Source: Candidatus Micrarchaeota archaeon (GTDB lineage Archaea > Micrarchaeota > Micrarchaeia > Anstonellales > Bilamarchaeaceae). Taken from it: a stretch of DNA of 64,000 nucleotides. Shown here piece after piece: positions 1 to 64,000 of this stretch; the stretch's first letter is position 1; every line of letters starts with the position of its first letter. The position numbers and the translations under genes were made by a program. The notes beneath the pieces were generated by a model. It ran no database searches. It had not been told where the DNA came from and saw only the letters and a list, made by a program, of their open reading frames with translations. The stretch lies in NCBI GenBank assembly GCA_043816005.1, contig JBDRIM010000041.1, positions 3,326 through 67,325 of the forward strand. Direction: 5' to 3'.

Positions 1-1
1 A

Positions 2-808
2 CTTTCAGAATCAGGGATAATAGGAACTGCGATAGGTATGGCAACATTGGGATTACGACCAGTTGCAGAAATTCAATTCCAAGGATTTGAGTATAATGCC
101 TATCACCAGATTGTGCAGCATGCAGCAAAATTAAGAAACCGCACTCGTGGAAATTTTACTGTTCCGATGATTGTTAGATTACCATGCAGCGGTGGGATAA
201 GAGCATTGGAACACCATGGTGAAAGTTTGGAAGCAATTTACCTTCACATTCCAGGTATCAAAGTAGTTTATCCTTCATCACCATATGATGCAAAAGGTCT
301 TCTTGCTGCGTCTTTGAAAGATGAAGATTGTGTTCTTTATTTTGAACCAAAACGACTTTACCGGGCATTCAAAGAAGAAGTTCCAGAAGAAAGATATGAA
401 ATTGAACTTGGTAAGGCAAATAAATTGAAAGAAGGGAATGATATAACACTTATTTCATGGGGTGCAATGACATATGTTAGCAAAGATGCAATTGAAGAAG
501 CTGAAAAACAAAAAATTTCAGTAGAGCATATTGATTTGCGTACACTTGCACCATGCGACTGGGATATGATAATTACGTCAGTTAAAAAAACAGGCAGAGC
601 AATTGTAGTTCATGAAGCAACCAAAACAATGGGATTTGGAGCTGAGATAGTAACAAGGATAATGGAAAACGCATTTTTAAGTTTGGAGGCCCCAGTAAAA
701 AGAATAACTGGATGGGATATTCCAATTCCATATCCAAAAACAGAAGAATATTATTTTCCAGATAAGAATAGGATTTTGAAAGGAATTTTGGAAACTGTTA
801 AATTTTAG
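2..808 (+). CDS. pdhB: 2-oxoacid (pyruvate-type) dehydrogenase E1 component beta subunit, 5' end off the window
   Basis: Frame is open from nt 2 (LSESGIIGTAIGMA before the listed Met). E1-beta/transketolase C-terminal pattern (EIQFQGF, RLPCSGG, YFEPKRLYR). Followed directly by E2 and E3. Confidence 0.85.
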   Translation, partial: LSESGIIGTAIGMATLGLRPVAEIQFQGFEYNAYHQIVQHAAKLRNRTRGNFTVPMIVRLPCSGGIRALEHHGESLEAIYLHIPGIKVVYPSSPYDAKGLLAASLKDEDCVLYFEPKRLYRAFKEEVPEERYEIELGKANKLKEGNDITLISWGAMTYVSKDAIEEAEKQKISVEHIDLRTLAPCDWDMIITSVKKTGRAIVVHEATKTMGFGAEIVTRIMENAFLSLEAPVKRITGWDIPIPYPKTEEYYFPDKNRILKGILETVKF

Positions 809-819
809 GGGGATTGTAC

Positions 820-2046
820 ATGGTAAACGAATTTAAATTTCCTGATGTTGGTGAAGGTATTCACGAAGGAGTAATTGTAAAATGGAGAGTAAAAGAAGGA
901 GATAGTGTAACAGCAGACCAAATAATTGTTGAAGTTGAAACAGACAAGGCAGTTGTAGAATTGCCATCGCCATTTACTGGAACCATACTTAAGACAAATT
1001 TTAAGGAAGGAGAAACAATACGTGTGGGCCAGATATTAGTAGTGGTAGGTGAACCTGGTGAGAGTATAACCCAATCTCCAGAAGCAATAAGAGCAGTTAT
1101 GACACCTTCGCCATCTGCAGTTGAAAAAAGGCCAGATGGGCATGTACTTGCAACTCCATCAATAAGAAAACTCGCACGTGAACTAGGGGTTGATTTGTCA
1201 GATGTTCATGGATCTGGACCAGGCGGAAGAATAACTGAAGATGATGTACGTAGTGCACCTAGTGGTACTCCAATCAAGAATGATAAGATTAGTGAAACAC
1301 CAAAAATTGAAAAAAATGACAGTCCAGAAGTCGTAACCAATGAAGGGGATCAAATAATCCAATTAAGCCATATGAGAACGATAATTGCTGAGAGGATGGT
1401 ATATTCGAAAACACACATACCTCATGCATGTGGAATGGATTATGTAGATGTAACAAAACTTACTGAACTTAGAGAAAAAGAAAAGAAAGCAATTGAAGCA
1501 AGAGGAATCAAACTCACTTACCTGCCATTTATTATCAAATCATGTGCAATTGCGCTTCATAAATATCCTCATTTCAATTCACATTTTGATGAAAATAAAA
1601 ATGCACTTGTTATCAAAAAACAGATTAATATAGGAATAGCAGTTGAAACTCCAGAAGGGCTAATGGTACCAGTAATAAAAAACATCGATAAAAAATCAAT
1701 TGTTGAAATTGCACAAGAAATCGAACATCTTGCAGCAGCTGCACGTGACCGTAAAATAAAGTTAGAAGATATCAAAGGTGGAACATTTACAATAACAAAT
1801 GTTGGGAGTGTTGGTGGATTTTATTCTACACCGATAATAAATCCACCCGAAGTTGCGATAATGGGAGTTCATAGAATAAAGGATTTGCCACTTGTGATCA
1901 AAAATAAAATTAGAGCAAGAAAAGTTATGGGGATTTCATTATGCTTTGATCATAGGGTAAATGATGGAGCAACGGCAACCGAGTTTATGAATGAAGTTAT
2001 GAAACATATTGAAGATCCAGATTTAATGCTTGTGGATATGATCTAA
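820..2046 (+). CDS. pdhC: Dihydrolipoamide acyltransferase, E2 component
   Basis: N-terminal lipoyl domain (VETDKAVVELPSP), E3-binding domain (ATPSIRKLARELGVDL) and catalytic domain with DHRVNDG. ATG at 820 preferred over TTG at 814 (purine-rich SD-like stretch upstream). Confidence 0.85.
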   Translation: MVNEFKFPDVGEGIHEGVIVKWRVKEGDSVTADQIIVEVETDKAVVELPSPFTGTILKTNFKEGETIRVGQILVVVGEPGESITQSPEAIRAVMTPSPSAVEKRPDGHVLATPSIRKLARELGVDLSDVHGSGPGGRITEDDVRSAPSGTPIKNDKISETPKIEKNDSPEVVTNEGDQIIQLSHMRTIIAERMVYSKTHIPHACGMDYVDVTKLTELREKEKKAIEARGIKLTYLPFIIKSCAIALHKYPHFNSHFDENKNALVIKKQINIGIAVETPEGLMVPVIKNIDKKSIVEIAQEIEHLAAAARDRKIKLEDIKGGTFTITNVGSVGGFYSTPIINPPEVAIMGVHRIKDLPLVIKNKIRARKVMGISLCFDHRVNDGATATEFMNEVMKHIEDPDLMLVDMI

Positions 2047-2066
2047 AAAGGACCCAGGTCCTTTTT
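2045..2066 (+). terminator. Hairpin plus T-run between E2 and E3
   Basis: aaaaaggac-ccag-gtccttttt: 9-bp stem, 4-nt loop, ending in a T-run just after the E2 stop. Confidence 0.35.
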
Positions 2067-2115
2067 GAATCTCCTTAGTTGGGATTCTAAATTGATCCCT
2101 CAGAGGTGAACCAAA

Positions 2116-3516
2116 ATGGTTATGGGAGAATTAACAACAAGAGTTGATGTTGCAGTTATAGGCAGTGGTCCTGGTGGATACACGGCTGCAATCAGAGCTG
2201 CACAGCTTGGACTGGAAGCCGTGCTTATTGAAAAAAATAAAATAGGCGGTTGCTGTACAAACGTTGGCTGTATACCATCAAAAGCACTTATCCACGCTGC
2301 AGATGTCAAATATGATGCTGAGAATGCTGCGGCAATGGGTATTGAATGTGAAATAGTATTGGATTTTGCAAAAACACAGAAATGGAAAGAAGGAATAGTG
2401 GAAAGATTACGTAACAGCATCAGCATGCTTTGCAAATACAATGGAATTGAAATAGTGCATGGTAAGGCAAGATTCTTATCATCGCAGAAGTTGTCAGTAC
2501 AAACAGAACACGGAGTACGTGATATTGAATTCAAAAACGCAATAATAGCAACCGGTACAGAGATAAAAGAATTGCCAAACCTTCCATATGATCATAAAAA
2601 TGTTCTTGATTCTGATGACGTTTTCAATCTTAAAGAATTGCCTAAGAAACTGATCATAATTGGCGGAGGTTATATCGCAGTTGAGATGGCTTCTATTTTT
2701 ACTAAATTCGGATCATCAGTGACAATTGTTTATAGAGGTCCAAGACTTTTGAAAAGAATGGAACCAGAAATTGGAAATTCTTTAGCACAAAAAATGAAAG
2801 AATTGGGATGTGAAATAATATTCAACAGTGATGTGGAAACAATTAATGGAAATTTAGTTGACATAAAAACTCCTGATGGCAAGAAACAACTTGAATTTGA
2901 CAAAATACTCGTAACAACGGGGAGAATACCAAATTACGATGGACTTGGACTTGAAAATACTAAGGTTAAGATCAATAATGACCGTATCAATGTTGATTCG
3001 ACAATGAGAACTGATGATGAAAAAATATTTGCTATTGGAGATATAGTTGCTGGCCCACAACTAGCCCATAAAGCATTCAGACAAGGGAAAGTAGCAGCAG
3101 AAGTCATTGCAGGGCAAAAAAGTGCATTTGATAATATAGTAATACCTTCTGTTGTATTCTCTGAACCTGAAATTGCGACGGTTGGACTTTCTGAAGAAGA
3201 AGCAATCGAACAGAAATATAAAGTTAAAATAGGAAGAATGCCATTTTCTAGTTCTGGAAAGGCAAAAACAATGAATAAAACAGATGGATTTGTCAAAATT
3301 GTTGCTGACGAAAAGAATCTAATCCTTGGAGTGCATATTATAGGTGCAGGAGCAGAAGATATTATTGCTGAAGCTGCAATCGCAATAGAAATGGGTGCAA
3401 CTTTAGAGGATTTGGCTTTGACGATTCATGCGCATCCAACATTGCCAGAATCATTGGCTGAAGCTGCTGAACAAGCACTTGGAAAGGCCATCCATTTGTA
3501 TAAAGAGAAAAGGTAA
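2116..3516 (+). CDS. lpdA: Dihydrolipoyl dehydrogenase, E3 component
   Basis: GSGPGGY FAD-binding motif, redox-active disulfide GGCCTNVGCIPSK, C-terminal HAHPTLPE dimerisation motif. SD gaggtga sits 6 nt upstream. Confidence 0.9.
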   Translation: MVMGELTTRVDVAVIGSGPGGYTAAIRAAQLGLEAVLIEKNKIGGCCTNVGCIPSKALIHAADVKYDAENAAAMGIECEIVLDFAKTQKWKEGIVERLRNSISMLCKYNGIEIVHGKARFLSSQKLSVQTEHGVRDIEFKNAIIATGTEIKELPNLPYDHKNVLDSDDVFNLKELPKKLIIIGGGYIAVEMASIFTKFGSSVTIVYRGPRLLKRMEPEIGNSLAQKMKELGCEIIFNSDVETINGNLVDIKTPDGKKQLEFDKILVTTGRIPNYDGLGLENTKVKINNDRINVDSTMRTDDEKIFAIGDIVAGPQLAHKAFRQGKVAAEVIAGQKSAFDNIVIPSVVFSEPEIATVGLSEEEAIEQKYKVKIGRMPFSSSGKAKTMNKTDGFVKIVADEKNLILGVHIIGAGAEDIIAEAAIAIEMGATLEDLALTIHAHPTLPESLAEAAEQALGKAIHLYKEKR

Positions 3517-3517
3517 T

Positions 3518-4555
3518 ATGTCAGAAACTCGCTTAGAAGACAGTCACAAAAAAGGCAAAATAACGTTTAGCGAAGCTGCCCTAAAACAGTACAAAAAGAG
3601 CTATGGGATAGTTGGCAATCACAGTGGAGTGCAAATATGCTTATGGAATAGAAAATCGATCAAAGGCCATCGTGGCTGCTATAAAGTCAAATTTTATGGG
3701 ATAGATTGTCATCGTTGTGCTCAAATGTCACCTGCACTTGCCTGGTGTAATGAAGGATGTATATTTTGCTGGCGGCCAATGGAGTGGATGAAAAAAACTA
3801 AATTTGAAGAAAGTGAAGTAGACGAACCAGATTTGATAATTGCAGAAACAGTGAAAGAAAGAAAACGGCTTTTATCTGGGATTGGCGGTGCAGAAAAAAT
3901 TGATAAAATAAAATTTGAAGAGGGATTCAAAAAATTTCCATCTCATTGGGCAATTTCTCTTAGCGGTGAACCAACAATTTACCCTAAATTAGCTGAAATG
4001 ATAAAACAATTACGAGATAACAAAGAAGTAAAAACAATTTTTATAGTTACAAATGGACAGGAACCAGATCGTTTGCTTGAATTAGTTAAAAAAGACGCAC
4101 TTCCAACTCAACTTTACATTTCTCTAGCAGCATCAAATGAAAAAGAATTCAAAAAAATAAATCGAAGCGTATACAAAGATGGCTGGGAGAGATTAAACAA
4201 ATCATTAGAACTAATGGCTACCCTCCCCTGCAGAAAAGTAATTCGTTTAACCATAATCAAAGGAGTTAATGATTTTGAGTCGATGCTGCCTGAATACGCA
4301 GAACTTATTGAAAAATCCAAAGCTGATTTTGTTGAAGTAAAATCATATATGGCACTTGGCTTTTCAAGAAAAAGACTAGGACCAAAACATATGACCTATC
4401 CTGAGTATTTGATGCCGTGGACTGAAGAATTAGTTGAATATATGCCAAATTACAAAATTATAGATGAGGATACGCAATCGCAAATAATTTTATTAAAGAG
4501 AAAAGATTCGAAAGTGGAAAATCTGATAAGAAAGCATGATATAGGCAATAAATAA
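3518..4555 (+). CDS. taw1: tRNA 4-demethylwyosine synthase (archaeal TYW1/Taw1), radical SAM
   Basis: Radical-SAM cysteine cluster CNEGCIFCWR and upstream Cys-rich region (CYKVKFYGIDCHRC). ATG at 3518 lies just after the E3 stop; the longer listed ORF overlaps E3. Confidence 0.75.
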   Translation: MSETRLEDSHKKGKITFSEAALKQYKKSYGIVGNHSGVQICLWNRKSIKGHRGCYKVKFYGIDCHRCAQMSPALAWCNEGCIFCWRPMEWMKKTKFEESEVDEPDLIIAETVKERKRLLSGIGGAEKIDKIKFEEGFKKFPSHWAISLSGEPTIYPKLAEMIKQLRDNKEVKTIFIVTNGQEPDRLLELVKKDALPTQLYISLAASNEKEFKKINRSVYKDGWERLNKSLELMATLPCRKVIRLTIIKGVNDFESMLPEYAELIEKSKADFVEVKSYMALGFSRKRLGPKHMTYPEYLMPWTEELVEYMPNYKIIDEDTQSQIILLKRKDSKVENLIRKHDIGNK

Positions 4556-4579
4556 AAGGTTTACACTCTTTTAAACTTC

Positions 4580-6634
4580 ATGAAATTAATAACAAATTTC
4601 TTAATTCTTTTGTTAGTGCTAACGGGTATTTTTCTTAATGGTTGCCTAAAACAAGATGGTTTGGAGGATAATCAAACTAATATACAAACACCAGCTCAGA
4701 ACAATACGGTTGTGCAAAATTTGTCAAATAATACCGATGCACAATCTTTGCAAGGTAATGTAACAAATAATGCAACCATACAAAAAAATGAAACGATGGA
4801 CAATGGGAATACAGAGGGAAATGATACCATTCTGACAATCAACATCCCTACTGCCATAGAAAATAATTGTGTTGGATTTCTAATAGGTGATGATCATGAA
4901 ATGGAGAATATAAGATTAATTGGCGCTGCATGGGCAAGACCACATCCAGGACCATTCGTATGGGGTTTCATAGAACGAGTTCAAGGGTCTTATGATTTTT
5001 CCTATACTGACGAATATGTAAAAGAAGCCCAGAAAAATAATATTTCGCTGCTTGTAACAGTTTGGCCGTTTGCAGATTGGGATTTGCAGGATCATCCGGA
5101 ATGTCGAGTTTCTTATAATGACGTATTTTATCCAAGAAAAGGGATCAACGATGGATTACCAATATTCAGGTGCAAACCAAATAACATGGAATTATATAAG
5201 AAATTCCTTTCAGTTCTTGTTGAAAGATATGATGGCGATGGACAGGATGATATGCCAGGACTGATAATACCTGTAAAATATTGGGAGATTTCAAATGAAC
5301 CGGAAATGAAATCTGACGAATTAACATTTTTCTTTGGAGATGAGGATGACTATCTCGAAATTCTTAAGGAAAGCTACCAAACAATAAAACAAAACTGTTC
5401 TGACTGCAAAGTAGTTCATGCAGGTGCAGCAGGAAGCGATGAATCTTCATTATTATTCTGGGGAAATGTTTATTCCAAAGGTGGGACTAATTATTTTGAT
5501 ATTGCGAACACTCATTTTGTTAGTTTTGGGGATGAAGAAACTTTAAATATAAAGAATTTCCAGTTTCTTCTGAATGAACATAATATTGATAAGCAATTGT
5601 GGTTAACCGAAGCAGAGTTCAAAGATTCAAATGTAGATATAAAGAGCTCTGTAAAAGGCGCGTTTGATGCAGGTGCAGATAGGATATTTTTTACTGGTTT
5701 TAAAGTTGGCGGCCATGATCCAGTAGGACCAGGTAAATATAGCCAAGTATACAAAGAAATTGTTGCACTATGCCCTAATGTATCTATCAGTACAGTAGAA
5801 CAAATTTCTGATATCGATGTTACTAAACTAAATTTTACTGTGATTGAAGAGGCAGGGACGCGCGTTGTTGGTGGTATTCCATTTGCGTATAAATTAGACA
5901 ATGGAAACACAATTTTATACTATTGTAATGGTGGAATAAAATCGTCTATTTCAGAAGATGGAGTGGTATTTGCAAACGAAACAGCTACAGGCATTAACGA
6001 TGGCTGTGATCCAACAATTGTAAAAAACTCAGATGGAAAAATAAGAATGTATTACAAATGGTCAAGCGGGCCTGGAGGTCCAGGTCAGGCAGTACATAAA
6101 ATTTATTCAGCTATTTCAGATGATGGTATAACATTCCAAAAAGAAGGCATAATAATAGACTCACAGAATTCAAGTGACAATGGCTGGGCCTCAGTACCCG
6201 AAGCAATAAAATTAGCAAATGGCAACGTAAGAATTTACTATGTTTCCGGAGACCCGCAAGCTGAAGGTGGAACGATGTCGGCAATATCTAGCGACGGTTT
6301 GCATTTTGAAAAAGAAAACGGAGTGCGGATGAAAGGAATTTTTGTTGACCCTGCAATAACAATTTTACCTGATGGCAGATACTGGTTTCTACTAGTACAT
6401 CATTGTGTACCAGGAAAAGGATCGTGTGGTGGAGAAAACGGAATTTATAGTTTCGTTTCAGATGATGGATTAATTTTTAGTGGGAAACAACTTCTCTATC
6501 ATTCTGATGATCTTATCGATCCAACAATAGCTAAGATAGATGACAGCACTTACAGAATTTATTACTGGAGCATTACTACGCCGGATGAAGAGTCATATGT
6601 TAAGAGTATTTTGGTTAACATTCAAAATATCTAG
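4580..6634 (+). CDS. Secreted or anchored glycoside-hydrolase-like protein (clan GH-A TIM barrel plus C-terminal SxDG-repeat beta-propeller-like region)
   Basis: N-terminal hydrophobic signal/anchor and Asn/Thr-rich linker. WEISNEPE (acid/base Glu) and LWLTEAEF (nucleophile-like) motifs. Four SxDGxxF repeats (SEDGVVF, SDDGITF, SSDGLHF, SDDGLIF). Confidence 0.5.
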   Translation: MKLITNFLILLLVLTGIFLNGCLKQDGLEDNQTNIQTPAQNNTVVQNLSNNTDAQSLQGNVTNNATIQKNETMDNGNTEGNDTILTINIPTAIENNCVGFLIGDDHEMENIRLIGAAWARPHPGPFVWGFIERVQGSYDFSYTDEYVKEAQKNNISLLVTVWPFADWDLQDHPECRVSYNDVFYPRKGINDGLPIFRCKPNNMELYKKFLSVLVERYDGDGQDDMPGLIIPVKYWEISNEPEMKSDELTFFFGDEDDYLEILKESYQTIKQNCSDCKVVHAGAAGSDESSLLFWGNVYSKGGTNYFDIANTHFVSFGDEETLNIKNFQFLLNEHNIDKQLWLTEAEFKDSNVDIKSSVKGAFDAGADRIFFTGFKVGGHDPVGPGKYSQVYKEIVALCPNVSISTVEQISDIDVTKLNFTVIEEAGTRVVGGIPFAYKLDNGNTILYYCNGGIKSSISEDGVVFANETATGINDGCDPTIVKNSDGKIRMYYKWSSGPGGPGQAVHKIYSAISDDGITFQKEGIIIDSQNSSDNGWASVPEAIKLANGNVRIYYVSGDPQAEGGTMSAISSDGLHFEKENGVRMKGIFVDPAITILPDGRYWFLLVHHCVPGKGSCGGENGIYSFVSDDGLIFSGKQLLYHSDDLIDPTIAKIDDSTYRIYYWSITTPDEESYVKSILVNIQNI

Positions 6635-6682
6635 TCAAATGATATGAGAAGATAATAAAAGATTTGTCTTCTTTAACTTTCT

Positions 6683-7468
6683 ATGGAAGATTTGGTGCTA
6701 TCTATTGCTAAACCAAAAATACTAGTACTAATTTGTCTTATTCTTGCAGTAAATTATGCATCACAAACTGACGTAATCGCCATAAATATAACTAGCCTTG
6801 AAAAATTAGTGGATGTTACAACTGATTTCAATTTTGCCAATTTATTACCAAATAACGAATACAGCACAGATATTATGATTAGTTGGGCAGTGCCAGACAG
6901 TGCTCTTAGGAACATAAATAAAAAAGAAGTGTATGTTTACGTCAATGTAAAACAGAAATATGATGACACACCAATCTTGTTTCAGAAAGGAAATTACACA
7001 TACAAACAAATTTACCTTGCACTTCGCTGCGTGATCGAAAATGGAACATGCGTAAACGGATCAGTGTTGCAAGATAATTTTAAGGTAAAATGGACACTTT
7101 TGGATAATGTAGCCTTGAACGACGCAATAGTTATAACAGCAAGCACAACTCTGAATATGACTGATGAGATTTATGAGAAGAAAAGTATACTTGAAGCAGA
7201 AATCGCAAATTTAGAAAATTTTTCTGTAATGAATGATAGTGAAAACTTAGAAATAAAGGAACTGTTAGATGGAGCAAAAGAAGATCTGGCATTGTTACGT
7301 ATTGATGATGCTAATCAAAAACTAGAAAGTGTAGATGAGATCATTAGAAGGTCAAATAGCTACTTGGATGTAGAGAACGCCATACTAACACAAGATTTGT
7401 TGGTGCCAATTATAGCAGTTTTAGTTGTTTTGTGTGGAGTATATTTTTTCTTGAGACCAAGAAAATAA
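6683..7468 (+). CDS. Hypothetical membrane-anchored protein with coiled-coil segment
   Basis: N-terminal hydrophobic segment and C-terminal TM (LLVPIIAVLVVLCGVYFFL). No recognisable catalytic motif. Confidence 0.4.
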   Translation: MEDLVLSIAKPKILVLICLILAVNYASQTDVIAINITSLEKLVDVTTDFNFANLLPNNEYSTDIMISWAVPDSALRNINKKEVYVYVNVKQKYDDTPILFQKGNYTYKQIYLALRCVIENGTCVNGSVLQDNFKVKWTLLDNVALNDAIVITASTTLNMTDEIYEKKSILEAEIANLENFSVMNDSENLEIKELLDGAKEDLALLRIDDANQKLESVDEIIRRSNSYLDVENAILTQDLLVPIIAVLVVLCGVYFFLRPRK

Positions 7469-7469
7469 A

Positions 7470-8426
7470 CTACTTCAGCATCGGTCCCAAATTCTTCAAC
7501 ATATCTGAAACCATTTCAGAAAGTCCGAACTTATGATTCCAATTCCAATCTTTCCTCGCAGATGAATCGTCAATTGATTTTGGCCAGGAATCTGCAATAT
7601 TTTGCCTAAAATCAGGTGCATAATTAATTTCAAATTCTGGAATGTGTTTTTTGATTTCTGCTGCAATTTCACCAGGTTCAAAACTCACTGCAGTAATATT
7701 GTAGCTTGTTCTTATGCTTATTTTTGATGACTCTGCTTCCATAAGATCAATGGTTGCTTTGATGGCATCTTCCATATACATCATTGGTAAGTAAGTTCCA
7801 GCTTTCAAAAATGAAGTATATTTTTTTTCTTTTAAAGCGCCATAGAAAATTTCAACAGCATAATCCGTTGTTCCACCTCCAGGTGGGGTTTTCCAACTGA
7901 TTACACCAGGATAACGCAAACCACGAATATCCAATCCGTATTTTTTGAAATAATAGTTAACTAAAAGTTCTCCAGCAACTTTGGTTACACCGTACATTGT
8001 AGATGGTTCGAGTATTGTTCGTTGAGGCGTATTATCTCTTGGGGTTGTTGGACCAAACGCAGCAATAGAACTTGGCCAAAATATTTTGATGAGTTTACCT
8101 TTATCTTTCATTTCTTTCGCAATATCAAGGACATTTTTGAGTGTGCCCATGTTTACATGATAAGCAAGATCAGGGTTTTGTTCGCCTTTAGCTGATAGAA
8201 TTCCAGCAAGATGATAAATAACAGTGATGTTGTTTTTGTGAATTATACCCTCAATTAGTTTTTTGTCATTTGCATCCCCAATTACATGAACCCCGATATC
8301 TTTCGGCACAGTTTTGTGATAAAGTGCAATTACATTATCCTCACCATATTTATCCCTTAAAGCAGGAACTAACTCAGAACCTATTTGTCCGGCTGCTCCA
8401 GTAACCAGGATTTTTTCGTTTGCCAT
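7470..8426 (-). CDS. tdh: L-threonine 3-dehydrogenase, NAD-dependent epimerase/dehydratase (SDR) type
   Basis: KILVTGAAGQIGSEL Rossmann motif and YGVTK active-site pattern. Divergently paired with kbl. Start taken at MANEK (8426). Confidence 0.7.
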   Translation of the reverse strand: MANEKILVTGAAGQIGSELVPALRDKYGEDNVIALYHKTVPKDIGVHVIGDANDKKLIEGIIHKNNITVIYHLAGILSAKGEQNPDLAYHVNMGTLKNVLDIAKEMKDKGKLIKIFWPSSIAAFGPTTPRDNTPQRTILEPSTMYGVTKVAGELLVNYYFKKYGLDIRGLRYPGVISWKTPPGGGTTDYAVEIFYGALKEKKYTSFLKAGTYLPMMYMEDAIKATIDLMEAESSKISIRTSYNITAVSFEPGEIAAEIKKHIPEFEINYAPDFRQNIADSWPKSIDDSSARKDWNWNHKFGLSEMVSDMLKNLGPMLK

Positions 8427-8624
8427 AGAGTAGTAATGAAACAAAAGCATATAAAACAAAATTGATTGTCACACAAAAATTCGTTTATAGACGAAATTGG
8501 GACAATAACGCAATAGAAAGAGACACGTTTTAATATATTGTAGCAGAAGGTCTGCCAGGTGTTTTTTCTATGATTTGAAATGCAGGACATTTCAAATATA
8601 TCGAAAACATGAGGTGTTTTCTCT

Positions 8625-9815
8625 ATGAATGAACAACTTCAGAATGATTTACATGCAGAATTGGAAATATTAGAACAAAAAAATCTATTATGGAATCCTA
8701 AAACACTTGAAGGACCATCATGCGCTAAAGCAAAAATTGCCGGTAAAGACGTCGTCATGCTTTGCTCAAATAATTATCTTGGTCTCTCAACCAACAGATT
8801 GTTAAAAAAAGCAGCAATTGAAGCTGTTCGTAAATATGGTGCTGGTTCTGGAAGTGTAAGACCAATTGCAGGAAGTATGGATTTGCACATTAAATTAGAA
8901 GAAACAATTGCAAGATTCAAACACACTGAAGACGCCATTTATTACAATTCAGGATTTACTGCAAATAGCGGTGGAATTCCAGCTATTCTTCGTGAAGGAG
9001 ATATTGTTATTTCAGATGAACTTAACCATGGTTCAATTATTGATGGTGTAAGATTAACAAAGGCAGAAAGAATGATCTTCAAGCACAAAGATATGGGTGA
9101 GCTTGAAATGAGGCTGAAGGAAGCACATGCTAAAAATCCAAAAAGAATTTTAGTTATTACTGACGGTGTGTTTTCAATGGATGGAGATATTGCACCTCTT
9201 GATCAGATTGTAAAACTTACGGAACAGTATGGTGCATGCACCTATGTAGATGATGCACATGGTGATGGAGTTCTTGGGGAAAATGGTAGAGGAATTGTTA
9301 ATCATTTCAAAGTTGATGGTAAAGTTGACCTTGATATGGGTACTTTTTCAAAAGGTTTTGGAACTATGGGGGGTTACATTGCCGGAACAAAAACACTTAA
9401 GAAATTTCTCTTAAACAAATCAAGAACATGGTTATTAACTGGTTCTCACCCTCCCGCAACAGTTGCAGCAAGTATTGCAGCACTAGAATTACTTGAAAAA
9501 AGTGATAAACTTGTCAAAAAACTCTGGAGAAATACCAAATACTTCAAAAAGAGGCTCAAAGAACTGGGATTTGACACTGGCATAAGTGAAACACCAATTA
9601 CACCGATCTTCACTTATGATGAAGGAAAGGCAGTCAAGATGAGCCAACGACTTTTCGAAGAAGGCGTTTATGTATTGCCAATTGTTTTCCCAATGGTTGC
9701 AAAGAGTAAGGCAAGGTTAAGAGCAATGGTAACAGCAGATCATGCTAAAGAAGACCTTGAATTTGCCATTGACAAGATAACTAATGTTGGAAAGGAATTG
9801 GAACTAATCAAATGA
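8625..9815 (+). CDS. kbl: 2-amino-3-ketobutyrate CoA ligase (glycine C-acetyltransferase)
   Basis: Alpha-oxoamine synthase family: SNNYLGL, DDAHG, PLP-lysine context GTFSKGFG. Neighbour of tdh. SD gaggtg upstream. Confidence 0.8.
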   Translation: MNEQLQNDLHAELEILEQKNLLWNPKTLEGPSCAKAKIAGKDVVMLCSNNYLGLSTNRLLKKAAIEAVRKYGAGSGSVRPIAGSMDLHIKLEETIARFKHTEDAIYYNSGFTANSGGIPAILREGDIVISDELNHGSIIDGVRLTKAERMIFKHKDMGELEMRLKEAHAKNPKRILVITDGVFSMDGDIAPLDQIVKLTEQYGACTYVDDAHGDGVLGENGRGIVNHFKVDGKVDLDMGTFSKGFGTMGGYIAGTKTLKKFLLNKSRTWLLTGSHPPATVAASIAALELLEKSDKLVKKLWRNTKYFKKRLKELGFDTGISETPITPIFTYDEGKAVKMSQRLFEEGVYVLPIVFPMVAKSKARLRAMVTADHAKEDLEFAIDKITNVGKELELIK

Positions 9816-9841
9816 AAAGAACAATTTTCTAATCTCCTTTT

Positions 9842-11221
9842 TTATATTAGTTCGATACTATCTCCGAGTTTTGGTATGTGTGTTCTGAAACCAATATTTG
9901 TCAGGCTATTGCTAAGTGCCTTTGTTGATGCAATTTCCCCATGGACAATAAATATTTTTGGTTTGTTTTTAAAACCACTAACCCATTTGACAAGTTCTTT
10001 TGCATCTGCATGAGAAGAAAAGCTGTTGATTTTTTTTACTTTGGCTTCAACTGCCACTTCAGTCCCCATCATTTTCACAACTTCGGCACCATCAAGAATT
10101 ACCCGACCTAACGTTCCTTCGGCCTGATAACCAACAAAAAGAAGAGTGTTTTTTGAATTCCAAAGATTATGTTTAAGATGGTGTCTTATTCTTCCAGCAT
10201 TACACATCCCACTCCCGGCAATTATTATGCATGGTTGATTGTAATCATTCATTCTGCGTGATTCATTTGCTGTTCTCAGATATTGGAGTTGTTTGAAAGT
10301 AAATGGATTGGAAAATTCTTGTTTTAATTCTGGTGAAGCATAGCTTAAGTGTCTTTTGAAAATTTCAGTAACTTTTATAGCCAACGGACTATCTAAGAAT
10401 ATCTTTTGAGATGGGAATTTACCATCACGAATTTCTTGGTGAAGATAGAAAAGTAATTCTTGAGTTCTTTCAACTGCAAACGAAGGGATCATCAATTTTC
10501 CATGGGAATTGAAGGTTTCTCTGACTTCTTTTAATAGAAGATCGCCACGTATGCCAGATTTTTCGTGGGTTCTATCACCATATGTTGATTCAACAAGTAC
10601 AAAATCAGCTTCTTCGATCAGAGTTGGGTCGCTAACAATTGGTGTGTTCCATTGACCAAGATCACCAGTGAATACAATTTTTTTTGTTTTTTTGTTTTCA
10701 GTTACCCAAAGTTCAATTATAGCAGAGCCGATGATATGACCAGCATTTCTGAAAACCATTCTGAATGTTTTATTTATAGTATATGAATTATCATACCCAA
10801 GAGATTTGAAAAGTGGGAATGATGATTTTACATCTTCGAGGGTGTATAGTGGATTTCTTGGTGTAAGACCCATTCTAATGCGTCTTTTGTTCTCTAAGAT
10901 TGTATCATCTTCATTTATGTGTGCTGAATCTTCCAGCATAATTTTTGTCAGATCAACTGTTGGAGGAGTTGCAAATATTTTACCTCTGAACCCTCCCTTA
11001 ACTAGCTTAGGAATAAGTCCAGAATGATCAATATGTGCATGAGTAAGTAGGAGATAGGAAATTTCTTTTGGATTGAATCGAAATGGTTCATAATTCAATC
11101 TAGTTATATCTTTCCTACCTTGAAAAATACCGCAATCAATGAGTATTTTTTCTCCGGCTGCCTCAATTAAATAGCACGATCCAGTAACCATTTGAGCTGC
11201 GCCGTTAAAGGTTAATCTCAT
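9842..11221 (-). CDS. MBL-fold beta-CASP ribonuclease (aCPSF2/RNase J-like)
   Basis: HAHIDHSG metallo-beta-lactamase motif, beta-CASP-like middle region, C-terminal SSHAD. Confidence 0.8.
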   Translation of the reverse strand: MRLTFNGAAQMVTGSCYLIEAAGEKILIDCGIFQGRKDITRLNYEPFRFNPKEISYLLLTHAHIDHSGLIPKLVKGGFRGKIFATPPTVDLTKIMLEDSAHINEDDTILENKRRIRMGLTPRNPLYTLEDVKSSFPLFKSLGYDNSYTINKTFRMVFRNAGHIIGSAIIELWVTENKKTKKIVFTGDLGQWNTPIVSDPTLIEEADFVLVESTYGDRTHEKSGIRGDLLLKEVRETFNSHGKLMIPSFAVERTQELLFYLHQEIRDGKFPSQKIFLDSPLAIKVTEIFKRHLSYASPELKQEFSNPFTFKQLQYLRTANESRRMNDYNQPCIIIAGSGMCNAGRIRHHLKHNLWNSKNTLLFVGYQAEGTLGRVILDGAEVVKMMGTEVAVEAKVKKINSFSSHADAKELVKWVSGFKNKPKIFIVHGEIASTKALSNSLTNIGFRTHIPKLGDSIELI

Positions 11222-11262
11222 TAGTCTACCTACACTTATATCTTTTAAGAATGTACTTTAAT

Positions 11263-11643
11263 TTAGTTCTGAGGATCAATAGCGCAACCAGTGCGTGCAC
11301 TTAGTTCTTCCAAGGTAAGCAAACCAGTATATCTGGTGCCATCTTGAAATTCCCAAGTTGGATATGATGAGATATTGGCATCCTGACATATTTGTAGTTT
11401 GCCGTGACCATCAGGTGTGGAACATTCAACATAATTAATCAAAGACCAGCTATCTCCGAACATTGCTTTTTGATCATTACAGTGAGTACACCAAAATGCA
11501 CCGTACATTTTAGCATTATTATCACTAAGACATTTAGCAAAGTTAGGGTAATGTCCTTTTGGTCCGGAACTAAGCAGAATATAACCGACTATTACAACAA
11601 CTAGAAGAACTCCAATGGTTATAGCTGATTGTGGGATTTTCAC
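11263..11643 (-). CDS. Membrane-anchored thioredoxin-like protein (resembles VKOR-associated Trx-like domains)
   Basis: N-terminal TM plus MYGAFWCTHCNDQK CxxC motif and further conserved Cys residues. Confidence 0.55.
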   Translation of the reverse strand: MKIPQSAITIGVLLVVVIVGYILLSSGPKGHYPNFAKCLSDNNAKMYGAFWCTHCNDQKAMFGDSWSLINYVECSTPDGHGKLQICQDANISSYPTWEFQDGTRYTGLLTLEELSARTGCAIDPQN

Positions 11644-11684
11644 AATTGAGGATTAAGATCGCGATATTTAAATATCTTTCACCA

Positions 11685-12416
11685 TCAACGCATAAAATTC
11701 CATTCTTTTTGACTATAACGATTTGAAACCAATTCGCGAGCACATTTAAGTTCTTCTTCTGTAAATGAACTAAGCTCGAAATCTTTGCCATTCGTAAAAC
11801 CTTTCAAAAGTGCGTTGTAAAGTTCATCTTTACTTACTGATTTTTGCTGAGTAACTGAGGTTACTCTTTCCTTAACATTCGCAATGAGCTTATCCTTTAT
11901 TTTCTCATCAGGAACCCTAAGTAGAGAAAACATCCTGTCAACGTCAACAGAGTAAAGTATAGTTCCATGCTGGAGAAGAACGCCGTTTCTTCTTGTCTGT
12001 GCATTCCCTGAGATCTTTTTTCCATTAACAATTATGTCATTTATTGGTTTGAATTCTGCTTTTATACCGAGAATATCAAGTGAATTTACTATCCATCCGC
12101 AAATGAGCTTATAAGAGTCTATAATACCTGTTGGAAAGAGGTTGAGATCACCAATTACACTGTATGTTATTTCACCCATTTGATCATGATAGACTGCTCC
12201 TCCACCTGTTCGTCTTCTTATAAAATCTACATTTGAAGTTTTACATTGTTCAAGATTAACTTCACTTTCAAGACTCTGGAAGTAGCCAACTGAAACCGCA
12301 CTTGGTTTCCATCCATAGAATCTGATTGTTGGAGTTTTGTTCTGTGAGAGAACTTCGTCCAATGCCATATTAGTAAATGCATCTTGTTCTGTATAAGGTA
12401 AAACACGCCATTTCAT
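11685..12416 (-). CDS. lplA: Lipoate-protein ligase A, catalytic domain
   Basis: LplA/LipB-family pattern (RRTGGGAVYHD, KKISGNAQ). Overlaps the upstream C-terminal-domain gene by 4 nt. Confidence 0.85.
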   Translation of the reverse strand: MKWRVLPYTEQDAFTNMALDEVLSQNKTPTIRFYGWKPSAVSVGYFQSLESEVNLEQCKTSNVDFIRRRTGGGAVYHDQMGEITYSVIGDLNLFPTGIIDSYKLICGWIVNSLDILGIKAEFKPINDIIVNGKKISGNAQTRRNGVLLQHGTILYSVDVDRMFSLLRVPDEKIKDKLIANVKERVTSVTQQKSVSKDELYNALLKGFTNGKDFELSSFTEEELKCARELVSNRYSQKEWNFMR

Positions 12417-12688
12417 AGTGACACCGCTTTTCTGAATAATCTGACTAGATCGTCTATAGAAACACCAATGAGTTCTGCATCTTTTAATGCATGCTGAAGT
12501 TTACTTGAAAGTTCAGCGTCAGAAATATTTACAGGAAGTTCCAAAAAACTATCCTCAACTTGTTTTATTTGTTCTTCAGGATAAAGAAAAAAATCACCCG
12601 TTATTTTCATATGAGAAACTTTACCTTGAAGAAATTGAACTTCCATAGCAATTAATTTACCATTGGGCACTTTCTCAATTACTTTCAT
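12413..12688 (-). CDS. Lipoate-protein ligase accessory C-terminal domain protein (LplB-like)
   Basis: 91 aa with the GKLI...ITGDFFLYPEE pattern typical of the LplA C-terminal domain. Translationally coupled to lplA, as in the split Thermoplasma-type enzyme. Confidence 0.6.
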   Translation of the reverse strand: MKVIEKVPNGKLIAMEVQFLQGKVSHMKITGDFFLYPEEQIKQVEDSFLELPVNISDAELSSKLQHALKDAELIGVSIDDLVRLFRKAVSL

Positions 12689-12789
12689 AAAATGTTATTG
12701 AAAACAAAGGTTTTAGATAGATCTTCTTAGAAATGTTTTTGGCAATGTGTTCACTTTGAGATTAAAAGGTTTTGTTTCATTAATTTTTT

Positions 12790-13530
12790 GTGGAAATAAT
12801 AGAGATATCAGGGAAACGGTTTGTAATAGAACGTTTATTGTGTAAAAACAAAAATGCCACTGCTAAATTGAGAAATGAAAAAATAATTATCAACATTCCA
12901 TCACGATGGCCACTTTCTGAACGGGAAAAAATTAGTGCGGATTTATTGAAACGCGCAGTTAATTCAATTGAGAATGGTAGGTGGAATGTGAATGCTGGGA
13001 AAAAAATTGAGTTTTCACATGGGCAACGTTTAATTGTTTTGGGAAAAGAATTTGAGATAAGTTTTGTCCAATCTGAAAGATTTGGTGTTAAAATAGTCGG
13101 TAGAAAGGTCGAGGTAAAAATTAATGATCATCCGGACAAAAATCAAATTGTTGCTAAATTAATAAGAAAGAAAATTGGAGCTATTTTAATGCCAGAACTT
13201 ACTCAACGCGTAAGTGAATTGAATGAAAAACATTTCAAATCGGAAATTTCATGCATAAAAATAAGAGATGCAGTTAGTAGATGGGGGAGCTGTACTACAA
13301 CGGGAGTGATAAGCCTTAACTTCCGTCTTCTTTTGATGCCACCGGATATTCTTGATTATGTAATTGTACATGAGCTTGCCCACACAAAATATAGGAGCCA
13401 TGGACCGCGATTCTGGAATTTGGTTGGTGATGTAATTCCAGACCATAAACTGAGAAGATCTTGGCTCAGAAAGAATGGATGGTCATCAAATAACTTAACA
13501 ACTGTTGAACCATTAGAAGAACCATATTGA
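12790..13530 (+). CDS. YgjP-like (DUF45) M48-family zinc metallopeptidase
   Basis: HELAHTKYRSHGPRFW (HExxH plus downstream conserved block). GTG start as listed. Confidence 0.65.
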   Translation: MEIIEISGKRFVIERLLCKNKNATAKLRNEKIIINIPSRWPLSEREKISADLLKRAVNSIENGRWNVNAGKKIEFSHGQRLIVLGKEFEISFVQSERFGVKIVGRKVEVKINDHPDKNQIVAKLIRKKIGAILMPELTQRVSELNEKHFKSEISCIKIRDAVSRWGSCTTTGVISLNFRLLLMPPDILDYVIVHELAHTKYRSHGPRFWNLVGDVIPDHKLRRSWLRKNGWSSNNLTTVEPLEEPY

Positions 13531-13944
13531 TTATTCACCAATTATTTTTACTAGTACTCTTTTGCTTCTTTGACCATCAAATTCAAAATAAAAGATTTGT
13601 TCCCACGGACCAAGATCCAACCTACCGTTTGTAATTGGCATAACAACTTGATGGCCGAGTAATTGACGCCAGATGTGTGCTGCAGCATTATCCTCTCCAG
13701 TATCATTATGACGATAATCTGCTTTGTAAGGTACTAGTTTTTCTAAAACTTTGAGATAATCACTATGAAGACCACCTTCATCATCATTCACAATGACAGC
13801 TGCAGTAATATGCATTGGATTTACAAGAACAAGACCTTCTTTTACCCCACTCGAAGTTATAGTTTTATTTACATGATCAGTAATTTTTATTATTTCGATT
13901 TTCTTTTCAGTTCTAAAAGTCAGATATTCGGTTTTTGTTTTCAT
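13531..13944 (-). CDS. YjbQ family protein (secondary thiamine-phosphate synthase, UPF0047)
   Basis: Family-typical [24 protein letters not shown] and [13 protein letters not shown] blocks. Confidence 0.8.
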
Positions 13945-14192
13945 AGATTTTTTTTGGAAAGAAACACTTTAATAACGCTGGTTAGTCTAAAATTTCAAGG
14001 TAGTATGTGATTATGCACATTTTGATCTTGAAAAAATGTGATTATCAATATTCATTTTTACAAAAAATATAAATAGTCAGTATTTGGTTTGTCTAATGGG
14101 GATGGAATGGGCGGCTTGGCGGGAATAATTTGGACATAACTTGTCCCCACACTCTCTCGCCATGATCGCTTATTTTCCCTATGGTGAATTTG

Positions 14193-14435
14193 ATGAGGGG
14201 ACAATTAAGCGCTGAAATGCTAATTTTGATTGTTGTTGTATTGGCAGTTGTGGCTATTGCAGCAACACAGCTTATGGGATCAGCAAAAGAAACAAGTAAA
14301 AATATCCAAAATCAAAGCAGTAAGATAAATCTAATGACTTCTGAGGCCATTAAATCTGCTGAAGGCGAATATTGCATGTATGATGAAGATTGTAGAGAGA
14401 GTTTTAGTTGTCAGGATTATCGGTGCAGTAGCTAA
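14193..14435 (+). CDS. Class III signal peptide (archaeal type IV pilin-like) protein with Cys-rich tail
   Basis: MRGQLSAEMLILIVVVLAVVAIA matches the short charged leader, Q/hydrophobic-helix prepilin pattern. C-terminus CMYDEDCRESFSCQDYRC. SD ggtga precedes the ATG at 14193. Confidence 0.55.
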   Translation: MRGQLSAEMLILIVVVLAVVAIAATQLMGSAKETSKNIQNQSSKINLMTSEAIKSAEGEYCMYDEDCRESFSCQDYRCSS

Positions 14436-14556
14436 TTTGTTACGTTTGTTTATATATATTTCCTTCTAATTTAACCTTTAAGTACCACTATCAGTGTTTT
14501 TGCTTAGAATTAGTAATAAAGCAAGGTTTAAAAGATGTTTTAATAAGTGTATATAC

Positions 14557-16161
14557 ATGGTTGGAGCACATAATTTGTTACCCCCCAATGCTAGGGTTGA
14601 TAGATACCCTCCCCAGCTCCAAGCATCGATAATGAGATGGGCAGAAACTTACCATAAATTCGGTGGGCAAGATGCTTTTCCTCATGCTTTACGTGTTTTA
14701 GATCAAGCTGTAGCTCATAATATGGTTGAACTCCCAAAGATTGGTGATAGAGATACGGATACAAGAGGACTTAATCTTAGATTAGCAAATATTATACTTG
14801 CCCATGTTTTTAGACGTGGAAAAGACAATCGTAAAGACTTTCCAACTGAGGATTTTGAAAGACATAGACTAGTTGTTGATGGTTTTGAAGTATTTGATAG
14901 ATTAAGAGAGAATGATCTTGGTGCAATGTCAAGTCAGGAATATGGTCGTATTCTTCAAAAGCCATCGCTTGGAACTTTGGCTAGATGTATAGATATCGCT
15001 CAATACGGACCAGATGGAATTACATCAGAGGTAGAACTTTCTCATCTTGATAAAAGACGTTTTTATCATTTTGACCAGAAGACTGGTTTAAGTGAATATA
15101 GACATATTGCCCATGTTGCAAGAATGGTATATGCTCCACTTGCAGACCTTTTGAGTTACAGAACACTGGCAGGGGATTTGATGAAAATGTCATACTACCA
15201 TCTTGCTCATGATACATACGATAAGGTTAGACTACTGATACAGGAATTAAATGAACAAATAGCTGCCACTCAAAGACTTATGACTGCCATGCTCCCACAA
15301 CTTGTAGCAATTCTTACTGCACAAGGTTACACGTTCGAGATAAGGGAACGACCATTAAAACATATAGGTAAAGTTATGGAAAAAGTTGATAGATACTCTC
15401 GTAAAGATGGTGGATCAATTGAAGATCACATTAAAGAATTACATGATCTTGTAGCTTTCACAGTTATTCTTGATTCGAAAAATGGAAGAACAATCACGCA
15501 AAATGATTTAGAAGATTATCGAAATGTAGCAACAATAATTGTTGGCCTCGTTTCTACGTATGCACCACTCAGATATAAGGGTAGGTATGACCACCTGTAC
15601 ACAGACATGATCTCAAAACCAAAAGCAAGTGGTTACCAATCATACCACGCTGACATGGAATTTAATTCGGACCAATTTGTCTGGTTAGAGGCAATAGTTA
15701 GAAATAGGACAATGGAACTGTATGCATCAAAAGGTGGTGCTGCACATCATCTTTTCAAAGGCGGACGTGGACTAACAAAAGTTATAGAACGAGCTTATAA
15801 TAATGTAAAAAGGGCAATAGAGTCGGGCATGAATCCAGCAGATTTAGATGTAACCCCAGTAAATCACCAAGTTGTATTCCAAGTTCCAGGTAGAGAACGA
15901 TACACTAAAATTATACCTGGTGGTGCATGTATAGCCGAAGCGCTCATATGTGGTGGTATTAGTTTGAGTGATAGGTATGCAATTTCACCTGCACGTTCTT
16001 TACTGGATCCTGTTGAAGGAACAATAAGAATTGAATTGGTTCGGACAGCTGAACCAATGGTAGCAGTTAGATCAACACTAAGACAAATACTTCCATTCTT
16101 TCAACAACAAACAAACGCAAGAAAAGCAAATGAATTATTCGTTGAAACTAGATCTCGTTAA
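14557..16161 (+). CDS. RelA/SpoT homologue: degenerate HD domain, (p)ppGpp-synthetase-like domain, TGS-like domain
   Basis: YAPLADLL...RPLKHIGKVMEK...LHDLVAFTVIL...GYQSYHADMEF...LEAIVRNRTMELYASKGGAAHHLFKG parallels RSH synthetase motifs. HD replaced by HV (ILAHVFRRGKD). The C-terminal beta-grasp-like segment resembles TGS. Start uncertain (14494 or 14557). Confidence 0.6.
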   Translation: MVGAHNLLPPNARVDRYPPQLQASIMRWAETYHKFGGQDAFPHALRVLDQAVAHNMVELPKIGDRDTDTRGLNLRLANIILAHVFRRGKDNRKDFPTEDFERHRLVVDGFEVFDRLRENDLGAMSSQEYGRILQKPSLGTLARCIDIAQYGPDGITSEVELSHLDKRRFYHFDQKTGLSEYRHIAHVARMVYAPLADLLSYRTLAGDLMKMSYYHLAHDTYDKVRLLIQELNEQIAATQRLMTAMLPQLVAILTAQGYTFEIRERPLKHIGKVMEKVDRYSRKDGGSIEDHIKELHDLVAFTVILDSKNGRTITQNDLEDYRNVATIIVGLVSTYAPLRYKGRYDHLYTDMISKPKASGYQSYHADMEFNSDQFVWLEAIVRNRTMELYASKGGAAHHLFKGGRGLTKVIERAYNNVKRAIESGMNPADLDVTPVNHQVVFQVPGRERYTKIIPGGACIAEALICGGISLSDRYAISPARSLLDPVEGTIRIELVRTAEPMVAVRSTLRQILPFFQQQTNARKANELFVETRSR

Positions 16162-16307
16162 ATTCAGTAAGCCTTGTTACAATAGTTAGAATTATATTTT
16201 TTATTTGAAACTATTAAAGTGACGAACGATGTTCAACAAGTATATTAATACAAAATTTGGAAATGGATTAATCAAAAAGAGTGGTACTGAGGTATCTTTC
16301 TCCTCTA

Positions 16308-17096
16308 TCAGGTAATAATGCAACAACTATTCCTTTCATTTTTTTTTGCAACTTGCATTGCAGCCCACATAGAGGCTCCGCTACTAATCCCAACTAGTAT
16401 TCCTTCTTTTTTTGCAAGATCTTTTGCAGTTTGAAATGCATCTTCATCAGTTACATATACTACTTCGTCTAATTTTTTTCTGTTGAATATTTTTGGAACC
16501 AACGATGTCTCCATGTTTTTTAATCCTTGAATTTTGTGATTTGGATGTGGTTCTGCACCAATGATCTTTATGGATTGGTTTTTTTCTTTTAATAATTTCC
16601 CAACACCCATCACAGTTCCTCCAGTTCCAATGCCACCAACAAACGCAGTGATTTGACTGTTGGTTTGTCCCCATATTTCGTTTGCAGTTTGGGCATAATG
16701 AGCTAAGGGATTATTCTCATTAGAGTATTGATCTGGCAGAAAATATTTTTCGGGATTTTTTTCTGCTTTTTCTATAGCTAATTTTATTGATCCGTCAATT
16801 CCTTGTCCTGCAGATGTTAGAACTATTCTTGCCCCATATGCTGCCATTGTTTTTCTTCTTTCAATACTTGCATTCTCTGGCATTATGATTTCTACTTGAT
16901 AGCCTTTTACAGCTCCGATCATAGCTAACGCTATACCAGTATTTCCAGATGATGCTTCAATGATAATTCGGTTTTTTATTAAATCTAATTTTTCTGCAGC
17001 TTCAATCATCATTTGTGCAGGTCTGTCTTTTATACTTCCACCAGGATTCCAACCTTCTAATTTCACGTATAATTCGACATCTTTATTTTCATTCAT
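16308..17096 (-). CDS. cysK: Cysteine synthase (O-acetylserine sulfhydrylase family); both ends disrupted by homopolymer frameshifts
   Basis: NPGGSIKDR, SSGNTG, GGIGTGGT PLP-enzyme motifs. The conserved N-terminus (IGETPLVRINR, with ATG + SD at 17169) and C-terminus (GIVVALLPDRGERYLSTTLFD, stop 16268-16270) are each 1 nt out of frame across A-runs. Confidence 0.8.
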   Translation of the reverse strand: MNENKDVELYVKLEGWNPGGSIKDRPAQMMIEAAEKLDLIKNRIIIEASSGNTGIALAMIGAVKGYQVEIIMPENASIERRKTMAAYGARIVLTSAGQGIDGSIKLAIEKAEKNPEKYFLPDQYSNENNPLAHYAQTANEIWGQTNSQITAFVGGIGTGGTVMGVGKLLKEKNQSIKIIGAEPHPNHKIQGLKNMETSLVPKIFNRKKLDEVVYVTDEDAFQTAKDLAKKEGILVGISSGASMWAAMQVAKKNERNSCCIIT

Positions 17097-17276
17097 TCTA
17101 TTTATCCTAACTAATGGTGTTTCACCGATTGTTTTTAGTATATTAGCAGGCCAACCACCTTTTTGTCATATTTTCACCTCATATTTTATTTTAGATTAAT
17201 AAAAAATTTGAGATTTATAAAACAATGTAACAGTTTTGGTTAGATGATTGCATGGCAACAATAGCAAAAACAAAAA

Positions 17277-17505
17277 CGGGCCCAGAGGGATTTGAACCCT
17301 CGACCTGCGGATCTCGCTTTTTGGAAAAAAGCGAGGCAAAAACTGATTCGCTATTTCCAAAATTAAAAGTCCGACGCTCTACCAAGTTCCTCTGCACCTT
17401 TTAGTAAAAGGCGCCCCAAAACTTATTGTCCAAAAACCTTAGAGGTTTTTCATTAACAAATTTTTGGGCGCTTTTTTTCAAAAAGCGCAACTGAGCTATG
17501 GGCCC
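17277..17505 (-). tRNA. tRNA-Lys(UUU) with two introns (D-loop and anticodon-loop)
   Basis: Exons read GGGCCCATAGCTCAG / TTGGTAGAGCGTCGGACTTTTAA / TCCGCAGGTCGAGGGTTCAAATCCCTCTGGGCCC+G: 7-bp acceptor, T-arm GAGGG-TTCAAAT-CCCTC, anticodon loop CTTTTAA. About 106 nt are inserted in the D-loop and about 50 nt after position 37. Confidence 0.7.
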
Positions 17506-17625
17506 TAAGTATGGTAAATTGTTTACAATCCTTTTAAAAATCCAACTTTTATGAACGCTTTTAAAAGTATTGACGCCTATTTAACTAACACATAGAACTT
17601 TGGATGATGATTCGTTCAAAATGTG

Positions 17626-17747
17626 TGCCGGGTTGGCAGATAGGCTATGCGTCCGCCTGCAGACCGCTTTTCTGAGGTTTTGTCTTTAGACAGAATCAGT
17701 GATAAGGCATAAAGCGGAATAGAGGGGTTCAATTCCTCTACCCGGCT
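17626..17747 (+). tRNA. tRNA-Cys(GCA) with canonical-position intron (~17662-17712)
   Basis: Acceptor GCCGGGT/ACCCGGC, discriminator U. Anticodon stem TCCGC/GCGGA with loop CTGCAGA interrupted by ~51 nt. T-arm AGGGG-TTCAATT-CCTCT. Confidence 0.75.
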
Positions 17748-17984
17748 TTTTTTATTTACCACAATTCCTCCGGTTTTATAGTGGTCGAAGATGGAAAACG
17801 ACCTCCGTAAATCCGGGCTTTTCGCAATTCGCGGATCGCATCCACATTTTCCATGCAACATGTTGCATGAAAGAATAAAAGGACTGAAAACGAAGGTGAT
17901 GGATGTGAAATGCGATCTTGAGTGAATTTTACTGGATTTTTTTTAACCATATTCTTTATTTAACTATCCATCTAAACGTCTATT

Positions 17985-18251
17985 ATGGCAGGTATTAGAA
18001 GATTAATATTAGACGTTGTTATTCCATCAACAATGCCCTCAACTGAATTAGCGGTAAAATTAGCTAAACTTAGTGGTGTTGAAGGAGTGGACATAATCAC
18101 GCAAGAAGTTGAACACCGAGTAGATAAAATAAAAGTAACAATTGATGGAGACGATATCAACTTTGATTCAGTAAAAAATTTACTTGACAAGCTCGGGGCG
18201 TCACTCCAAGGTGTTGATCGTATTACCTGTGGTAAGAGGCCTGTTAGTTAA
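17985..18251 (+). CDS. DUF211 family protein
   Basis: 88 aa with the GIRRLILDV...GVEGVDI...IKVTIDG pattern typical of archaeal DUF211. Adjacent to a VIT1/CCC1-like gene, a common pairing. Confidence 0.55.
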   Translation: MAGIRRLILDVVIPSTMPSTELAVKLAKLSGVEGVDIITQEVEHRVDKIKVTIDGDDINFDSVKNLLDKLGASLQGVDRITCGKRPVS

Positions 18252-18841
18252 TGCTTGGGTTTTTCAAAAGACATAAGGAAAAATTCCAATACTACGATAG
18301 AATTACAGGTATGACGAAGATTCTTAGAAGATATTTTGTCATGGACTCGTTTGGTGGTGCGCTAACTATTTTTGGTCTAGTTTTGGGTTCGTTTGCCGCA
18401 AATGTAACTGAAGCATCTCTGGTGATCAGTATAGGGATTGGAACAGCAATTGCAATAGGTTGTTCTGGTTTAACCGGAGCTTTCATGACAGAATCCGCAG
18501 AAAGAGCAAGAGAACTAAAACATATGGAAACGGCACTACAAAGAAATTTAGATAATACTGATTACAAAGCAGCCCATAATTTTGCAAGTCTTATTACGGC
18601 GTTAGTAGATGGTATATCCCCTGTTTTAGCAGCATTGATTATTCTTTCTCCGTTTTTTTTAGTACCAATACCATCGGCGTATTATTATTCATTTTCCATC
18701 GCTCTGTCAGTATTTTTTGCCCTTGGTATTTTCCTTGGAAAGATATCCTCTGGAAATTTATTTTACAGTGGCCTAAAACTACTTTTATCAGGTGTGGCTT
18801 GTATGATCCTCATTTTAATCGTTGAAAGCCTTAAAGGTTAG
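18251..18841 (+). CDS. VIT1/CCC1-like membrane protein (TIGR00267-type)
   Basis: Multi-TM protein with an acidic loop (ESAERARELKHME). Start overlaps the DUF211 stop. Confidence 0.55.
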   Translation: MLGFFKRHKEKFQYYDRITGMTKILRRYFVMDSFGGALTIFGLVLGSFAANVTEASLVISIGIGTAIAIGCSGLTGAFMTESAERARELKHMETALQRNLDNTDYKAAHNFASLITALVDGISPVLAALIILSPFFLVPIPSAYYYSFSIALSVFFALGIFLGKISSGNLFYSGLKLLLSGVACMILILIVESLKG

Positions 18842-18868
18842 ACAATTGTCAAAGTTTTTTTAAGAGTA

Positions 18869-18878
18869 TTTATAAATA
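18869..18878 (+). promoter_or_regulatory. TATA-box-like element upstream of the GC-rich RNA candidate
   Basis: tttataaata about 20-25 nt upstream of the onset of the GC-rich segment. Confidence 0.3.
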
Positions 18879-18889
18879 ATGGATGAGCG

Positions 18890-19085
18890 TGTATGAATGC
18901 ACTTCGTGCTTCGGGTGTGGTAGCGCATATCTGCGTTGCGTGGCAACGGTTTTGACTGAGGGCATATTCCCATAATGGGCTCGCTCCGGAAACCGCATGT
19001 AGCCAGAGTGGCAGCTTACCTGTGGGCATTGATTTGTTGTAATAATATGCGACAAATCCTGCCTCACCCGAATTAAAGTGCAAGA
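18890..19085 (+). ncRNA. GC-rich structured RNA candidate (possibly SRP/7S-like); identity unresolved
   Basis: Local GC is clearly above the surroundings. Long-range complementarity ttcgggtg (18910-18917) / cacccgaa (19066-19073) and cgcat/atgcg. ccggaaaccgcatgtagcca loosely resembles SRP helix 8. The overlapping minus-strand ORFs look like stop-codon-poor artefacts. Confidence 0.3.
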
Positions 19086-19229
19086 GATAGTACAATTTAT
19101 TCTCTTTAGTCAAAAATAGGTGTATCTCTTCTATATTCAATAATCACGCAGAAACCAGCAAACTTGGGCTGTGTGGGCACATAAATGTAGTCTTATGTTA
19201 TAATTCTCATTTGGACCAAAGCACAAAAA

Positions 19230-20219
19230 TTAGAAAAATCTCATTTTAGCTTTTTTCAGGTCTGGTAGTGTTTTTGAACCAGTAAGATATGCACAAATAG
19301 CCATTTGTTTTTGGAATGTTTCGATAAAATTATCAAGTTTGTTTTTCTTTAGGGCTTTTATAAATGGAAATGCTGCACCACACATGTCAGCACCTAAAGC
19401 TATTGATTTTGAACCATCAATACCGTCCCTTATGCCACCACTTGCAATAATAGGTAAAACACCACGGCATTGCATTATACATTCGACTGTTGGTATCCCC
19501 CAATTCTCAAAACCAGGAGTTCTGCTTCCGCGAAGATATTCAACTGCACTCCAAGAAGTACCACCAGTACCAGCAATATCTAAAAATTTCACGCCTGCTT
19601 TCTTGAGCGCGATTGCCACGTCCTGATTTATCCCTGCACCACTTTCTTTTACTAATACTGGTACAGATAGTTTGTCACAAACATTTTCAATTGCTGTTAA
19701 AACTCCAGTGAAATCAGTATCTCCTTCTGGTTGAATAATTTCCTGAAGTGCATTCAAATGCACTGCCAGCGCATCTGCCTCAATTGTTTGAACCAATGAA
19801 TCAATTTGTGATGAAGAATATTTTTTTAACTGGAAGGCACCGATATTTGAGAGTAGTGGAATATCTGGCGCAACATCTCTAACTTTATATGTTTTTGCCA
19901 ATTCTGGTTTTTCAATCATTGCCCTTTGAGATCCTACACCAAACGCCAGTTTATATTTTTGTGCAGCTGATGCGAGTTTTTTGTTTATCTGCTCCGCATC
20001 ATTGTAACCACCAGTCATCCCAGTAATTAGAATTGGAAAATTAATTTTCTTACTGAAAAATTTAGTGGATAAATCAATTGACTCAAATGATAGTTCTGGA
20101 AGGGCATTGTGGATAAAGTCGACTCTTTCAAAACCAGCAGATTTTGTGTATTGTGCACCTTCAGTAACAACCAAATCAACATGGTCTTTCTTACGCGATT
20201 CTGTTTGATTTTTTGTCAT
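19230..20219 (-). CDS. fni: Isopentenyl-diphosphate delta-isomerase, type 2 (FMN-dependent)
   Basis: Full-length match to the IDI-2 pattern (KDHV, ITGMTGG, VKESGAG, GTGGTSW, ASGGIRDG). Confidence 0.9.
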   Translation of the reverse strand: MTKNQTESRKKDHVDLVVTEGAQYTKSAGFERVDFIHNALPELSFESIDLSTKFFSKKINFPILITGMTGGYNDAEQINKKLASAAQKYKLAFGVGSQRAMIEKPELAKTYKVRDVAPDIPLLSNIGAFQLKKYSSSQIDSLVQTIEADALAVHLNALQEIIQPEGDTDFTGVLTAIENVCDKLSVPVLVKESGAGINQDVAIALKKAGVKFLDIAGTGGTSWSAVEYLRGSRTPGFENWGIPTVECIMQCRGVLPIIASGGIRDGIDGSKSIALGADMCGAAFPFIKALKKNKLDNFIETFQKQMAICAYLTGSKTLPDLKKAKMRFF

Positions 20220-20223
20220 TGAA

Positions 20224-20961
20224 CTACCTTGCTAATGGATACTTCTCCATGTACATTTGGGTTTGTAGAATAGTAAGGAAAGGAAGTACTAACAATGAAT
20301 TTATTAGTAATACAAAATAACCCGAAAATGGACTTGAAAAAAGAAGATCACCAATCAACTTAACTATGGAAATTAGAATTAATGATGTAAATGCCCAAAC
20401 AAGAATAAAATGAACATTTGATAGTGCCATTGATATTGAACGTCTTATGGCTGTCGGCGTATCTGAACCATCAATCACAACTGCAGGTGGAACAAAAAAT
20501 AACAGAAAAGAAAGCAGAAATGAGAGAATGGGGTAGAGCCACGATTGAATTGGATGCTCATATGTTAGTAATTGAAAGATCAACAGAACCAAGACTGCAA
20601 TTGTGTATATATAGAATATCCGCATACCATAAGTTCCAAGGGCATGAAGAACTTCATATTTGATAGTTGTAAGGGTTCTTTTTGAACGAACGACGATATT
20701 TATGTTAACAATAGTATCTGCTATGATAAATAGAGACAATGCATATGCAAGAGCAGTAATGATTATATCAAATGTAGTCAAATCAGGAAAGCTACCAGTT
20801 CTGAGAAAAACACCACCCAAAGCAAGGTATGTTGGTGCAGGTACAAGAGTTGGTATTAGAAAAGCCAGGATGAATGGAATTGAAAACGTAATGATGATTC
20901 CAAGCCTTTTGAGATAAAATTCCCAAGCGTAAGTAAATGCTCTTGATAGTTTATCTTGCAT
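20224..20961 (-). CDS. Hypothetical polytopic membrane protein
   Basis: Six or more hydrophobic helices; no recognisable family motif. Confidence 0.4.
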   Translation of the reverse strand: MQDKLSRAFTYAWEFYLKRLGIIITFSIPFILAFLIPTLVPAPTYLALGGVFLRTGSFPDLTTFDIIITALAYALSLFIIADTIVNINIVVRSKRTLTTIKYEVLHALGTYGMRIFYIYTIAVLVLLIFQLLTYEHPIQSWLYPILSFLLSFLLFFVPPAVVIDGSDTPTAIRRSISMALSNVHFILVWAFTSLILISIVKLIGDLLFSSPFSGYFVLLINSLLVLPFLTILQTQMYMEKYPLAR

Positions 20962-21021
20962 GATAAAAATTAGAGCGCATAATTTAAATAACTACACCAA
21001 TTGTAAAGTTTAGGTGTTTTT

Positions 21022-21726
21022 TTGCCATTTAGTAAATACAAGATAATATCAATAGAAAACTCTCAGGATGTCAGAATATACAGAATGGAACCACTAGACA
21101 AAAAAATGCTCATTTTTGTTCCAGGTCAATCAGTATTCTTACACCTTCTTGATTCTGAAGGAAAAACAATTCAAAAAAGACCTTATTCGATAGCATCGTC
21201 TCCAAATTCCCCCTATCTCGAATTTGCTATAAAAATGGTTGGTGGTGCCATGACAAGTCAGCTTGATTTGCTGAAAATTGGTGCCATACTTGGTGTGGAA
21301 GGCCCAGTTGGACATTTTACTTACAATGAGCAAAAAAATATCTGCCTGATAGCATGTGGAACTGGAGTCGCACCAATGCTTAGTATTGTAAGACATGTAG
21401 CAGGAAAAAAATTAACTGGAAATTTTGTATTGATTTATAGCACTAGAACTACAGACAGTATTCTTTACAAAAACGAATTTAATAGACTCAACGAACTGAA
21501 CCAAAATATAAAAACAGTAATAACACTTACAAGAGAACAGCACCCAGAAAATTGGGATGGTGAGTTAGGAAGGATAAATAGAGATATGATACTCAAAAAT
21601 GTAAAGGATCCAAAAAACAACGATTGGTGGATATGCGGTTCAATGGAATTTATCAAAACAATGAAATTTATTCTTGGAGAAATTGGCGTAGATATGAAAA
21701 AAGTCAACATAGAAGGCTGGGGTTAG
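21022..21726 (+). CDS. Ferredoxin-NADP reductase-like FAD/NAD(P)-binding oxidoreductase
   Basis: RPYSIAS (RxYS FAD motif), GTGVAPM NAD(P)-binding motif. TTG start with SD taggtg. Confidence 0.65.
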   Translation: MPFSKYKIISIENSQDVRIYRMEPLDKKMLIFVPGQSVFLHLLDSEGKTIQKRPYSIASSPNSPYLEFAIKMVGGAMTSQLDLLKIGAILGVEGPVGHFTYNEQKNICLIACGTGVAPMLSIVRHVAGKKLTGNFVLIYSTRTTDSILYKNEFNRLNELNQNIKTVITLTREQHPENWDGELGRINRDMILKNVKDPKNNDWWICGSMEFIKTMKFILGEIGVDMKKVNIEGWG

Positions 21727-21891
21727 TCGCTTTTGGAAACAACAGAGAACAAAGTTCTCTGTGCGACGCGAATGGTGCGCCATTCGCAACGAAGCGACAC
21801 CAAAACTTACCGTTTAACGCAACGAGTTAGGTTTAAAAAACAAACCAGACCAATCCTTTATATTCTTCTAAAATTCTAGAGGTAAATTTAT

Positions 21892-22362
21892 ATGAAAACA
21901 ATAGATGTTATAGTGGATGGCGGTAAAGCTACTGCTGGGCCGCCCTTGGCACCAGCACTCGCACCTATGGGTGTGAATATTGGACAAGTTGTTTCAAAAA
22001 TAAACGAAGCAACAAAAGATTTTGCAGGGATGAAAGTGCCTGTCAAAGTGCATATTGATCCAAAAACAAAACAATATACGATAGAGGTGGGAAGTCCACC
22101 AACTGCAGAGATAATAAAGAAAGAAGCAGGTATTGAAAAAGGTGCAGGAAATAGAGAAGCACCTGCTGGCAACATTGAACTTAGTAAACTTATAGTTATT
22201 GCAAAGGCAAAGAGAAATTCGCTTGGTAAGGACTTAAAGGAAACGCTTAAAGAGGTTCTTGGTTCATGCGTTAGTATGGGCGTAACAATAGATGGAAAAG
22301 GTGCAAAAGCGATGATAAAGGAGGTAAACGAAGGAAAGCACGACTCAATGTTAAAAGGATGA
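21892..22362 (+). CDS. rpl11: 50S ribosomal protein L11 (uL11)
   Basis: GGKATAGPPLAPALAPMGVNI and the PPTAEIIKKEAG pattern. Confidence 0.9.
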   Translation: MKTIDVIVDGGKATAGPPLAPALAPMGVNIGQVVSKINEATKDFAGMKVPVKVHIDPKTKQYTIEVGSPPTAEIIKKEAGIEKGAGNREAPAGNIELSKLIVIAKAKRNSLGKDLKETLKEVLGSCVSMGVTIDGKGAKAMIKEVNEGKHDSMLKG

Positions 22363-22366
22363 ACTT

Positions 22367-24004
22367 ATGAGAAAAGCTTTGATACTTCTTTTATTAATTT
22401 CGTTTTCCTATGCATCACTTTTATGGCAGTACAGTACTGATGGACCAATTAGCCTAAAACCAGTCATATATCAAGGAACAGTAGTGGTGGCATCAGATGA
22501 TGGTAAAATTTATGCTATTGATCCAAATAGTGGATTGAAGAGATGGCAAACAAATGTAGGTAAAAAACCAACTGACATTATTGTTTTTGATAATGGAGTT
22601 GTTGTTTCGACAACATTTGGTAAAGTAGTTAAAATAAGTAATACTGGATCAATCCTTTGGACAAGGACTATAAATTCGTCATATATTTACGGCATGAGTG
22701 CAAACCAGAAAGAGATTTTCCTCACTACTAACAATGGATTGTATCTTATGGATAAAATTAATGTCACTAAATTGTTAGTTAATTTTAGCGATTCTGTTGT
22801 CGGACTACCGACTGCAGGTCCAGATTTTGTTATTTATGGTAAAGGAAATGAACTTCGAAGAGTGAAAGAAAATGGAGATACACTCTGGAAGATGAAATTG
22901 GATCAGGGAACTTTTTGGACATCAAGACCTGTGATAGAAAACGGCGTAGTTTATATCGGTGCGTTGGATAATCAAATGCATGCATATATTGCAAACAACG
23001 GACTCGAAATTTGGCAGATGAAAACGAGAAATTGGATAATGAGCACCCCTGTTTTGAGCAATGGGATAGTGTATTTTGGTAGTAATGACGGAAATGTATA
23101 TGCACTTGACAGCGGTAGTGGGAATGTAAAATGGGAAACAGAAACATATTTGGCAATACAAACAAGATTAGAATCGGGAATTATGGGGGGAGAAGAAGTT
23201 GTTTTTGTAGGTAGTAGTGATAAAAGTATTTATGCGATTTCAAAAGACAAGGGACAAATTTTATGGAAGGGAGTTGTGGGTGGAGTTGTTGGTGACCCAT
23301 TATTTTATCAAAATATGATTATTTTTGGTTCTGGGGATGGACAGATCAGCGCATATAGTACCGAGAGAGCGTGTTCTATAACTTCACCACGAGAAGCTGA
23401 TCTTGTTGGTCTAAAAGAGCTAGTCATAGGCGGCGAATATGTATCAGAAGCAAGTAATGCTAAAGTTATGTTAAACATAAATGAAGGAGGGTGGATAGAT
23501 ACAAACACTAGTCAAGATGACTGGATTTACTATCTTGACCCAAAAATAAAATTATATGCTGGTCTTAACACGTTATCTTGCAAAGTAGTTGATAGTAATG
23601 GTGAGGAACAAGGACCTACATATACAACAATTGCAATAAACCATGACCCAACGATAGCGTTGAATAATTTTGTAATTACAGTTTCTCCAGATGTAGTTGA
23701 AGGAGTGCCATTCATTATTTTTGTAAATGATGGGGAAGATGGGACACCAGTAAATAGATTTAATTTGACTGTTGATGGTAATAGTTATCTAGGAGACAAA
23801 AATGTAACAGTAACAGTTACTAACGCTGGGGAGCATAAAATAACAATAAAGAAGATAGGATTTAACGACGGTATTGTAAATGTTCATGTTAATTCAAGTG
23901 GAGTGAGTCCGTTAATACTTTGTGTTTCGGCATTAGGCATCATAGTAATTCTATTTTTCGTATGGAATACAGTTTTAAAACAAAAATTTGCAGCAAAGAA
24001 ATAA
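22367..24004 (+). CDS. PQQ-like beta-propeller repeat protein, signal peptide and C-terminal TM anchor
   Basis: Repeated DGKIYAID / DNQMHAY / DGNVYALD / DKSIYAIS / DGQISAY blades. N-terminal signal and C-terminal hydrophobic helix. Confidence 0.6.
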   Translation: MRKALILLLLISFSYASLLWQYSTDGPISLKPVIYQGTVVVASDDGKIYAIDPNSGLKRWQTNVGKKPTDIIVFDNGVVVSTTFGKVVKISNTGSILWTRTINSSYIYGMSANQKEIFLTTNNGLYLMDKINVTKLLVNFSDSVVGLPTAGPDFVIYGKGNELRRVKENGDTLWKMKLDQGTFWTSRPVIENGVVYIGALDNQMHAYIANNGLEIWQMKTRNWIMSTPVLSNGIVYFGSNDGNVYALDSGSGNVKWETETYLAIQTRLESGIMGGEEVVFVGSSDKSIYAISKDKGQILWKGVVGGVVGDPLFYQNMIIFGSGDGQISAYSTERACSITSPREADLVGLKELVIGGEYVSEASNAKVMLNINEGGWIDTNTSQDDWIYYLDPKIKLYAGLNTLSCKVVDSNGEEQGPTYTTIAINHDPTIALNNFVITVSPDVVEGVPFIIFVNDGEDGTPVNRFNLTVDGNSYLGDKNVTVTVTNAGEHKITIKKIGFNDGIVNVHVNSSGVSPLILCVSALGIIVILFFVWNTVLKQKFAAKK

Positions 24005-25735
24005 TTATTCCACAGTAACAGACTTTGCCAGATTTCTTGGTCTGTCTGGATTTATTCCTCTTAAAACACTTACATAGTAAGCAAGAAGTTGCAACGGAAT
24101 AATGAGTGTAAATGGATAAAGTATTTCATCACAATTTGGAAGTGAAATAACAGCATCGCTTTCGTTTTTCATCCCATCATCATTAGTTATTGATATTATC
24201 AACCCACCGCGTGTTTTTGCTTCTTTCATATTTCCAAATAATTTTTGTAAAGTTTCATCTGAAGGTGCTAGAACAATAATTGGGGTCCCATCTGTAATCA
24301 AACTAAGTGTGCCATGCTTAAGTTCTCCGCCAGGATATGCTTCAGAATGAATATATGTAATTTCCTTAAACTTCAATGAGGCTTCATATGCAATTGGCAC
24401 ATTTCGTCCACGTGCAATAAAAAAAGCATGTTCTTTATTTACTAGAATAGTAGCAATTTTCTTGATTTCCTCTTCTTGTTCAAGCATTTTTGCTATCAGA
24501 TCAGATAATTTAACCAAACGTTCTTTTGGATAAACAAGTTTGTAGATTATTGCTAATTGAGATGTAAATGTCTTTGTTGCTGCAACCCCGATTTCAGGTC
24601 CTGAATTCATTAGTATAGTACAATCAGATAATCGAGTGATAGATGAACCAACTGTGTTAGTTATTGCAAGTTTTTTGCAGTTCCCAGCATAACGCACTGC
24701 TTGAAGAACATCAGCAGTTTCGCCGCTCTGAGTAATGGCAACTATAAGCGTGTTGTTTGTTGGTTTTGCTATATATTGATAATCACTTGCTACAAATGCT
24801 TGTGCGCTTTTTCCTGCGTTTGAAAGCAAATGCGCTAACAAAAGACCTGCATGATAAGAAGTTCCTGCAGCAATAATTTCTACACGATCGTGTTCATCAA
24901 TAAGTTTTTTAGCATCAGTAACGTCAGATGCTAAGCTTTCGTTAATGAAATGTTTTTGATCATGAATTTCTTTTAGCATAAAATGAGCATATCCTGATTT
25001 TTGAGCAATGTCAAGACTCCAATTGACAGTAATTTGTTTTCTGGTAAGTTCAGAACCATCGATAGAATATATTTCGTACCCAGTACGAGTTAATACTGCG
25101 ATATCACCTTCTTCCAATGGCACAAAATTTTTAGTGTGTTTAAGCATTGCTGGAATATCTGATGCACAAAGCATCTCATTTTTACCAACTCCAATAATCA
25201 ACGGACTGTTTTTTCTTGCGATGAAAAGTTCATCTTTGTCTTTTGCACTCATTGCTACGATTGCATAAGACCCTTGTAATTTTTTTAATGTCGAAAAAAA
25301 TGCCTGTAGAAATGGTTTTGACTTTGATTCTTCTTCGAGTATATGTGCTATAATTTCCGAATCAGTTTCAGAAGCAAATTTGTGACCTCTTGCAACAAGC
25401 TGGTGCTTTAATTCAGTAAAGTTTTCGATTACACCATTGTGTGCAAGTAAAATTTTACCTGTACAATCAGAGTGTGGATGGGAGTTTTCTTTGCTAACAA
25501 CACCGTGTGTTGCCCATCTTGCATGGCCAATGCCAACAGTTCCATCAACAGAAACAAAATCCATTTCTGTTGAAACATCTTCAACAGTGCCTTTACCTTT
25601 CCTCACCTCGATTGATGTACCATTACGAATTGCAATACCGACTGAATCATAACCACGATATTCAAGCAGTTTTAAACCGTCTGTGATTATCTGGGATGCT
25701 TTTTCCGAACCAATATACCCAATAATTCCGCACAT
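24005..25735 (-). CDS. glmS: Glutamine--fructose-6-phosphate aminotransferase (isomerising)
   Basis: MCGIIGY N-terminal nucleophile, two SIS domains, C-terminal NLAKSVTVE. Confidence 0.95.
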   Translation of the reverse strand: MCGIIGYIGSEKASQIITDGLKLLEYRGYDSVGIAIRNGTSIEVRKGKGTVEDVSTEMDFVSVDGTVGIGHARWATHGVVSKENSHPHSDCTGKILLAHNGVIENFTELKHQLVARGHKFASETDSEIIAHILEEESKSKPFLQAFFSTLKKLQGSYAIVAMSAKDKDELFIARKNSPLIIGVGKNEMLCASDIPAMLKHTKNFVPLEEGDIAVLTRTGYEIYSIDGSELTRKQITVNWSLDIAQKSGYAHFMLKEIHDQKHFINESLASDVTDAKKLIDEHDRVEIIAAGTSYHAGLLLAHLLSNAGKSAQAFVASDYQYIAKPTNNTLIVAITQSGETADVLQAVRYAGNCKKLAITNTVGSSITRLSDCTILMNSGPEIGVAATKTFTSQLAIIYKLVYPKERLVKLSDLIAKMLEQEEEIKKIATILVNKEHAFFIARGRNVPIAYEASLKFKEITYIHSEAYPGGELKHGTLSLITDGTPIIVLAPSDETLQKLFGNMKEAKTRGGLIISITNDDGMKNESDAVISLPNCDEILYPFTLIIPLQLLAYYVSVLRGINPDRPRNLAKSVTVE

Positions 25736-25897
25736 AGCGAATGATGATAAACGATAGGCTTTTTAATACTACTATTAAAATATTTTTAATAGTATTCAGT
25801 TTTTTTTGTAGTGGTCGCACCTTTTAGAAAAAGGCGCCCGAAAACTGACTCTCGCGCTCCGCGGGGGTTCTGGGGGTGTCCCCAGGGGGAGAAAAAA

Positions 25898-26764
25898 ATG
25901 ATGCTCATAAACGACGATGGTAAGGTAATTGGATGTAAAGAGATAAGTCAATTTAAAGCTCTTTCTAATGACAGATTGAAAATATTAAAATACCTTGGAA
26001 GAAGACCAGCATATGCTATAGAAATTGCCAAGGAAATAGGATTACCTCCGCAGATAACATATTATCATATTAAAGTCCTTGAACGCGCAGGTATGATTAA
26101 GTTTGTTGATTATGAGGAAAAGAATGGTGGTGTGGCAAAAAGATATCTTGCAAAAGCCCAAAGTTTTGCTCTTGTGGTGGATGATAAAGGATGGAAAGAT
26201 TCTGCATCGCCTTCAAAAGAGGCACCAGTTATTCTGGAACGGTTTTTTGAAAATGGTGTGTTCAATGGCTTGATGGTCGTTGGTTCTCCTGACCCACATG
26301 GAAAGCACAGGGCAAGAGGAAGTGAACTTGGTATGTTGGAATTGGCAATGCTTTTTGGTAGATATGCTGCACCAGTTTTTCCAATGTATAAATTGGACAC
26401 ACAAACTACCGAACGAGATCGAACTGGAAATTTGGTTCTGGCTGGAGGACCAAAAGTCAACATCCTTGTTGCAGAAGTTAATGGAAAATTACCGATCAGA
26501 TTTACCTCTGATAACGCAGAATTGTATAGTACAATAACAAGTAAAGCATACAGTGGGAATATAGGAGTTGTTGAATTGATTAAAAGTCCGTTTGATAGCT
26601 CAAAAAAAATTTTAGTCATTGGTGGTTTGAATCAAAACGGAACGCGAGCAGCGGTTCTTGCTTTAGTAAAACATAGTAAAGAATTTGAAAAAATGACTAG
26701 AGTTGTTGAAGGTTTTGACGAGGATGGAGATGGGCTTGTAGACACTATAGAATTTTTAGAATAA
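25898..26764 (+). CDS. ArsR-type winged-helix protein with extended C-terminal domain
   Basis: LSNDRLKILKYLGRRPAYAIEIAKEIGLPPQITYYHIKVLERAGMI HTH. Start placed at MMLIN because the listed upstream extension covers a GC-rich hairpin region. Confidence 0.5.
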   Translation: MMLINDDGKVIGCKEISQFKALSNDRLKILKYLGRRPAYAIEIAKEIGLPPQITYYHIKVLERAGMIKFVDYEEKNGGVAKRYLAKAQSFALVVDDKGWKDSASPSKEAPVILERFFENGVFNGLMVVGSPDPHGKHRARGSELGMLELAMLFGRYAAPVFPMYKLDTQTTERDRTGNLVLAGGPKVNILVAEVNGKLPIRFTSDNAELYSTITSKAYSGNIGVVELIKSPFDSSKKILVIGGLNQNGTRAAVLALVKHSKEFEKMTRVVEGFDEDGDGLVDTIEFLE

Positions 26765-27958
26765 TTAAAGAGAAAGAATATTTACTTGTGGCTGGTATAC
26801 AAAACTTTCATCAATCCCGTGAGCTTTATTAAATACTCTCAAAGTTCTACCATTAAAACCAACTAATGAGATAGCCGCACCGTTTGCAGTGGCTTCTAAA
26901 ATTTTATGATGTTCACACAAATCTGATTCTATTAAACGAGAGGCATCGAGAGTGATATCAGTAGTTAATGCAACTGTGTGTCCGCTGCCACGTTCACCAT
27001 CATGAGCTAAACTGTTTATACCTAAGACATGACCATAGGCATATGGTAATGAGCAGCTATCCTCCACTGTTAGCCTACTTCCTCCGAGAACAACAGTAAC
27101 TGCGAATAAGCTGTTTGGACCTTGTTTGAAAAGATATTTAGGACCATCGGGAGTATTTGGAGTTAATCTTGCATCAACACAACAAATTCCACCGACTTCA
27201 AGAGCAAGAGAATGTGGGTCCAATACTCTCCTTAAGTCGGTTGGATCATATGCAACTGCAGAATGAGCATAGTGTGATTGTAAACTACCATTACCACCAT
27301 TCTCAGCAAGCTTGCGTGCACCTTTTGCCATTTGTGCACTGAGTGCACCGAGTTTCGGATGATATTCCAATATGTCGCCATTCGCAATATCACGATTGAA
27401 TGCAGTAAAATGTAGCGCTTCTTCCCCAGTCCATACTGTGTATACGATAGTAATGTTTTTTCGATCGATTATTGATTTAAATTCTTGATCTGAACAAATT
27501 ATTTCAGCTTGGAATCTTGCATTTTCAAATTCTGCTTCAGGCGAATGCATCCGAGCTACATTAGGAGATATGTGCTCTAGGAGATGATTAACACTTCGTG
27601 GTTCATTTAAATGTTCACCTGTTGGAAGAGCCAATTCTGCTTGTTTGGCTCCAACTGCACCACATTTAGTAAGACCACCATGACCCAAAATTAAAAATGC
27701 ACCACCAGGTACAATCTTATCTAAAATGTGCTTGACTTCGAGTCTAGCAACAGATTCGCTTAAACATATTGCTTGACCAGCCACCCTGACAAAACTTACT
27801 CCACTTAACGTTGAAGGGTATGTTCTATTTTGAAAACCGTGTTGAAAACCATCGACTAATACACCAAGTGATTCTGGGATAGTAAGAACTCTTCTTTGAG
27901 CTAATTTTTCTGCAATTTCTGGCCCTCTAATAAGTTTTGAAGCAACCATTTTTTTCAC
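26765..27958 (-). CDS. Hypothetical protein built from two beta-carbonic-anhydrase-like halves with split/degenerate zinc-ligand motifs
   Basis: The N-half has GHGGLTKCGAVGA (HxxC-like with an insertion) and ENARFQAEII...ITIVYTVWTGEEAL, like the beta-CA C-terminal region. The C-half has CCVDARLTP (CxDxR) but no HxxC. The comparison used the adjacent genuine beta-CA. Confidence 0.35.
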   Translation of the reverse strand: MKKMVASKLIRGPEIAEKLAQRRVLTIPESLGVLVDGFQHGFQNRTYPSTLSGVSFVRVAGQAICLSESVARLEVKHILDKIVPGGAFLILGHGGLTKCGAVGAKQAELALPTGEHLNEPRSVNHLLEHISPNVARMHSPEAEFENARFQAEIICSDQEFKSIIDRKNITIVYTVWTGEEALHFTAFNRDIANGDILEYHPKLGALSAQMAKGARKLAENGGNGSLQSHYAHSAVAYDPTDLRRVLDPHSLALEVGGICCVDARLTPNTPDGPKYLFKQGPNSLFAVTVVLGGSRLTVEDSCSLPYAYGHVLGINSLAHDGERGSGHTVALTTDITLDASRLIESDLCEHHKILEATANGAAISLVGFNGRTLRVFNKAHGIDESFVYQPQVNILSL

Positions 27959-28149
27959 CTGATATGTTATAATATATGGTAGGAAGGGTTTTTATATACC
28001 TCTTAAAGTACAACTAAACCCTTCCTAACACTGTTGATTAGTTATGTAGTTAAATGGTTTTAAAAACTTAATTGATGTGGTTTGATATGTTAAAAGTGAG
28101 CAATATAAATGTTAAAGCCTAACTTTAACTGAAAAAGATTGGTGATTTA

Positions 28150-28710
28150 ATGAATGAAAAAGAAATATTAGAGAGATTGATAGAAGGCAACAAGAGATTT
28201 GCATCTGGAAATACCCTTCCAAAGGATCATATGGCAGCTAGGGAAGCAACCAAAGATGGTCAAACGCCATTTGTGACTGTAGTTTCATGCAGTGATTCAA
28301 GAGTAGTTCCAGAATATATATTCGATCTGAATATAGGTGAGGTATTCACAATAATCACAGCAGGAAATATAGTTGACACGATCACCTTAGGCTCTATCGA
28401 ATATGGAGTATACCATTTACACACACCACTGTTGATAGTCCTGGGCCATGAAAAATGCGGTGCAATAACCGCTGCTTGTCAAGGAGGCGTCTGCCCGCCA
28501 AATATCCAAGCAATAATTGATAAGCTAAAACTACCAGTACATGTTGGCGAAAAAGATATTGAAAAAACCATTTGCATAAATACGAAAGTAGTCATTGAAG
28601 AAATTCGCGAAAGAAGTGACATAGTAAAGCAATTGGAAAAAGAAGGAAAATTAAAACTGGTTGCAATGAAATATTATTTCGAAGATGGTAGAGTTGAACT
28701 AATCGATTAA
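28150..28710 (+). CDS. Beta-class carbonic anhydrase
   Basis: CSDSRV (CxDxR) and GHEKCGA (HxxC) zinc-ligand motifs at typical spacing. Confidence 0.85.
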   Translation: MNEKEILERLIEGNKRFASGNTLPKDHMAAREATKDGQTPFVTVVSCSDSRVVPEYIFDLNIGEVFTIITAGNIVDTITLGSIEYGVYHLHTPLLIVLGHEKCGAITAACQGGVCPPNIQAIIDKLKLPVHVGEKDIEKTICINTKVVIEEIRERSDIVKQLEKEGKLKLVAMKYYFEDGRVELID

Positions 28711-28741
28711 CCTTTACCTATTCTTTTAAATTATTAGGAGC

Positions 28742-29191
28742 GTGAAGTATAGTATGGAAAAAGTACTCATTTTATCAGGAAGCAAAAGCGATGAAGAAAT
28801 AGCAAAGCAAGTGATGGATGTCCTAGCTGCGTTTGGAGTCCCGTGTAGATATGAGGTTGCATCGGCACATCGTAATCCTGACAAAGTTGATAGATTAGTA
28901 AAAGAATCAACAGCAAGTGTTTTCATAGCAATAGCTGGCCTCAGTGCAGCATTACCTGGAGTAGTAGCATCAAAAACAACAAAACCAGTAATTGGTGTTC
29001 CAGTAAATGCAGCATTGAACGGCTTGGATGCGTTATTAGCAGTTTCGCAAATGCCACCAAATGTGCCAGTTGCATGTGTTGGAATAGGTATGGGGAAAAA
29101 TGCAGGACTTTTAGCAGTACAGATATTAGCCTTAACAGATTCTTCAATTGCCACAAAATTGGCCGAATTCAAAGAAAAATTAAAACAATAA
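28742..29191 (+). CDS. purE: PurE (N5-CAIR mutase / AIR carboxylase family)
   Basis: GSKSD, SAHRNP and AGLSAALPGVVASKTTKPVIGVP motifs. Start could be the ATG at 28754. Confidence 0.85.
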   Translation: MKYSMEKVLILSGSKSDEEIAKQVMDVLAAFGVPCRYEVASAHRNPDKVDRLVKESTASVFIAIAGLSAALPGVVASKTTKPVIGVPVNAALNGLDALLAVSQMPPNVPVACVGIGMGKNAGLLAVQILALTDSSIATKLAEFKEKLKQ

Positions 29192-29216
29192 GTAGGATGG
29201 ATAGAAGAGAATTCAT

Positions 29217-30431
29217 ATGGCAGTAGATTCAGAAAAGATGTATCATTTACGCAAACAGTTACGTGTACTAGAACAGTTCCATGGTAGTGGAACAGAATTA
29301 ATTTCAGTTTATATTCCAGCAGGATCTGCAGTGCATGAAATGAGCAGTAAATTAAGAGAGGAAATGAGTCAGGCAAGCAATATCAAATCAAAATCAACTA
29401 AATTGAATGTTCTAGGTGCCCTCGAAAGGATAATGAATCATTTGAAATTATACAAGAGGACACCAAAAAATGGGATTGCTGTTTTCACAGGAAATGTATC
29501 TGAAAATTCAGCAAAGATAGATATACAACTTTTTACAATCGAACCACCAGAACCACTAAACATCGGCGCCTATCGCTGTGACAGTAAATTTTTCCTTGAG
29601 CCACTTCAAAATATGATGGGATCGACTGATTCCTATGGAATCGTGGTTATGGATGGAAGAGAGGCAACTGTTGCAATTGTTAAAGGAACGAATATTACAA
29701 TAATCAAAAAACTAAACTCCACAGCACACGCAAAGATTAGGAAGGGCGGACAAAGTGCCAGACGTTATGAGCGTCTCATAGAGGAACAAATAGAGACATA
29801 CTATAAGCGCGTTGGAGATGCCATGGATGGTGCCTACCTCAAAAATGAAAGATGCGTAATGAAAGGCGTTATTGTTGGTGGTCCAGGACCTGCTAAGGAA
29901 TTCTTTATGAAAATGAGCCCGTTCAATTACCAAATAAAAGTTATGGGTGTTGTTGACACTGGGTATACTGATGAGTATGGCATAAGAGAAGTATTATCGA
30001 AAAGTGAAACCATACTTGCGCAACAGGAAGCAGTAAAAGAGAAAGTACTTATTGATCGTTTTATAAAAGAGATAGTAAGCGATGGACTTGCAACCTATGG
30101 TGAACGAGAGGTTCGTGATGTCATAACTACAAAGCAAGCAGAGAAGGTGTTGCTGTCCGAAGGCCTAACCTACTTAAGTGGTCTTTACAAATGCAGCACA
30201 TGTGATATCGAAGAGAAAAGAATTGTTAGAGCGGATGATACGATCCAATGTAAATCATGTAATGGCCAAATGAAATTACAGTCAAAAGAACTATTGATAG
30301 ATGATCTTGCAGAATTAGCAAAACAACTGGAGATCACTGTTGAAATCATATCAACTGATACTGTGGAAGGTGCACAATTTTTAACTGGATTCGGTGGAAT
30401 TGGAGCCTTCTTGAGGTACAGGAACAGGTAG
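29217..30431 (+). CDS. prf1: Peptide chain release factor aRF1
   Basis: NIKS (ASNIKSKS) and GGQ (KGGQSARRYERL) motifs; archaeal/eukaryotic class I RF architecture. Confidence 0.9.
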   Translation: MAVDSEKMYHLRKQLRVLEQFHGSGTELISVYIPAGSAVHEMSSKLREEMSQASNIKSKSTKLNVLGALERIMNHLKLYKRTPKNGIAVFTGNVSENSAKIDIQLFTIEPPEPLNIGAYRCDSKFFLEPLQNMMGSTDSYGIVVMDGREATVAIVKGTNITIIKKLNSTAHAKIRKGGQSARRYERLIEEQIETYYKRVGDAMDGAYLKNERCVMKGVIVGGPGPAKEFFMKMSPFNYQIKVMGVVDTGYTDEYGIREVLSKSETILAQQEAVKEKVLIDRFIKEIVSDGLATYGEREVRDVITTKQAEKVLLSEGLTYLSGLYKCSTCDIEEKRIVRADDTIQCKSCNGQMKLQSKELLIDDLAELAKQLEITVEIISTDTVEGAQFLTGFGGIGAFLRYRNR

Positions 30432-31058
30432 ATGTATCACGTTTATGCTACATGCACCTAAAGTATAATCTGACCCAACACTAACGACCATGCCAGCATT
30501 ATAGTATTTGGCTTGTTCATTTCCAGCTTTTACATAAACCGTAATACCATCTTTCAACATAGTAGTGCAATCCTCAAGTGAAAGTGTGCCTGTTGGAGTC
30601 ACACAGCCGTCATTTGAAAATGACATAGGAACAACTGTTTTACCGCCCATGCCACTACTTGCAGCAAAATCCACACCACATTGAAGAACATTGTTCGAAT
30701 TTACAGGATCATTTGTATTTCTGACATCCATGATAATGTAAACATTTTCAGCAGATGCAAAAATTTCCTTAAATGACTCTTGGTCGATTTCAGGACCAAA
30801 TTGTAAAGTATTTTGGAGATTTAGAAAAACCAGATAAATAAGAATACCAAAAAGAACTACAATGGCCATAATTTTTAACTTCCCACTAGTATCCACTGTT
30901 TTTTTGGTTTCAACTGGTTTTTGAACTTCTTTGGGTTGGTGGATTTCGTTGGTTTTTACAACTCTGATTTCTTTTGGTGTTTCATTAACAGTAGCCATAA
31001 CTTTTGAATTTACTTCTTTTTTCTTCGAACGTTTAACGGATTTAGATTTCTTTTTCAT
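30381..31058 (-). CDS. Hypothetical Lys-rich, single-TM anchored protein
   Basis: Basic N-terminus, one TM (IMAIVVLFGILIYLVFL), Cys-containing C-terminal domain resembling the C-terminus of the upstream 702-aa protein. ATG at 31058 preferred over TTG at 31070. Confidence 0.4.
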   Translation of the reverse strand: MKKKSKSVKRSKKKEVNSKVMATVNETPKEIRVVKTNEIHQPKEVQKPVETKKTVDTSGKLKIMAIVVLFGILIYLVFLNLQNTLQFGPEIDQESFKEIFASAENVYIIMDVRNTNDPVNSNNVLQCGVDFAASSGMGGKTVVPMSFSNDGCVTPTGTLSLEDCTTMLKDGITVYVKAGNEQAKYYNAGMVVSVGSDYTLGACSINVIHLPVPVPQEGSNSTESS

Positions 31059-31062
31059 ATAA

Positions 31063-33171
31063 TCAACCAAACATTGATACTAATGGACATGAAGTATAAT
31101 ATTGTTTATTTGCAGTTATTTCTGCACTGTTCTTATAAATTATAGACAACCGAATTGAATTGCTAGTATCAGAATGGCCAAGGATAAATGATGAAGGAGA
31201 ATTGGCCGTATTATTGATACATTGTAATGAAGTTGCTGCAGTAGACGTATTTGAACCATTTGCAATCGTACATGTGCTTGGTGTTACAGTATAAATTGTC
31301 CATGTTTTATTTTTACTACCGAGTGAATCTGCTAGTTTTTCAGCACATGTCTGCATTGCTTCTGCATCTGATAATGTAACATTCCTAAGGTCAACCATGA
31401 TTACAGCAGATTCTTTTGGCTCGAAATCTGCCATAAATTCCGTGAGTGTTGCACTCGATGATGTTTTCCCTAAAAATACAAACATAAAGGTACTAAATAG
31501 GAATAATAATACCAAAACTGATAGTAGTGCAGCTGCCAGAAGATGATTGGTTTTTGGAACTCTGAAGTTGTTTACAGCAAAAAGATACAAAAATGCCAAA
31601 AGAACTAATGAGGTAAATGAAAGGAATGTTACAAGTGAGAAAATAGCTAATACCCATGGATTATCAGGGATCTCAGCTCTATTAATGAAATTAGTATTGT
31701 CTGCAAGAGAAGCAATACCAACATTAACTCGTCTTGCAAAACCTCTAAACATAGATACTGCTTTCTTAGATGGGCTATCTTGTTCATTCTGAAGAAGATT
31801 TTGGGCTCTTAATGTTAAATCAGTGTAATTTCCCTCAAGAAGTACTAGCTCATCAATAGTAAGACCATCTCTGAACTGAGCATTAAGATCATATGTTTGG
31901 TTGATTAAAACATTAAGAGAAGACAAAGTGATTGGATCAAGATCTTTTGTTTCTAACACCATGATGACCGAATTCTCAATATTTTTTGCGTTTAATGTCC
32001 GAGTATATTGATCCATAGCTACATCAGTCATATTTGAAACAACAATAGTGAGATTTTTGTATTGGATAATGTCGCTATCAAGAGTAGTAAAGTTTCTTTG
32101 TGAGATCCTCAATGGAATAGAAGTGTGAAGTGATTGTAATGATGCCAATTTTTGAGATAAAACCGGATCTAGAACGTGGCTAATAGTTTCTTTGGCTAAT
32201 GTTATTGTATCATTTGCAGATTGATTAAATGACTTAAATATTTTAGTATAGTTTTCTGCAATTGCAGTATTGGTAGCATATTCAATTCTTGATTGGGTTT
32301 CATCGTAGATTGCAATGGCAGATGAATTGAAATTCTGCAACGGTGCTACTTTTGTAACCAACGCAGTTGATTTTGAAACCACATCATCTGCAGCACCCTG
32401 ATCAATATCTATGGATGGACAGATAGCCATACATTTGAATTGACAAGCTGCACGATCAGCAGTATCATTGAGTTTAGGAGTACGAAAAATGGAATATTCG
32501 ATTTTTTCTGAAAGTGGTTTGAGTTCCGTAGATGTTGTTTTGATATAATTAAGAGTATCTACCAGACTATCTTCGTCTAAATTGGTAAGCTTATCAGTAT
32601 AGTTAGCAACAAACAAATCCATTTTGATACTAGATGGAGTAAATTGGAAAAGCGGGTCCATCAAGGTTGTTGGTGAGCCTAAGCCTAAACCTTCACCATA
32701 AACACTGAATAATAGCATTGCATTTTTCATACAAGATTCATTGTCAAGACAACGAACAGGTTGACCAAAAACTGAAATTTTACCATTTGATAAGAGAATA
32801 TCATCACGGCAAATATATTCTTCTTTGTTCTTGAAGTCATAACCATCATTTCTACTGTCATTGAATTTTTTGATTGTTTGTAAGAGATCGTCGATTTCAT
32901 CTTGTGTTGGATAGTAGGTTTTCATATAATGAGTGTAGATTGCAGAATTGATTTCTGCCTCTTCTGTTATCATATTATTATTCTTCAACAAAAACGTATC
33001 TACTCCGTCAAATTGCACTATGGAATAGTTATCATCATCCAAGGAAAAGTTTGAATAAGTAACAGTAACATTCGCTTCGTCTGCAAAAAAATAAGGTGAC
33101 AGATTGAAAGCAAAAATCAAACCGGATAATAACAGTAGGAGCGCTACTGATTTGAGGGAGGTCATCGACAT
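31063..33171 (-). CDS. Hypothetical large surface/membrane protein rich in N-x-S/T sequons
   Basis: Signal/anchor at the N-terminus, long extracytoplasmic region, two TM helices near residue 510-560, then a Cys-containing tail domain. Confidence 0.4.
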   Translation of the reverse strand: MSMTSLKSVALLLLLSGLIFAFNLSPYFFADEANVTVTYSNFSLDDDNYSIVQFDGVDTFLLKNNNMITEEAEINSAIYTHYMKTYYPTQDEIDDLLQTIKKFNDSRNDGYDFKNKEEYICRDDILLSNGKISVFGQPVRCLDNESCMKNAMLLFSVYGEGLGLGSPTTLMDPLFQFTPSSIKMDLFVANYTDKLTNLDEDSLVDTLNYIKTTSTELKPLSEKIEYSIFRTPKLNDTADRAACQFKCMAICPSIDIDQGAADDVVSKSTALVTKVAPLQNFNSSAIAIYDETQSRIEYATNTAIAENYTKIFKSFNQSANDTITLAKETISHVLDPVLSQKLASLQSLHTSIPLRISQRNFTTLDSDIIQYKNLTIVVSNMTDVAMDQYTRTLNAKNIENSVIMVLETKDLDPITLSSLNVLINQTYDLNAQFRDGLTIDELVLLEGNYTDLTLRAQNLLQNEQDSPSKKAVSMFRGFARRVNVGIASLADNTNFINRAEIPDNPWVLAIFSLVTFLSFTSLVLLAFLYLFAVNNFRVPKTNHLLAAALLSVLVLLFLFSTFMFVFLGKTSSSATLTEFMADFEPKESAVIMVDLRNVTLSDAEAMQTCAEKLADSLGSKNKTWTIYTVTPSTCTIANGSNTSTAATSLQCINNTANSPSSFILGHSDTSNSIRLSIIYKNSAEITANKQYYTSCPLVSMFG

Positions 33172-33206
33172 TAATTTTGTAAGGTTAGTTTAAATACGTT
33201 TTCATT

Positions 33207-34193
33207 TCAACGCTCACGATTGATAACATAGTCAGCAATTGATAAAAGTGCTTTTTTATCTTCAGAATCAGGAAGCAAACGCAATTCTTTTTTGGCATCA
33301 GCAACAAGATTTTTTGCATATGATTTAGCATAATCAATAGAACCATGTTTGTCAAGGATCGTTATTGCAGTAAGAATGTCCTCTTGATTTTTTGAATGTG
33401 AAGAAAGTATGGATATTAAACTGGATTTATTAGCTTCATTTGCTTTTTCAAGGCAGTGAACAACCATTAAGGTTCTCTTGCCTTCAGATATGTCTCCGCC
33501 GATTTCTTTTTTGTATGTTTCAAAATTACCAGTAAGATTTAAGATGTCATCCTGGATCTGAAAAGCTGCACCTATTTTCTCTCCGTAATCATGGAGGGCA
33601 ACCATTACTTTTTTCGATGCTCCTGCAAGTAAGCCACCAGCTTCGCATGATAAACTTATCAAAGTTGAGGTCTTCCCATTGATCATAGTGAGATACTCTT
33701 TTTCGCTTATATCAAACCTACCTGAATGAATCCATGATAATTCAATACCTTGTCCATCTACGACTTTTTTGAATGCTGATGAGTACAATTTCTGAAGTTT
33801 AGATAACAGTGATTGTTTCATATCTAAGAAAACAAGTTTCTTCCAAAGCAATGTATATAGTGCATCCCCTGAGTTAAGTGCAATCGGTAAACCACAAGTT
33901 ATATGTAGAGTTGGTTCGCCCCTCCTAAAATCAGAATTGTCTTCGATATCATCATGTATGAGAGTAAAATTGTGAAAAAGTTCCAATATCACAGATGCTT
34001 GAACAACTGATTCGTATTTTCCACCACTTGCACCGCATGATAGAAACATAAGCGCAGGACGAATGCGCTTGCCACCACGTCTTATAAAAGGTGATATCAT
34101 GCCATAGGTACGACTATCCTCATTTGAAAGTTCCTTTTCTATAGTTATTTCTACCTTATCAAGATATGATTTTATATGAGAATAAAGTTCCAT
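33207..34193 (-). CDS. idsA: Polyprenyl (geranylgeranyl) diphosphate synthase
   Basis: First and second Asp-rich motifs LIHDDIEDNSDFRRG and FQIQDDILN. Confidence 0.8.
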   Translation of the reverse strand: MELYSHIKSYLDKVEITIEKELSNEDSRTYGMISPFIRRGGKRIRPALMFLSCGASGGKYESVVQASVILELFHNFTLIHDDIEDNSDFRRGEPTLHITCGLPIALNSGDALYTLLWKKLVFLDMKQSLLSKLQKLYSSAFKKVVDGQGIELSWIHSGRFDISEKEYLTMINGKTSTLISLSCEAGGLLAGASKKVMVALHDYGEKIGAAFQIQDDILNLTGNFETYKKEIGGDISEGKRTLMVVHCLEKANEANKSSLISILSSHSKNQEDILTAITILDKHGSIDYAKSYAKNLVADAKKELRLLPDSEDKKALLSIADYVINRER

Positions 34194-34255
34194 AGATCTA
34201 ACCTCTCAAAATATTATTTACAGGGGGTTAAAAAGGGACATGGGCCCCTTTTATA

Positions 34256-34555
34256 TTAAAGTCTTTTCGAATATCCACATTTGCAAGTTACCCTTAAACA
34301 ATTATTCTTTCTGTCAAAGTTAACTTTTATTGACTTGTCAGGTATCCAAACCAGATAACATTTTCTACAAAAACTATTTTTAAGGTCTCCTGGAAGCTTT
34401 ATTTTGTGTTTTTTCAATAAATCAAATGCTAATTTTACATATCTTTTTGAACGGTCTGGCTTTGCACCAACATAAGCATCACGAGATTGATGTAATAATT
34501 TTTCTATGGATGAGCGTACGCTGGACTTTATAATCTTTTTCAGTTTACTATCCAT
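34256..34555 (-). CDS. rnp4: RNase P protein component 4 (Rpp21/Rpr2 family)
   Basis: C-terminal zinc ribbon CRKC...CKCG after a basic helical N-terminus. Start at MDSKL avoids overlap with the divergent DUF63 gene. Confidence 0.65.
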   Translation of the reverse strand: MDSKLKKIIKSSVRSSIEKLLHQSRDAYVGAKPDRSKRYVKLAFDLLKKHKIKLPGDLKNSFCRKCYLVWIPDKSIKVNFDRKNNCLRVTCKCGYSKRL

Positions 34556-34567
34556 GGAAGGGGTACG

Positions 34568-35404
34568 ATGGAAAACTTTATATACGATTACTTTATCAAA
34601 CCAATTTGGGACCATAGTGGGTATAATATCGTCAATACTTTGACGTATGCGATAATTGCAATAGTTGCAGTTTTCTTAATCCACAGGTGGTTCGGTTCAA
34701 TAAAACTCAAGATTGATAGTAATTTTATTCTCGGTGTAATGGCATTTGTATTATTTGGTTCAACTATAAGAGTCGTTACTGATTCAATAGATACTGGAAT
34801 ATTTACATCAATTACTCCAATTCATGAATTCGTATTGAATAGTCATCTTTGGGATTATGGGTATTTGACAGTTTCACCGGGAATTTATATAGTAACTGCT
34901 GCGATTTTGTTAATATCCATAGGAATTTTACACAGAATAAAAAGAATGGAGTTGTTGAAGTTTGTTGGAATTGGGATCTGGTTTCCGCATTTTCTGCTTC
35001 TTCTACCATTTATGAAATATGCTATTTTTGCAATCCCAATAGTTATTCTTGCAGCAATTCCAGCATATATTGCTTATATGTATTTTAAGAAAAAAGTTCT
35101 TGCAGCAATTGTTGCTGGTCAGGCACTCGATGGAGCAGCAACATTTTTTGTTATAGATCATTTTTCCAAAATTTCTGGTATCCAGTATTTCGAACAACAT
35201 GTTTTTTCAGCTGCTATAGGTACTCTTGGTGGTAGTTACTTTTTCTTCTATTTGGTAAAAACTGCAATCGCCTTCCTAGCCGCAGATGTAATTAACAAGG
35301 AGAAAATGGATAATGAAGCTAAGTATTATGTTGCACTTGTCCTTATGATAATGGGATTTGCACCTGGAATAAGAGACATATTAAGGATGATGATGGGCGC
35401 ATAA
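34568..35404 (+). CDS. DUF63-like archaeal membrane protein
   Basis: About 7 TM helices; overall pattern resembles archaeal DUF63 proteins. Confidence 0.45.
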   Translation: MENFIYDYFIKPIWDHSGYNIVNTLTYAIIAIVAVFLIHRWFGSIKLKIDSNFILGVMAFVLFGSTIRVVTDSIDTGIFTSITPIHEFVLNSHLWDYGYLTVSPGIYIVTAAILLISIGILHRIKRMELLKFVGIGIWFPHFLLLLPFMKYAIFAIPIVILAAIPAYIAYMYFKKKVLAAIVAGQALDGAATFFVIDHFSKISGIQYFEQHVFSAAIGTLGGSYFFFYLVKTAIAFLAADVINKEKMDNEAKYYVALVLMIMGFAPGIRDILRMMMGA

Positions 35405-35420
35405 TAATTGTTGCTGAAGA

Positions 35421-37181
35421 TTATAGTTTAGATGCAATAGCAATTAGCAAAAGGATACCACCAAGTAAAATAAGAGGAAGAGTAATTTTGGATATTGCAA
35501 CTATTGAATTTACAGTAGAAATAACCTCAATTGATTGTTTTGCACCGATGATACGGATGTCAAACCAGCGAGTATCAGAAAAGAATTTTGCTTCCTGCAT
35601 ATCCTCAATGGCTTCATTGCACGCATCAACTATAATTTCAAGTGTGGTTTCTTGGTCTTTTAATGGGTTCAAAACTCCGCGAACCATATTTGTCTGGTGA
35701 GTATCCGTTGTGAAAACACCAACAATGAAATTTTTCTTCTGTTTTTTTCCCAATGCAATGATAGATGATTCAATTTGGTCCCGAAATTCGGGCGTAACTC
35801 CATTCGAATCAATAAGAATAATAACGTACTCTGGATTTGATGAAAAAACTGCAACTTTTATTCCTGCTTTTCCGATTGTTGTTGATTCGAGTGAACGAAT
35901 TGCAACTCCGATGCGTAAGTTTTTTTTCGCCCCCACTTTTGAAAGTGCATTTTTAATCGCATTAATATAATTAAACGCAACTGGGCTTCCTGGTTCAAAA
36001 CTTGTAATTTCCCCAGTTTCAGCATTATGTTGATCTATGATCATCGCATGATCAACATATTTCTCAGCCTCAGATTTCATAGCCATTCCAAGACCAAGAT
36101 TGATATCTTCAGTAACTTCTGGAGCCCTACTCAGACCAACCATTGCAGAATTGTTGATACGAAGAGCTTGTGCTTTACATTCTTCTTTGTTACCAAGTGA
36201 GATTGAAACTTTTGCATTTGAATAAACTGCGTCGCTTATGGCACCATCTACGGCTGTCAAGATTTTGCTTATTTCACTTGTCGCTACTGGATTTAGATCG
36301 TGAGTAACAGTACCGTGAAAAACAAATGTTTTTGATTTGTATTTCTTATCGATTTCATTTGCAATCAGATAAGAAAATTCACTTCCCCCCAAATTTCCAA
36401 AAGGGCCATAATGGACATATGGAGTTACAAAAAAGACAGTATCATTTTTACGTTTAAAACCAGATATAGTGAGCATGGTTTTTGCATCTTCACCAACTTG
36501 TTCAAATGCCTTTTCGATATCTTTGTTATGGTATAGCCATGCACTAAAAAGATAGGATGCAGCGTCTGTACTGCTCAATCCAAGATTTTTTTTCATTGGT
36601 GCGTTTATTATGAAAAAGAATAATACAATTGAGCCCAAAAGAACGAATGATGATATGTAAAATTTTGCTGCAATATCCCAAAATGATGCATCTGTGTTAT
36701 ATAGAACTTGATCACTCAATAAAAACAAAATGTAAAAGAGAAGCTGTATCATTGCAAAGAGAATTGAACGGTATTTTAGGATAAATACAAACCTTGCGAT
36801 TATATACCAAAAGACAAAGACAATTGCAGCACCAACAAGAATCACAAGTTGAGCCCAAAATTGATTAACGTCAGAGAGAACCATACTAACCAAATATGCA
36901 ATGGCATATACAGTTTCACCTGCAAGAGCAGTAGCAGCTATACGCCGATATGGCATTTTTGAAATCATGATTTTTATCACGATTGATGATAATAACGCCG
37001 GTAGTGTCAAAAGCATCATGCCACTAATGACTGCATTTTGAAGGATATTTGGATCACCGAGATTGAGTAGAATTCCGAAGATAAGACCCACAATAATCAT
37101 AGTAATGATGATAAAACGAGATGGGGGGAGTGTAATGAAGTATGATGTAAGATTAATAGCACGGTTGATGTTTTTTGTCAT
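35421..37181 (-). CDS. DUF2070-like membrane protein
   Basis: N-terminal polytopic region, a large soluble domain and a C-terminal TM; size and layout typical of archaeal DUF2070. Confidence 0.45.
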   Translation of the reverse strand: MTKNINRAINLTSYFITLPPSRFIIITMIIVGLIFGILLNLGDPNILQNAVISGMMLLTLPALLSSIVIKIMISKMPYRRIAATALAGETVYAIAYLVSMVLSDVNQFWAQLVILVGAAIVFVFWYIIARFVFILKYRSILFAMIQLLFYILFLLSDQVLYNTDASFWDIAAKFYISSFVLLGSIVLFFFIINAPMKKNLGLSSTDAASYLFSAWLYHNKDIEKAFEQVGEDAKTMLTISGFKRKNDTVFFVTPYVHYGPFGNLGGSEFSYLIANEIDKKYKSKTFVFHGTVTHDLNPVATSEISKILTAVDGAISDAVYSNAKVSISLGNKEECKAQALRINNSAMVGLSRAPEVTEDINLGLGMAMKSEAEKYVDHAMIIDQHNAETGEITSFEPGSPVAFNYINAIKNALSKVGAKKNLRIGVAIRSLESTTIGKAGIKVAVFSSNPEYVIILIDSNGVTPEFRDQIESSIIALGKKQKKNFIVGVFTTDTHQTNMVRGVLNPLKDQETTLEIIVDACNEAIEDMQEAKFFSDTRWFDIRIIGAKQSIEVISTVNSIVAISKITLPLILLGGILLLIAIASKL

Positions 37182-37267
37182 AAAAATCCTTGATTTTTAT
37201 TATTGAAATTTTTCCAAAATTTCAATGTCATCGGTTTTTAATATCATTCTCAATGGTTTAAAACTGT

Positions 37268-37885
37268 ATGTTGAACCTTATTTGCCCAAAATGTGGTAGA
37301 ACAAGTGATAAAGTTGGATTCGTAGAGGCTTTTTGCATTGATTGTTTTCCGATACGCTTAACATTACCGCACAAAATAACCTTTGAGAGATGTGTAAGAT
37401 GCGAAAAAATAAAATTTCGTGGATATTGGACAGCGTACAACGAACGTAAGATTACGGATTTTATCTTAAGTAAATGTAAGGGAGATTTCAAGTCAGCAAA
37501 TTATGACTTTGAAAAGAATGTTGTAATATTTGAAATTAAAAGCAGTACGAAAATTGAGAAAAGTATGTTGCTCGAATTTACCAAAACAATCTGTCAACAA
37601 TGTTCGCGAATAAGTGGTGGTTATTACGAGGGCATAATACAATTACGTGGCAACCGAACGAAAATAGAAGAATATGCAAAAAAAATGTTAGAGAGACTTG
37701 AGAAGGTTACTTTCCTTACAAAAACAGAAGAAAAAGATGAAGGAATAGACTTGTATGTTGGACGATCAAAACCAGTCATAAAATTAGTGTCTGACCTTGG
37801 GATAAAAACAGTGATGACAAAAAAACTTGTTGGACAGGAACAAGGAAAACGACTTTACAGAACTACTTTCTTAGTTCGCTTGTAA
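37268..37885 (+). CDS. NMD3-family protein (archaeal short form)
   Basis: Two CxxC pairs at the N-terminus (CPKCGR...CIDC; CVRCEK) and CQQCSR...GGYYEGIIQLRG, typical of NMD3. Confidence 0.6.
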   Translation: MLNLICPKCGRTSDKVGFVEAFCIDCFPIRLTLPHKITFERCVRCEKIKFRGYWTAYNERKITDFILSKCKGDFKSANYDFEKNVVIFEIKSSTKIEKSMLLEFTKTICQQCSRISGGYYEGIIQLRGNRTKIEEYAKKMLERLEKVTFLTKTEEKDEGIDLYVGRSKPVIKLVSDLGIKTVMTKKLVGQEQGKRLYRTTFLVRL

Positions 37886-38692
37886 TTAAACATCTCTGAA
37901 CCGCAATGTGAATTTCAGTGGTTTGGTGTTTGGTGCAAGACTTAATGCAGGTGGAATTTTGAGATTAACATTGTTTGTGAACTTTAGAATTTGATCTATT
38001 TGAGTTTGTGTTAATGAATCAGAAAAACAATTTAAAAAACAAAGAAGATTTTCAGCACAAAGATAGAGTAATGCAGTTAAATTGTCTTTAATTTCCTGTG
38101 GACGTTTCTCCATCGTAGTTGTTCCTTCGGAGTTGGGAGTATTGTAGTTCAACCCGAATATACTTGAGTGGGATTTTTGGCAAAGAATCCAGTATTGATT
38201 GAAAAAGAATTTCTCGAAGACTTCCTTAGAATATAGTTTCTTCATTACTTTTTGGAAATTGTATTTTCTTCTCAAATTCTCTAGTTTTTTTTCACTTGTA
38301 TTTGACCATTTTTTTTGAGTGAGAAGTTTGAGTTTTTCTGAATCAAGATCATCCATTTCTTTGAAGTTTTTATAGATTTCAACATCAGTTAGATAGGCAT
38401 ATTGCCAAATAATTGTCTCGAAAATTGTTCGCATATTATTTCCGGCAGGATCAATAAGGCCGCTTCTTGTCATCTGGTATGCTGCTGAAAGATATATTGT
38501 ATTGCGATAGAAGAAAGCTGCAAGATATTGGGAGCGTTCATCAAGTTTTTTTCTCACTAAATTTGCATAGCTATCGAATGAAAAGGAAATTGCATTTTCT
38601 AGAAGACTGCATTGTTCAGCAAATAGTCTACCGCTTTGCATGTAAACATGTTCATGTTTCTCTTGAATTTTATCAAAGCTCATATCAATCAA
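37886..38692 (-). CDS. Hypothetical alpha-helical protein, last gene of the orc1-led operon
   Basis: 268 aa; overlaps the upstream gene by 8 nt. Vague resemblance to AbiV/DUF5677-type helical proteins, not supportable by motif. Confidence 0.3.
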   Translation of the reverse strand: MIDMSFDKIQEKHEHVYMQSGRLFAEQCSLLENAISFSFDSYANLVRKKLDERSQYLAAFFYRNTIYLSAAYQMTRSGLIDPAGNNMRTIFETIIWQYAYLTDVEIYKNFKEMDDLDSEKLKLLTQKKWSNTSEKKLENLRRKYNFQKVMKKLYSKEVFEKFFFNQYWILCQKSHSSIFGLNYNTPNSEGTTTMEKRPQEIKDNLTALLYLCAENLLCFLNCFSDSLTQTQIDQILKFTNNVNLKIPPALSLAPNTKPLKFTLRFRDV

Positions 38693-38933
38693 TTATAATT
38701 TTTTTTCCAGTCAGTTTTTCATAAACTGTTTCAGATAATTGTTTGTGTTGTCCTTGGAATACTGCATACTGTTGTGGTTTGTCTTTTTTTAATTGTGAGA
38801 AAAAACCTGCAAATTCATCACGAATTTGTGCAGTTATGTTATTGTCAGCTAATTTTAATTTCTCGTTCCAGCTAGTTATTTTCTTTTGAGTATTTTTATA
38901 ATCATCTGATTCAATCAGATCTGTAAGATTCAT
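38685..38933 (-). CDS. Hypothetical small protein (82 aa) in the orc1-led operon
   Basis: 4-nt ATGA-type overlap with the upstream gene. Confidence 0.35.
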   Translation of the reverse strand: MNLTDLIESDDYKNTQKKITSWNEKLKLADNNITAQIRDEFAGFFSQLKKDKPQQYAVFQGQHKQLSETVYEKLTGKKIIID

Positions 38934-40186
38934 TCTAACACCCCAAGATTCTTTTTTGCTTGTCTAACAATAGGGTTTTCAGCCCATGTAAGAATATCAA
39001 CTTTTGCAGCTGAGGCTTTATTTTGTAAAAATAATAACGCATCTAGTGGTTTTGATTCGAGTTTGGCCATAAACTCATTGAATGTTCCTTTGCCTAGTTT
39101 CTCATCAACTAATTTTGCTACCTCAGTGAAATTACCCGTAAGATAAGCTTCCTTGAGAACTTCTTTTCCAACAAGATGCTGGAGAAAAGAAGCAGATAAT
39201 ACTTCTGGAGCATATGCAACATAACTCGGAGTCATATCATGAGAACGTACTAGTTCTTGTGCATGTAATTCTGTAAGACCTTCGTGAAGTGGTTTGATAT
39301 AGGTTCCAGAATGATACTTTCCTTCGCTATCAATAAAACGAATGTTAAAGCCACCACCAAGATAGGCAGCATAATGGAGATCTTCATGGGCAACTACCGA
39401 AAAAGCATCATCGTGGTTGCGTCTAGTGTTGAAACGATCAAGCACCGCGATATGATTCGTATCGGTAAAATAAATACCAACTGATGGACTACCATATGCT
39501 TCTTCTCGCTTCCTGAAAAATGATTCTGGTTCGGCAGTAATGACCGGAGGTGTTTTCTTAAAACGACTTGCAATCTTTTCTCCAAGATAAGAAGCATCCA
39601 ACCAACTAGAAACTTGTTGCTCTGCTTTAGGAATTGGTCTAGTAATAAAGACAGAACTGAGAGTGTCAGTAATTGCAGAGTTGATACGTTCAAAAAAATC
39701 ACTTATTGCTTCAGTAGCATCAGTAATAGCTTTACCAACTTTTTTGATCCCATCCCACAATTTCTCAAAAAAACCTTTTTCCCCAAAACTCTCTTCTGAT
39801 GATTTTGAATGATCTATTTTTCTCTCAATTCTAAGTTCTGCTTCTACAGTTAATATTTCTGAATGTTTTTTTGCACTTTTCTTGTCCATAACTAGTGGCG
39901 GAGCAAAATGACCACTTGTAATATCTTCTAGCTGAGCATATTTTTTTGGATCAGTAGGATGGATAAGTTCACGATGGCTAGAAACTCTGGGATCCTTGAG
40001 AGTATCTTCAACTGTACCTCCGTGTCCAACTATATCAAGTATTGCATCGAGAGCTCTCTTAGCAGATGCCGTAACCTCGGTTGGAGATGCAATTGGAAGT
40101 TGTTTTGCATGTTCAGTAACTACTCTAACTGCCTCTTCAGCTCCTTTGATTTTCTCAGGATCAGCAGTTTTTTCAGCACCGCCCAT
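38930..40186 (-). CDS. Putative zinc metallopeptidase (HExxH, gluzincin-like) in the orc1-led operon
   Basis: VVAHEDLHYAAYLGG (HExxH) followed about 30 aa later by PLHEGLTELHAQE (candidate third ligand Glu). No signal peptide. Confidence 0.4.
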   Translation of the reverse strand: MGGAEKTADPEKIKGAEEAVRVVTEHAKQLPIASPTEVTASAKRALDAILDIVGHGGTVEDTLKDPRVSSHRELIHPTDPKKYAQLEDITSGHFAPPLVMDKKSAKKHSEILTVEAELRIERKIDHSKSSEESFGEKGFFEKLWDGIKKVGKAITDATEAISDFFERINSAITDTLSSVFITRPIPKAEQQVSSWLDASYLGEKIASRFKKTPPVITAEPESFFRKREEAYGSPSVGIYFTDTNHIAVLDRFNTRRNHDDAFSVVAHEDLHYAAYLGGGFNIRFIDSEGKYHSGTYIKPLHEGLTELHAQELVRSHDMTPSYVAYAPEVLSASFLQHLVGKEVLKEAYLTGNFTEVAKLVDEKLGKGTFNEFMAKLESKPLDALLFLQNKASAAKVDILTWAENPIVRQAKKNLGVLE

Positions 40187-40489
40187 TTAACCATGTTCCT
40201 CCAATTCGATTTTTTTACAAATTGATACAAAATCCCGAAGTCTTTTTGTAACAGAATTAAGATCTTTTTTACCTTTTAGTGATTTTTTTTCCCAATTTGA
40301 AAATAAACCATGACAGGTGCGCAAATAATCAATCTTAGCTGCAAGATGTTGTGGCTTTTTCTTTGTTCCTTCCCAATCAGCTATCGCAACTTCTATTAGT
40401 GAGATTGAGTGACTAACTTTAGTTTGCGTTTCAATCTCAAGATCAAAAAGTTTAGCTCCGATTTCTGTTTCATCCATTGAATCCACCAA
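40187..40489 (-). CDS. Hypothetical small protein (100 aa) in the orc1-led operon
   Basis: Starts 1 nt after the orc1/cdc6 stop and abuts the next gene. Confidence 0.35.
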   Translation of the reverse strand: MVDSMDETEIGAKLFDLEIETQTKVSHSISLIEVAIADWEGTKKKPQHLAAKIDYLRTCHGLFSNWEKKSLKGKKDLNSVTKRLRDFVSICKKIELEEHG

Positions 40490-40490
40490 A

Positions 40491-41552
40491 CTAATTTCTA
40501 TTCTGTAATTTAAATATTTTTGGACTGAGCATACCCCCAGATCTGACTTCTGTTGTTGTTACCATACCTTTTTTCTCAAGTGAGTCAAGATAGTTTCTTA
40601 TCTGACGCTTGGAAACATTGAACTTTTTTGAAAATAACGAGTAAAGTTCTGTGGAACCAATTTCACCATTTTTCAAAATTTCGGTAATAAATGATTCTTC
40701 TGGAGTTAGATTAAGTTCTTGTTTCTTAAAATCAGGGGTTTCTGCGAGAATGTCCTCCAAATCCTGAATCATAATCTTAGATTTACCAGAATTTTCTGCA
40801 TGTTTTGCTGCTTTCCACAATCGTTCTATTGCAATTCTTGCAGAACCATCTTCTACTGATCGTGCGATTTTTGTAAGTAATTTTTCATCAAAAGCCTGTG
40901 GCATAAGTGCTACTTCGGCTCTTGATCGTAAAATAGATGCTAGTTGTTCGTCGGAATAGGGTTGAAACTCCATAGCTGTAAATCTAAGCGAACTTCTTAT
41001 TCTTGCATCGAGTTTAGATAGAAGGGATTTATTATTGGAAATACCAATTATACCGAATGCAAGCATTTTTTCATTCGAACGAGAGATAACATAAAGGAGT
41101 TCGTCATGGCGCAGGCCGTCCATTTCGTCTAATATTAGAAAAACTGGCTTCTTGTAACTTTTTATATATTGCATTATTCTATCGAAAATCTCATCTGGTG
41201 CAAGACCACGACGTGGAAGTGGAAGACGCATTTCTTCCACAATTCTATTATATATTGCCAATTGAGTGGGATTTTCCCAGCAGTTCACATAAACAGAAAT
41301 GACGGAAGATGACTGTTCAGATAATTCTCTAATCAAATATTTTATACAAGAAGTTTTTCCAGTTCCTGAAGAACCGTGGATAAAAAGATTTTGAGGGGTT
41401 CTTCTGCCTAGCAGTGGTTTTATACAATCAGCAAGATATTGAAGCTCTTTATCGCGATAAACAAGTTCATCTGGTAGATAATCAGGTAGAATCACACGCT
41501 CGTCACGAATGATAAGAGATTGGTTATCTCCCCTATCAAAGTATCCTGACAT
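40491..41552 (-). CDS. cdc6: Orc1/Cdc6 AAA+ replication initiator
   Basis: LVYRDKEL start pattern, Walker A GSSGTGKT, Walker B LILDEMD, C-terminal winged helix. Confidence 0.9.
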   Translation of the reverse strand: MSGYFDRGDNQSLIIRDERVILPDYLPDELVYRDKELQYLADCIKPLLGRRTPQNLFIHGSSGTGKTSCIKYLIRELSEQSSSVISVYVNCWENPTQLAIYNRIVEEMRLPLPRRGLAPDEIFDRIMQYIKSYKKPVFLILDEMDGLRHDELLYVISRSNEKMLAFGIIGISNNKSLLSKLDARIRSSLRFTAMEFQPYSDEQLASILRSRAEVALMPQAFDEKLLTKIARSVEDGSARIAIERLWKAAKHAENSGKSKIMIQDLEDILAETPDFKKQELNLTPEESFITEILKNGEIGSTELYSLFSKKFNVSKRQIRNYLDSLEKKGMVTTTEVRSGGMLSPKIFKLQNRN

Positions 41553-41612
41553 AATTATGATGGGACAGCAAAAACATAAAACAGTTGGCTTCGCATATCA
41601 TTTGGTGTTGGA

Positions 41613-42440
41613 TTGCAAGATATATTTGTAGTCAAGGAAAGTGGCGAAAGGGAAAAGTACAGACAACAAAAGGTAAGACACGCACTTAAGAGAATCGGAT
41701 TGAGTGAAAATGAGACGGCAGAAGTACTTCATGAACTCGAAAAAAGATTATATGAAGGTATGACAACAAAAAAAATCTACGCTATTCTTTATGAAATCAT
41801 AGAAAACAGAAAACCGGAATTGTCACACAGATATAATCTTAAGCGTGCTCTTTTCGAGATTGGCCCTGATGGTTACAGTTTTGAGACCTTTATTTCAAGA
41901 TTGCTCGAACTGAATGGTTATGAAACAAAACTTAGACAGATAGTAAAAGGCAAATGCATAAATCATGAAATCGATGTTGTTGCAACAAAAAACGATAAAA
42001 CATACATGATTGAATGTAAATTCCATAATCAACCAGGAACCAGGTGTAGAGTGCAAACTATTCTTTATGTCCATTCACGTTATCTTGATTTAAGAGAAGG
42101 GACAAAAAAAGGATATTGCTGTAAATTTGACAAACCCTGGCTTATAACAAATACCAAATTTTCTGAGGATGTACGCAGTTATGCAGAATGTATGGAACTG
42201 CCTCTTCTTGGATGGAGATATCCAGCTAAAAATAGTCTTGAAGTAATGGTGGATAAATCAAAATGTTACCCGATTACTGTGATAAATATGAATAATGATA
42301 CCTTGAGAAAGCTTCTTAGTAAAGATATTGTAACTGTTTATGATATACCTGAGAATGCAAATAAATTAGCAAATATTACAAGCGTACCGATATCTATCGC
42401 AAAACAAATAGTTGAAAAGGCCGCTTACGCCCGTGATTGA
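41613..42440 (+). CDS. ATP-cone domain protein fused to a PD-(D/E)xK restriction-endonuclease-like domain
   Basis: N-terminal ATP-cone pattern (VVKESGEREKYRQQKV...). Nuclease core HEIDVVAT...YMIECKFH. TTG start as listed. Confidence 0.6.
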   Translation: MQDIFVVKESGEREKYRQQKVRHALKRIGLSENETAEVLHELEKRLYEGMTTKKIYAILYEIIENRKPELSHRYNLKRALFEIGPDGYSFETFISRLLELNGYETKLRQIVKGKCINHEIDVVATKNDKTYMIECKFHNQPGTRCRVQTILYVHSRYLDLREGTKKGYCCKFDKPWLITNTKFSEDVRSYAECMELPLLGWRYPAKNSLEVMVDKSKCYPITVINMNNDTLRKLLSKDIVTVYDIPENANKLANITSVPISIAKQIVEKAAYARD

Positions 42441-43145
42441 TTGAAAAGAATATTAGAAATAGATGCGCTGAGGGGCGTTGCCATTGTATTGATGATAATT
42501 TATCATTTTCTTTTTGATCTTAATTTTTTTGGAATTGTGAATATAGATATACATGACACAAACATAGTAATTTTCCAAAGAACAATAGCAATTTTATTTA
42601 TTGGTTTAGTTGGCATTTCAATAACACTTAGTGAGAACCGCAATAAACGTGGATATTTGAGTCATTTCTGGCGCGGACTTAAATTAGTAAATATTGCAAT
42701 TTTGATAACTGCAGCGACGTGGATTTTCCCCCATGATGGATTTATTACTTTTGGAATTATACATATGATTGCACTTTCAACTTTTATCGCACCTGCTTTT
42801 TTTAAACTTGGAAAATGGAATTTCTTGGTTGGTCTTGGCCTTGTAAGTCTTGGGATTTGGCTGAACACACTAGTCACAAATTCACGTTTCTTTTTTTGGC
42901 TGGGGTTACCATTTCCAGAATATTTTGCTTTGGATTATTATCCGATGTTGCCATGGTTTGGAGTTATTTTGATTGGTATGGCAATTGGCCAGGCAGCATA
43001 CCACAAAAATGAAAGTAGGTTTAAGATAAAGGATATTGGACTGGTGAACAAATTAGTTTTTTTAGGTAAAAATTCATTAGTCATATATTTAGTACATCAA
43101 GTTGTTCTGGTTGGATTAATAATTACTTATTTGTACTTGAAATAA
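42441..43145 (+). CDS. DUF1624 / heparan-alpha-glucosaminide N-acetyltransferase-like membrane protein
   Basis: EIDALRGVAIVLMIIYH start motif and polytopic layout. Confidence 0.55.
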   Translation: MKRILEIDALRGVAIVLMIIYHFLFDLNFFGIVNIDIHDTNIVIFQRTIAILFIGLVGISITLSENRNKRGYLSHFWRGLKLVNIAILITAATWIFPHDGFITFGIIHMIALSTFIAPAFFKLGKWNFLVGLGLVSLGIWLNTLVTNSRFFFWLGLPFPEYFALDYYPMLPWFGVILIGMAIGQAAYHKNESRFKIKDIGLVNKLVFLGKNSLVIYLVHQVVLVGLIITYLYLK

Positions 43146-43147
43146 AA

Positions 43148-43303
43148 TGGGCCCGATGAGATTTGAACTCATGACCTTTCGATTATCAGTCGAACGCTCT
43201 AGCCGAGTTACTCATACCGTTTTAGTTAAATTAATGCGCCAAAAAGTACAGATAGTTTTTGGACGCACCTTTTTCCTAAAAAGGTGCGCTGAGCTACGGG
43301 CCC
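43148..43303 (-). tRNA. tRNA-Ile(GAU) with a ~82-nt D-loop intron
   Basis: Exons GGGCCCGTAGCTCAG / TCGGCTAGAGCGTTCGACTGATAATCGAAAGGTCATGAGTTCAAATCTCATCGGGCCC+A. All four arms pair perfectly once the insert after GCTCAG is removed. Confidence 0.8.
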
Positions 43304-43341
43304 AAAAGTAAGCAGAATATGAAGGGTATAATTTTAAAATG

Positions 43342-43794
43342 TCAGCTCTCCGCCACAACAATCATTGTTTTAGTTTTTGTGATGCCTTTTGTTGATTGTA
43401 GTCGTTGTAACAAAAGATTTTGAAATTCTTCCATATCCCTACAGCGAACTGTGATGAGAAGATCTGCATCTCCAGTTACAATATCAACTGTTTCAACACC
43501 ATTTATTTTTTTTATGTCATTCGCAACATCTTTCTGTGTTCTTTTCAGCTGTATTAGCATAGTTAGATCAACAAATGCAAGGATATGTGCTTTCATCCTT
43601 AATCCAAGCAGCTTGTTGTTCTTTTTTATTGTCCATGAATCAATAAATTTCTCTTTTTCTAATCTTTTTATTCTGTGGTGAACTGTTGACGCTGGAATGC
43701 CCATTTTTCTGGCGAGAACATGGATTCTGATTTTAGCATCTGCTTCGAGTAACTGTAATAATTCCATATCTATTTCGTCTGCTTTCTTTTCCAT
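43342..43794 (-). CDS. Lrp/AsnC family transcriptional regulator
   Basis: HTH (LARKMGIPASTVHHRIKRLEKE) plus C-terminal RAM/ACT-like domain. Confidence 0.85.
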   Translation of the reverse strand: MEKKADEIDMELLQLLEADAKIRIHVLARKMGIPASTVHHRIKRLEKEKFIDSWTIKKNNKLLGLRMKAHILAFVDLTMLIQLKRTQKDVANDIKKINGVETVDIVTGDADLLITVRCRDMEEFQNLLLQRLQSTKGITKTKTMIVVAES

Positions 43795-43907
43795 ATTGGA
43801 TAATTTCCAATAAAAGTTTAAAAAACTTGCTATTTTTGTAAATTTTACAAATAAATATGGATAAAATATAAATACTAAATTTGTTGCAGCAATTGTAGGT
43901 GAATTAT

Positions 43908-44813
43908 ATGAGAGACATCAAAAGAATCCATCTGAGAATTGTTTCTGGTTTGTTGAAGTATACTACTGAACACTTCCACCATAATGGATTCACTCAACTC
44001 ATGCCAGTTATTTTATCATCAGTAACAGATCCGCTTGGACCAGATCCTGGAAGTAGTGTAATCAAAACTGGTGAAATTGAGTATCTTGGTCAACGATTAT
44101 CATTAACACAGTCAATGATACTTCATAAGCAGATTGCCATTCGCGAAGGAATTGAAAAATTATTCATTATATCCCCAAACGTAAGATTAGAACATCCAAA
44201 CCGCAGAGAGAGTGGAAAACACTTGTTTGAATTCTCACAGGTTGATTTCGAAATAGCACATGGCAGTAAAGAAGAGGTATTCCGACTAATGGAAGGGTTC
44301 ATCACTGGTGCAATTAGTTATATGAAACTTCATCATGCTCATGATCTTGAAGTATTAGGAAGAGCATTGCTATCTATAGATGGGCCATTCAAAAGATATA
44401 CCACATATGAACTCAAAGACAAATACGGCGATGATTGGGAAAGTTTAGCTTCTTTGGAAACAAAACAACCATTTTGGGTACTTGATCACACTAGAGAGTT
44501 CTATGACAAAGAAGATCCAGATAGACCTGGACATTATGTCAACTATGATATGATTTACCCTGAAGGTTTTTGTGAGGGGTTGTCAGGTGCTGAACGTGAG
44601 TATGAATATGATATCATATTGAGGAAAATTACAAAACAGGGTCTTGATAAATCTCGTTATGCGCCATATTTAGAACTTGCGAAGGATGGTTTGACTCCAT
44701 CTGCAGGTGGTGGATTTGGAGTTGAACGACTGGCAAGATATATTACTGGTGCAAAACATATTGGTGATGTTCAGCTTTTCAGACGAGTTCCAGGTGAACC
44801 TGTTGTAGTTTAA
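43908..44813 (+). CDS. Archaeal asparagine synthetase A-like protein (class II aaRS catalytic core without anticodon-binding domain)
   Basis: Class II motif 3 GGGFGVERLARYI and motif-2-like FEFSQVDFE. About 300 aa with no N-terminal OB fold. Divergent from an AsnC-type regulator. Confidence 0.65.
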   Translation: MRDIKRIHLRIVSGLLKYTTEHFHHNGFTQLMPVILSSVTDPLGPDPGSSVIKTGEIEYLGQRLSLTQSMILHKQIAIREGIEKLFIISPNVRLEHPNRRESGKHLFEFSQVDFEIAHGSKEEVFRLMEGFITGAISYMKLHHAHDLEVLGRALLSIDGPFKRYTTYELKDKYGDDWESLASLETKQPFWVLDHTREFYDKEDPDRPGHYVNYDMIYPEGFCEGLSGAEREYEYDIILRKITKQGLDKSRYAPYLELAKDGLTPSAGGGFGVERLARYITGAKHIGDVQLFRRVPGEPVVV

Positions 44814-44852
44814 TTTTTATTTTCTTTTAACTTATTTTGTTCTGGTGTTTGA

Positions 44853-45377
44853 ATGGTAGTAAAAACAATAAGATTAGTTGGTGATCCTGTATTAAGACAA
44901 GAATGCCCGGATATAAAAGACTATCATTCGGTAACGCAAATTGTGGAAGATTTACAAGACACACTTTTAGATTTCAGAACAAAAAATGGTTTTGGTAGTG
45001 GTATAGCAGCACCTCAAATTGGAGAAACAGTTCGTGCGATTTATATTTCTACAAAAGAGTTTGAAGGGGAAATATTGAATCCGCAGATTACAAAACATAG
45101 TGATGTTACTGCGCTTTTTTGGGATGCGTGTTTTAGCTTTGAACCTTCGTTTTTTGCAAAAGTAAAAAGATGGACGTCTGTAGAGGTAGAATATTATGAT
45201 ATTTTAGGTAACAAGAAGATCATCAAAAATACCACCGAACACCTAGCTGCGTTATTACAGCACGAAATTGACCACATTAACAAAGTATTATTCATAGATA
45301 GAATAGTTCAACAAGGTGATTATATCATACCTTGCAGTGTATGGAAACATATGGGCAAACCACTGCGAGTAGATTAA
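44853..45377 (+). CDS. def: Peptide deformylase-like metalloenzyme
   Basis: All three PDF motifs in order: GSGIAAPQIG, DACFSF (EGCLS-like, Cys kept), QHEIDH (HExxH). Confidence 0.7.
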   Translation: MVVKTIRLVGDPVLRQECPDIKDYHSVTQIVEDLQDTLLDFRTKNGFGSGIAAPQIGETVRAIYISTKEFEGEILNPQITKHSDVTALFWDACFSFEPSFFAKVKRWTSVEVEYYDILGNKKIIKNTTEHLAALLQHEIDHINKVLFIDRIVQQGDYIIPCSVWKHMGKPLRVD

Positions 45378-45419
45378 TTTGGCGCTGATTTTTATTTCCT
45401 TTCAAACAATTTAATATTA

Positions 45420-46532
45420 ATGAAAATCGCGATTTTTTCTGATCCTCATTTAGGTTACCTAAGATTTGAAGAGGATAGCTATATTCAGGCTGAGAGAGTT
45501 ATAGTTGATGCATCAGAAAAAGCAGACGTTATTCTTTGTGCTGGAGATGTTTTTGATGTAAAAATTCCAAAATTGGAAACGTTGAAACATGCGGTGGAAA
45601 TTTTCAAAAAGGCAAAAAAACCAATATACGCAATTCATGGAAATCACGAAAGGAGAGCGAAGGAAATGGTTAATCCAGTTCAATTGCTTGCTTCGAGTAC
45701 AGAAATGGTGTTGTTGCATGGATCCGACGCAACATTTGAAAAAAATGGCGAGAAAATACAAATATTTGGAATGGGAAGTGTACCGGAAGAATATGCTGAA
45801 ACTGCATTGAAGAACGTGATGCAAAAATTTAGCAAGCAGGATAGTTCGTTTCGAATTTTGATGATACATCAATCCATAAAAGAGCTAGTGCCTGGCGGAA
45901 CGGAAGAACTTTCACTTGAATATCTTGAAAGTTTGCCATTTGATTTGATTATCAATGGGCACATCCATGAAACAATAATAAAATTAGATGGACGTTTTCT
46001 TATACCTGGAAGTACAGTGATAACGCAATTAAAAAAAGATGAGACAGCACCAAAAGGATATTACATATATGATACGAAAACCAAAAAATCAGAATTCATA
46101 GCTGTTGAAACCAGAAAATTCTTCTATGAAGAATTTAAATTTGACAATAAGAGCGAGATAGAAATTAGAAAACAAGTAAAAGAAAAAATTGAGAGTCTAA
46201 GATCAGAAAGCAAGGATGCAATAATTGTTATAAAAATCAAAGGTAAATTAAAAGATGGATTAAATAGTTCGGACATAAGAATAGATGAATACGAAAATGT
46301 TTACATTGACAATAAACTCAACGAAGAAAATCTAGCTGCAAGAATCGAAAAAATCAAGAATAATCGTGAAGCAAATCTTTCGGTAAGAGAGATAGCAGTT
46401 AGTGAGCTGAAAAAGAAAACCGAGAATAAAATAACACTATTTGATAGTTCTGATTTATTTGAAAAACTCCTTGAGGGACCTGAAGAAACACTTGTTTACC
46501 TAGAAACACATAATAAAAAGGAAACTGGTTAG
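45420..46532 (+). CDS. mre11: Mre11-type DNA repair metallophosphoesterase
   Basis: FSDPHLG, AGDVFD, GNHE, MIHQ and GHIH phosphoesterase motifs; Lys/Glu-rich C-terminal region. Confidence 0.7.
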   Translation: MKIAIFSDPHLGYLRFEEDSYIQAERVIVDASEKADVILCAGDVFDVKIPKLETLKHAVEIFKKAKKPIYAIHGNHERRAKEMVNPVQLLASSTEMVLLHGSDATFEKNGEKIQIFGMGSVPEEYAETALKNVMQKFSKQDSSFRILMIHQSIKELVPGGTEELSLEYLESLPFDLIINGHIHETIIKLDGRFLIPGSTVITQLKKDETAPKGYYIYDTKTKKSEFIAVETRKFFYEEFKFDNKSEIEIRKQVKEKIESLRSESKDAIIVIKIKGKLKDGLNSSDIRIDEYENVYIDNKLNEENLAARIEKIKNNREANLSVREIAVSELKKKTENKITLFDSSDLFEKLLEGPEETLVYLETHNKKETG

Positions 46533-46618
46533 TAATAACAAGCCAGATGTGGCTTAGTAAAAAAATTCGTCAAAATTAACAAAAAGTTTTTTGTCGAACT
46601 TTTTTTCTAAAAAAGTTC

Positions 46619-46863
46619 GCAGGGATGACAGAGCCCGGTCTGGCCCCTTTTCTTTTGGAAAAGAAAAGGCCCCAGGGTTCAAAAGAAAACTCTGGCTTCA
46701 AAAATAGAATTGGGGCTCCGGAAAAATGTGCGGCGCTTAGGAAGGCTTTTTGTCTCGTGCTTCTCAAAGGGAAAAAACCCTGGAAAAAGGTCATGAGATA
46801 AACAAATGCTTTATGAAACGCCGTGGCTTAGTGCCTGCGCAGGTTCGAATCCTGCTCCCTGCA
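46619..46863 (+). tRNA. Putative intron-rich class II tRNA; best model tRNA-Leu(CAA)
   Basis: Perfect 7-bp acceptor GCAGGGA/TCCCTGC with discriminator A. T-arm GCAGG-TTCGAAT-CCTGC. Class-II-like D region CAG-AGCCCGGT-CTG. Candidate anticodon stem CCAGGG (46672-46677)/CCCTGG (46778-46783) with loop TTCAAAA. At least two inserts. The anticodon assignment is tentative. Confidence 0.45.
46853..46863 (+). repeat. Candidate attL core (3' end of the tRNA)
   Basis: tgctccctgca, repeated exactly and in direct orientation at 52891-52901. Confidence 0.45.
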
Positions 46864-46982
46864 TCTAGTTTTTTTCTATAATCTCAACCTTTTTCGTCAA
46901 TGACCAGATGGTCATCCGTTTCGTGTCGTGAGTTTTGCCGAGGTAAAACTCAGGTGATCGTCTAACCCCGTTCAGGCCTCAG

Positions 46983-46990
46983 TTTATAAA
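46983..46990 (+). promoter_or_regulatory. TATA-box-like element for a near-leaderless integrase transcript
   Basis: tttataaa about 21-28 nt upstream of the ATG at 47011. Confidence 0.35.
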
Positions 46991-47010
46991 GAACTCAGGC
47001 AATTGACGAG

Positions 47011-48249
47011 ATGACCTCAGGCCAGAGCTTAAATACAACCTACCTCAGAACCCCACACATGAACGAGTATACCATATACAAGCACCAGACGAATATGGTC
47101 CAGGAGTTAAAGCGCCTGGCAAGGGACGATTTGCCAGAGCCAACCAAGAAGAAAATAGAAGAATTCGGAAAGATCAGGTTGGCAAGGGGCACCACAAAGT
47201 TAAGGATAGTTAAATGCATGTGGTGTCTAAGATCACTTGCCAAATGGCTTGGAAAGGATTTTTCCGACGCTACAAAAGAAGATTTGCTTAACCTTGTAAC
47301 TGCGCTTGACCTAAAAGATTATGCTGAACACACGAAATACGACTTCAAAATAGTTCTCAAATTATTTTACAAATGGCTGCTTGGGAATGATGAAGAATTT
47401 CCAGCAGTAATCAAATGGCTTAAGCCCAGAATGAAGAGTCAGAAACATAAACTACCCGAAGAGCTCTTAACGGTTGAAGAAGTCCAAAAACTGGCAAATA
47501 CAACTACAAACGCTCGAGATAAGGCTATTATTTTGATTTTATACGAGTCTGGTTGCCGCATAGGTGAATTGCTTTACCTCAAGCTGAAGAACGTTTATTT
47601 TGACAATTACGGCGCTGTTTTACGCGTTTCTGGCAAGACCGGAGATAGACGAGTTAGGATAATAGCCTCGGTACAAGTGCTAACCCAATGGCTCCAAGAG
47701 CATCCTGATAAGGACAATCCAGATGCACCACTTTGGCCTGCAAGGATGAAAAGATACAAACCTGAACCTTTTGCTTATGCTTCGCTTTTGATTATGCTGA
47801 AATGCATTGCAGTTGCTTGTGGCATTAGAAAAAGAATCTACCCCCATCTTTTCAGGCATAGCAGAGCTACTGCCTTAGCAAATAATCTTACTGAAGCCCA
47901 GCTCAAGGAATATTTTGGTTGGACTCAGGGCTCGGATATGGCGGCTACTTATGTACATTTATCAGGCAGAGACGTTGATACAGCGTTGTTGGCAATGTAT
48001 TCTTTAGCGGATAAACCAGTTCAAAGAGAAACAAAACTTGATATCAAAATTTGCTCCCGCTGCAAAGAAAAGAATTCTCCAACACAATCATTTTGTGGAA
48101 AATGTGGCAATCCATTTGATGACAGACTTTTATTTGACCCCAACAAGAAGCCAAACGAACTCATGAACATTTTAATCGAAGATGAAGAAGTCAAAACTTT
48201 GTTATTGAGGAAAATTACGGAAAAAGGCCTACAGAATTATTTAGGGTGA
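47011..48249 (+). CDS. Tyrosine recombinase/integrase with C-terminal zinc ribbon
   Basis: ARDKAIILILYESGCRIGEL (catalytic Arg region), HLFRHSRAT (HxxR), AATYVHLS (Tyr). C-terminal CSRCKEKN...CGKCGNPF. Confidence 0.85.
   Translation: MTSGQSLNTTYLRTPHMNEYTIYKHQTNMVQELKRLARDDLPEPTKKKIEEFGKIRLARGTTKLRIVKCMWCLRSLAKWLGKDFSDATKEDLLNLVTALDLKDYAEHTKYDFKIVLKLFYKWLLGNDEEFPAVIKWLKPRMKSQKHKLPEELLTVEEVQKLANTTTNARDKAIILILYESGCRIGELLYLKLKNVYFDNYGAVLRVSGKTGDRRVRIIASVQVLTQWLQEHPDKDNPDAPLWPARMKRYKPEPFAYASLLIMLKCIAVACGIRKRIYPHLFRHSRATALANNLTEAQLKEYFGWTQGSDMAATYVHLSGRDVDTALLAMYSLADKPVQRETKLDIKICSRCKEKNSPTQSFCGKCGNPFDDRLLFDPNKKPNELMNILIEDEEVKTLLLRKITEKGLQNYLG
47014..47052. repeat. Left arm of a 39-bp inverted repeat (5' end of the integrase gene)
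   Basis: Reverse complement matches 52973-53011 at 35 of 39 positions, with a 22-nt perfect core acctcaggccagagcttaaata. Confidence 0.85.
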
Positions 48250-48268
48250 TTAGATAGACTGGTGGAAA

Positions 48269-48826
48269 TTGGCTGAATATCTTATTGGCGGAGCTGCCAT
48301 TATTGTTTTTGGCACAATTTTGGCAGTAATTGCCACGCCTTTTGTAATTGGCTACTTTATCACGATAGGACTTTGGAATCTTTACGATTGGATTCACGAG
48401 AAATTCCCAAAAAAGAAAATGGAGATGAGAAAAATGTCAGCTGCTGAAATAAAGGAATTGGAGGAAACGAAGCAAAAAATTAAGGAGGATGAACGCAAGG
48501 AAAAGGCAAGTTTATTGCTGGAATTTGAAGAACTGGCAAAGAAAAAAGAGGAACTGAAAAAAGACATTGACAAACAAACTGAAATGCTTGAAAAAATGGT
48601 TAAAGTTGTTCGAATTGCAACCTATGCTGACCCCTTCAGCCATGGCTATGATATGCGCCATACAACCAATACCCTTGCCAACTTCAATATAAGCGATATA
48701 GATAACTATGAACGCCTAAAATCAAAAGCACTTGAATACGAACGTCTGACCTTCAGGATGTTCACTATCAACCAAAAATTGAAGCTGCTGGGCCTTGATT
48801 ACCGTGTGAGGGGTCCTTATGCTTGA
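48269..48826 (+). CDS. Hypothetical protein, N-terminal TM plus Lys/Glu coiled coil (element cargo)
   Basis: Hydrophobic N-terminus and charged heptad-like middle. TTG start as listed. Confidence 0.35.
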   Translation: MAEYLIGGAAIIVFGTILAVIATPFVIGYFITIGLWNLYDWIHEKFPKKKMEMRKMSAAEIKELEETKQKIKEDERKEKASLLLEFEELAKKKEELKKDIDKQTEMLEKMVKVVRIATYADPFSHGYDMRHTTNTLANFNISDIDNYERLKSKALEYERLTFRMFTINQKLKLLGLDYRVRGPYA

Positions 48827-49676
48827 TGACAAAATACCTATTTGGCTGGCAAGGTACATCGAAGAACTTGCTGCCACGCACAGAGCAGAAGAAAATATCA
48901 AATTAATGCAAATCAAGGCAAGTGAAGGGGAGCGTAGGGAAAAATATCAGGAAGAACTCCAAAAACTAAAGGAGATGCATAAAAAAGAAATAGACAGGGA
49001 ATTGACTAAGTTAGACCGATTCTATGAAATCCTTGCCACAACAGGTAAAACCTATCGTGAAGCCGAGGCCGAGATTTATCATAATGAGGATTTTTACAAA
49101 GCGTATGAAAGAAGATTGGCAGAAGAAGAAAAAAGAAAAGAAGAAGCAAGGCATTACATGAGGGTTCCAGAGGAAAAGGAACCTAAGCACAGGACGCCTA
49201 CCATCAGGCAGCCAGCGCTTAATTTATACCTTGAAAAAAACGTGAATGTCAAAGACATGGATATATTGCTTAACAACAAATTCAAACGCATAAAAATAAG
49301 TCCGTTTGGTGATACTGGAGCGGCTTATTATTGGATCAAAACTCGTTATAACGAAGGAAAGGAACACGCTTTCTTTTGTTATTTGATAGAATCTGAATTG
49401 AAAAAGCATATCAGAAAAATAAGATTGAATGTCAACAATGGTCCAGATGTGGAGTTTGAATATAACAAGAAGAAATATTGCTTTGATGTTGAGACTGGCA
49501 AGAAACTTGAACGCAGCAAGGTTTCAGTTGACTGGAAATATTCCAAATACAAAAAGGAATATGATCAGATTTTCATTCTGGTAACCAGGAAATCCTTGAA
49601 GTACAAATATACTCGATATGGTACGGTATTAACCAGAGGCAAGCTAAAAGATACTATTTCTACTATATTCGCTTAG
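48819..49676 (+). CDS. Hypothetical protein, coiled-coil N-terminus and possible nuclease-like C-terminal domain (weak)
   Basis: The C-terminal block EHAFFCYLIE...GPDVEF...FDVETGKK vaguely recalls PD-(D/E)xK cores. Overlaps the upstream ORF by 8 nt. Confidence 0.3.
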   Translation: MLDDKIPIWLARYIEELAATHRAEENIKLMQIKASEGERREKYQEELQKLKEMHKKEIDRELTKLDRFYEILATTGKTYREAEAEIYHNEDFYKAYERRLAEEEKRKEEARHYMRVPEEKEPKHRTPTIRQPALNLYLEKNVNVKDMDILLNNKFKRIKISPFGDTGAAYYWIKTRYNEGKEHAFFCYLIESELKKHIRKIRLNVNNGPDVEFEYNKKKYCFDVETGKKLERSKVSVDWKYSKYKKEYDQIFILVTRKSLKYKYTRYGTVLTRGKLKDTISTIFA

Positions 49677-49690
49677 GCGTTCTCTCGCTA

Positions 49691-49716
49691 CTATATATCT
49701 ATATATAGATATATAG
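49691..49716. repeat. Perfect 26-bp AT-rich palindrome between convergent genes
   Basis: ctatatatctatatatagatatatag equals its own reverse complement. Confidence 0.9.
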
Positions 49717-49834
49717 GGAGGTCGTTAGGGGTTAGTGATTTTGGTAGTTTATCGAAGTGAAAACTACCGGAAATCAACTTTAATTAGGGGTAGGTAAATC
49801 TTACTCCTAAAATTTAGGGGTGAGTGAAAATGAG

Positions 49835-50979
49835 TCAACAAACTTTGTTATGATCTTCACTGCCAAACAATTCGTTGAATCTAGCGGCCACCCTTTTCCT
49901 GAACTTGTAGGAATTCGCAAATTCGGCATATGCAAGCCAGCCTTCCAAGCTTTGAACGATTTCTTTTCTGCTCATTTCACCCTTATCATATCTCATTTTG
50001 AATTTATCCAAGCGTTTCCATATCCTTCTCGCGTTGCTTTTCTTCAATAATCTGTATTTTGTGAATATTCTGAAACCGAGAAAAGTTATCCCTCTTCGTA
50101 ATGGTATAATCCTTGTTTTTTCAGGGTGAAGTTCAATTTTCAAGTTCTCTCTCAGAAAGATATCTATTTCATGTTCCCAGTTTTCCAATACTCTTTTATC
50201 ATTATGCAGAATAACGAAATCATCCACATAACGGATATAATATTCGGCGTTCAATTCGTGTTTTACGAAATAATCGAGTTCATTGAGATAGAAATTGGCG
50301 AAAAATTGCGAGGTCAAATTACCTAACGGCATTCCCCTACCAACAACTTCTATTTTATGATTTTTCAATATGGTTTCAATTAGCCACATAACTTTTTCGT
50401 CTTTGATTTTTACTCTGATCAACCTAAGTAAAATTTCATGATTTACAGTTTCAAAATAGTGTTTTATATCTGCCTTGAAGATATAACCGATGATGGCATT
50501 ATTGTCCAAATTCGTTCTCCCCCCCCCATTTCGGCATTGGAATGGTTGGTGGAGACTGCCCTCAAGAACTTTTCAAACCGTTTTATCGCCGGATGGGTTC
50601 CCTTGCCTTTTCTGTTGGCGAATGAATCGAAAATGAAGCTACTGCCTAGAATTGATGAAATGACATTGCACAACGCATGATGGATAACTCGGTCTCTGAA
50701 ATCAGATGCACCAATTTTCCTCGTCTTTGGATCTTTCACAATGAACATCGTGATAGGTCTTGGCCTGTAGGTAAAAGTTTGAAGTTCAAACTGCAGATCA
50801 CGAAGATTTTGCTTCAGATCGGCTTCAAAATCTATCACGTAATCCTTCAACGTTTTTCCCTTTCTTGCGTTAAGGAAAGCAAGCTCGAGGTTTTCATAGG
50901 ACGTGAGTTGTTCGTATAAATCGTTATACCATCGCATACAATATGAAGAAGATGAGAAATAGAGATAAAACCCAAGCAT
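49835..50979 (-). CDS. DGR-type reverse transcriptase, split into two listed ORFs by a frameshift in a G-run
   Basis: N-terminal YENLELAFLNARKGK, motif 4 PLGNLTSQFFANFYLNELD (the DGR-typical xGNxxSQ), catalytic YIRYVDDFVIL. The frames join if the run at 50519-50527 gains one G. The likely start is MRWYNDLY at 50937. Confidence 0.85.
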
Positions 50980-50997
50980 TGTAGGTTAAAGTCATTT

Positions 50998-51081
50998 CCG
51001 AATCATTGGACCAGTTGTCATTGGCATTGACGTTACGCCGGTTGTCGTTGTTGAAGTTGTTGCCACGGCCAAGAGGACCGC
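50998..51081 (-). repeat. DGR template repeat (TR)
   Basis: 84 nt homologous to 51582-51665. Coding-strand reading is rich in AAC/AAT codons (GGPLGRGNNFNNDNRRNVNANDNWSNDS). Ends 19-60 nt upstream of the RT start. Confidence 0.85.
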
Positions 51082-51324
51082 CCAATGTAACCCGCTTACT
51101 CAAATGGTACTTGCGTACCTCACCGTAACTTCAGGTTTCGCAAAAGAACGAACTACTAACTGTCGTTACTGAATTTCATAGCCGATAATCAGATGATTAC
51201 AGGCACTATAAGCGAGTGTGTGGCCCTAACCTACAAACCATGAACTATTCGTTCATGATTAGCCAATAAATTGGCCAAAGCTAGGGATATTAATTAGAAA
51301 TAGAAAATTAAAAAATGAAAGGGA

Positions 51325-51996
51325 TTATGCTTTTGGCTGAATTGATTCTATTTTTCCTGCCAGTTCTCTTAGGAACGCAGCCTCATCTAGGATTGGCTTA
51401 ATTAAACTGGCATGCGCATCTACGCTAAGCACTGCACCGAGGCGTTCTGTTAGTCCTTTTGCTACAGTTTCTAATAGTTCCGCTCTTTGTACTAGTGTTT
51501 TTGGGTTTGCAACATCAACCAACTTTTCTTCAGGTACTCCTACCCGCGGCGCGGTCGCTTCGCGACCAATTAACGCCACCCCCGAATCATTGGACCAGTA
51601 GACATTGGCATTGACGTCACGCCGGTTGTCGACGTTGAAGCCGAGGCCACGGCCAAGAGGACCGCTAAAGCTTCGATCTTGATAACGATATAAATAGAGT
51701 GCGTCTGGATTATCGCGATTGCTTGCTTTGCCATTCGGAATAGCAAACGGATTACCATCTGGCACGTACCAACCATCTTTAAGAGGCAAATCTATGCTGA
51801 CTTCAGCTTCGCCTTCATTATGGGCTTTCGCCTTTGTCGCACCTCGTTCGTAGATGAGCAACGTAGCTGTTCTGGCTGGTAAGAATCCTCTTACATTTTC
51901 CCAATCAGTACGAATTGCTTCACTAAGCACGGCATGAATCATCATCCTTCTCGGATCGGTTGTTTTTTCATACTTCGGAACGGTTACAGGACCCAT
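51325..51996 (-). CDS. DGR variable (target) protein
   Basis: Contains the VR at aa ~111-139. SD gaggtg upstream of the ATG at 51996. No signal peptide or TM visible. Confidence 0.8.
   Translation of the reverse strand: MGPVTVPKYEKTTDPRRMMIHAVLSEAIRTDWENVRGFLPARTATLLIYERGATKAKAHNEGEAEVSIDLPLKDGWYVPDGNPFAIPNGKASNRDNPDALYLYRYQDRSFSGPLGRGLGFNVDNRRDVNANVYWSNDSGVALIGREATAPRVGVPEEKLVDVANPKTLVQRAELLETVAKGLTERLGAVLSVDAHASLIKPILDEAAFLRELAGKIESIQPKA
51582..51665 (-). repeat. DGR variable repeat (VR)
   Basis: 75 of 84 positions identical to the TR. All 9 differences (51600, 51602, 51618, 51632, 51633, 51641, 51642, 51644, 51645) correspond to TR adenines on the coding strand. Confidence 0.85.
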
Positions 51997-52190
51997 AGAT
52001 ACACCTCATAAACTTATTTGAATTGTATTGATTTTAATATAATATTATAGACCCAATATCCTTAAAAAGCTATCATTTACAACAATTAGAAACTAAGAAC
52101 GCCTATAGTAGATGTTTGGGACTAGATCCTATCAACCCCAAAAGTAAAGGCTTATATATTTATCAGGTTATATCTATATCAGGTGGTATT

Positions 52191-52460
52191 ATGGGAGCAG
52201 TACAAATACAGATGGTTCATTCTCCAACGCTTAAAACAGTTATGGCAATCGAAGAAGTTATCAAAAATTCTGATATGGCAATAAGTCGGAACAAAATATT
52301 AAGTAATTTACCAACCGCAGTAATGCGCTCAACCTTGAATACTGCATTAGATTATTTGGAGAAAAAGGGAATTATACTGGAAACTAAAAAAGGATTTGTA
52401 TGGACTTTTAATCCAAGTAAGAAACTAGCCAGGGCTGAAGAAGACGGATTAGAGGTTTGA
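52191..52460 (+). CDS. Small winged-helix-like DNA-binding protein, candidate antitoxin
   Basis: About 89 aa from the ATG at 52191 (SD ggtggt). Its stop overlaps the start of the downstream toxin-like ORF by 4 nt. Confidence 0.4.
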   Translation: MGAVQIQMVHSPTLKTVMAIEEVIKNSDMAISRNKILSNLPTAVMRSTLNTALDYLEKKGIILETKKGFVWTFNPSKKLARAEEDGLEV

Positions 52461-52861
52461 TTATGGTAAAGAAGGCAGTAACCATAAAGCTTCTGGGTGA
52501 AGCCAAAGAGGAATATTTGAAACTGCAGGAAACAGTCAGGCAAGAGATAGAAAAAGATATTACCACGTCATTCCATCAGACACTTCTACGTTCCATTGAT
52601 TCGAAAATCGCCCTTCTTAAGGCTAATTATTCCTATGGAATCCAGATACCAAGAAAGCAGATTCCACGAACCTATTTGGAGAATTATGAAGTTACTAATT
52701 TATGGAAGGTTGACCTTTCGGGTTATTGGCGTCTTATTTATACGCTAAAACAGCCTCAACGAGAGGAAACAGAAATAGATATCATAACAATATGGCTTGA
52801 TGTTCTTGATATTTTGGATCATCCGACCTATGATAAAAGGTTTGGATATCGAAAAAGGTAG
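52457..52861 (+). CDS. RelE/ParE-like toxin-fold protein with N-terminal extension
   Basis: The C-terminal pattern NLWKVDLSGYWRLIYTL...IITIWLDVLDILDHPTYDKRF resembles the RelE/ParE core (L.g.yRliY...v.il.i..H..Y). Confidence 0.4.
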   Translation: MIMVKKAVTIKLLGEAKEEYLKLQETVRQEIEKDITTSFHQTLLRSIDSKIALLKANYSYGIQIPRKQIPRTYLENYEVTNLWKVDLSGYWRLIYTLKQPQREETEIDIITIWLDVLDILDHPTYDKRFGYRKR

Positions 52862-52890
52862 TTGAAGACTCTAGATTCATTCTTGAGTTT

Positions 52891-52901
52891 TGCTCCCTGC
52901 A
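52891..52901 (+). repeat. Candidate attR core
   Basis: tgctccctgca is identical to the tRNA 3' end at 46853-46863, in direct orientation. Confidence 0.45.
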
Positions 52902-52972
52902 CTTTCTTTTCCTCTGAGTTCTTCAGCCACCATGTCGAAATTATCGCCATGAACTTTCCTTCCGTCAAGGGA

Positions 52973-53011
52973 GGTTCTGATGTAAGATCTATTTAAGCTC
53001 TGGCCTGAGGT
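52973..53011. repeat. Right arm of the 39-bp inverted repeat
   Basis: See 47014-47052. Confidence 0.85.
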
Positions 53012-53084
53012 AAGTTAGACGATGTCATGGTCGACGAATCGACCATGAGCATGCTCGTAATCGATGCGTCGATTACGACATTGT

Positions 53085-53265
53085 CTAGGTCGAGGCAAAC
53101 AATTCGTTGAATCTAGCAACAACCCGTTTTCTGAATTTGTAGGAGTTGGCAAACTCCGCGTAAGCCAGCCAACCTTCCAAGCTTCGTACGACTTCAGCTC
53201 GTGCCATTTCTCCTTTATCACATTTCAGCTTAAACTTTTCAAGGCGTTTCCAGATTCTTCTTGCA
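53085..53265 (-). pseudogene. 5'-truncated remnant of a second DGR-type RT gene (C-terminal ~60 codons)
   Basis: Translates ARRIWKRLEKFKLKCDKGEMARAEVVRSLEGWLAYAEFANSYKFRKRVVARFNELFAST*, compared with ARRIWKRLDKFKMRYDKGEMSRKEIVQSLEGWLAYAEFANSYKFRKRVAARFNELFG in the intact RT. Homology stops abruptly at a T-run near 53265. Confidence 0.75.
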
Positions 53266-53289
53266 TTTTTTTTAAAAAAATAAAAAAGA

Positions 53290-53670
53290 TTATTCTCTTC
53301 TAGTTAAAAATGCACCAATAGAAATTGCACCTAGAAGAAACGCTGGAGCACAGCAATTGGAGGTTGATTGAGTAATTGGAGGAGTGACTGGGGGGGTTAT
53401 TGGTGGAGTGATTGGATCTTGGATAGTGTCCATACAATCCATATAATTAGTAAAACATGTTGGACAATGTTGATCCATTAAATCGTATACTTCATCGTCA
53501 GTATAAGAACTATCAATCATACAATCGTCTTCAACATCAGACCATGTACCACCCATGCTTGGACAACATGATATTGCACACGGACGTGTTTGATCCCAAC
53601 AATCCTCTGCAGTTACAGCAAATGTAATTCCAGCAACTAAAAGCAGTAGCAATGGATAAATTAATTTCAT
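53290..53670 (-). CDS. Small Cys-rich secreted protein with Pro/Thr repeat and C-terminal membrane anchor
   Basis: Signal peptide (LLLLLVAGITFAV), about 14 Cys, PITPPITPPVTPPIT linker, terminal hydrophobic helix followed by RRE. Confidence 0.5.
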   Translation of the reverse strand: MKLIYPLLLLLVAGITFAVTAEDCWDQTRPCAISCCPSMGGTWSDVEDDCMIDSSYTDDEVYDLMDQHCPTCFTNYMDCMDTIQDPITPPITPPVTPPITQSTSNCCAPAFLLGAISIGAFLTRRE

Positions 53671-53700
53671 ATTACCACGGTTTTGTATTTCAGGTGAGAT

Positions 53701-55554
53701 TTATAACTTTGTCGAATCTACAAGTGACTGTGAATAACAATGTTCTGGTAACTCAACTAAAAATCTTGAAGGTCGCATTTCATTAGATTCATAGAACCTG
53801 CCGGTTGATTTTGGATAGCTCATAATTAATTTTTCTTTTGCCCTGGAAGTTGCTACGTAAAACAATCTTCTTTCTTCTTCTATGTTAAATGAACGTTCAT
53901 GAGGTAGAGAGCCATCGGCTAAACCAATGATAAACACGCTGTCCCATTCTAATCCCTTTGCTTGATGGATGGTTGAAAGAATCAGATTACATTGCGTATT
54001 ATCCACAGAAGAATCAACATCAAGTGAGAATGCTTCAAGAAATTCACCAATTGACTGATAATGTGACGCAGCACCAACAAGTGCTTCAATATCTGGTTTT
54101 CTTTCCTCAGCATCATCAAATTTTTCTTCCAGATACTGACGGTAGAAGTTTTCATAAAAATTATCAAGCATGAATGCCGCATTTCCACCTGAAGAATAAA
54201 TATCTGATATGAGCGAGGAATAAAGTTCGTTTTTACCAATTTTAGCAAGTGCTTTTGGAATCGTAAGCGGATCGGTTATTGTATTGATTATTTTGGAAAT
54301 TGATTTTTCACCAACTTTTGGAAATAGTAGGAATAAACGTGATAATGACTGATGATCACTTGGATTATGATAAACTTTCAATAAGGAAACCATATCTTTG
54401 ATGTGACGTTGTTCAAAGAATTTGACTCCCCCTCGCATCTCGTATTTTATCCCACGCCTAGAAAGATCAACCTCTAATTCGCCAGCAAGATATGCTGCGC
54501 GGAAAAGGACACCCACTTTTCTTTTTTCCTTGAGTTCTAATTCAATTAAGTTTGTTATGATATGAGCTTCTTCAATTTTATCTGTAACTGTCAAAAAGGT
54601 GGGGAGATCATTACCATTAGTGATTGCTACGAGTTGTTTTTCCAGTTTTTCTTTGCTATTCGCCATTGTTTCATTGATTAAAGTTACTATTGGCTTGGTA
54701 CTGCGATAATTCTTTGTTAAAAAAAATGTTTGCGCGTTATATTTGTCTCTAAATTCTAGAATATTCTTTATGTCAGCACCTCTAAATGAATAGATGCTCT
54801 GTGAGTCATCACCAACAACCATCAGATTTTTTTTGTAAATTAGATCTAATATTGCAGTTTGAAGTTTATCAGTATCCTGGAACTCATCCACAAGTATGTT
54901 GGTAAAATGGTTTTTGTATTGCTCAGATATTGTTTTATCAGATAGAATAGTGTACGCAAAAAAAAGCAAATCATCAAAGTCTACAAGATTTTTACTTTTT
55001 TTAAGTTTCTCGTATTTTTTAGCAACGTCAGAGATAGTATCTGTGTGGATTCTCATATGGAAGAATTCTGGTTGCATAACCAATTCTTCAATTGATTCCA
55101 TCTTTAATTTTGAAAGAGAAATGAGTTGTTGAATGCTATTAACTACCCCGCGCTTGACGCTTTCATGATCGTCAAGTATGGCTTGTTTTAGCAATGACCT
55201 TGCATCTTCTTCATCAAGAATAGTAAAGTTCTTCTTAAGGCCAACGTGATTGGCATATTTTTTTACCACTTGGTTTGCAAAATAATGAAATGTACCTGAG
55301 ACAATTTGTCTTGCATTAGCCCCAATAAGATTTTCTGCTCTGTTTTTCATCTCTCTTGCTGCTTTGTTGGTGAATGTGAGCAATAAAATGGATTCTGGTC
55401 TTTCGCCACGTTCAAGTAGATTGCATAATCGATACACTAGGGTTCTTGTTTTTCCAGAACCAGGTCCAGCAATAACAAGTGATGTACCATCCCCATTAAT
55501 AACAATGTTAAGCTGTTCTTCGTTCAGTTCTTTAGTATAATCCATGTAAGTCAC
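53701..55554 (-). CDS. UvrD/PcrA/Rep-family superfamily 1 DNA helicase
   Basis: AGPGSGKT (motif I), TFTNKAAREM, VDEFQDT (motif II), SIYSFRGA, TIHQAKGLEWD, YVATSRAK. Confidence 0.9.
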   Translation of the reverse strand: MTYMDYTKELNEEQLNIVINGDGTSLVIAGPGSGKTRTLVYRLCNLLERGERPESILLLTFTNKAAREMKNRAENLIGANARQIVSGTFHYFANQVVKKYANHVGLKKNFTILDEEDARSLLKQAILDDHESVKRGVVNSIQQLISLSKLKMESIEELVMQPEFFHMRIHTDTISDVAKKYEKLKKSKNLVDFDDLLFFAYTILSDKTISEQYKNHFTNILVDEFQDTDKLQTAILDLIYKKNLMVVGDDSQSIYSFRGADIKNILEFRDKYNAQTFFLTKNYRSTKPIVTLINETMANSKEKLEKQLVAITNGNDLPTFLTVTDKIEEAHIITNLIELELKEKRKVGVLFRAAYLAGELEVDLSRRGIKYEMRGGVKFFEQRHIKDMVSLLKVYHNPSDHQSLSRLFLLFPKVGEKSISKIINTITDPLTIPKALAKIGKNELYSSLISDIYSSGGNAAFMLDNFYENFYRQYLEEKFDDAEERKPDIEALVGAASHYQSIGEFLEAFSLDVDSSVDNTQCNLILSTIHQAKGLEWDSVFIIGLADGSLPHERSFNIEEERRLFYVATSRAKEKLIMSYPKSTGRFYESNEMRPSRFLVELPEHCYSQSLVDSTKL

Positions 55555-56066
55555 TTTGAGTTATCATAAACAATTTCATATAATTTTTTCTTGATGTTGG
55601 TAAATTGATCTAGATTTAGTGGTCTTGGATAAGTTAGTAAATAAAGCGGAACCGGGGATTTTCCTTTGCCATAGGATGGCTGGACATAGGGATAATGATT
55701 CAATTTAAAACCGAATTGTTCGTAGAATTTTATTCTCAGATACTGTTGCTCGTTTTGGGGTTTTTCAACTTCAAGAATTATGTTTTGGTACTTATTCATA
55801 AATTCGCCTAACATTTTGGAACCAATACCTTGATTACGAAGTTCTTTTTCAACTGCCAAGTGTTCTATGAATATAAATGTACCAAAATCCCAAAAAGAGA
55901 TAAAACCTATAACCCTATCTTCAACTGCAGCCATTAGGGAATAGTCTTTTTTGTCAAAAAGCAACAGATCGAGTTCACGTTTCTCATCAGAAGGAAATGA
56001 TGTCTCATAAATTAATTTTACTGCATCGAACAAAAATGAATCAGGTGTTATACGTTCGAAATACAT
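55551..56066 (-). CDS. GNAT family N-acetyltransferase
   Basis: Acetyl-CoA binding motif LRNQGIGSKML. 4-nt overlap with the helicase gene start. Confidence 0.8.
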   Translation of the reverse strand: MYFERITPDSFLFDAVKLIYETSFPSDEKRELDLLLFDKKDYSLMAAVEDRVIGFISFWDFGTFIFIEHLAVEKELRNQGIGSKMLGEFMNKYQNIILEVEKPQNEQQYLRIKFYEQFGFKLNHYPYVQPSYGKGKSPVPLYLLTYPRPLNLDQFTNIKKKLYEIVYDNSK

Positions 56067-56087
56067 ATCTTAGTTTTAGCTGGTAGG

Positions 56088-56510
56088 TTATTTATTATTA
56101 AGGAATGTGTGGGCTTTATCTAAAATTTTCTTTGCGTTCTCATATGTTAAGCGTTTTCTTGCCTCACCATAAGATAACCAAAGAAACTCGGTATGCTCAT
56201 GTGAAAGATTTATATTTTTGTTTTTTGATCTTGCTAGAAAAAATAGTACATCCTTATGGAATTGTTCTTTGTTTCTTGTATATTTGTAGTCAAGAATCTC
56301 TTTGAATCCGCCAATAAGATCAAGATCGATAATGCCTGTTTCCTCCTTGACCTCACGCAATGCCGTATTGATTTCACTTTCACCAGGCTCTACATGACCT
56401 TTAGTAAAATCCCAGTGGCCCTCCACGTAATGCAATAGGAGATATATGCGCGGAAGACCCAACTTTTGTTCCATAAATAGGATAATGCCACAGGATTTCT
56501 CTTTGATCAT
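56088..56510 (-). CDS. NUDIX hydrolase
   Basis: Nudix box GHVEPGESEINTALREVKEETG. Start taken at MIKEKSCGIILF. Confidence 0.8.
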   Translation of the reverse strand: MIKEKSCGIILFMEQKLGLPRIYLLLHYVEGHWDFTKGHVEPGESEINTALREVKEETGIIDLDLIGGFKEILDYKYTRNKEQFHKDVLFFLARSKNKNINLSHEHTEFLWLSYGEARKRLTYENAKKILDKAHTFLNNK

Positions 56511-56589
56511 GATAAACCAAAGGATGGGCAAATTTAAAAACAATGCTAAGCATATGTTAAGGTTATCAATTACGTTTAGGTGTTATTAG

Positions 56590-56742
56590 ATGGGTAAATT
56601 TCCAGAAGCTGATCTAAAACTTGCAGGCATAACTGTTTGTAAGAAATGCAAAACAAGAAATAAGAAAACTGTAAAAATATGCAGAAAGTGTGGCTCAAAG
56701 TATTTGAGACCAAAAAGAAGAGAGATCAGAGCTAAGAAGTGA
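56590..56742 (+). CDS. rpl40e: 50S ribosomal protein L40e (50 aa; below the ORF-track cutoff)
   Basis: Manual translation gives MGKFPEADLKLAGITVCKKCKTRNKKTVKICRKCGSKYLRPKRREIRAKK*. CxxC...CxxC zinc ribbon and a basic tail typical of L40e. The listed minus-strand ORF here is antisense noise. Confidence 0.8.
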   Translation: MGKFPEADLKLAGITVCKKCKTRNKKTVKICRKCGSKYLRPKRREIRAKK

Positions 56743-56782
56743 TGAAGTAGTATGAATGGTTCGAGAAAGAGCATTCAGAAAC

Positions 56783-56790
56783 TTTATAAA
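56783..56790 (+). promoter_or_regulatory. TATA-box-like element for the rps12 operon, implying a ~210-nt leader
   Basis: tttataaa lies ~240 nt upstream of the rps12 ATG, with the hairpin array in between. Confidence 0.3.
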
Positions 56791-56803
56791 TCCTTCTCAG
56801 TAT

Positions 56804-57027
56804 CATTTCATGGCGAGAACGACGATTCGTTCTTGATTATCGTGAAATGCTTTGCGTTTCACTTCATGGCTTGAAGCAAAGCTTCAAGATAGTAATGATC
56901 GTTGCGACGATCATTCCGTGGCTTGAATGAACTGAGAAGAGTTCATTGATTAGTTTTAATCTTTATCATTTAGGTGAATTCTGCTTGAACGGCGAACCGT
57001 TCAAGTCATTCACCAACAGGTGAATTA
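56804..57027 (+). promoter_or_regulatory. Highly structured modular 5' leader of rps12-rps7
   Basis: Six perfect hairpins with 7-9 bp stems (56816-56833, 56842-56862, 56870-56888, 56894-56915, 56926-56947, 56984-57005), arranged in three ~55-nt modules that each begin TTCATGGC/CCGTGGC. Duplicated aggtgaat segments compete for attcacc next to the SD. Confidence 0.45.
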
Positions 57028-57456
57028 ATGAGTAATGGTGAATTTGCAGGAAGAAATGTACAGAGAACGCGCAAGAAGCATAAGTGGCTCTCTAAAAGAT
57101 GGAAGAGGCGAACACTCAAATTGAAAGAAAAATTTGATCCTTTAGAAGGTGCGCCACAAGCTAAAGCTATAGTCTTGGAAAAGGTTGTTTTGGAACAAAA
57201 ACAGCCCCACTCAGGTTTGATTAAGTGTGTGAAATGCCAACTTCTAAAAAATGGTAAAGTTGTAACTGCACATGCGGTCAGAAACAAGGCAATTACTTTC
57301 ATTGACGAACACGACGAAGTTCTGCTTGCAGGACTCGGTGGTTCACAACGAGGACAGATGGGTTCTATACCTGGTGTTCGATACAAAGTTGTAGCAGTAA
57401 ATAACATCGATCTCCAAATGCTTAGAAAAGGCAAAAAGGAGAAGGCAAAGAGATGA
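57028..57456 (+). CDS. rps12: 30S ribosomal protein S12 (uS12)
   Basis: Typical archaeal S12 sequence ([16 protein letters not shown]...[15 protein letters not shown]...GVRYKVV). Confidence 0.95.
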
Positions 57457-57460
57457 TTGA

Positions 57461-58066
57461 ATGGATAAATTATTTGGTAAATACTCATTGGACAATGTAG
57501 TAGTCAAAGACCTAAGTTTGGCACAGAACATCTCACTTACGCCAATCCTTGTTCCACATACATTTGGTAGAAACTCAAGAAAGGTCTTGGGTAAGACACA
57601 AGTAAATGTTGTAGAGCGACTTGCAAACAAGCTCATGAGAGGTGGTACTGGTGAAAAGACCTCAGGTAAGGTCATCAGAACCAAAGGAAGAATGCAAGGT
57701 AAAAAACTTAGGGCTTTGAAAATTGTTGAAAGAGCATTTACTATTGTTGAAGGACAAACAAAAGAAAATCCCGTTCAGGTTTTAATAAAAGCACTTGAAA
57801 ACGCTGCTCCAAGAGAAGATGTTACAAGAGTGTCACATGGTGGTGTCAGCTATCAAATTGCAGTTGATGTTTCAGCAACAAGAAGGCTTGACATGGCTTT
57901 GAGAAATATGGCACTTGCTGCTTTGATGGGAGCTTTTAATAAACCAAAATCACTTGCACAGGCACTTGCTGATGAGATTATCTCTACTGCAAAAGGAGAC
58001 ACGCAAACAAGTTATGCGATCAAAAAACGTGACGAAACCGAACGTATGGCACGATCAGCCAGGTAA
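57461..58066 (+). CDS. rps7: 30S ribosomal protein S7 (uS7)
   Basis: Archaeal S7 pattern (VERLANKLMRGG...NPVQVLIKALENAAPRED...AIKKRDETERMA). Confidence 0.95.
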   Translation: MDKLFGKYSLDNVVVKDLSLAQNISLTPILVPHTFGRNSRKVLGKTQVNVVERLANKLMRGGTGEKTSGKVIRTKGRMQGKKLRALKIVERAFTIVEGQTKENPVQVLIKALENAAPREDVTRVSHGGVSYQIAVDVSATRRLDMALRNMALAALMGAFNKPKSLAQALADEIISTAKGDTQTSYAIKKRDETERMARSAR

Positions 58067-58865
58067 ATTTCGGTTTATTTCTTTAATTTTACTTTTTCTA
58101 TTTGCAATTACATTAATTGATATGCTAATTATAGAACCGAACAACCTCCTAATTAGGAATAATAATTTTGATATAGAAGGTAATTATCAAATTAAGGTTG
58201 TTTTTTTCAGTGACATTCATATTGGTCAACAAAGACCAGGATATCTTGAGGACATAGTTACCAAAGTAAATGCACAAAACCCAGATATTATCCTAATTGG
58301 TGGTGATATAATAGACAGGAGTGAAAGCGAACTGGCATTACTAGAACCATTAAAAAATTTAAAATCAAAATATGGAACTTACGCAGTCCTTGGAAATCAT
58401 GATTATGGGAATTGGGGTTGTGGTATGCCAACCGGATTAGGGGAAAAGGTTGCAGAAAAATTGAGCGAACTTAAGATCACTGTACTTAGAAATGACAATC
58501 GGATGGTTACCGCCAATGGGACCAAAATCGCAATAGTAGGTCTTGATGATGCATGGATGTGCCTTGAAGATTATCAAAAAGCAATAATTGGACTTGATAA
58601 TATATCAAAAATTATAGTTGCACATAATCAATTTGCAATGGAAGAGGAAGAAATGGAAGAAAATTTCATTGTTCTGAGCGGACATACGCATTGCAGCCAA
58701 ATTAGAATTCCAATTTTAAGTGATTTGGTTTTAGAACCATTTTTTGGAAAAATAGGAGGACAATATGCGTATGGTAATGGAACGCTTTATGTAAGCTGTG
58801 GAGTTGCATCTGGCACGGTGAGATTCCTTGCACCACCAGAAATAAACGTAATTCAACTAGAATAA
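58014..58865 (+). CDS. Membrane-anchored calcineurin-like metallophosphoesterase
   Basis: FFSDIHIG, GGDIID, GNHD and GHTH motifs after one TM helix. The start is uncertain; the first in-frame ATG (58014) overlaps the S7 3' end. Confidence 0.65.
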   Translation: MRSKNVTKPNVWHDQPGKFRFISLILLFLFAITLIDMLIIEPNNLLIRNNNFDIEGNYQIKVVFFSDIHIGQQRPGYLEDIVTKVNAQNPDIILIGGDIIDRSESELALLEPLKNLKSKYGTYAVLGNHDYGNWGCGMPTGLGEKVAEKLSELKITVLRNDNRMVTANGTKIAIVGLDDAWMCLEDYQKAIIGLDNISKIIVAHNQFAMEEEEMEENFIVLSGHTHCSQIRIPILSDLVLEPFFGKIGGQYAYGNGTLYVSCGVASGTVRFLAPPEINVIQLE

Positions 58866-58918
58866 GCGTTCACGTAAACTTAATAAACCTTATTTCTGAT
58901 TGTCATTTGGTGATAATA

Positions 58919-59242
58919 ATGGCTAGAAGCCCTGTAATGGCAGTAGTAATGGCGATTATACCGTTTGTAGGATTGTATCTGTTGTATAAATGGTTTAGTG
59001 AATACAAAGAAGCTACAAAAGCAACGTATAATCCAATTATACAGTTGGTTTTGTGTTGTATTCCGTTGGTAAACTTATTTATATTATGGAAGTTTTTTGG
59101 TGGTGTTGAAGAAGCAGCAAAGGCAAAAGGTTCTGCGGGATACCCACTTGGAACAACCGTATTATTCATAGTTGGGTTAGTAACCGGTATAGGTATGTTA
59201 TTTATGATTTACAAAACCCAGGAATTAATGAATACATTGTAA
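58919..59242 (+). CDS. Small hypothetical membrane protein
   Basis: Three hydrophobic helices. ATG at 58919 preceded by SD ggtga. Confidence 0.4.
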   Translation: MARSPVMAVVMAIIPFVGLYLLYKWFSEYKEATKATYNPIIQLVLCCIPLVNLFILWKFFGGVEEAAKAKGSAGYPLGTTVLFIVGLVTGIGMLFMIYKTQELMNTL

Positions 59243-59378
59243 TTTTTTCTTATTTTTTATTTTAATCCCCTTAACCTCAGATTTATATTACTTTCCCATT
59301 AGATAAAACTTACTCTTTATGCTAAAGCAAACCAGGTTTGTTTGTAGCGCATTAGATAGATAAACTATAGGTGTAAAT

Positions 59379-61568
59379 ATGGCGAGAAAAGAATTTGTAG
59401 TTGAAGAAGTACAAAGAATGATGGAAGGTATTGATCAGGTACGTAACGTTGCAATCGTCGCTCATGTTGATCATGGTAAGACAACATTAACTGATTCTCT
59501 TATAGCAAGAGCAGGCCTTATATCAAAAGAACTTGCAGGCGCACAAAGATGGACAGATTTCGATCCTCAGGAACAGGCAAGAGGAATTACAATTAAATCT
59601 GCAGATGTTTCACTTGGCTTCAATTTCGAAGGTAAAGATCACTTGATTAACCTTATTGATACTCCGGGTCACGTTGATTTTGGTTTTCATGTTGTTCGTG
59701 CCATGCGCGCGGTTGATGGTATTTGTCTAGTTGTTGATGCAGTTGAGGGTGTTATGCCTCAAACAGAAACAAATCTGAGACAGGCACTCAAAGAAAGAGC
59801 AAAACCAATCCTTTTCATTAACAAAATTGACAGATTGATAAATGAACTTAAACTTGATTCTGCTGGAATGCAAGCAAGATTTATAAAAATTATCACGCAA
59901 GTGAACAAAATTATCGAGGCAAATGCACAACCAGAACAAAAAGATGATTGGCTTATTTCAGTAAACAAAGGGAATGTAGCTTTTGGAACTGCATACAACA
60001 AATGGGCAGTTTCAATAAAATCAATGAAAAAATTCAATATAACTTTCCCAGAAATTTACCAACGATGTGTTGATGGTGATCATAAATCCCTTGTAGAAAG
60101 AAGTCCTTTAGACGAAGTACTTCTTGAAATAATAATTACACATCTTCCATCTCCAAAAGTTGCACAGCCCTACCGTATCCCAGTTCTTTGGAAACATGGT
60201 GATTTGACAACCGAAGCAGGTAAATCCATGCTTTCATGCGATAAAAAAGGTAAATTAATCGGCGTTTGTTTCGGTGTTGTTTACGATGAACATGCAGGTG
60301 AAGTTGCAGTTATACGATTTTTCTCAGGAACTGTGGAAAAAGGAATGCAACTTTATATTGCATCAAAAAAGATGTATGCTAAAGTCCAGCAGGTAGGTAT
60401 TTTTATGGGACCTGATCGTGTTGCTGCTGAAAAAGTGATGGCAGGTAACATAGGTGCAGTTGTTGGTTTGAAAGATGTATACGTCGGAGAAACTATCTCT
60501 GTTGAACCACTAGAACCATTTGAACAAATAAAACACTATTCAGAACCAGTTATTACAAAGTCTATTGAGGTCAAGGAACAAAAAGACTTGCCAAAATTGA
60601 TTGAAGCACTAAGAAGCATTTCAAAAGAAGACCCAACATTAAAAGTACAATTGGCAGAAACTGGCGAACACTTGATTAGTGGAAATGGTGAGCTACATTT
60701 GGAAATTATCGAATATAAGATAGTCAATGAGAAGAAAGTTCCGATAATAACTTCAGCACCAATAGTTGTTTACAGGGAAGCTTTGCTTGGCAAATCACCA
60801 GTGGTTGAAGGAAAATCACCAAACAAACACAACAAACTTAAGGTCATGGTTGAACCTTTAGAACCAGCAATCATTCAAGCAATTCAGGATAATGTTGTTA
60901 AGGAAGGCAGACCAAAAGGAAGAGAGGTTTGGGAAAAGTTTATTGAATTAGGTATGGAGCGTGAAGAAGCGAAGAGCATTTACGATATCCACAATGGCAG
61001 TGTGTTTATTGATTGTACCAAAGGTATCCAATATTTGAATGAAGTTGAGGAACTTATGATACAAGGTTTCGAAGAAGCACTTGATCAAGGACCATTGGCA
61101 AAGGAAAAGATGAGCGGGATCAAAGTAAAATTGATTGATGCAACACTTCATGAAGATAATATCCACCGTGGTCCTGCGCAAATGATTCCAACTACTAAAA
61201 GAGCAATTTATGCTGCTATGCTTACTGCAGGAGTTACGTTGCTTGAACCAAAACAAAAAGTGCTCATAAACACTTTGCAAGAGTATGCAGGTAGTGTCAT
61301 TACCCTTACAAACGGAAGAAGAGGACAGCTAGTAGATATGCAACAAGAAGGAGAAAACACTGCGATAACCACCGTCCTGCCAGTTGCAGAGATGTTTGGT
61401 TTTGCCAATGAACTTAGAGGTGCAACACAAGGAAGAGCAATCTGGTACCAAGAATATGGTGGATACCAACCGATGCCAAAGGAACTTGTTGCTAAGGTTG
61501 TTAGGCAAATACGTGAAAGAAAAGGAGAAAGACCAGATCCACCAACTGCAGCATTCTTTATGGAATAG
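59379..61568 (+). CDS. fusA: Translation elongation factor 2 (aEF-2)
   Basis: G domain AHVDHGKTT, DTPGHVDF, NKID. Diphthamide-loop context LHEDNIHRGPAQ. Confidence 0.95.
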   Translation: MARKEFVVEEVQRMMEGIDQVRNVAIVAHVDHGKTTLTDSLIARAGLISKELAGAQRWTDFDPQEQARGITIKSADVSLGFNFEGKDHLINLIDTPGHVDFGFHVVRAMRAVDGICLVVDAVEGVMPQTETNLRQALKERAKPILFINKIDRLINELKLDSAGMQARFIKIITQVNKIIEANAQPEQKDDWLISVNKGNVAFGTAYNKWAVSIKSMKKFNITFPEIYQRCVDGDHKSLVERSPLDEVLLEIIITHLPSPKVAQPYRIPVLWKHGDLTTEAGKSMLSCDKKGKLIGVCFGVVYDEHAGEVAVIRFFSGTVEKGMQLYIASKKMYAKVQQVGIFMGPDRVAAEKVMAGNIGAVVGLKDVYVGETISVEPLEPFEQIKHYSEPVITKSIEVKEQKDLPKLIEALRSISKEDPTLKVQLAETGEHLISGNGELHLEIIEYKIVNEKKVPIITSAPIVVYREALLGKSPVVEGKSPNKHNKLKVMVEPLEPAIIQAIQDNVVKEGRPKGREVWEKFIELGMEREEAKSIYDIHNGSVFIDCTKGIQYLNEVEELMIQGFEEALDQGPLAKEKMSGIKVKLIDATLHEDNIHRGPAQMIPTTKRAIYAAMLTAGVTLLEPKQKVLINTLQEYAGSVITLTNGRRGQLVDMQQEGENTAITTVLPVAEMFGFANELRGATQGRAIWYQEYGGYQPMPKELVAKVVRQIRERKGERPDPPTAAFFME

Positions 61569-61630
61569 TTGCGGAACAACTATTCCTGCCATTGTTGCCT
61601 TGCAACAATAGCATGGAGTGATTTTTTGTT

Positions 61631-61651
61631 TGTGAAACCTACGGTTTCACA
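61631..61651 (+). terminator. Hairpin downstream of aEF-2
   Basis: tgtgaaacc-tac-ggtttcaca (9-bp stem) followed by a T-rich tract. Confidence 0.35.
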
Positions 61652-61742
61652 CATCCCTTTTTATTTAATTTTTTTAATTCGAATTTTTATTATTCTACAA
61701 TTTTTTTAATAACCGTGAACTGGAAGTGAGCGCAATAAAAAA

Positions 61743-62081
61743 TTAGATTCGGTTTCTTGAAATCTGTATTTCAAGCCAATTTTTTACTTCCCCAAATTCT
61801 ACAGGTTCAACTAAGATGCCTCTGGTTGCCTTACCTTTAACAAAAAATACATAGGTCGGGTACCTTTCAACTTTATAAAAATCAGCTATTTCCTCAAGAT
61901 TAACAGCATCAAGACGATAAAATTTGATTTTATCAGCAAATTCATTGGCTAATTTAGATTCAAATTCTTCAGAAATTTTGCAATCACCGCACAGAGGTGC
62001 ATAAAAAACAACCACCGCAGCACGAACGGTTTTTAGTAATATTTTCGGATCTTGATCTATTTCGGTGGTCATATTAGTCAA
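61743..62081 (-). CDS. trxA: Thioredoxin-family protein
   Basis: VVVFYAPLCGDCK CxxC active-site context and Trx-fold length. Confidence 0.7.
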   Translation of the reverse strand: MTNMTTEIDQDPKILLKTVRAAVVVFYAPLCGDCKISEEFESKLANEFADKIKFYRLDAVNLEEIADFYKVERYPTYVFFVKGKATRGILVEPVEFGEVKNWLEIQISRNRI

Positions 62082-62343
62082 CTTTTTCTATTACAACAAA
62101 AAAAATTAGTAATGCGCATGATTAATTTATTTATACAACGTAAAGGATTGAAATTTGAAATGCAATTCAAGTGTAAACTATCGCTGATTTCAGACCAACC
62201 CAGATTTTTCAAAACATATAATTTGGATTTGTCTTGACGCATTATTGGTTTCTTAGATTTCTTTTTCACAAGTTTCACCAAATCGATTATATTTGAAATT
62301 TAGATACAAAAGATATTTAACAACTGCCACTGTGAATTTTTTG

Positions 62344-63558
62344 ATGAAATTATTTGATACGATGATTAGAAAGAAACGCGAATTTAGACCATTATTAGGA
62401 AATAACGTAAGGATTTACACTTGTGGTCCATCTGTTTACGCTTATTCGCATATAGGCAACTTCAGAACATATGTTTTTGAAGACATTTTAGTCAGATATT
62501 TGATTTACAAAGGGTATCAAGTAAAGCGCATCATGAATATTACTGACGTCGAGGATAAGGCCATATTGTGTGTTAAAAAAGAAGGAAGAACATTGGAAGC
62601 AGTGCAGAAAGAAAAGATTAATGCATTTTTATCGGATTTTAATGAACTTGGCATGTTGAAACCAACAATAATTGCAAAGGCATCAGAACATATTGATCAA
62701 ATGACAACCTTAATAGAAAAAATTTGTAAGAACGGATATTGCAGATACGAAAAGGATGGAGTTTATTTTGATGTTCGTAAATTTTTGAGATATGGAAATT
62801 TGAAACATATTAAGAACAAAAAATACCTTGGTAAGATGAACAAAGATGATTATTCTCGAGAGGGACTGTGGGATTTTAGATTGTGGAAATTTTGGACTCC
62901 GAGGGATGGTAACGTCAAATGGAGAAGTTCTTTTGGAATAGGAAGACCTGGATGGCATATTGAATGTAGTGCAATGGCGATGCATTACCTTGGTGATTCA
63001 TTTGACATACATTGCGGTGGTAGTGATAACATATACCCACATCATGAAAACGAGATAGCACAAAGTGAAAGTGCTTCTGGGGAAAAATTAGCAAATTTTT
63101 GGCTTCATGCTAAGCACCTGACAATAGAAAAAAAGAAAATGTCTAAGAGAACCGGAAATGTGCTTTATGTAAAACAACTCAAAAAAGCAGGAGTACCACC
63201 AAATTGTTTGCGTTTTTATCTGACATCAGAAAAATATAGAAATCCTCTTGATTTTTCAATTGAAAAATTCAAAAGTAAGGTATGCGACTGTGAAAAAACA
63301 AGAAAACTGATTAAAAAATTAAAAAATATTAGTGGAAGTGGAGGGAGTAAAATTGGGAAAACATATGCAAAAAAGCTCCTCGAAGGATTTGAAAATGCAA
63401 TGGATGATGATTTGAACACAAAATTAGCCTACAAAAGAATTTTTGCAGTGATGGACAATGTGGAAATTTTAATTAACGCAAAAAAATTATCGAAAAAAGA
63501 TTGTATAGAAATTGTTCGTGCAATAGGAAAAATTGATTCTGTATTGCGTGTTTTCTAA
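62344..63558 (+). CDS. cysS: Cysteinyl-tRNA synthetase (short form)
   Basis: Class I motifs HIGNFRTY (HIGH) and KMSKRTGN (KMSKS). CGPSVY start pattern and GWHIECSAM zinc/cysteine-site context. Start taken at MKLFDTM. Confidence 0.85.
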   Translation: MKLFDTMIRKKREFRPLLGNNVRIYTCGPSVYAYSHIGNFRTYVFEDILVRYLIYKGYQVKRIMNITDVEDKAILCVKKEGRTLEAVQKEKINAFLSDFNELGMLKPTIIAKASEHIDQMTTLIEKICKNGYCRYEKDGVYFDVRKFLRYGNLKHIKNKKYLGKMNKDDYSREGLWDFRLWKFWTPRDGNVKWRSSFGIGRPGWHIECSAMAMHYLGDSFDIHCGGSDNIYPHHENEIAQSESASGEKLANFWLHAKHLTIEKKKMSKRTGNVLYVKQLKKAGVPPNCLRFYLTSEKYRNPLDFSIEKFKSKVCDCEKTRKLIKKLKNISGSGGSKIGKTYAKKLLEGFENAMDDDLNTKLAYKRIFAVMDNVEILINAKKLSKKDCIEIVRAIGKIDSVLRVF

Positions 63559-63980
63559 TTTTGTATTTCAGCAAGTGATTTTGCATATTTGTGTGGTCTA
63601 AAGAAATCACCGTTTTTAGGTGGATTTTCAGCTGTTAATCTTAATGTTTCTTTTGAATCAAATTTTTCATTAACAGCATCAAGTAAATTTTTTCCTAAGA
63701 CGTATGGGAATAAATTTGAGCATGCCCAAGCAGAAAAAAGACCAAGAACCAGATCTATTGAATTGGCAGCTATTGGTCTTTGAATAAAAATAGTTATGAG
63801 ACCAACAGACATAGAACCTAACGTAAGTGCAAGTATAGCCTCAAAATTACATGAAATTTTAAATTTAAGTCTTTCAAAAAATGTAAAATCTTTTTCATTA
63901 TCTCCAGCAAGCTGTTCACAAAATTTAGCTCTGCCTTCAATAAGAGAGAGGAGCCGGAATTTTGCTATTTTATATCTCAA
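63555..63980 (-). CDS. Hypothetical membrane protein, possibly 5'-incomplete
   Basis: The listed start is a TTG, and the frame stays open to the window edge. Two hydrophobic segments. Confidence 0.3.
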   Translation of the reverse strand: MRYKIAKFRLLSLIEGRAKFCEQLAGDNEKDFTFFERLKFKISCNFEAILALTLGSMSVGLITIFIQRPIAANSIDLVLGLFSAWACSNLFPYVLGKNLLDAVNEKFDSKETLRLTAENPPKNGDFFRPHKYAKSLAEIQN

Positions 63981-64000
63981 CGACGCTAATGGTCGCTTAA

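Follow-up and report, generated by a model that had tools for sequence, protein, structure and literature searches.

The variable proteins of diversity-generating retroelements (DGRs) usually, though not obligatorily, have a C-type lectin or Ig-like fold, and an accessory protein (Avd or HRDC) is not universal among these elements. Useful variants are lost if rewriting never stops, yet how cells hold DGR mutagenesis in check is recognised as an open question; according to a 2024 preprint, the mechanisms by which mutagenic retrohoming is controlled "await discovery". In archaea, Paul et al. (2015; PMC4372165) described a Nanoarchaeota-like DGR with an internal variable region (VR), an IMH/IMH* pair of the TGGGGT/TGGAAT type, and, within the target gene, a hairpin with a GRA triloop. 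As for the RNA motif RT-16, no function was given in its discovery paper, where it was only speculated that some of the RT motifs are parts of DGRs (Weinberg et al., 2017; PMC5737381).

We analyzed a 64-kb stretch of DNA from a Candidatus Micrarchaeota archaeon (hereafter, the window), whose minus strand carries in succession a target gene (with VR, IMH, and a GCGAAGC hairpin), an RT-16 RNA, a template region (TR) with IMH*, a 48-nt spacer, and a reverse transcriptase (RT) gene (Table 1). Because this architecture is known from PMC4372165, the DGR itself joins a described type, and its unusual part is the RT, which is interrupted by a simple repeat. Hundreds of relatives have a slippery repeat at this very spot, which, from sequence comparison, suggests a stochastic on/off switch of targeted hypermutation.

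Table 1. Features of the DGR and its surroundings (positions in the window)
Feature	Position	Strand	Remarks
XerA-like tyrosine recombinase, C-terminal zinc ribbon	47011..48249	+	adjoins the DGR, likewise in L027, L036, and L043
RT reading frame 2	49835..50518	-	motifs 3-7 and thumb, including LGNLTSQ and YVDD; intact to the stop codon
RT reading frame 1	50464..50937	-	RT residues 1-140 (motifs 1, 2, 2a), then out-of-frame codons; stop at 50464
G9 homopolymer (C9 on the plus strand)	50519..50527	-	linker between RT motifs 2a and 3; frameshift site, candidate contingency repeat
IMH*-like 3' end of TR	50986..50997	-	sequence AAATGACTTTAA
TR (template region)	50998..51081	-	84 nt; 23 A; 10 AAY and 3 GAY codons
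RT-16 RNA (Rfam RF03019)	51082..51286	-	205 nt between target gene and TR; ends at the first TR base
DGR target (variable protein) gene	51325..51996	-	223 aa; N-terminal beta-rich domain; internal VR; C-terminal helical hairpin (165-219)
Target-site hairpin GGTCGC-GAA-GCGACC (GCGAAGC mini-hairpin core)	51553..51567	-	within the target ORF
IMH-like G-rich end of VR	51570..51586	-	sequence TTCGGGGGTGGCGTTAA
VR (variable region)	51582..51665	-	identical to TR at 75/84 positions; 9 differences, each at a TR adenine
39-nt block	52973..53011	-	inverted copy, at 90% identity, of 47014-47052 (codons 2-14 of the integrase)
Relic, C-terminus of a second DGR RT	53091..53273	-	82% aa identity to RT residues 300-360

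The TR and VR are offset by 584 nt, and the TR base is an A at each of their nine mismatches (51016, 51018, 51034, 51048, 51049, 51057, 51058, 51060, and 51061), all of which fall at codon positions 1-2 of AAY or GAY codons. The hypergeometric probability that nine out of nine mismatches lie on the 23 TR adenines is 2.2e-6, and the VR has been the object of adenine mutagenesis in the past. The homology runs 12 nt past the 84 nt, to 50986 in the TR and 51570 in the VR. This extension, which reads GGGGGTGGCGTTAA in the VR and GGAAATGACTTTAA in the TR, holds the IMH/IMH* pair and includes one non-A difference, and over the 96 nt of the extended comparison 13 of 14 mismatches are at a TR A. A fixed difference that opposes GGGGGTGG in the VR to GGAAATGA in the TR is found identically in four relatives (L001, L017, L019, and L021). 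As expected of a DGR, the IMH differs from the IMH* (GGGGGTGGCG in the VR versus GGAAATGACT in the TR), the VR lies inside a protein-coding target, and the TR is non-coding and close to the RT, bounded by the RT-16 RNA on one side and by the RT start on the other. The hairpin follows 14 nt beyond the VR on its 3' side and has no counterpart after the TR. Its stem shows compensatory changes in relatives, namely GGCCGC/GCGGCC (L027, L035), AAGAGC/GCTCTT (L004, L023), and AAGTGC/GCACTT (L040). The RT-bearing relatives that we tested have one TR/VR pair each, with mismatches almost only at A, the exceptions being L047 (no match) and L017 (two VRs). We found no second VR within the window that the TR could target in trans, and in the metagenome-assembled genome (MAG) that contains L027, the orphan target-family genes L028, L030, L031, and L034 do not match the L027 TR.

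Based on the adenine-only TR/VR signature, the IMH/IMH* pair, the target-site hairpin, an RT of the DGR clade, and the target-TR-RT order, we are almost certain that this element is a genuine DGR of the DPANN (Micrarchaeota) type. A preliminary description of the locus had already called it a DGR with this gene order, a view upheld by the same evidence. We exactly reproduce its 84-nt TR/VR pair, including the offset, the nine mismatches at TR adenines, and the total of 23 TR adenines, confirm its translations of both regions, and find the hairpin as it was placed, after the VR and not after the TR, and both RT motifs, LGNLTSQ and YVDD. It had also reported sharp edges of homology, of which the coordinates of the 84 nt stand, while the 3' edge has to be moved outward by 12 nt. 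Finally, it had presented the DGR as complete, which is wrong for the assembled sequence, since a frameshift at the G9 tract breaks the RT.

Rather than the single ORF originally proposed (50979/50937-49835), the RT is in fact broken at 50519-50527 and occupies two frames: the tract splits it into ORFs 50464-50979 (171 aa) and 49835-50509 (224 aa). The start at 50937 (MRWYNDLY) was placed by alignment with homologues, and frame 1 exists in the database as a separate 157-aa product (P0166). With one more G in the tract, the RT reaches 367 aa, and this repaired protein can be aligned over its whole length with intact homologues (355-365 aa), which cover 98% of it. The lesion is a single base and both halves are otherwise intact; the uninterrupted RT ORF expected of a DGR is absent from the assembly. 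This frameshift is very probably real and not an artefact.

Concerning its relationships, RT frame 2 matches Pfam RVT_1 (9e-18), and the RT profile finds as best PDB entry the Bordetella bRT (8ub7, 215 bits), versus 118 bits for the highest-scoring RT of a group II intron and at most 27 for retron RTs. In NCBIfam, a group II match stays below threshold (154 bits versus a cut-off of 300), and no DGR RT model is among the matches. In view of the RT similarity scores and of the TR/VR pair, we rejected a group II intron or retron identity. We also rejected the possibility that the split RT represents two functional subunits: both wrong frames occur, fused in-frame versions exist, and there is no conserved start of a second ORF in the loci inspected by eye.

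The target gene, whose VR spans codons 111-138 approximately, belongs to a family for which we identified 45 homologues. Those with a source name come from MAGs of Micrarchaeota-type archaea, one of them named Candidatus ainarchaeum. Hypervariability in the family alignment is confined to the VR; P0018, P0022, and P0024 are essentially identical elsewhere. No match to the target was found in Pfam, NCBIfam, or PHROG, and the family profile retrieved none among PDB sequences. An AF2 model based on the 45-sequence alignment has a pLDDT of 74 (below 50 in the VR region), and with this model the best Foldseek E-values are 0.42 (PDB) and 0.035 (BFVD); an earlier model from 26 sequences (pLDDT 51) was too poor for use. 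The target family was left unassigned in the preliminary description, and it remains so over all these searches. These data define a widespread DGR target family of DPANN archaea without an assignable fold.

The RT-16 RNA that lies between the target gene and the TR had been overlooked in the preliminary description. At 83.6 bits it exceeds the gathering score (50), with the full model (1-158) matched, and it lies next to the RT gene. In each of the 11 RT-bearing relatives (L001, L017, L019, L021, L027, L035, L036, L037, L040, L043, and L047), RT-16 sits immediately upstream of the TR, with scores of 64.8-86 bits. As it abuts the 5' end of the TR in 12 of 12 loci, we assign this orphan RNA to the 5' flank of a DGR template, where it presumably forms the 5' portion of the template RNA.

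No Avd-like accessory gene could be detected in the window by phmmer (E <= 1) with the PF05635 proteins of two relatives (L035 and L050), and four small ORFs near the DGR belong to no Pfam, NCBIfam, or PHROG family. The earlier statement that no accessory gene is visible consequently holds at the level tested, i.e. phmmer against the Avd-like proteins of relatives. The two 39-nt blocks bracket a segment made of the integrase and the DGR. In L027, the homologous block is located after the stop codon of the RT; as an exact match, the 39-nt block is absent from all fetched loci. The element had been regarded as tRNA-integrated. An integrase is indeed present, but ARAGORN finds no tRNA near the element, and Rfam only a lone, 5'-truncated tRNA-like fragment (43155-43211) at 3.8 kb from the integrase, of which no direct repeat exists elsewhere in the window. 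Within the window, integration at an att/tRNA site is therefore unsupported. In four relatives (L021, L035, L036, and L043) a tRNA is found beside the cassette.

The G9 tract is the sole G/C run of at least 8 in the window. At the homologous RT site, relatives display repeats of four kinds, which comprise G10, G11, G12, C11, (AG)7-8, and (AC)6, and which leave the RT either in frame (ON) or out of frame (OFF). The RT is ON in L036 (G10), L035 (G12), L053 ((AG)7), and L037, where the tract is interrupted (GGGGGCGGCGGAGGG). It is OFF in L019 (G10), in L027 (G10, in the other frame), in L040-42 ((AG)7, identical in three samples), in L043-46 (C11, identical in four samples), in L047 ((AC)6), and in L051/52 ((AG)8), and in L001 it ends at a G10. 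In 406 kb of fetched loci, with a GC background of ~36%, the repeats at the RT site are the only G/C runs of at least 8 and the only dinucleotide repeats of at least 6 units, to the exception of one intergenic (TA)6. Moreover, ON and OFF alleles can differ in the tract by a single nucleotide: L049 (G11, 361-aa RT, ON) and L050 (G10, split RT, OFF) are 99.86% identical over 2777 nt with one gap, located in the tract, and three substitutions, all within 16 nt 3' of it, a pattern that Illumina sequencing errors downstream of long runs of G can also produce. Three further pairs of near-identical proteins (P0195/P0197, P0171/P0177, and P0061/P0235) differ only by tract length or frame.

When RT residues 1-140 are used as query, the best 120 of 585 matches are all ORFs of 122-223 aa, almost all of which stop just after GGG, ERERE, PPP, or THTH, and the repeat site is the point of truncation in more than 100 distinct protein clusters. 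Both wrong frames are represented among relatives (31 vs 19 scorable), the change from frame 0 to 2 being the commoner, as it is in five of the six loci examined. Among the matches listed with an N-terminal bit score of at least 170, fragments outnumber full-length proteins by 111 to 29, a ratio that comes from a word-indexed search and may be biased by length (the full-length P0046 was missed by the N-terminal query). Repeat-encoded residues are present in 14 of 23 fragments and in one of 18 full-length proteins among representatives at 50% identity, a set that is too coarse for an ON/OFF ratio and in which the motif regex missed most rows. All seven OFF alleles examined are free of a second lesion over ~350 codons, with dN of 0.08-0.3, saturated synonymous sites, and an omega of ~0.03-0.13 where computable.

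As in phase-variable loci, the repeat lies within the ORF and sets its frame, its length is polymorphic between near-identical ON and OFF alleles, and it is over-represented at this site. We consider it fairly probable that the G-tract of the RT is a reversible phase-variable switch, that is, a contingency locus, gating a Micrarchaeota-type DGR. We are evenly divided on the broader proposal that Micrarchaeota-type DGR RTs repeatedly acquired a hypermutable repeat at one tolerant linker position, where it would act as a heritable stochastic switch of the hypermutator. Since the same OFF length recurs across three to four samples, any switching would be too slow to alter consensus sequences.

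Could the RT instead be intact, and its frameshift due to a homopolymer whose length was misjudged in sequencing or assembly? Runs of G9-G12 are error-prone, and the clustering of the three L049/L050 substitutions right after the tract would fit such an origin. However, an error of this kind does not account for the frame-breaking (AG)7, (AG)8, and (AC)6 at the same site, for identical OFF lengths obtained from three to four independent samples and assemblers, or for the more than 100 distinct protein clusters that end there, and it leaves the very presence of repeats at the site unexplained; we hold it to be very improbable. The repeat might also be a mere mutational hotspot in an RT that was recently inactivated, in the window as in many relatives; the DGR would then be a fossil, and the diversification of its VR a past event. 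All recovered target-linked loci do have a defective RT, which is frameshifted in the window, L019, and L027, truncated at the tract in L001, and lost to an IS in L021; the relic of another RT lies 3 kb off in the window, where an accessory gene was not found either, and OFF alleles amount to ~80% among the matches listed, above the two thirds expected from neutral slippage. Decay is nevertheless at odds with OFF alleles that have no second lesion and an omega far below 1, as well as with the coexistence of near-identical ON and OFF alleles. The occurrence of four repeat types at one linker position, against a background of ~36% GC otherwise without simple repeats, points to selection for the repeat and not to accident. 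We deem decay unlikely.

The excess of OFF alleles just mentioned would equally be produced by obligatory recoding, where a split RT is the normal state and a low set level of full-length enzyme is made through RNA-polymerase slippage or ribosomal frameshifting, the tract in the DNA remaining unchanged. Consistent with this are the fact that most close relatives (among the matches listed) are out of frame, the stability of the OFF length across independent samples, the purifying selection on both ORFs, and the preponderance of the 0 to 2 frame change. However, no single direction of frameshifting fits both wrong frames together with in-frame alleles that have the same repeats. The dinucleotide repeats (AG)n and (AC)n are not known to be slippery for ribosomes or RNA polymerase, and the interrupted, "locked-on" tract of L037 better matches switching at the DNA level. 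Programmed recoding appears to us an improbable explanation.

If the tract is indeed a switch, the system may work as follows. By inference from the Bordetella phage DGR, the RT would bind the RT-16/TR RNA and copy the TR to cDNA with random bases opposite the 23 template adenines, and this cDNA would replace the VR, with the IMH and the hairpin directing the replacement. Up to 13 codons of the 223-aa target could be rewritten in this way, with a theoretical repertoire of ~15^10 x 4^3, i.e. roughly 4e13 variants. In the genome of the window, the RT is off as assembled, its frame shifted by G9 in the length-tolerant linker between motifs 2a and 3, and G10 would restore the full 367-aa enzyme. 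Through slippage during replication, rare cells would switch the mutator on and later off again; the OFF majority would preserve the current VR allele while the ON minority diversifies it. We infer that switching is reversible in the population and of adaptive value. Given that no Avd-like gene was found, even a repaired RT might not suffice.

The literature that we searched, to which Paul et al. 2017 (Nat Microbiol), where split RTs may feature, does not belong, contains no report tying DGRs to repeat-mediated switching. If our hypothesis is correct, a repeat prone to slippage within the RT would offer a simple genetic means of regulating mutagenic retrohoming, of which we found no prior description, and would provide an archaeal example of repeat-mediated phase variation. 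The idea is directly testable in existing metagenomes; as the repeat and the VR are ~1.1 kb apart, single long reads can link the state of the switch to VR diversity. Many such elements are probably overlooked or mis-scored by DGR detection tools that depend on a full-length RT ORF.

The DGR of the window shares with the Nanoarchaeota-type (DUSEL4) DGRs and AvpA (Paul et al., 2015, PMC4372165; Handa et al., 2016, PMC5006420) a DPANN archaeal host, the target-TR-RT order, a short internal VR (~27 codons), 10 AAY codons, Gs in the IMH where the IMH* has As (the TGGGGT/TGGAAT type of PMC4372165), a GRA-triloop hairpin inside the target ORF, and a target without homology to known families. It differs from them by the frame-breaking repeat in the RT and by the RT-16 RNA 5' of the TR, neither of which came up in term searches of the two articles. 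Moreover, sequence and fold comparisons detected no resemblance of its target to AvpA or to any other PDB entry, and the protein continues after the VR for ~85 residues, including the helical hairpin. With respect to the RT-16 motif as originally defined (RF03019; Weinberg et al., 2017; PMC5737381), the whole model is matched above its gathering score, and it likewise lies beside an RT gene.

The DGR of Bordetella phage BPP-1 (bRT-Avd, TR, Sp RNA, and mtd) has the closest solved relative of the RT, with a full-length alignment and the I/LGxxxSQ motif. Both systems display adenine-specific TR-to-VR differences, an IMH/IMH* pair, and a hairpin 3' of the VR, and by analogy both may depend on structured RNA around the TR (bioRxiv 10.1101/2023.10.23.563531). 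Unlike in BPP-1, we found no Avd gene, the spacer is of only ~48 nt, the target has no recognisable C-type lectin fold, and a repeat disrupts the RT gene. Furthermore, the main structured RNA (RT-16) is upstream of the TR, whereas the RT-10 motif of BPP-1 is in the TR-to-RT spacer (PMC5737381).

Finally, the RT repeat resembles the simple sequence repeat (SSR) contingency loci of Neisseria, Campylobacter, and Haemophilus. Common to both are a homopolymer or dinucleotide repeat within the 5' part of a gene at a length-tolerant position, the existence of an ON and both OFF frames, tract lengths that vary between near-identical alleles, an interrupted "locked" variant, and a strong over-representation of the repeat with respect to the genome background. 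In contrast to these loci, the host here is an archaeon, and the gene that would be gated is a mutator enzyme, not a surface structure or restriction-modification gene.

The preliminary description took the RT gene of the window's diversity-generating retroelement (DGR) for a single ORF, which it is not: a run of nine G (G9) parts a 171-aa ORF from a 224-aa ORF in a different frame. Adding one G to the tract gives a 367-aa protein; homologues that are intact, 355-365 aa long, align to 98% of this repaired RT. Many of these carry runs of Gly, Glu-Arg or Pro in the variable linker that joins motif 2a (NRKGKGTH) to motif 3 (GYxLKADIxHYF). With a profile built from the repaired RT and homologous proteins, the full length of the Bordetella phage DGR RT (8ub7, 328 aa) aligns and scores 215 bits, against 118 bits for the best group II intron RT and at most 27 for retron RTs, and LGNLTSQ in the window RT aligns to IGSLTSQ of the phage enzyme. 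NCBIfam returned a sub-threshold group II match only. This best match, the adenine-only differences between template region (TR) and variable region (VR), the paired G-rich VR and TR 3' ends (IMH/IMH*) and a hairpin bear out the proposed identity, and on these sequence features the element is almost certainly a DGR.

TR and VR, 84 nt each and offset by 584 nt, lie exactly where they had been placed, and we recovered the same nine differences, all at A in the TR, as well as the reported translations. The probability that 9/9 mismatches fall by chance on the 23 TR adenines is 2.2e-6. The codons of the TR include ten AAY and three GAY, and every mismatch (9/9) is in codon position 1 or 2. Because the VR differs at 9/23 adenines, the DGR has been active in the past in this lineage. 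Homology extends 12 nt beyond the 84-nt block, ending at 50986/51570, and there the VR has GGGGGTGGCGTTAA and the TR GGAAATGACTTTAA; the fixed G-versus-A difference between VR end and TR end is also found in four relatives (L001, L017, L019, L021; L001-L053 are fetched DNA loci of relatives). The hairpin GGTCGC-GAA-GCGACC is present as claimed, with no equivalent 3' of the TR. Its stem, with a GCGAAGC-type core, is kept by paired changes: GGCCGC/GCGGCC in L027 and L035, AAGAGC/GCTCTT in L004 and L023, and AAGTGC/GCACTT in L040. The hairpin is selected as a nucleic-acid structure, its stem being kept even where the encoded peptide differs. Each RT-bearing relative tested has a TR/VR pair with nearly adenine-only mismatches, bar L047 (no match). 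L017 has two VRs and L011 two tandem target genes, therefore some relatives diversify more than one target.

Features of the DGR, its surroundings and related loci
Locus	Feature	Position (strand)	Remark
window	tRNA-Cys	17627-17747 (+)	intron-containing; ARAGORN with introns allowed only, default run giving no tRNA in 64 kb
window	tRNA-like fragment	43155-43211 (-)	5'-truncated; Rfam 36 bits, model positions 7-64 of 71; not called by ARAGORN
window	XerA-like tyrosine recombinase	47011-48249	adjoins DGR, likewise in L027, L036, L043
window	39-nt block	47014-47052	integrase codons 2-14
window	RT, 224-aa ORF	49835-50509	
window	RT, 171-aa ORF	50464-50979	repaired RT starts at 50937
window	G9 tract	50519-50527	
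window	TR	50998-51081 (-)	
window	RT-16 RNA	51082-51286	205 nt, target stop to TR
window	hairpin	51553-51567	
window	VR	51582-51665 (-)	
window	39-nt block, inverted	52973-53011	90% identical to 47014-47052
window	second DGR RT, relic of C-terminus	53091-53273 (-)	82% aa identity to residues 300-360
window	Cys-rich 126-aa protein	53290-53670 (-)	between RT relic and UvrD-like helicase; N-terminal hydrophobic segment, PPITPPVTPPIT repeat, C-terminal hydrophobic tail; no family match
L001	RT lost, ending at G10, then second target-family gene	1213-2161	
L011	two target-family genes in tandem	3631-4557	
L017	single TR	1071-1149	matches VRs 135-201 and 784-862, differences adenine-only
L021	IS transposase gene	7006-8172	directly after TR; RT lost
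L035, L048, L049, L050	PF05635 Avd-like genes (118-121 aa)	3838-4203, 2222-2578, 2163-2519, 4475-4831	adjoin DGR
L037	DGR about 1.7 kb from 23S rRNA gene	377-3226, 5670-7092	IS110-family transposase gene between
L049/L050	only three substitutions in 2.8 kb	1035-1065/3348-3378	all at most 16 nt 3' of tract

Simple repeats occupy the homologous RT site in relatives. The window's G9 leaves the gene out of frame (OFF), as does G10 in L019 and, in the other wrong frame, in L027; in L001 the RT stops at a G10 tract, and the gene is in frame (ON) with G10 in L036 and G12 in L035. The repeat is (AG)7 in L040-42 (OFF, identical in three samples), C11 in L043-46 (OFF, identical in four samples), (AC)6 in L047 (OFF), (AG)8 in L051/52 (OFF) and (AG)7 in L053 (ON); that of L037-39 is interrupted (GGGGGCGGCGGAGGG, ON) and in L037 looks like a stabilised ON allele. 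Throughout 406 kb of fetched sequence, G/C runs of at least 8 and dinucleotide repeats of at least 6 units occur only at the RT site, plus one intergenic (TA)6. The loci L049 (G11, 361-aa RT) and L050 (G10, split RT), from sister samples, are 99.86% identical over 2777 nt, with the sole gap in the tract; the substitutions clustered beside it stem either from error-prone repair acting locally on the repeat or from a sequencing artefact behind the homopolymer. In protein pairs whose N-termini are 99-100% identical, tract length or frame is the only difference. RT residues 1-140 gave 585 database matches, the best 120 of which are all ORFs of 122-223 aa, many on contigs between 50 kb and 1.4 Mb long, and nearly all end just past GGG (54), ERERE (23), PPP (12) or THTH; both wrong frames occur among the fragments. 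With an N-terminal score of at least 170 bits, the matches listed comprise 111 fragments and 29 full-length proteins, a ratio that is rough because the search tool is possibly length-biased. Interruption at the RT site is a recurrent pattern and not an accident.

Such a pattern could arise by plain decay of the RT gene, which we consider unlikely: OFF alleles have no second lesion, which speaks against long-term decay, and they show non-synonymous divergence of 0.08-0.3 with synonymous sites saturated. Recoding in transcription or translation, by which a frameshifted gene would still be expressed, is equally doubtful, as two wrong frames speak against a single programmed frameshift. Homopolymer error appears quite improbable, the dinucleotide repeats and the reproducibility across samples being the strongest evidence against it.

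Taken at sequence level, the repeats bear the signature of a contingency locus: four unrelated motifs at one length-tolerant position, ON and both OFF frames, a locked-on variant, and otherwise intact ORFs under purifying selection. This leads us to read the G9 tract as a candidate slippage switch, which we regard as the probable explanation. G9 would keep the window DGR off at present, and G10 would be its on state. Switching, if confirmed in read-level data, would be of high interest; we found no report of DGRs tied to simple-repeat switching or frameshifted RTs in a literature of which our coverage is incomplete.

An RNA overlooked in the preliminary description lies between target gene and TR: it matches the entire Rfam RT-16 model with 83.6 bits (gathering score 50). 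RT-16 is found between target gene and RT in 11/11 RT-bearing relatives searched, and in all five with an independently mapped TR start (L001, L017, L019, L021, L040) its end coincides with that start or lies no more than about 4 nt away. The spacer from TR to RT in the window is about 48 nt. No Avd-like partner is present in the window, as had been noted, nor is any such gene within reach of the DGR in L019, L027, L036, L040 or L043; four relatives do possess one, therefore accessory content varies within the RT clade.

The target protein (223 aa) has 45 homologues, and those with a named source come from Micrarchaeota-type archaeal MAGs, one named Candidatus ainarchaeum; genome matches carry the same sorts of source name. 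The family is conserved outside one block that coincides with the VR, and three database proteins (P0018, P0022, P0024) are essentially identical apart from it. That the family lacks an assignment holds for Pfam, NCBIfam, PHROG and PDB sequences. An AlphaFold model from 45 sequences (pLDDT 74) has a beta-rich N-terminal domain, a C-terminal helical hairpin and a low-confidence VR, and Foldseek gave no significant match.

The element had also been described as integrated in a tRNA, but ARAGORN, introns allowed or not, finds none nearby. Rfam reports only the tRNA-like fragment, of which the window contains no second copy as a direct repeat; it may be what is left of an old att site. The 39-nt blocks, one of which follows the RT relic, are inverted, so the 6-kb segment with integrase and DGR is bracketed by inverted repeats; in L027 this block ('SGQxLNxxYxR') comes after the stop codon of the RT. 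Together with the RT relic, the blocks suggest that insertion or rearrangement has recurred at a recombination site, and the block itself may be such an att site or a scar left by an inversion.

DGRs have already been described in DPANN archaea (PMC4372165; PMC5006420), whose genomes were treated as a class in a survey (PMC8144416), and the window DGR joins these with an uncharacterised target family. Nanoarchaeal DGRs have a TGGGGT/TGGAAT IMH/IMH* pattern and, within the target gene, GRA-triloop hairpins, and their targets have no known homologues (PMC4372165); the G-versus-A difference in the window fits this pattern. No function was assigned to RT-16 at its discovery, when RT-10 was placed in the BPP-1 DGR and other RT motifs were considered possible DGR parts (PMC5737381). 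In BPP-1 the RT is wrapped by RNA from both flanks of the TR, and priming, processivity and termination all depend on this RNA (bioRxiv 10.1101/2023.10.23.563531); by analogy, we infer that RT-16 may serve here in the same way. In the target, the VR is short and internal and has 10 AAY codons; the IMH encodes a conserved strand (SGVAL), and the protein continues as a tail beyond the VR. This layout recalls AvpA, whose C-type lectin fold was likewise not predictable from sequence (PMC5006420).
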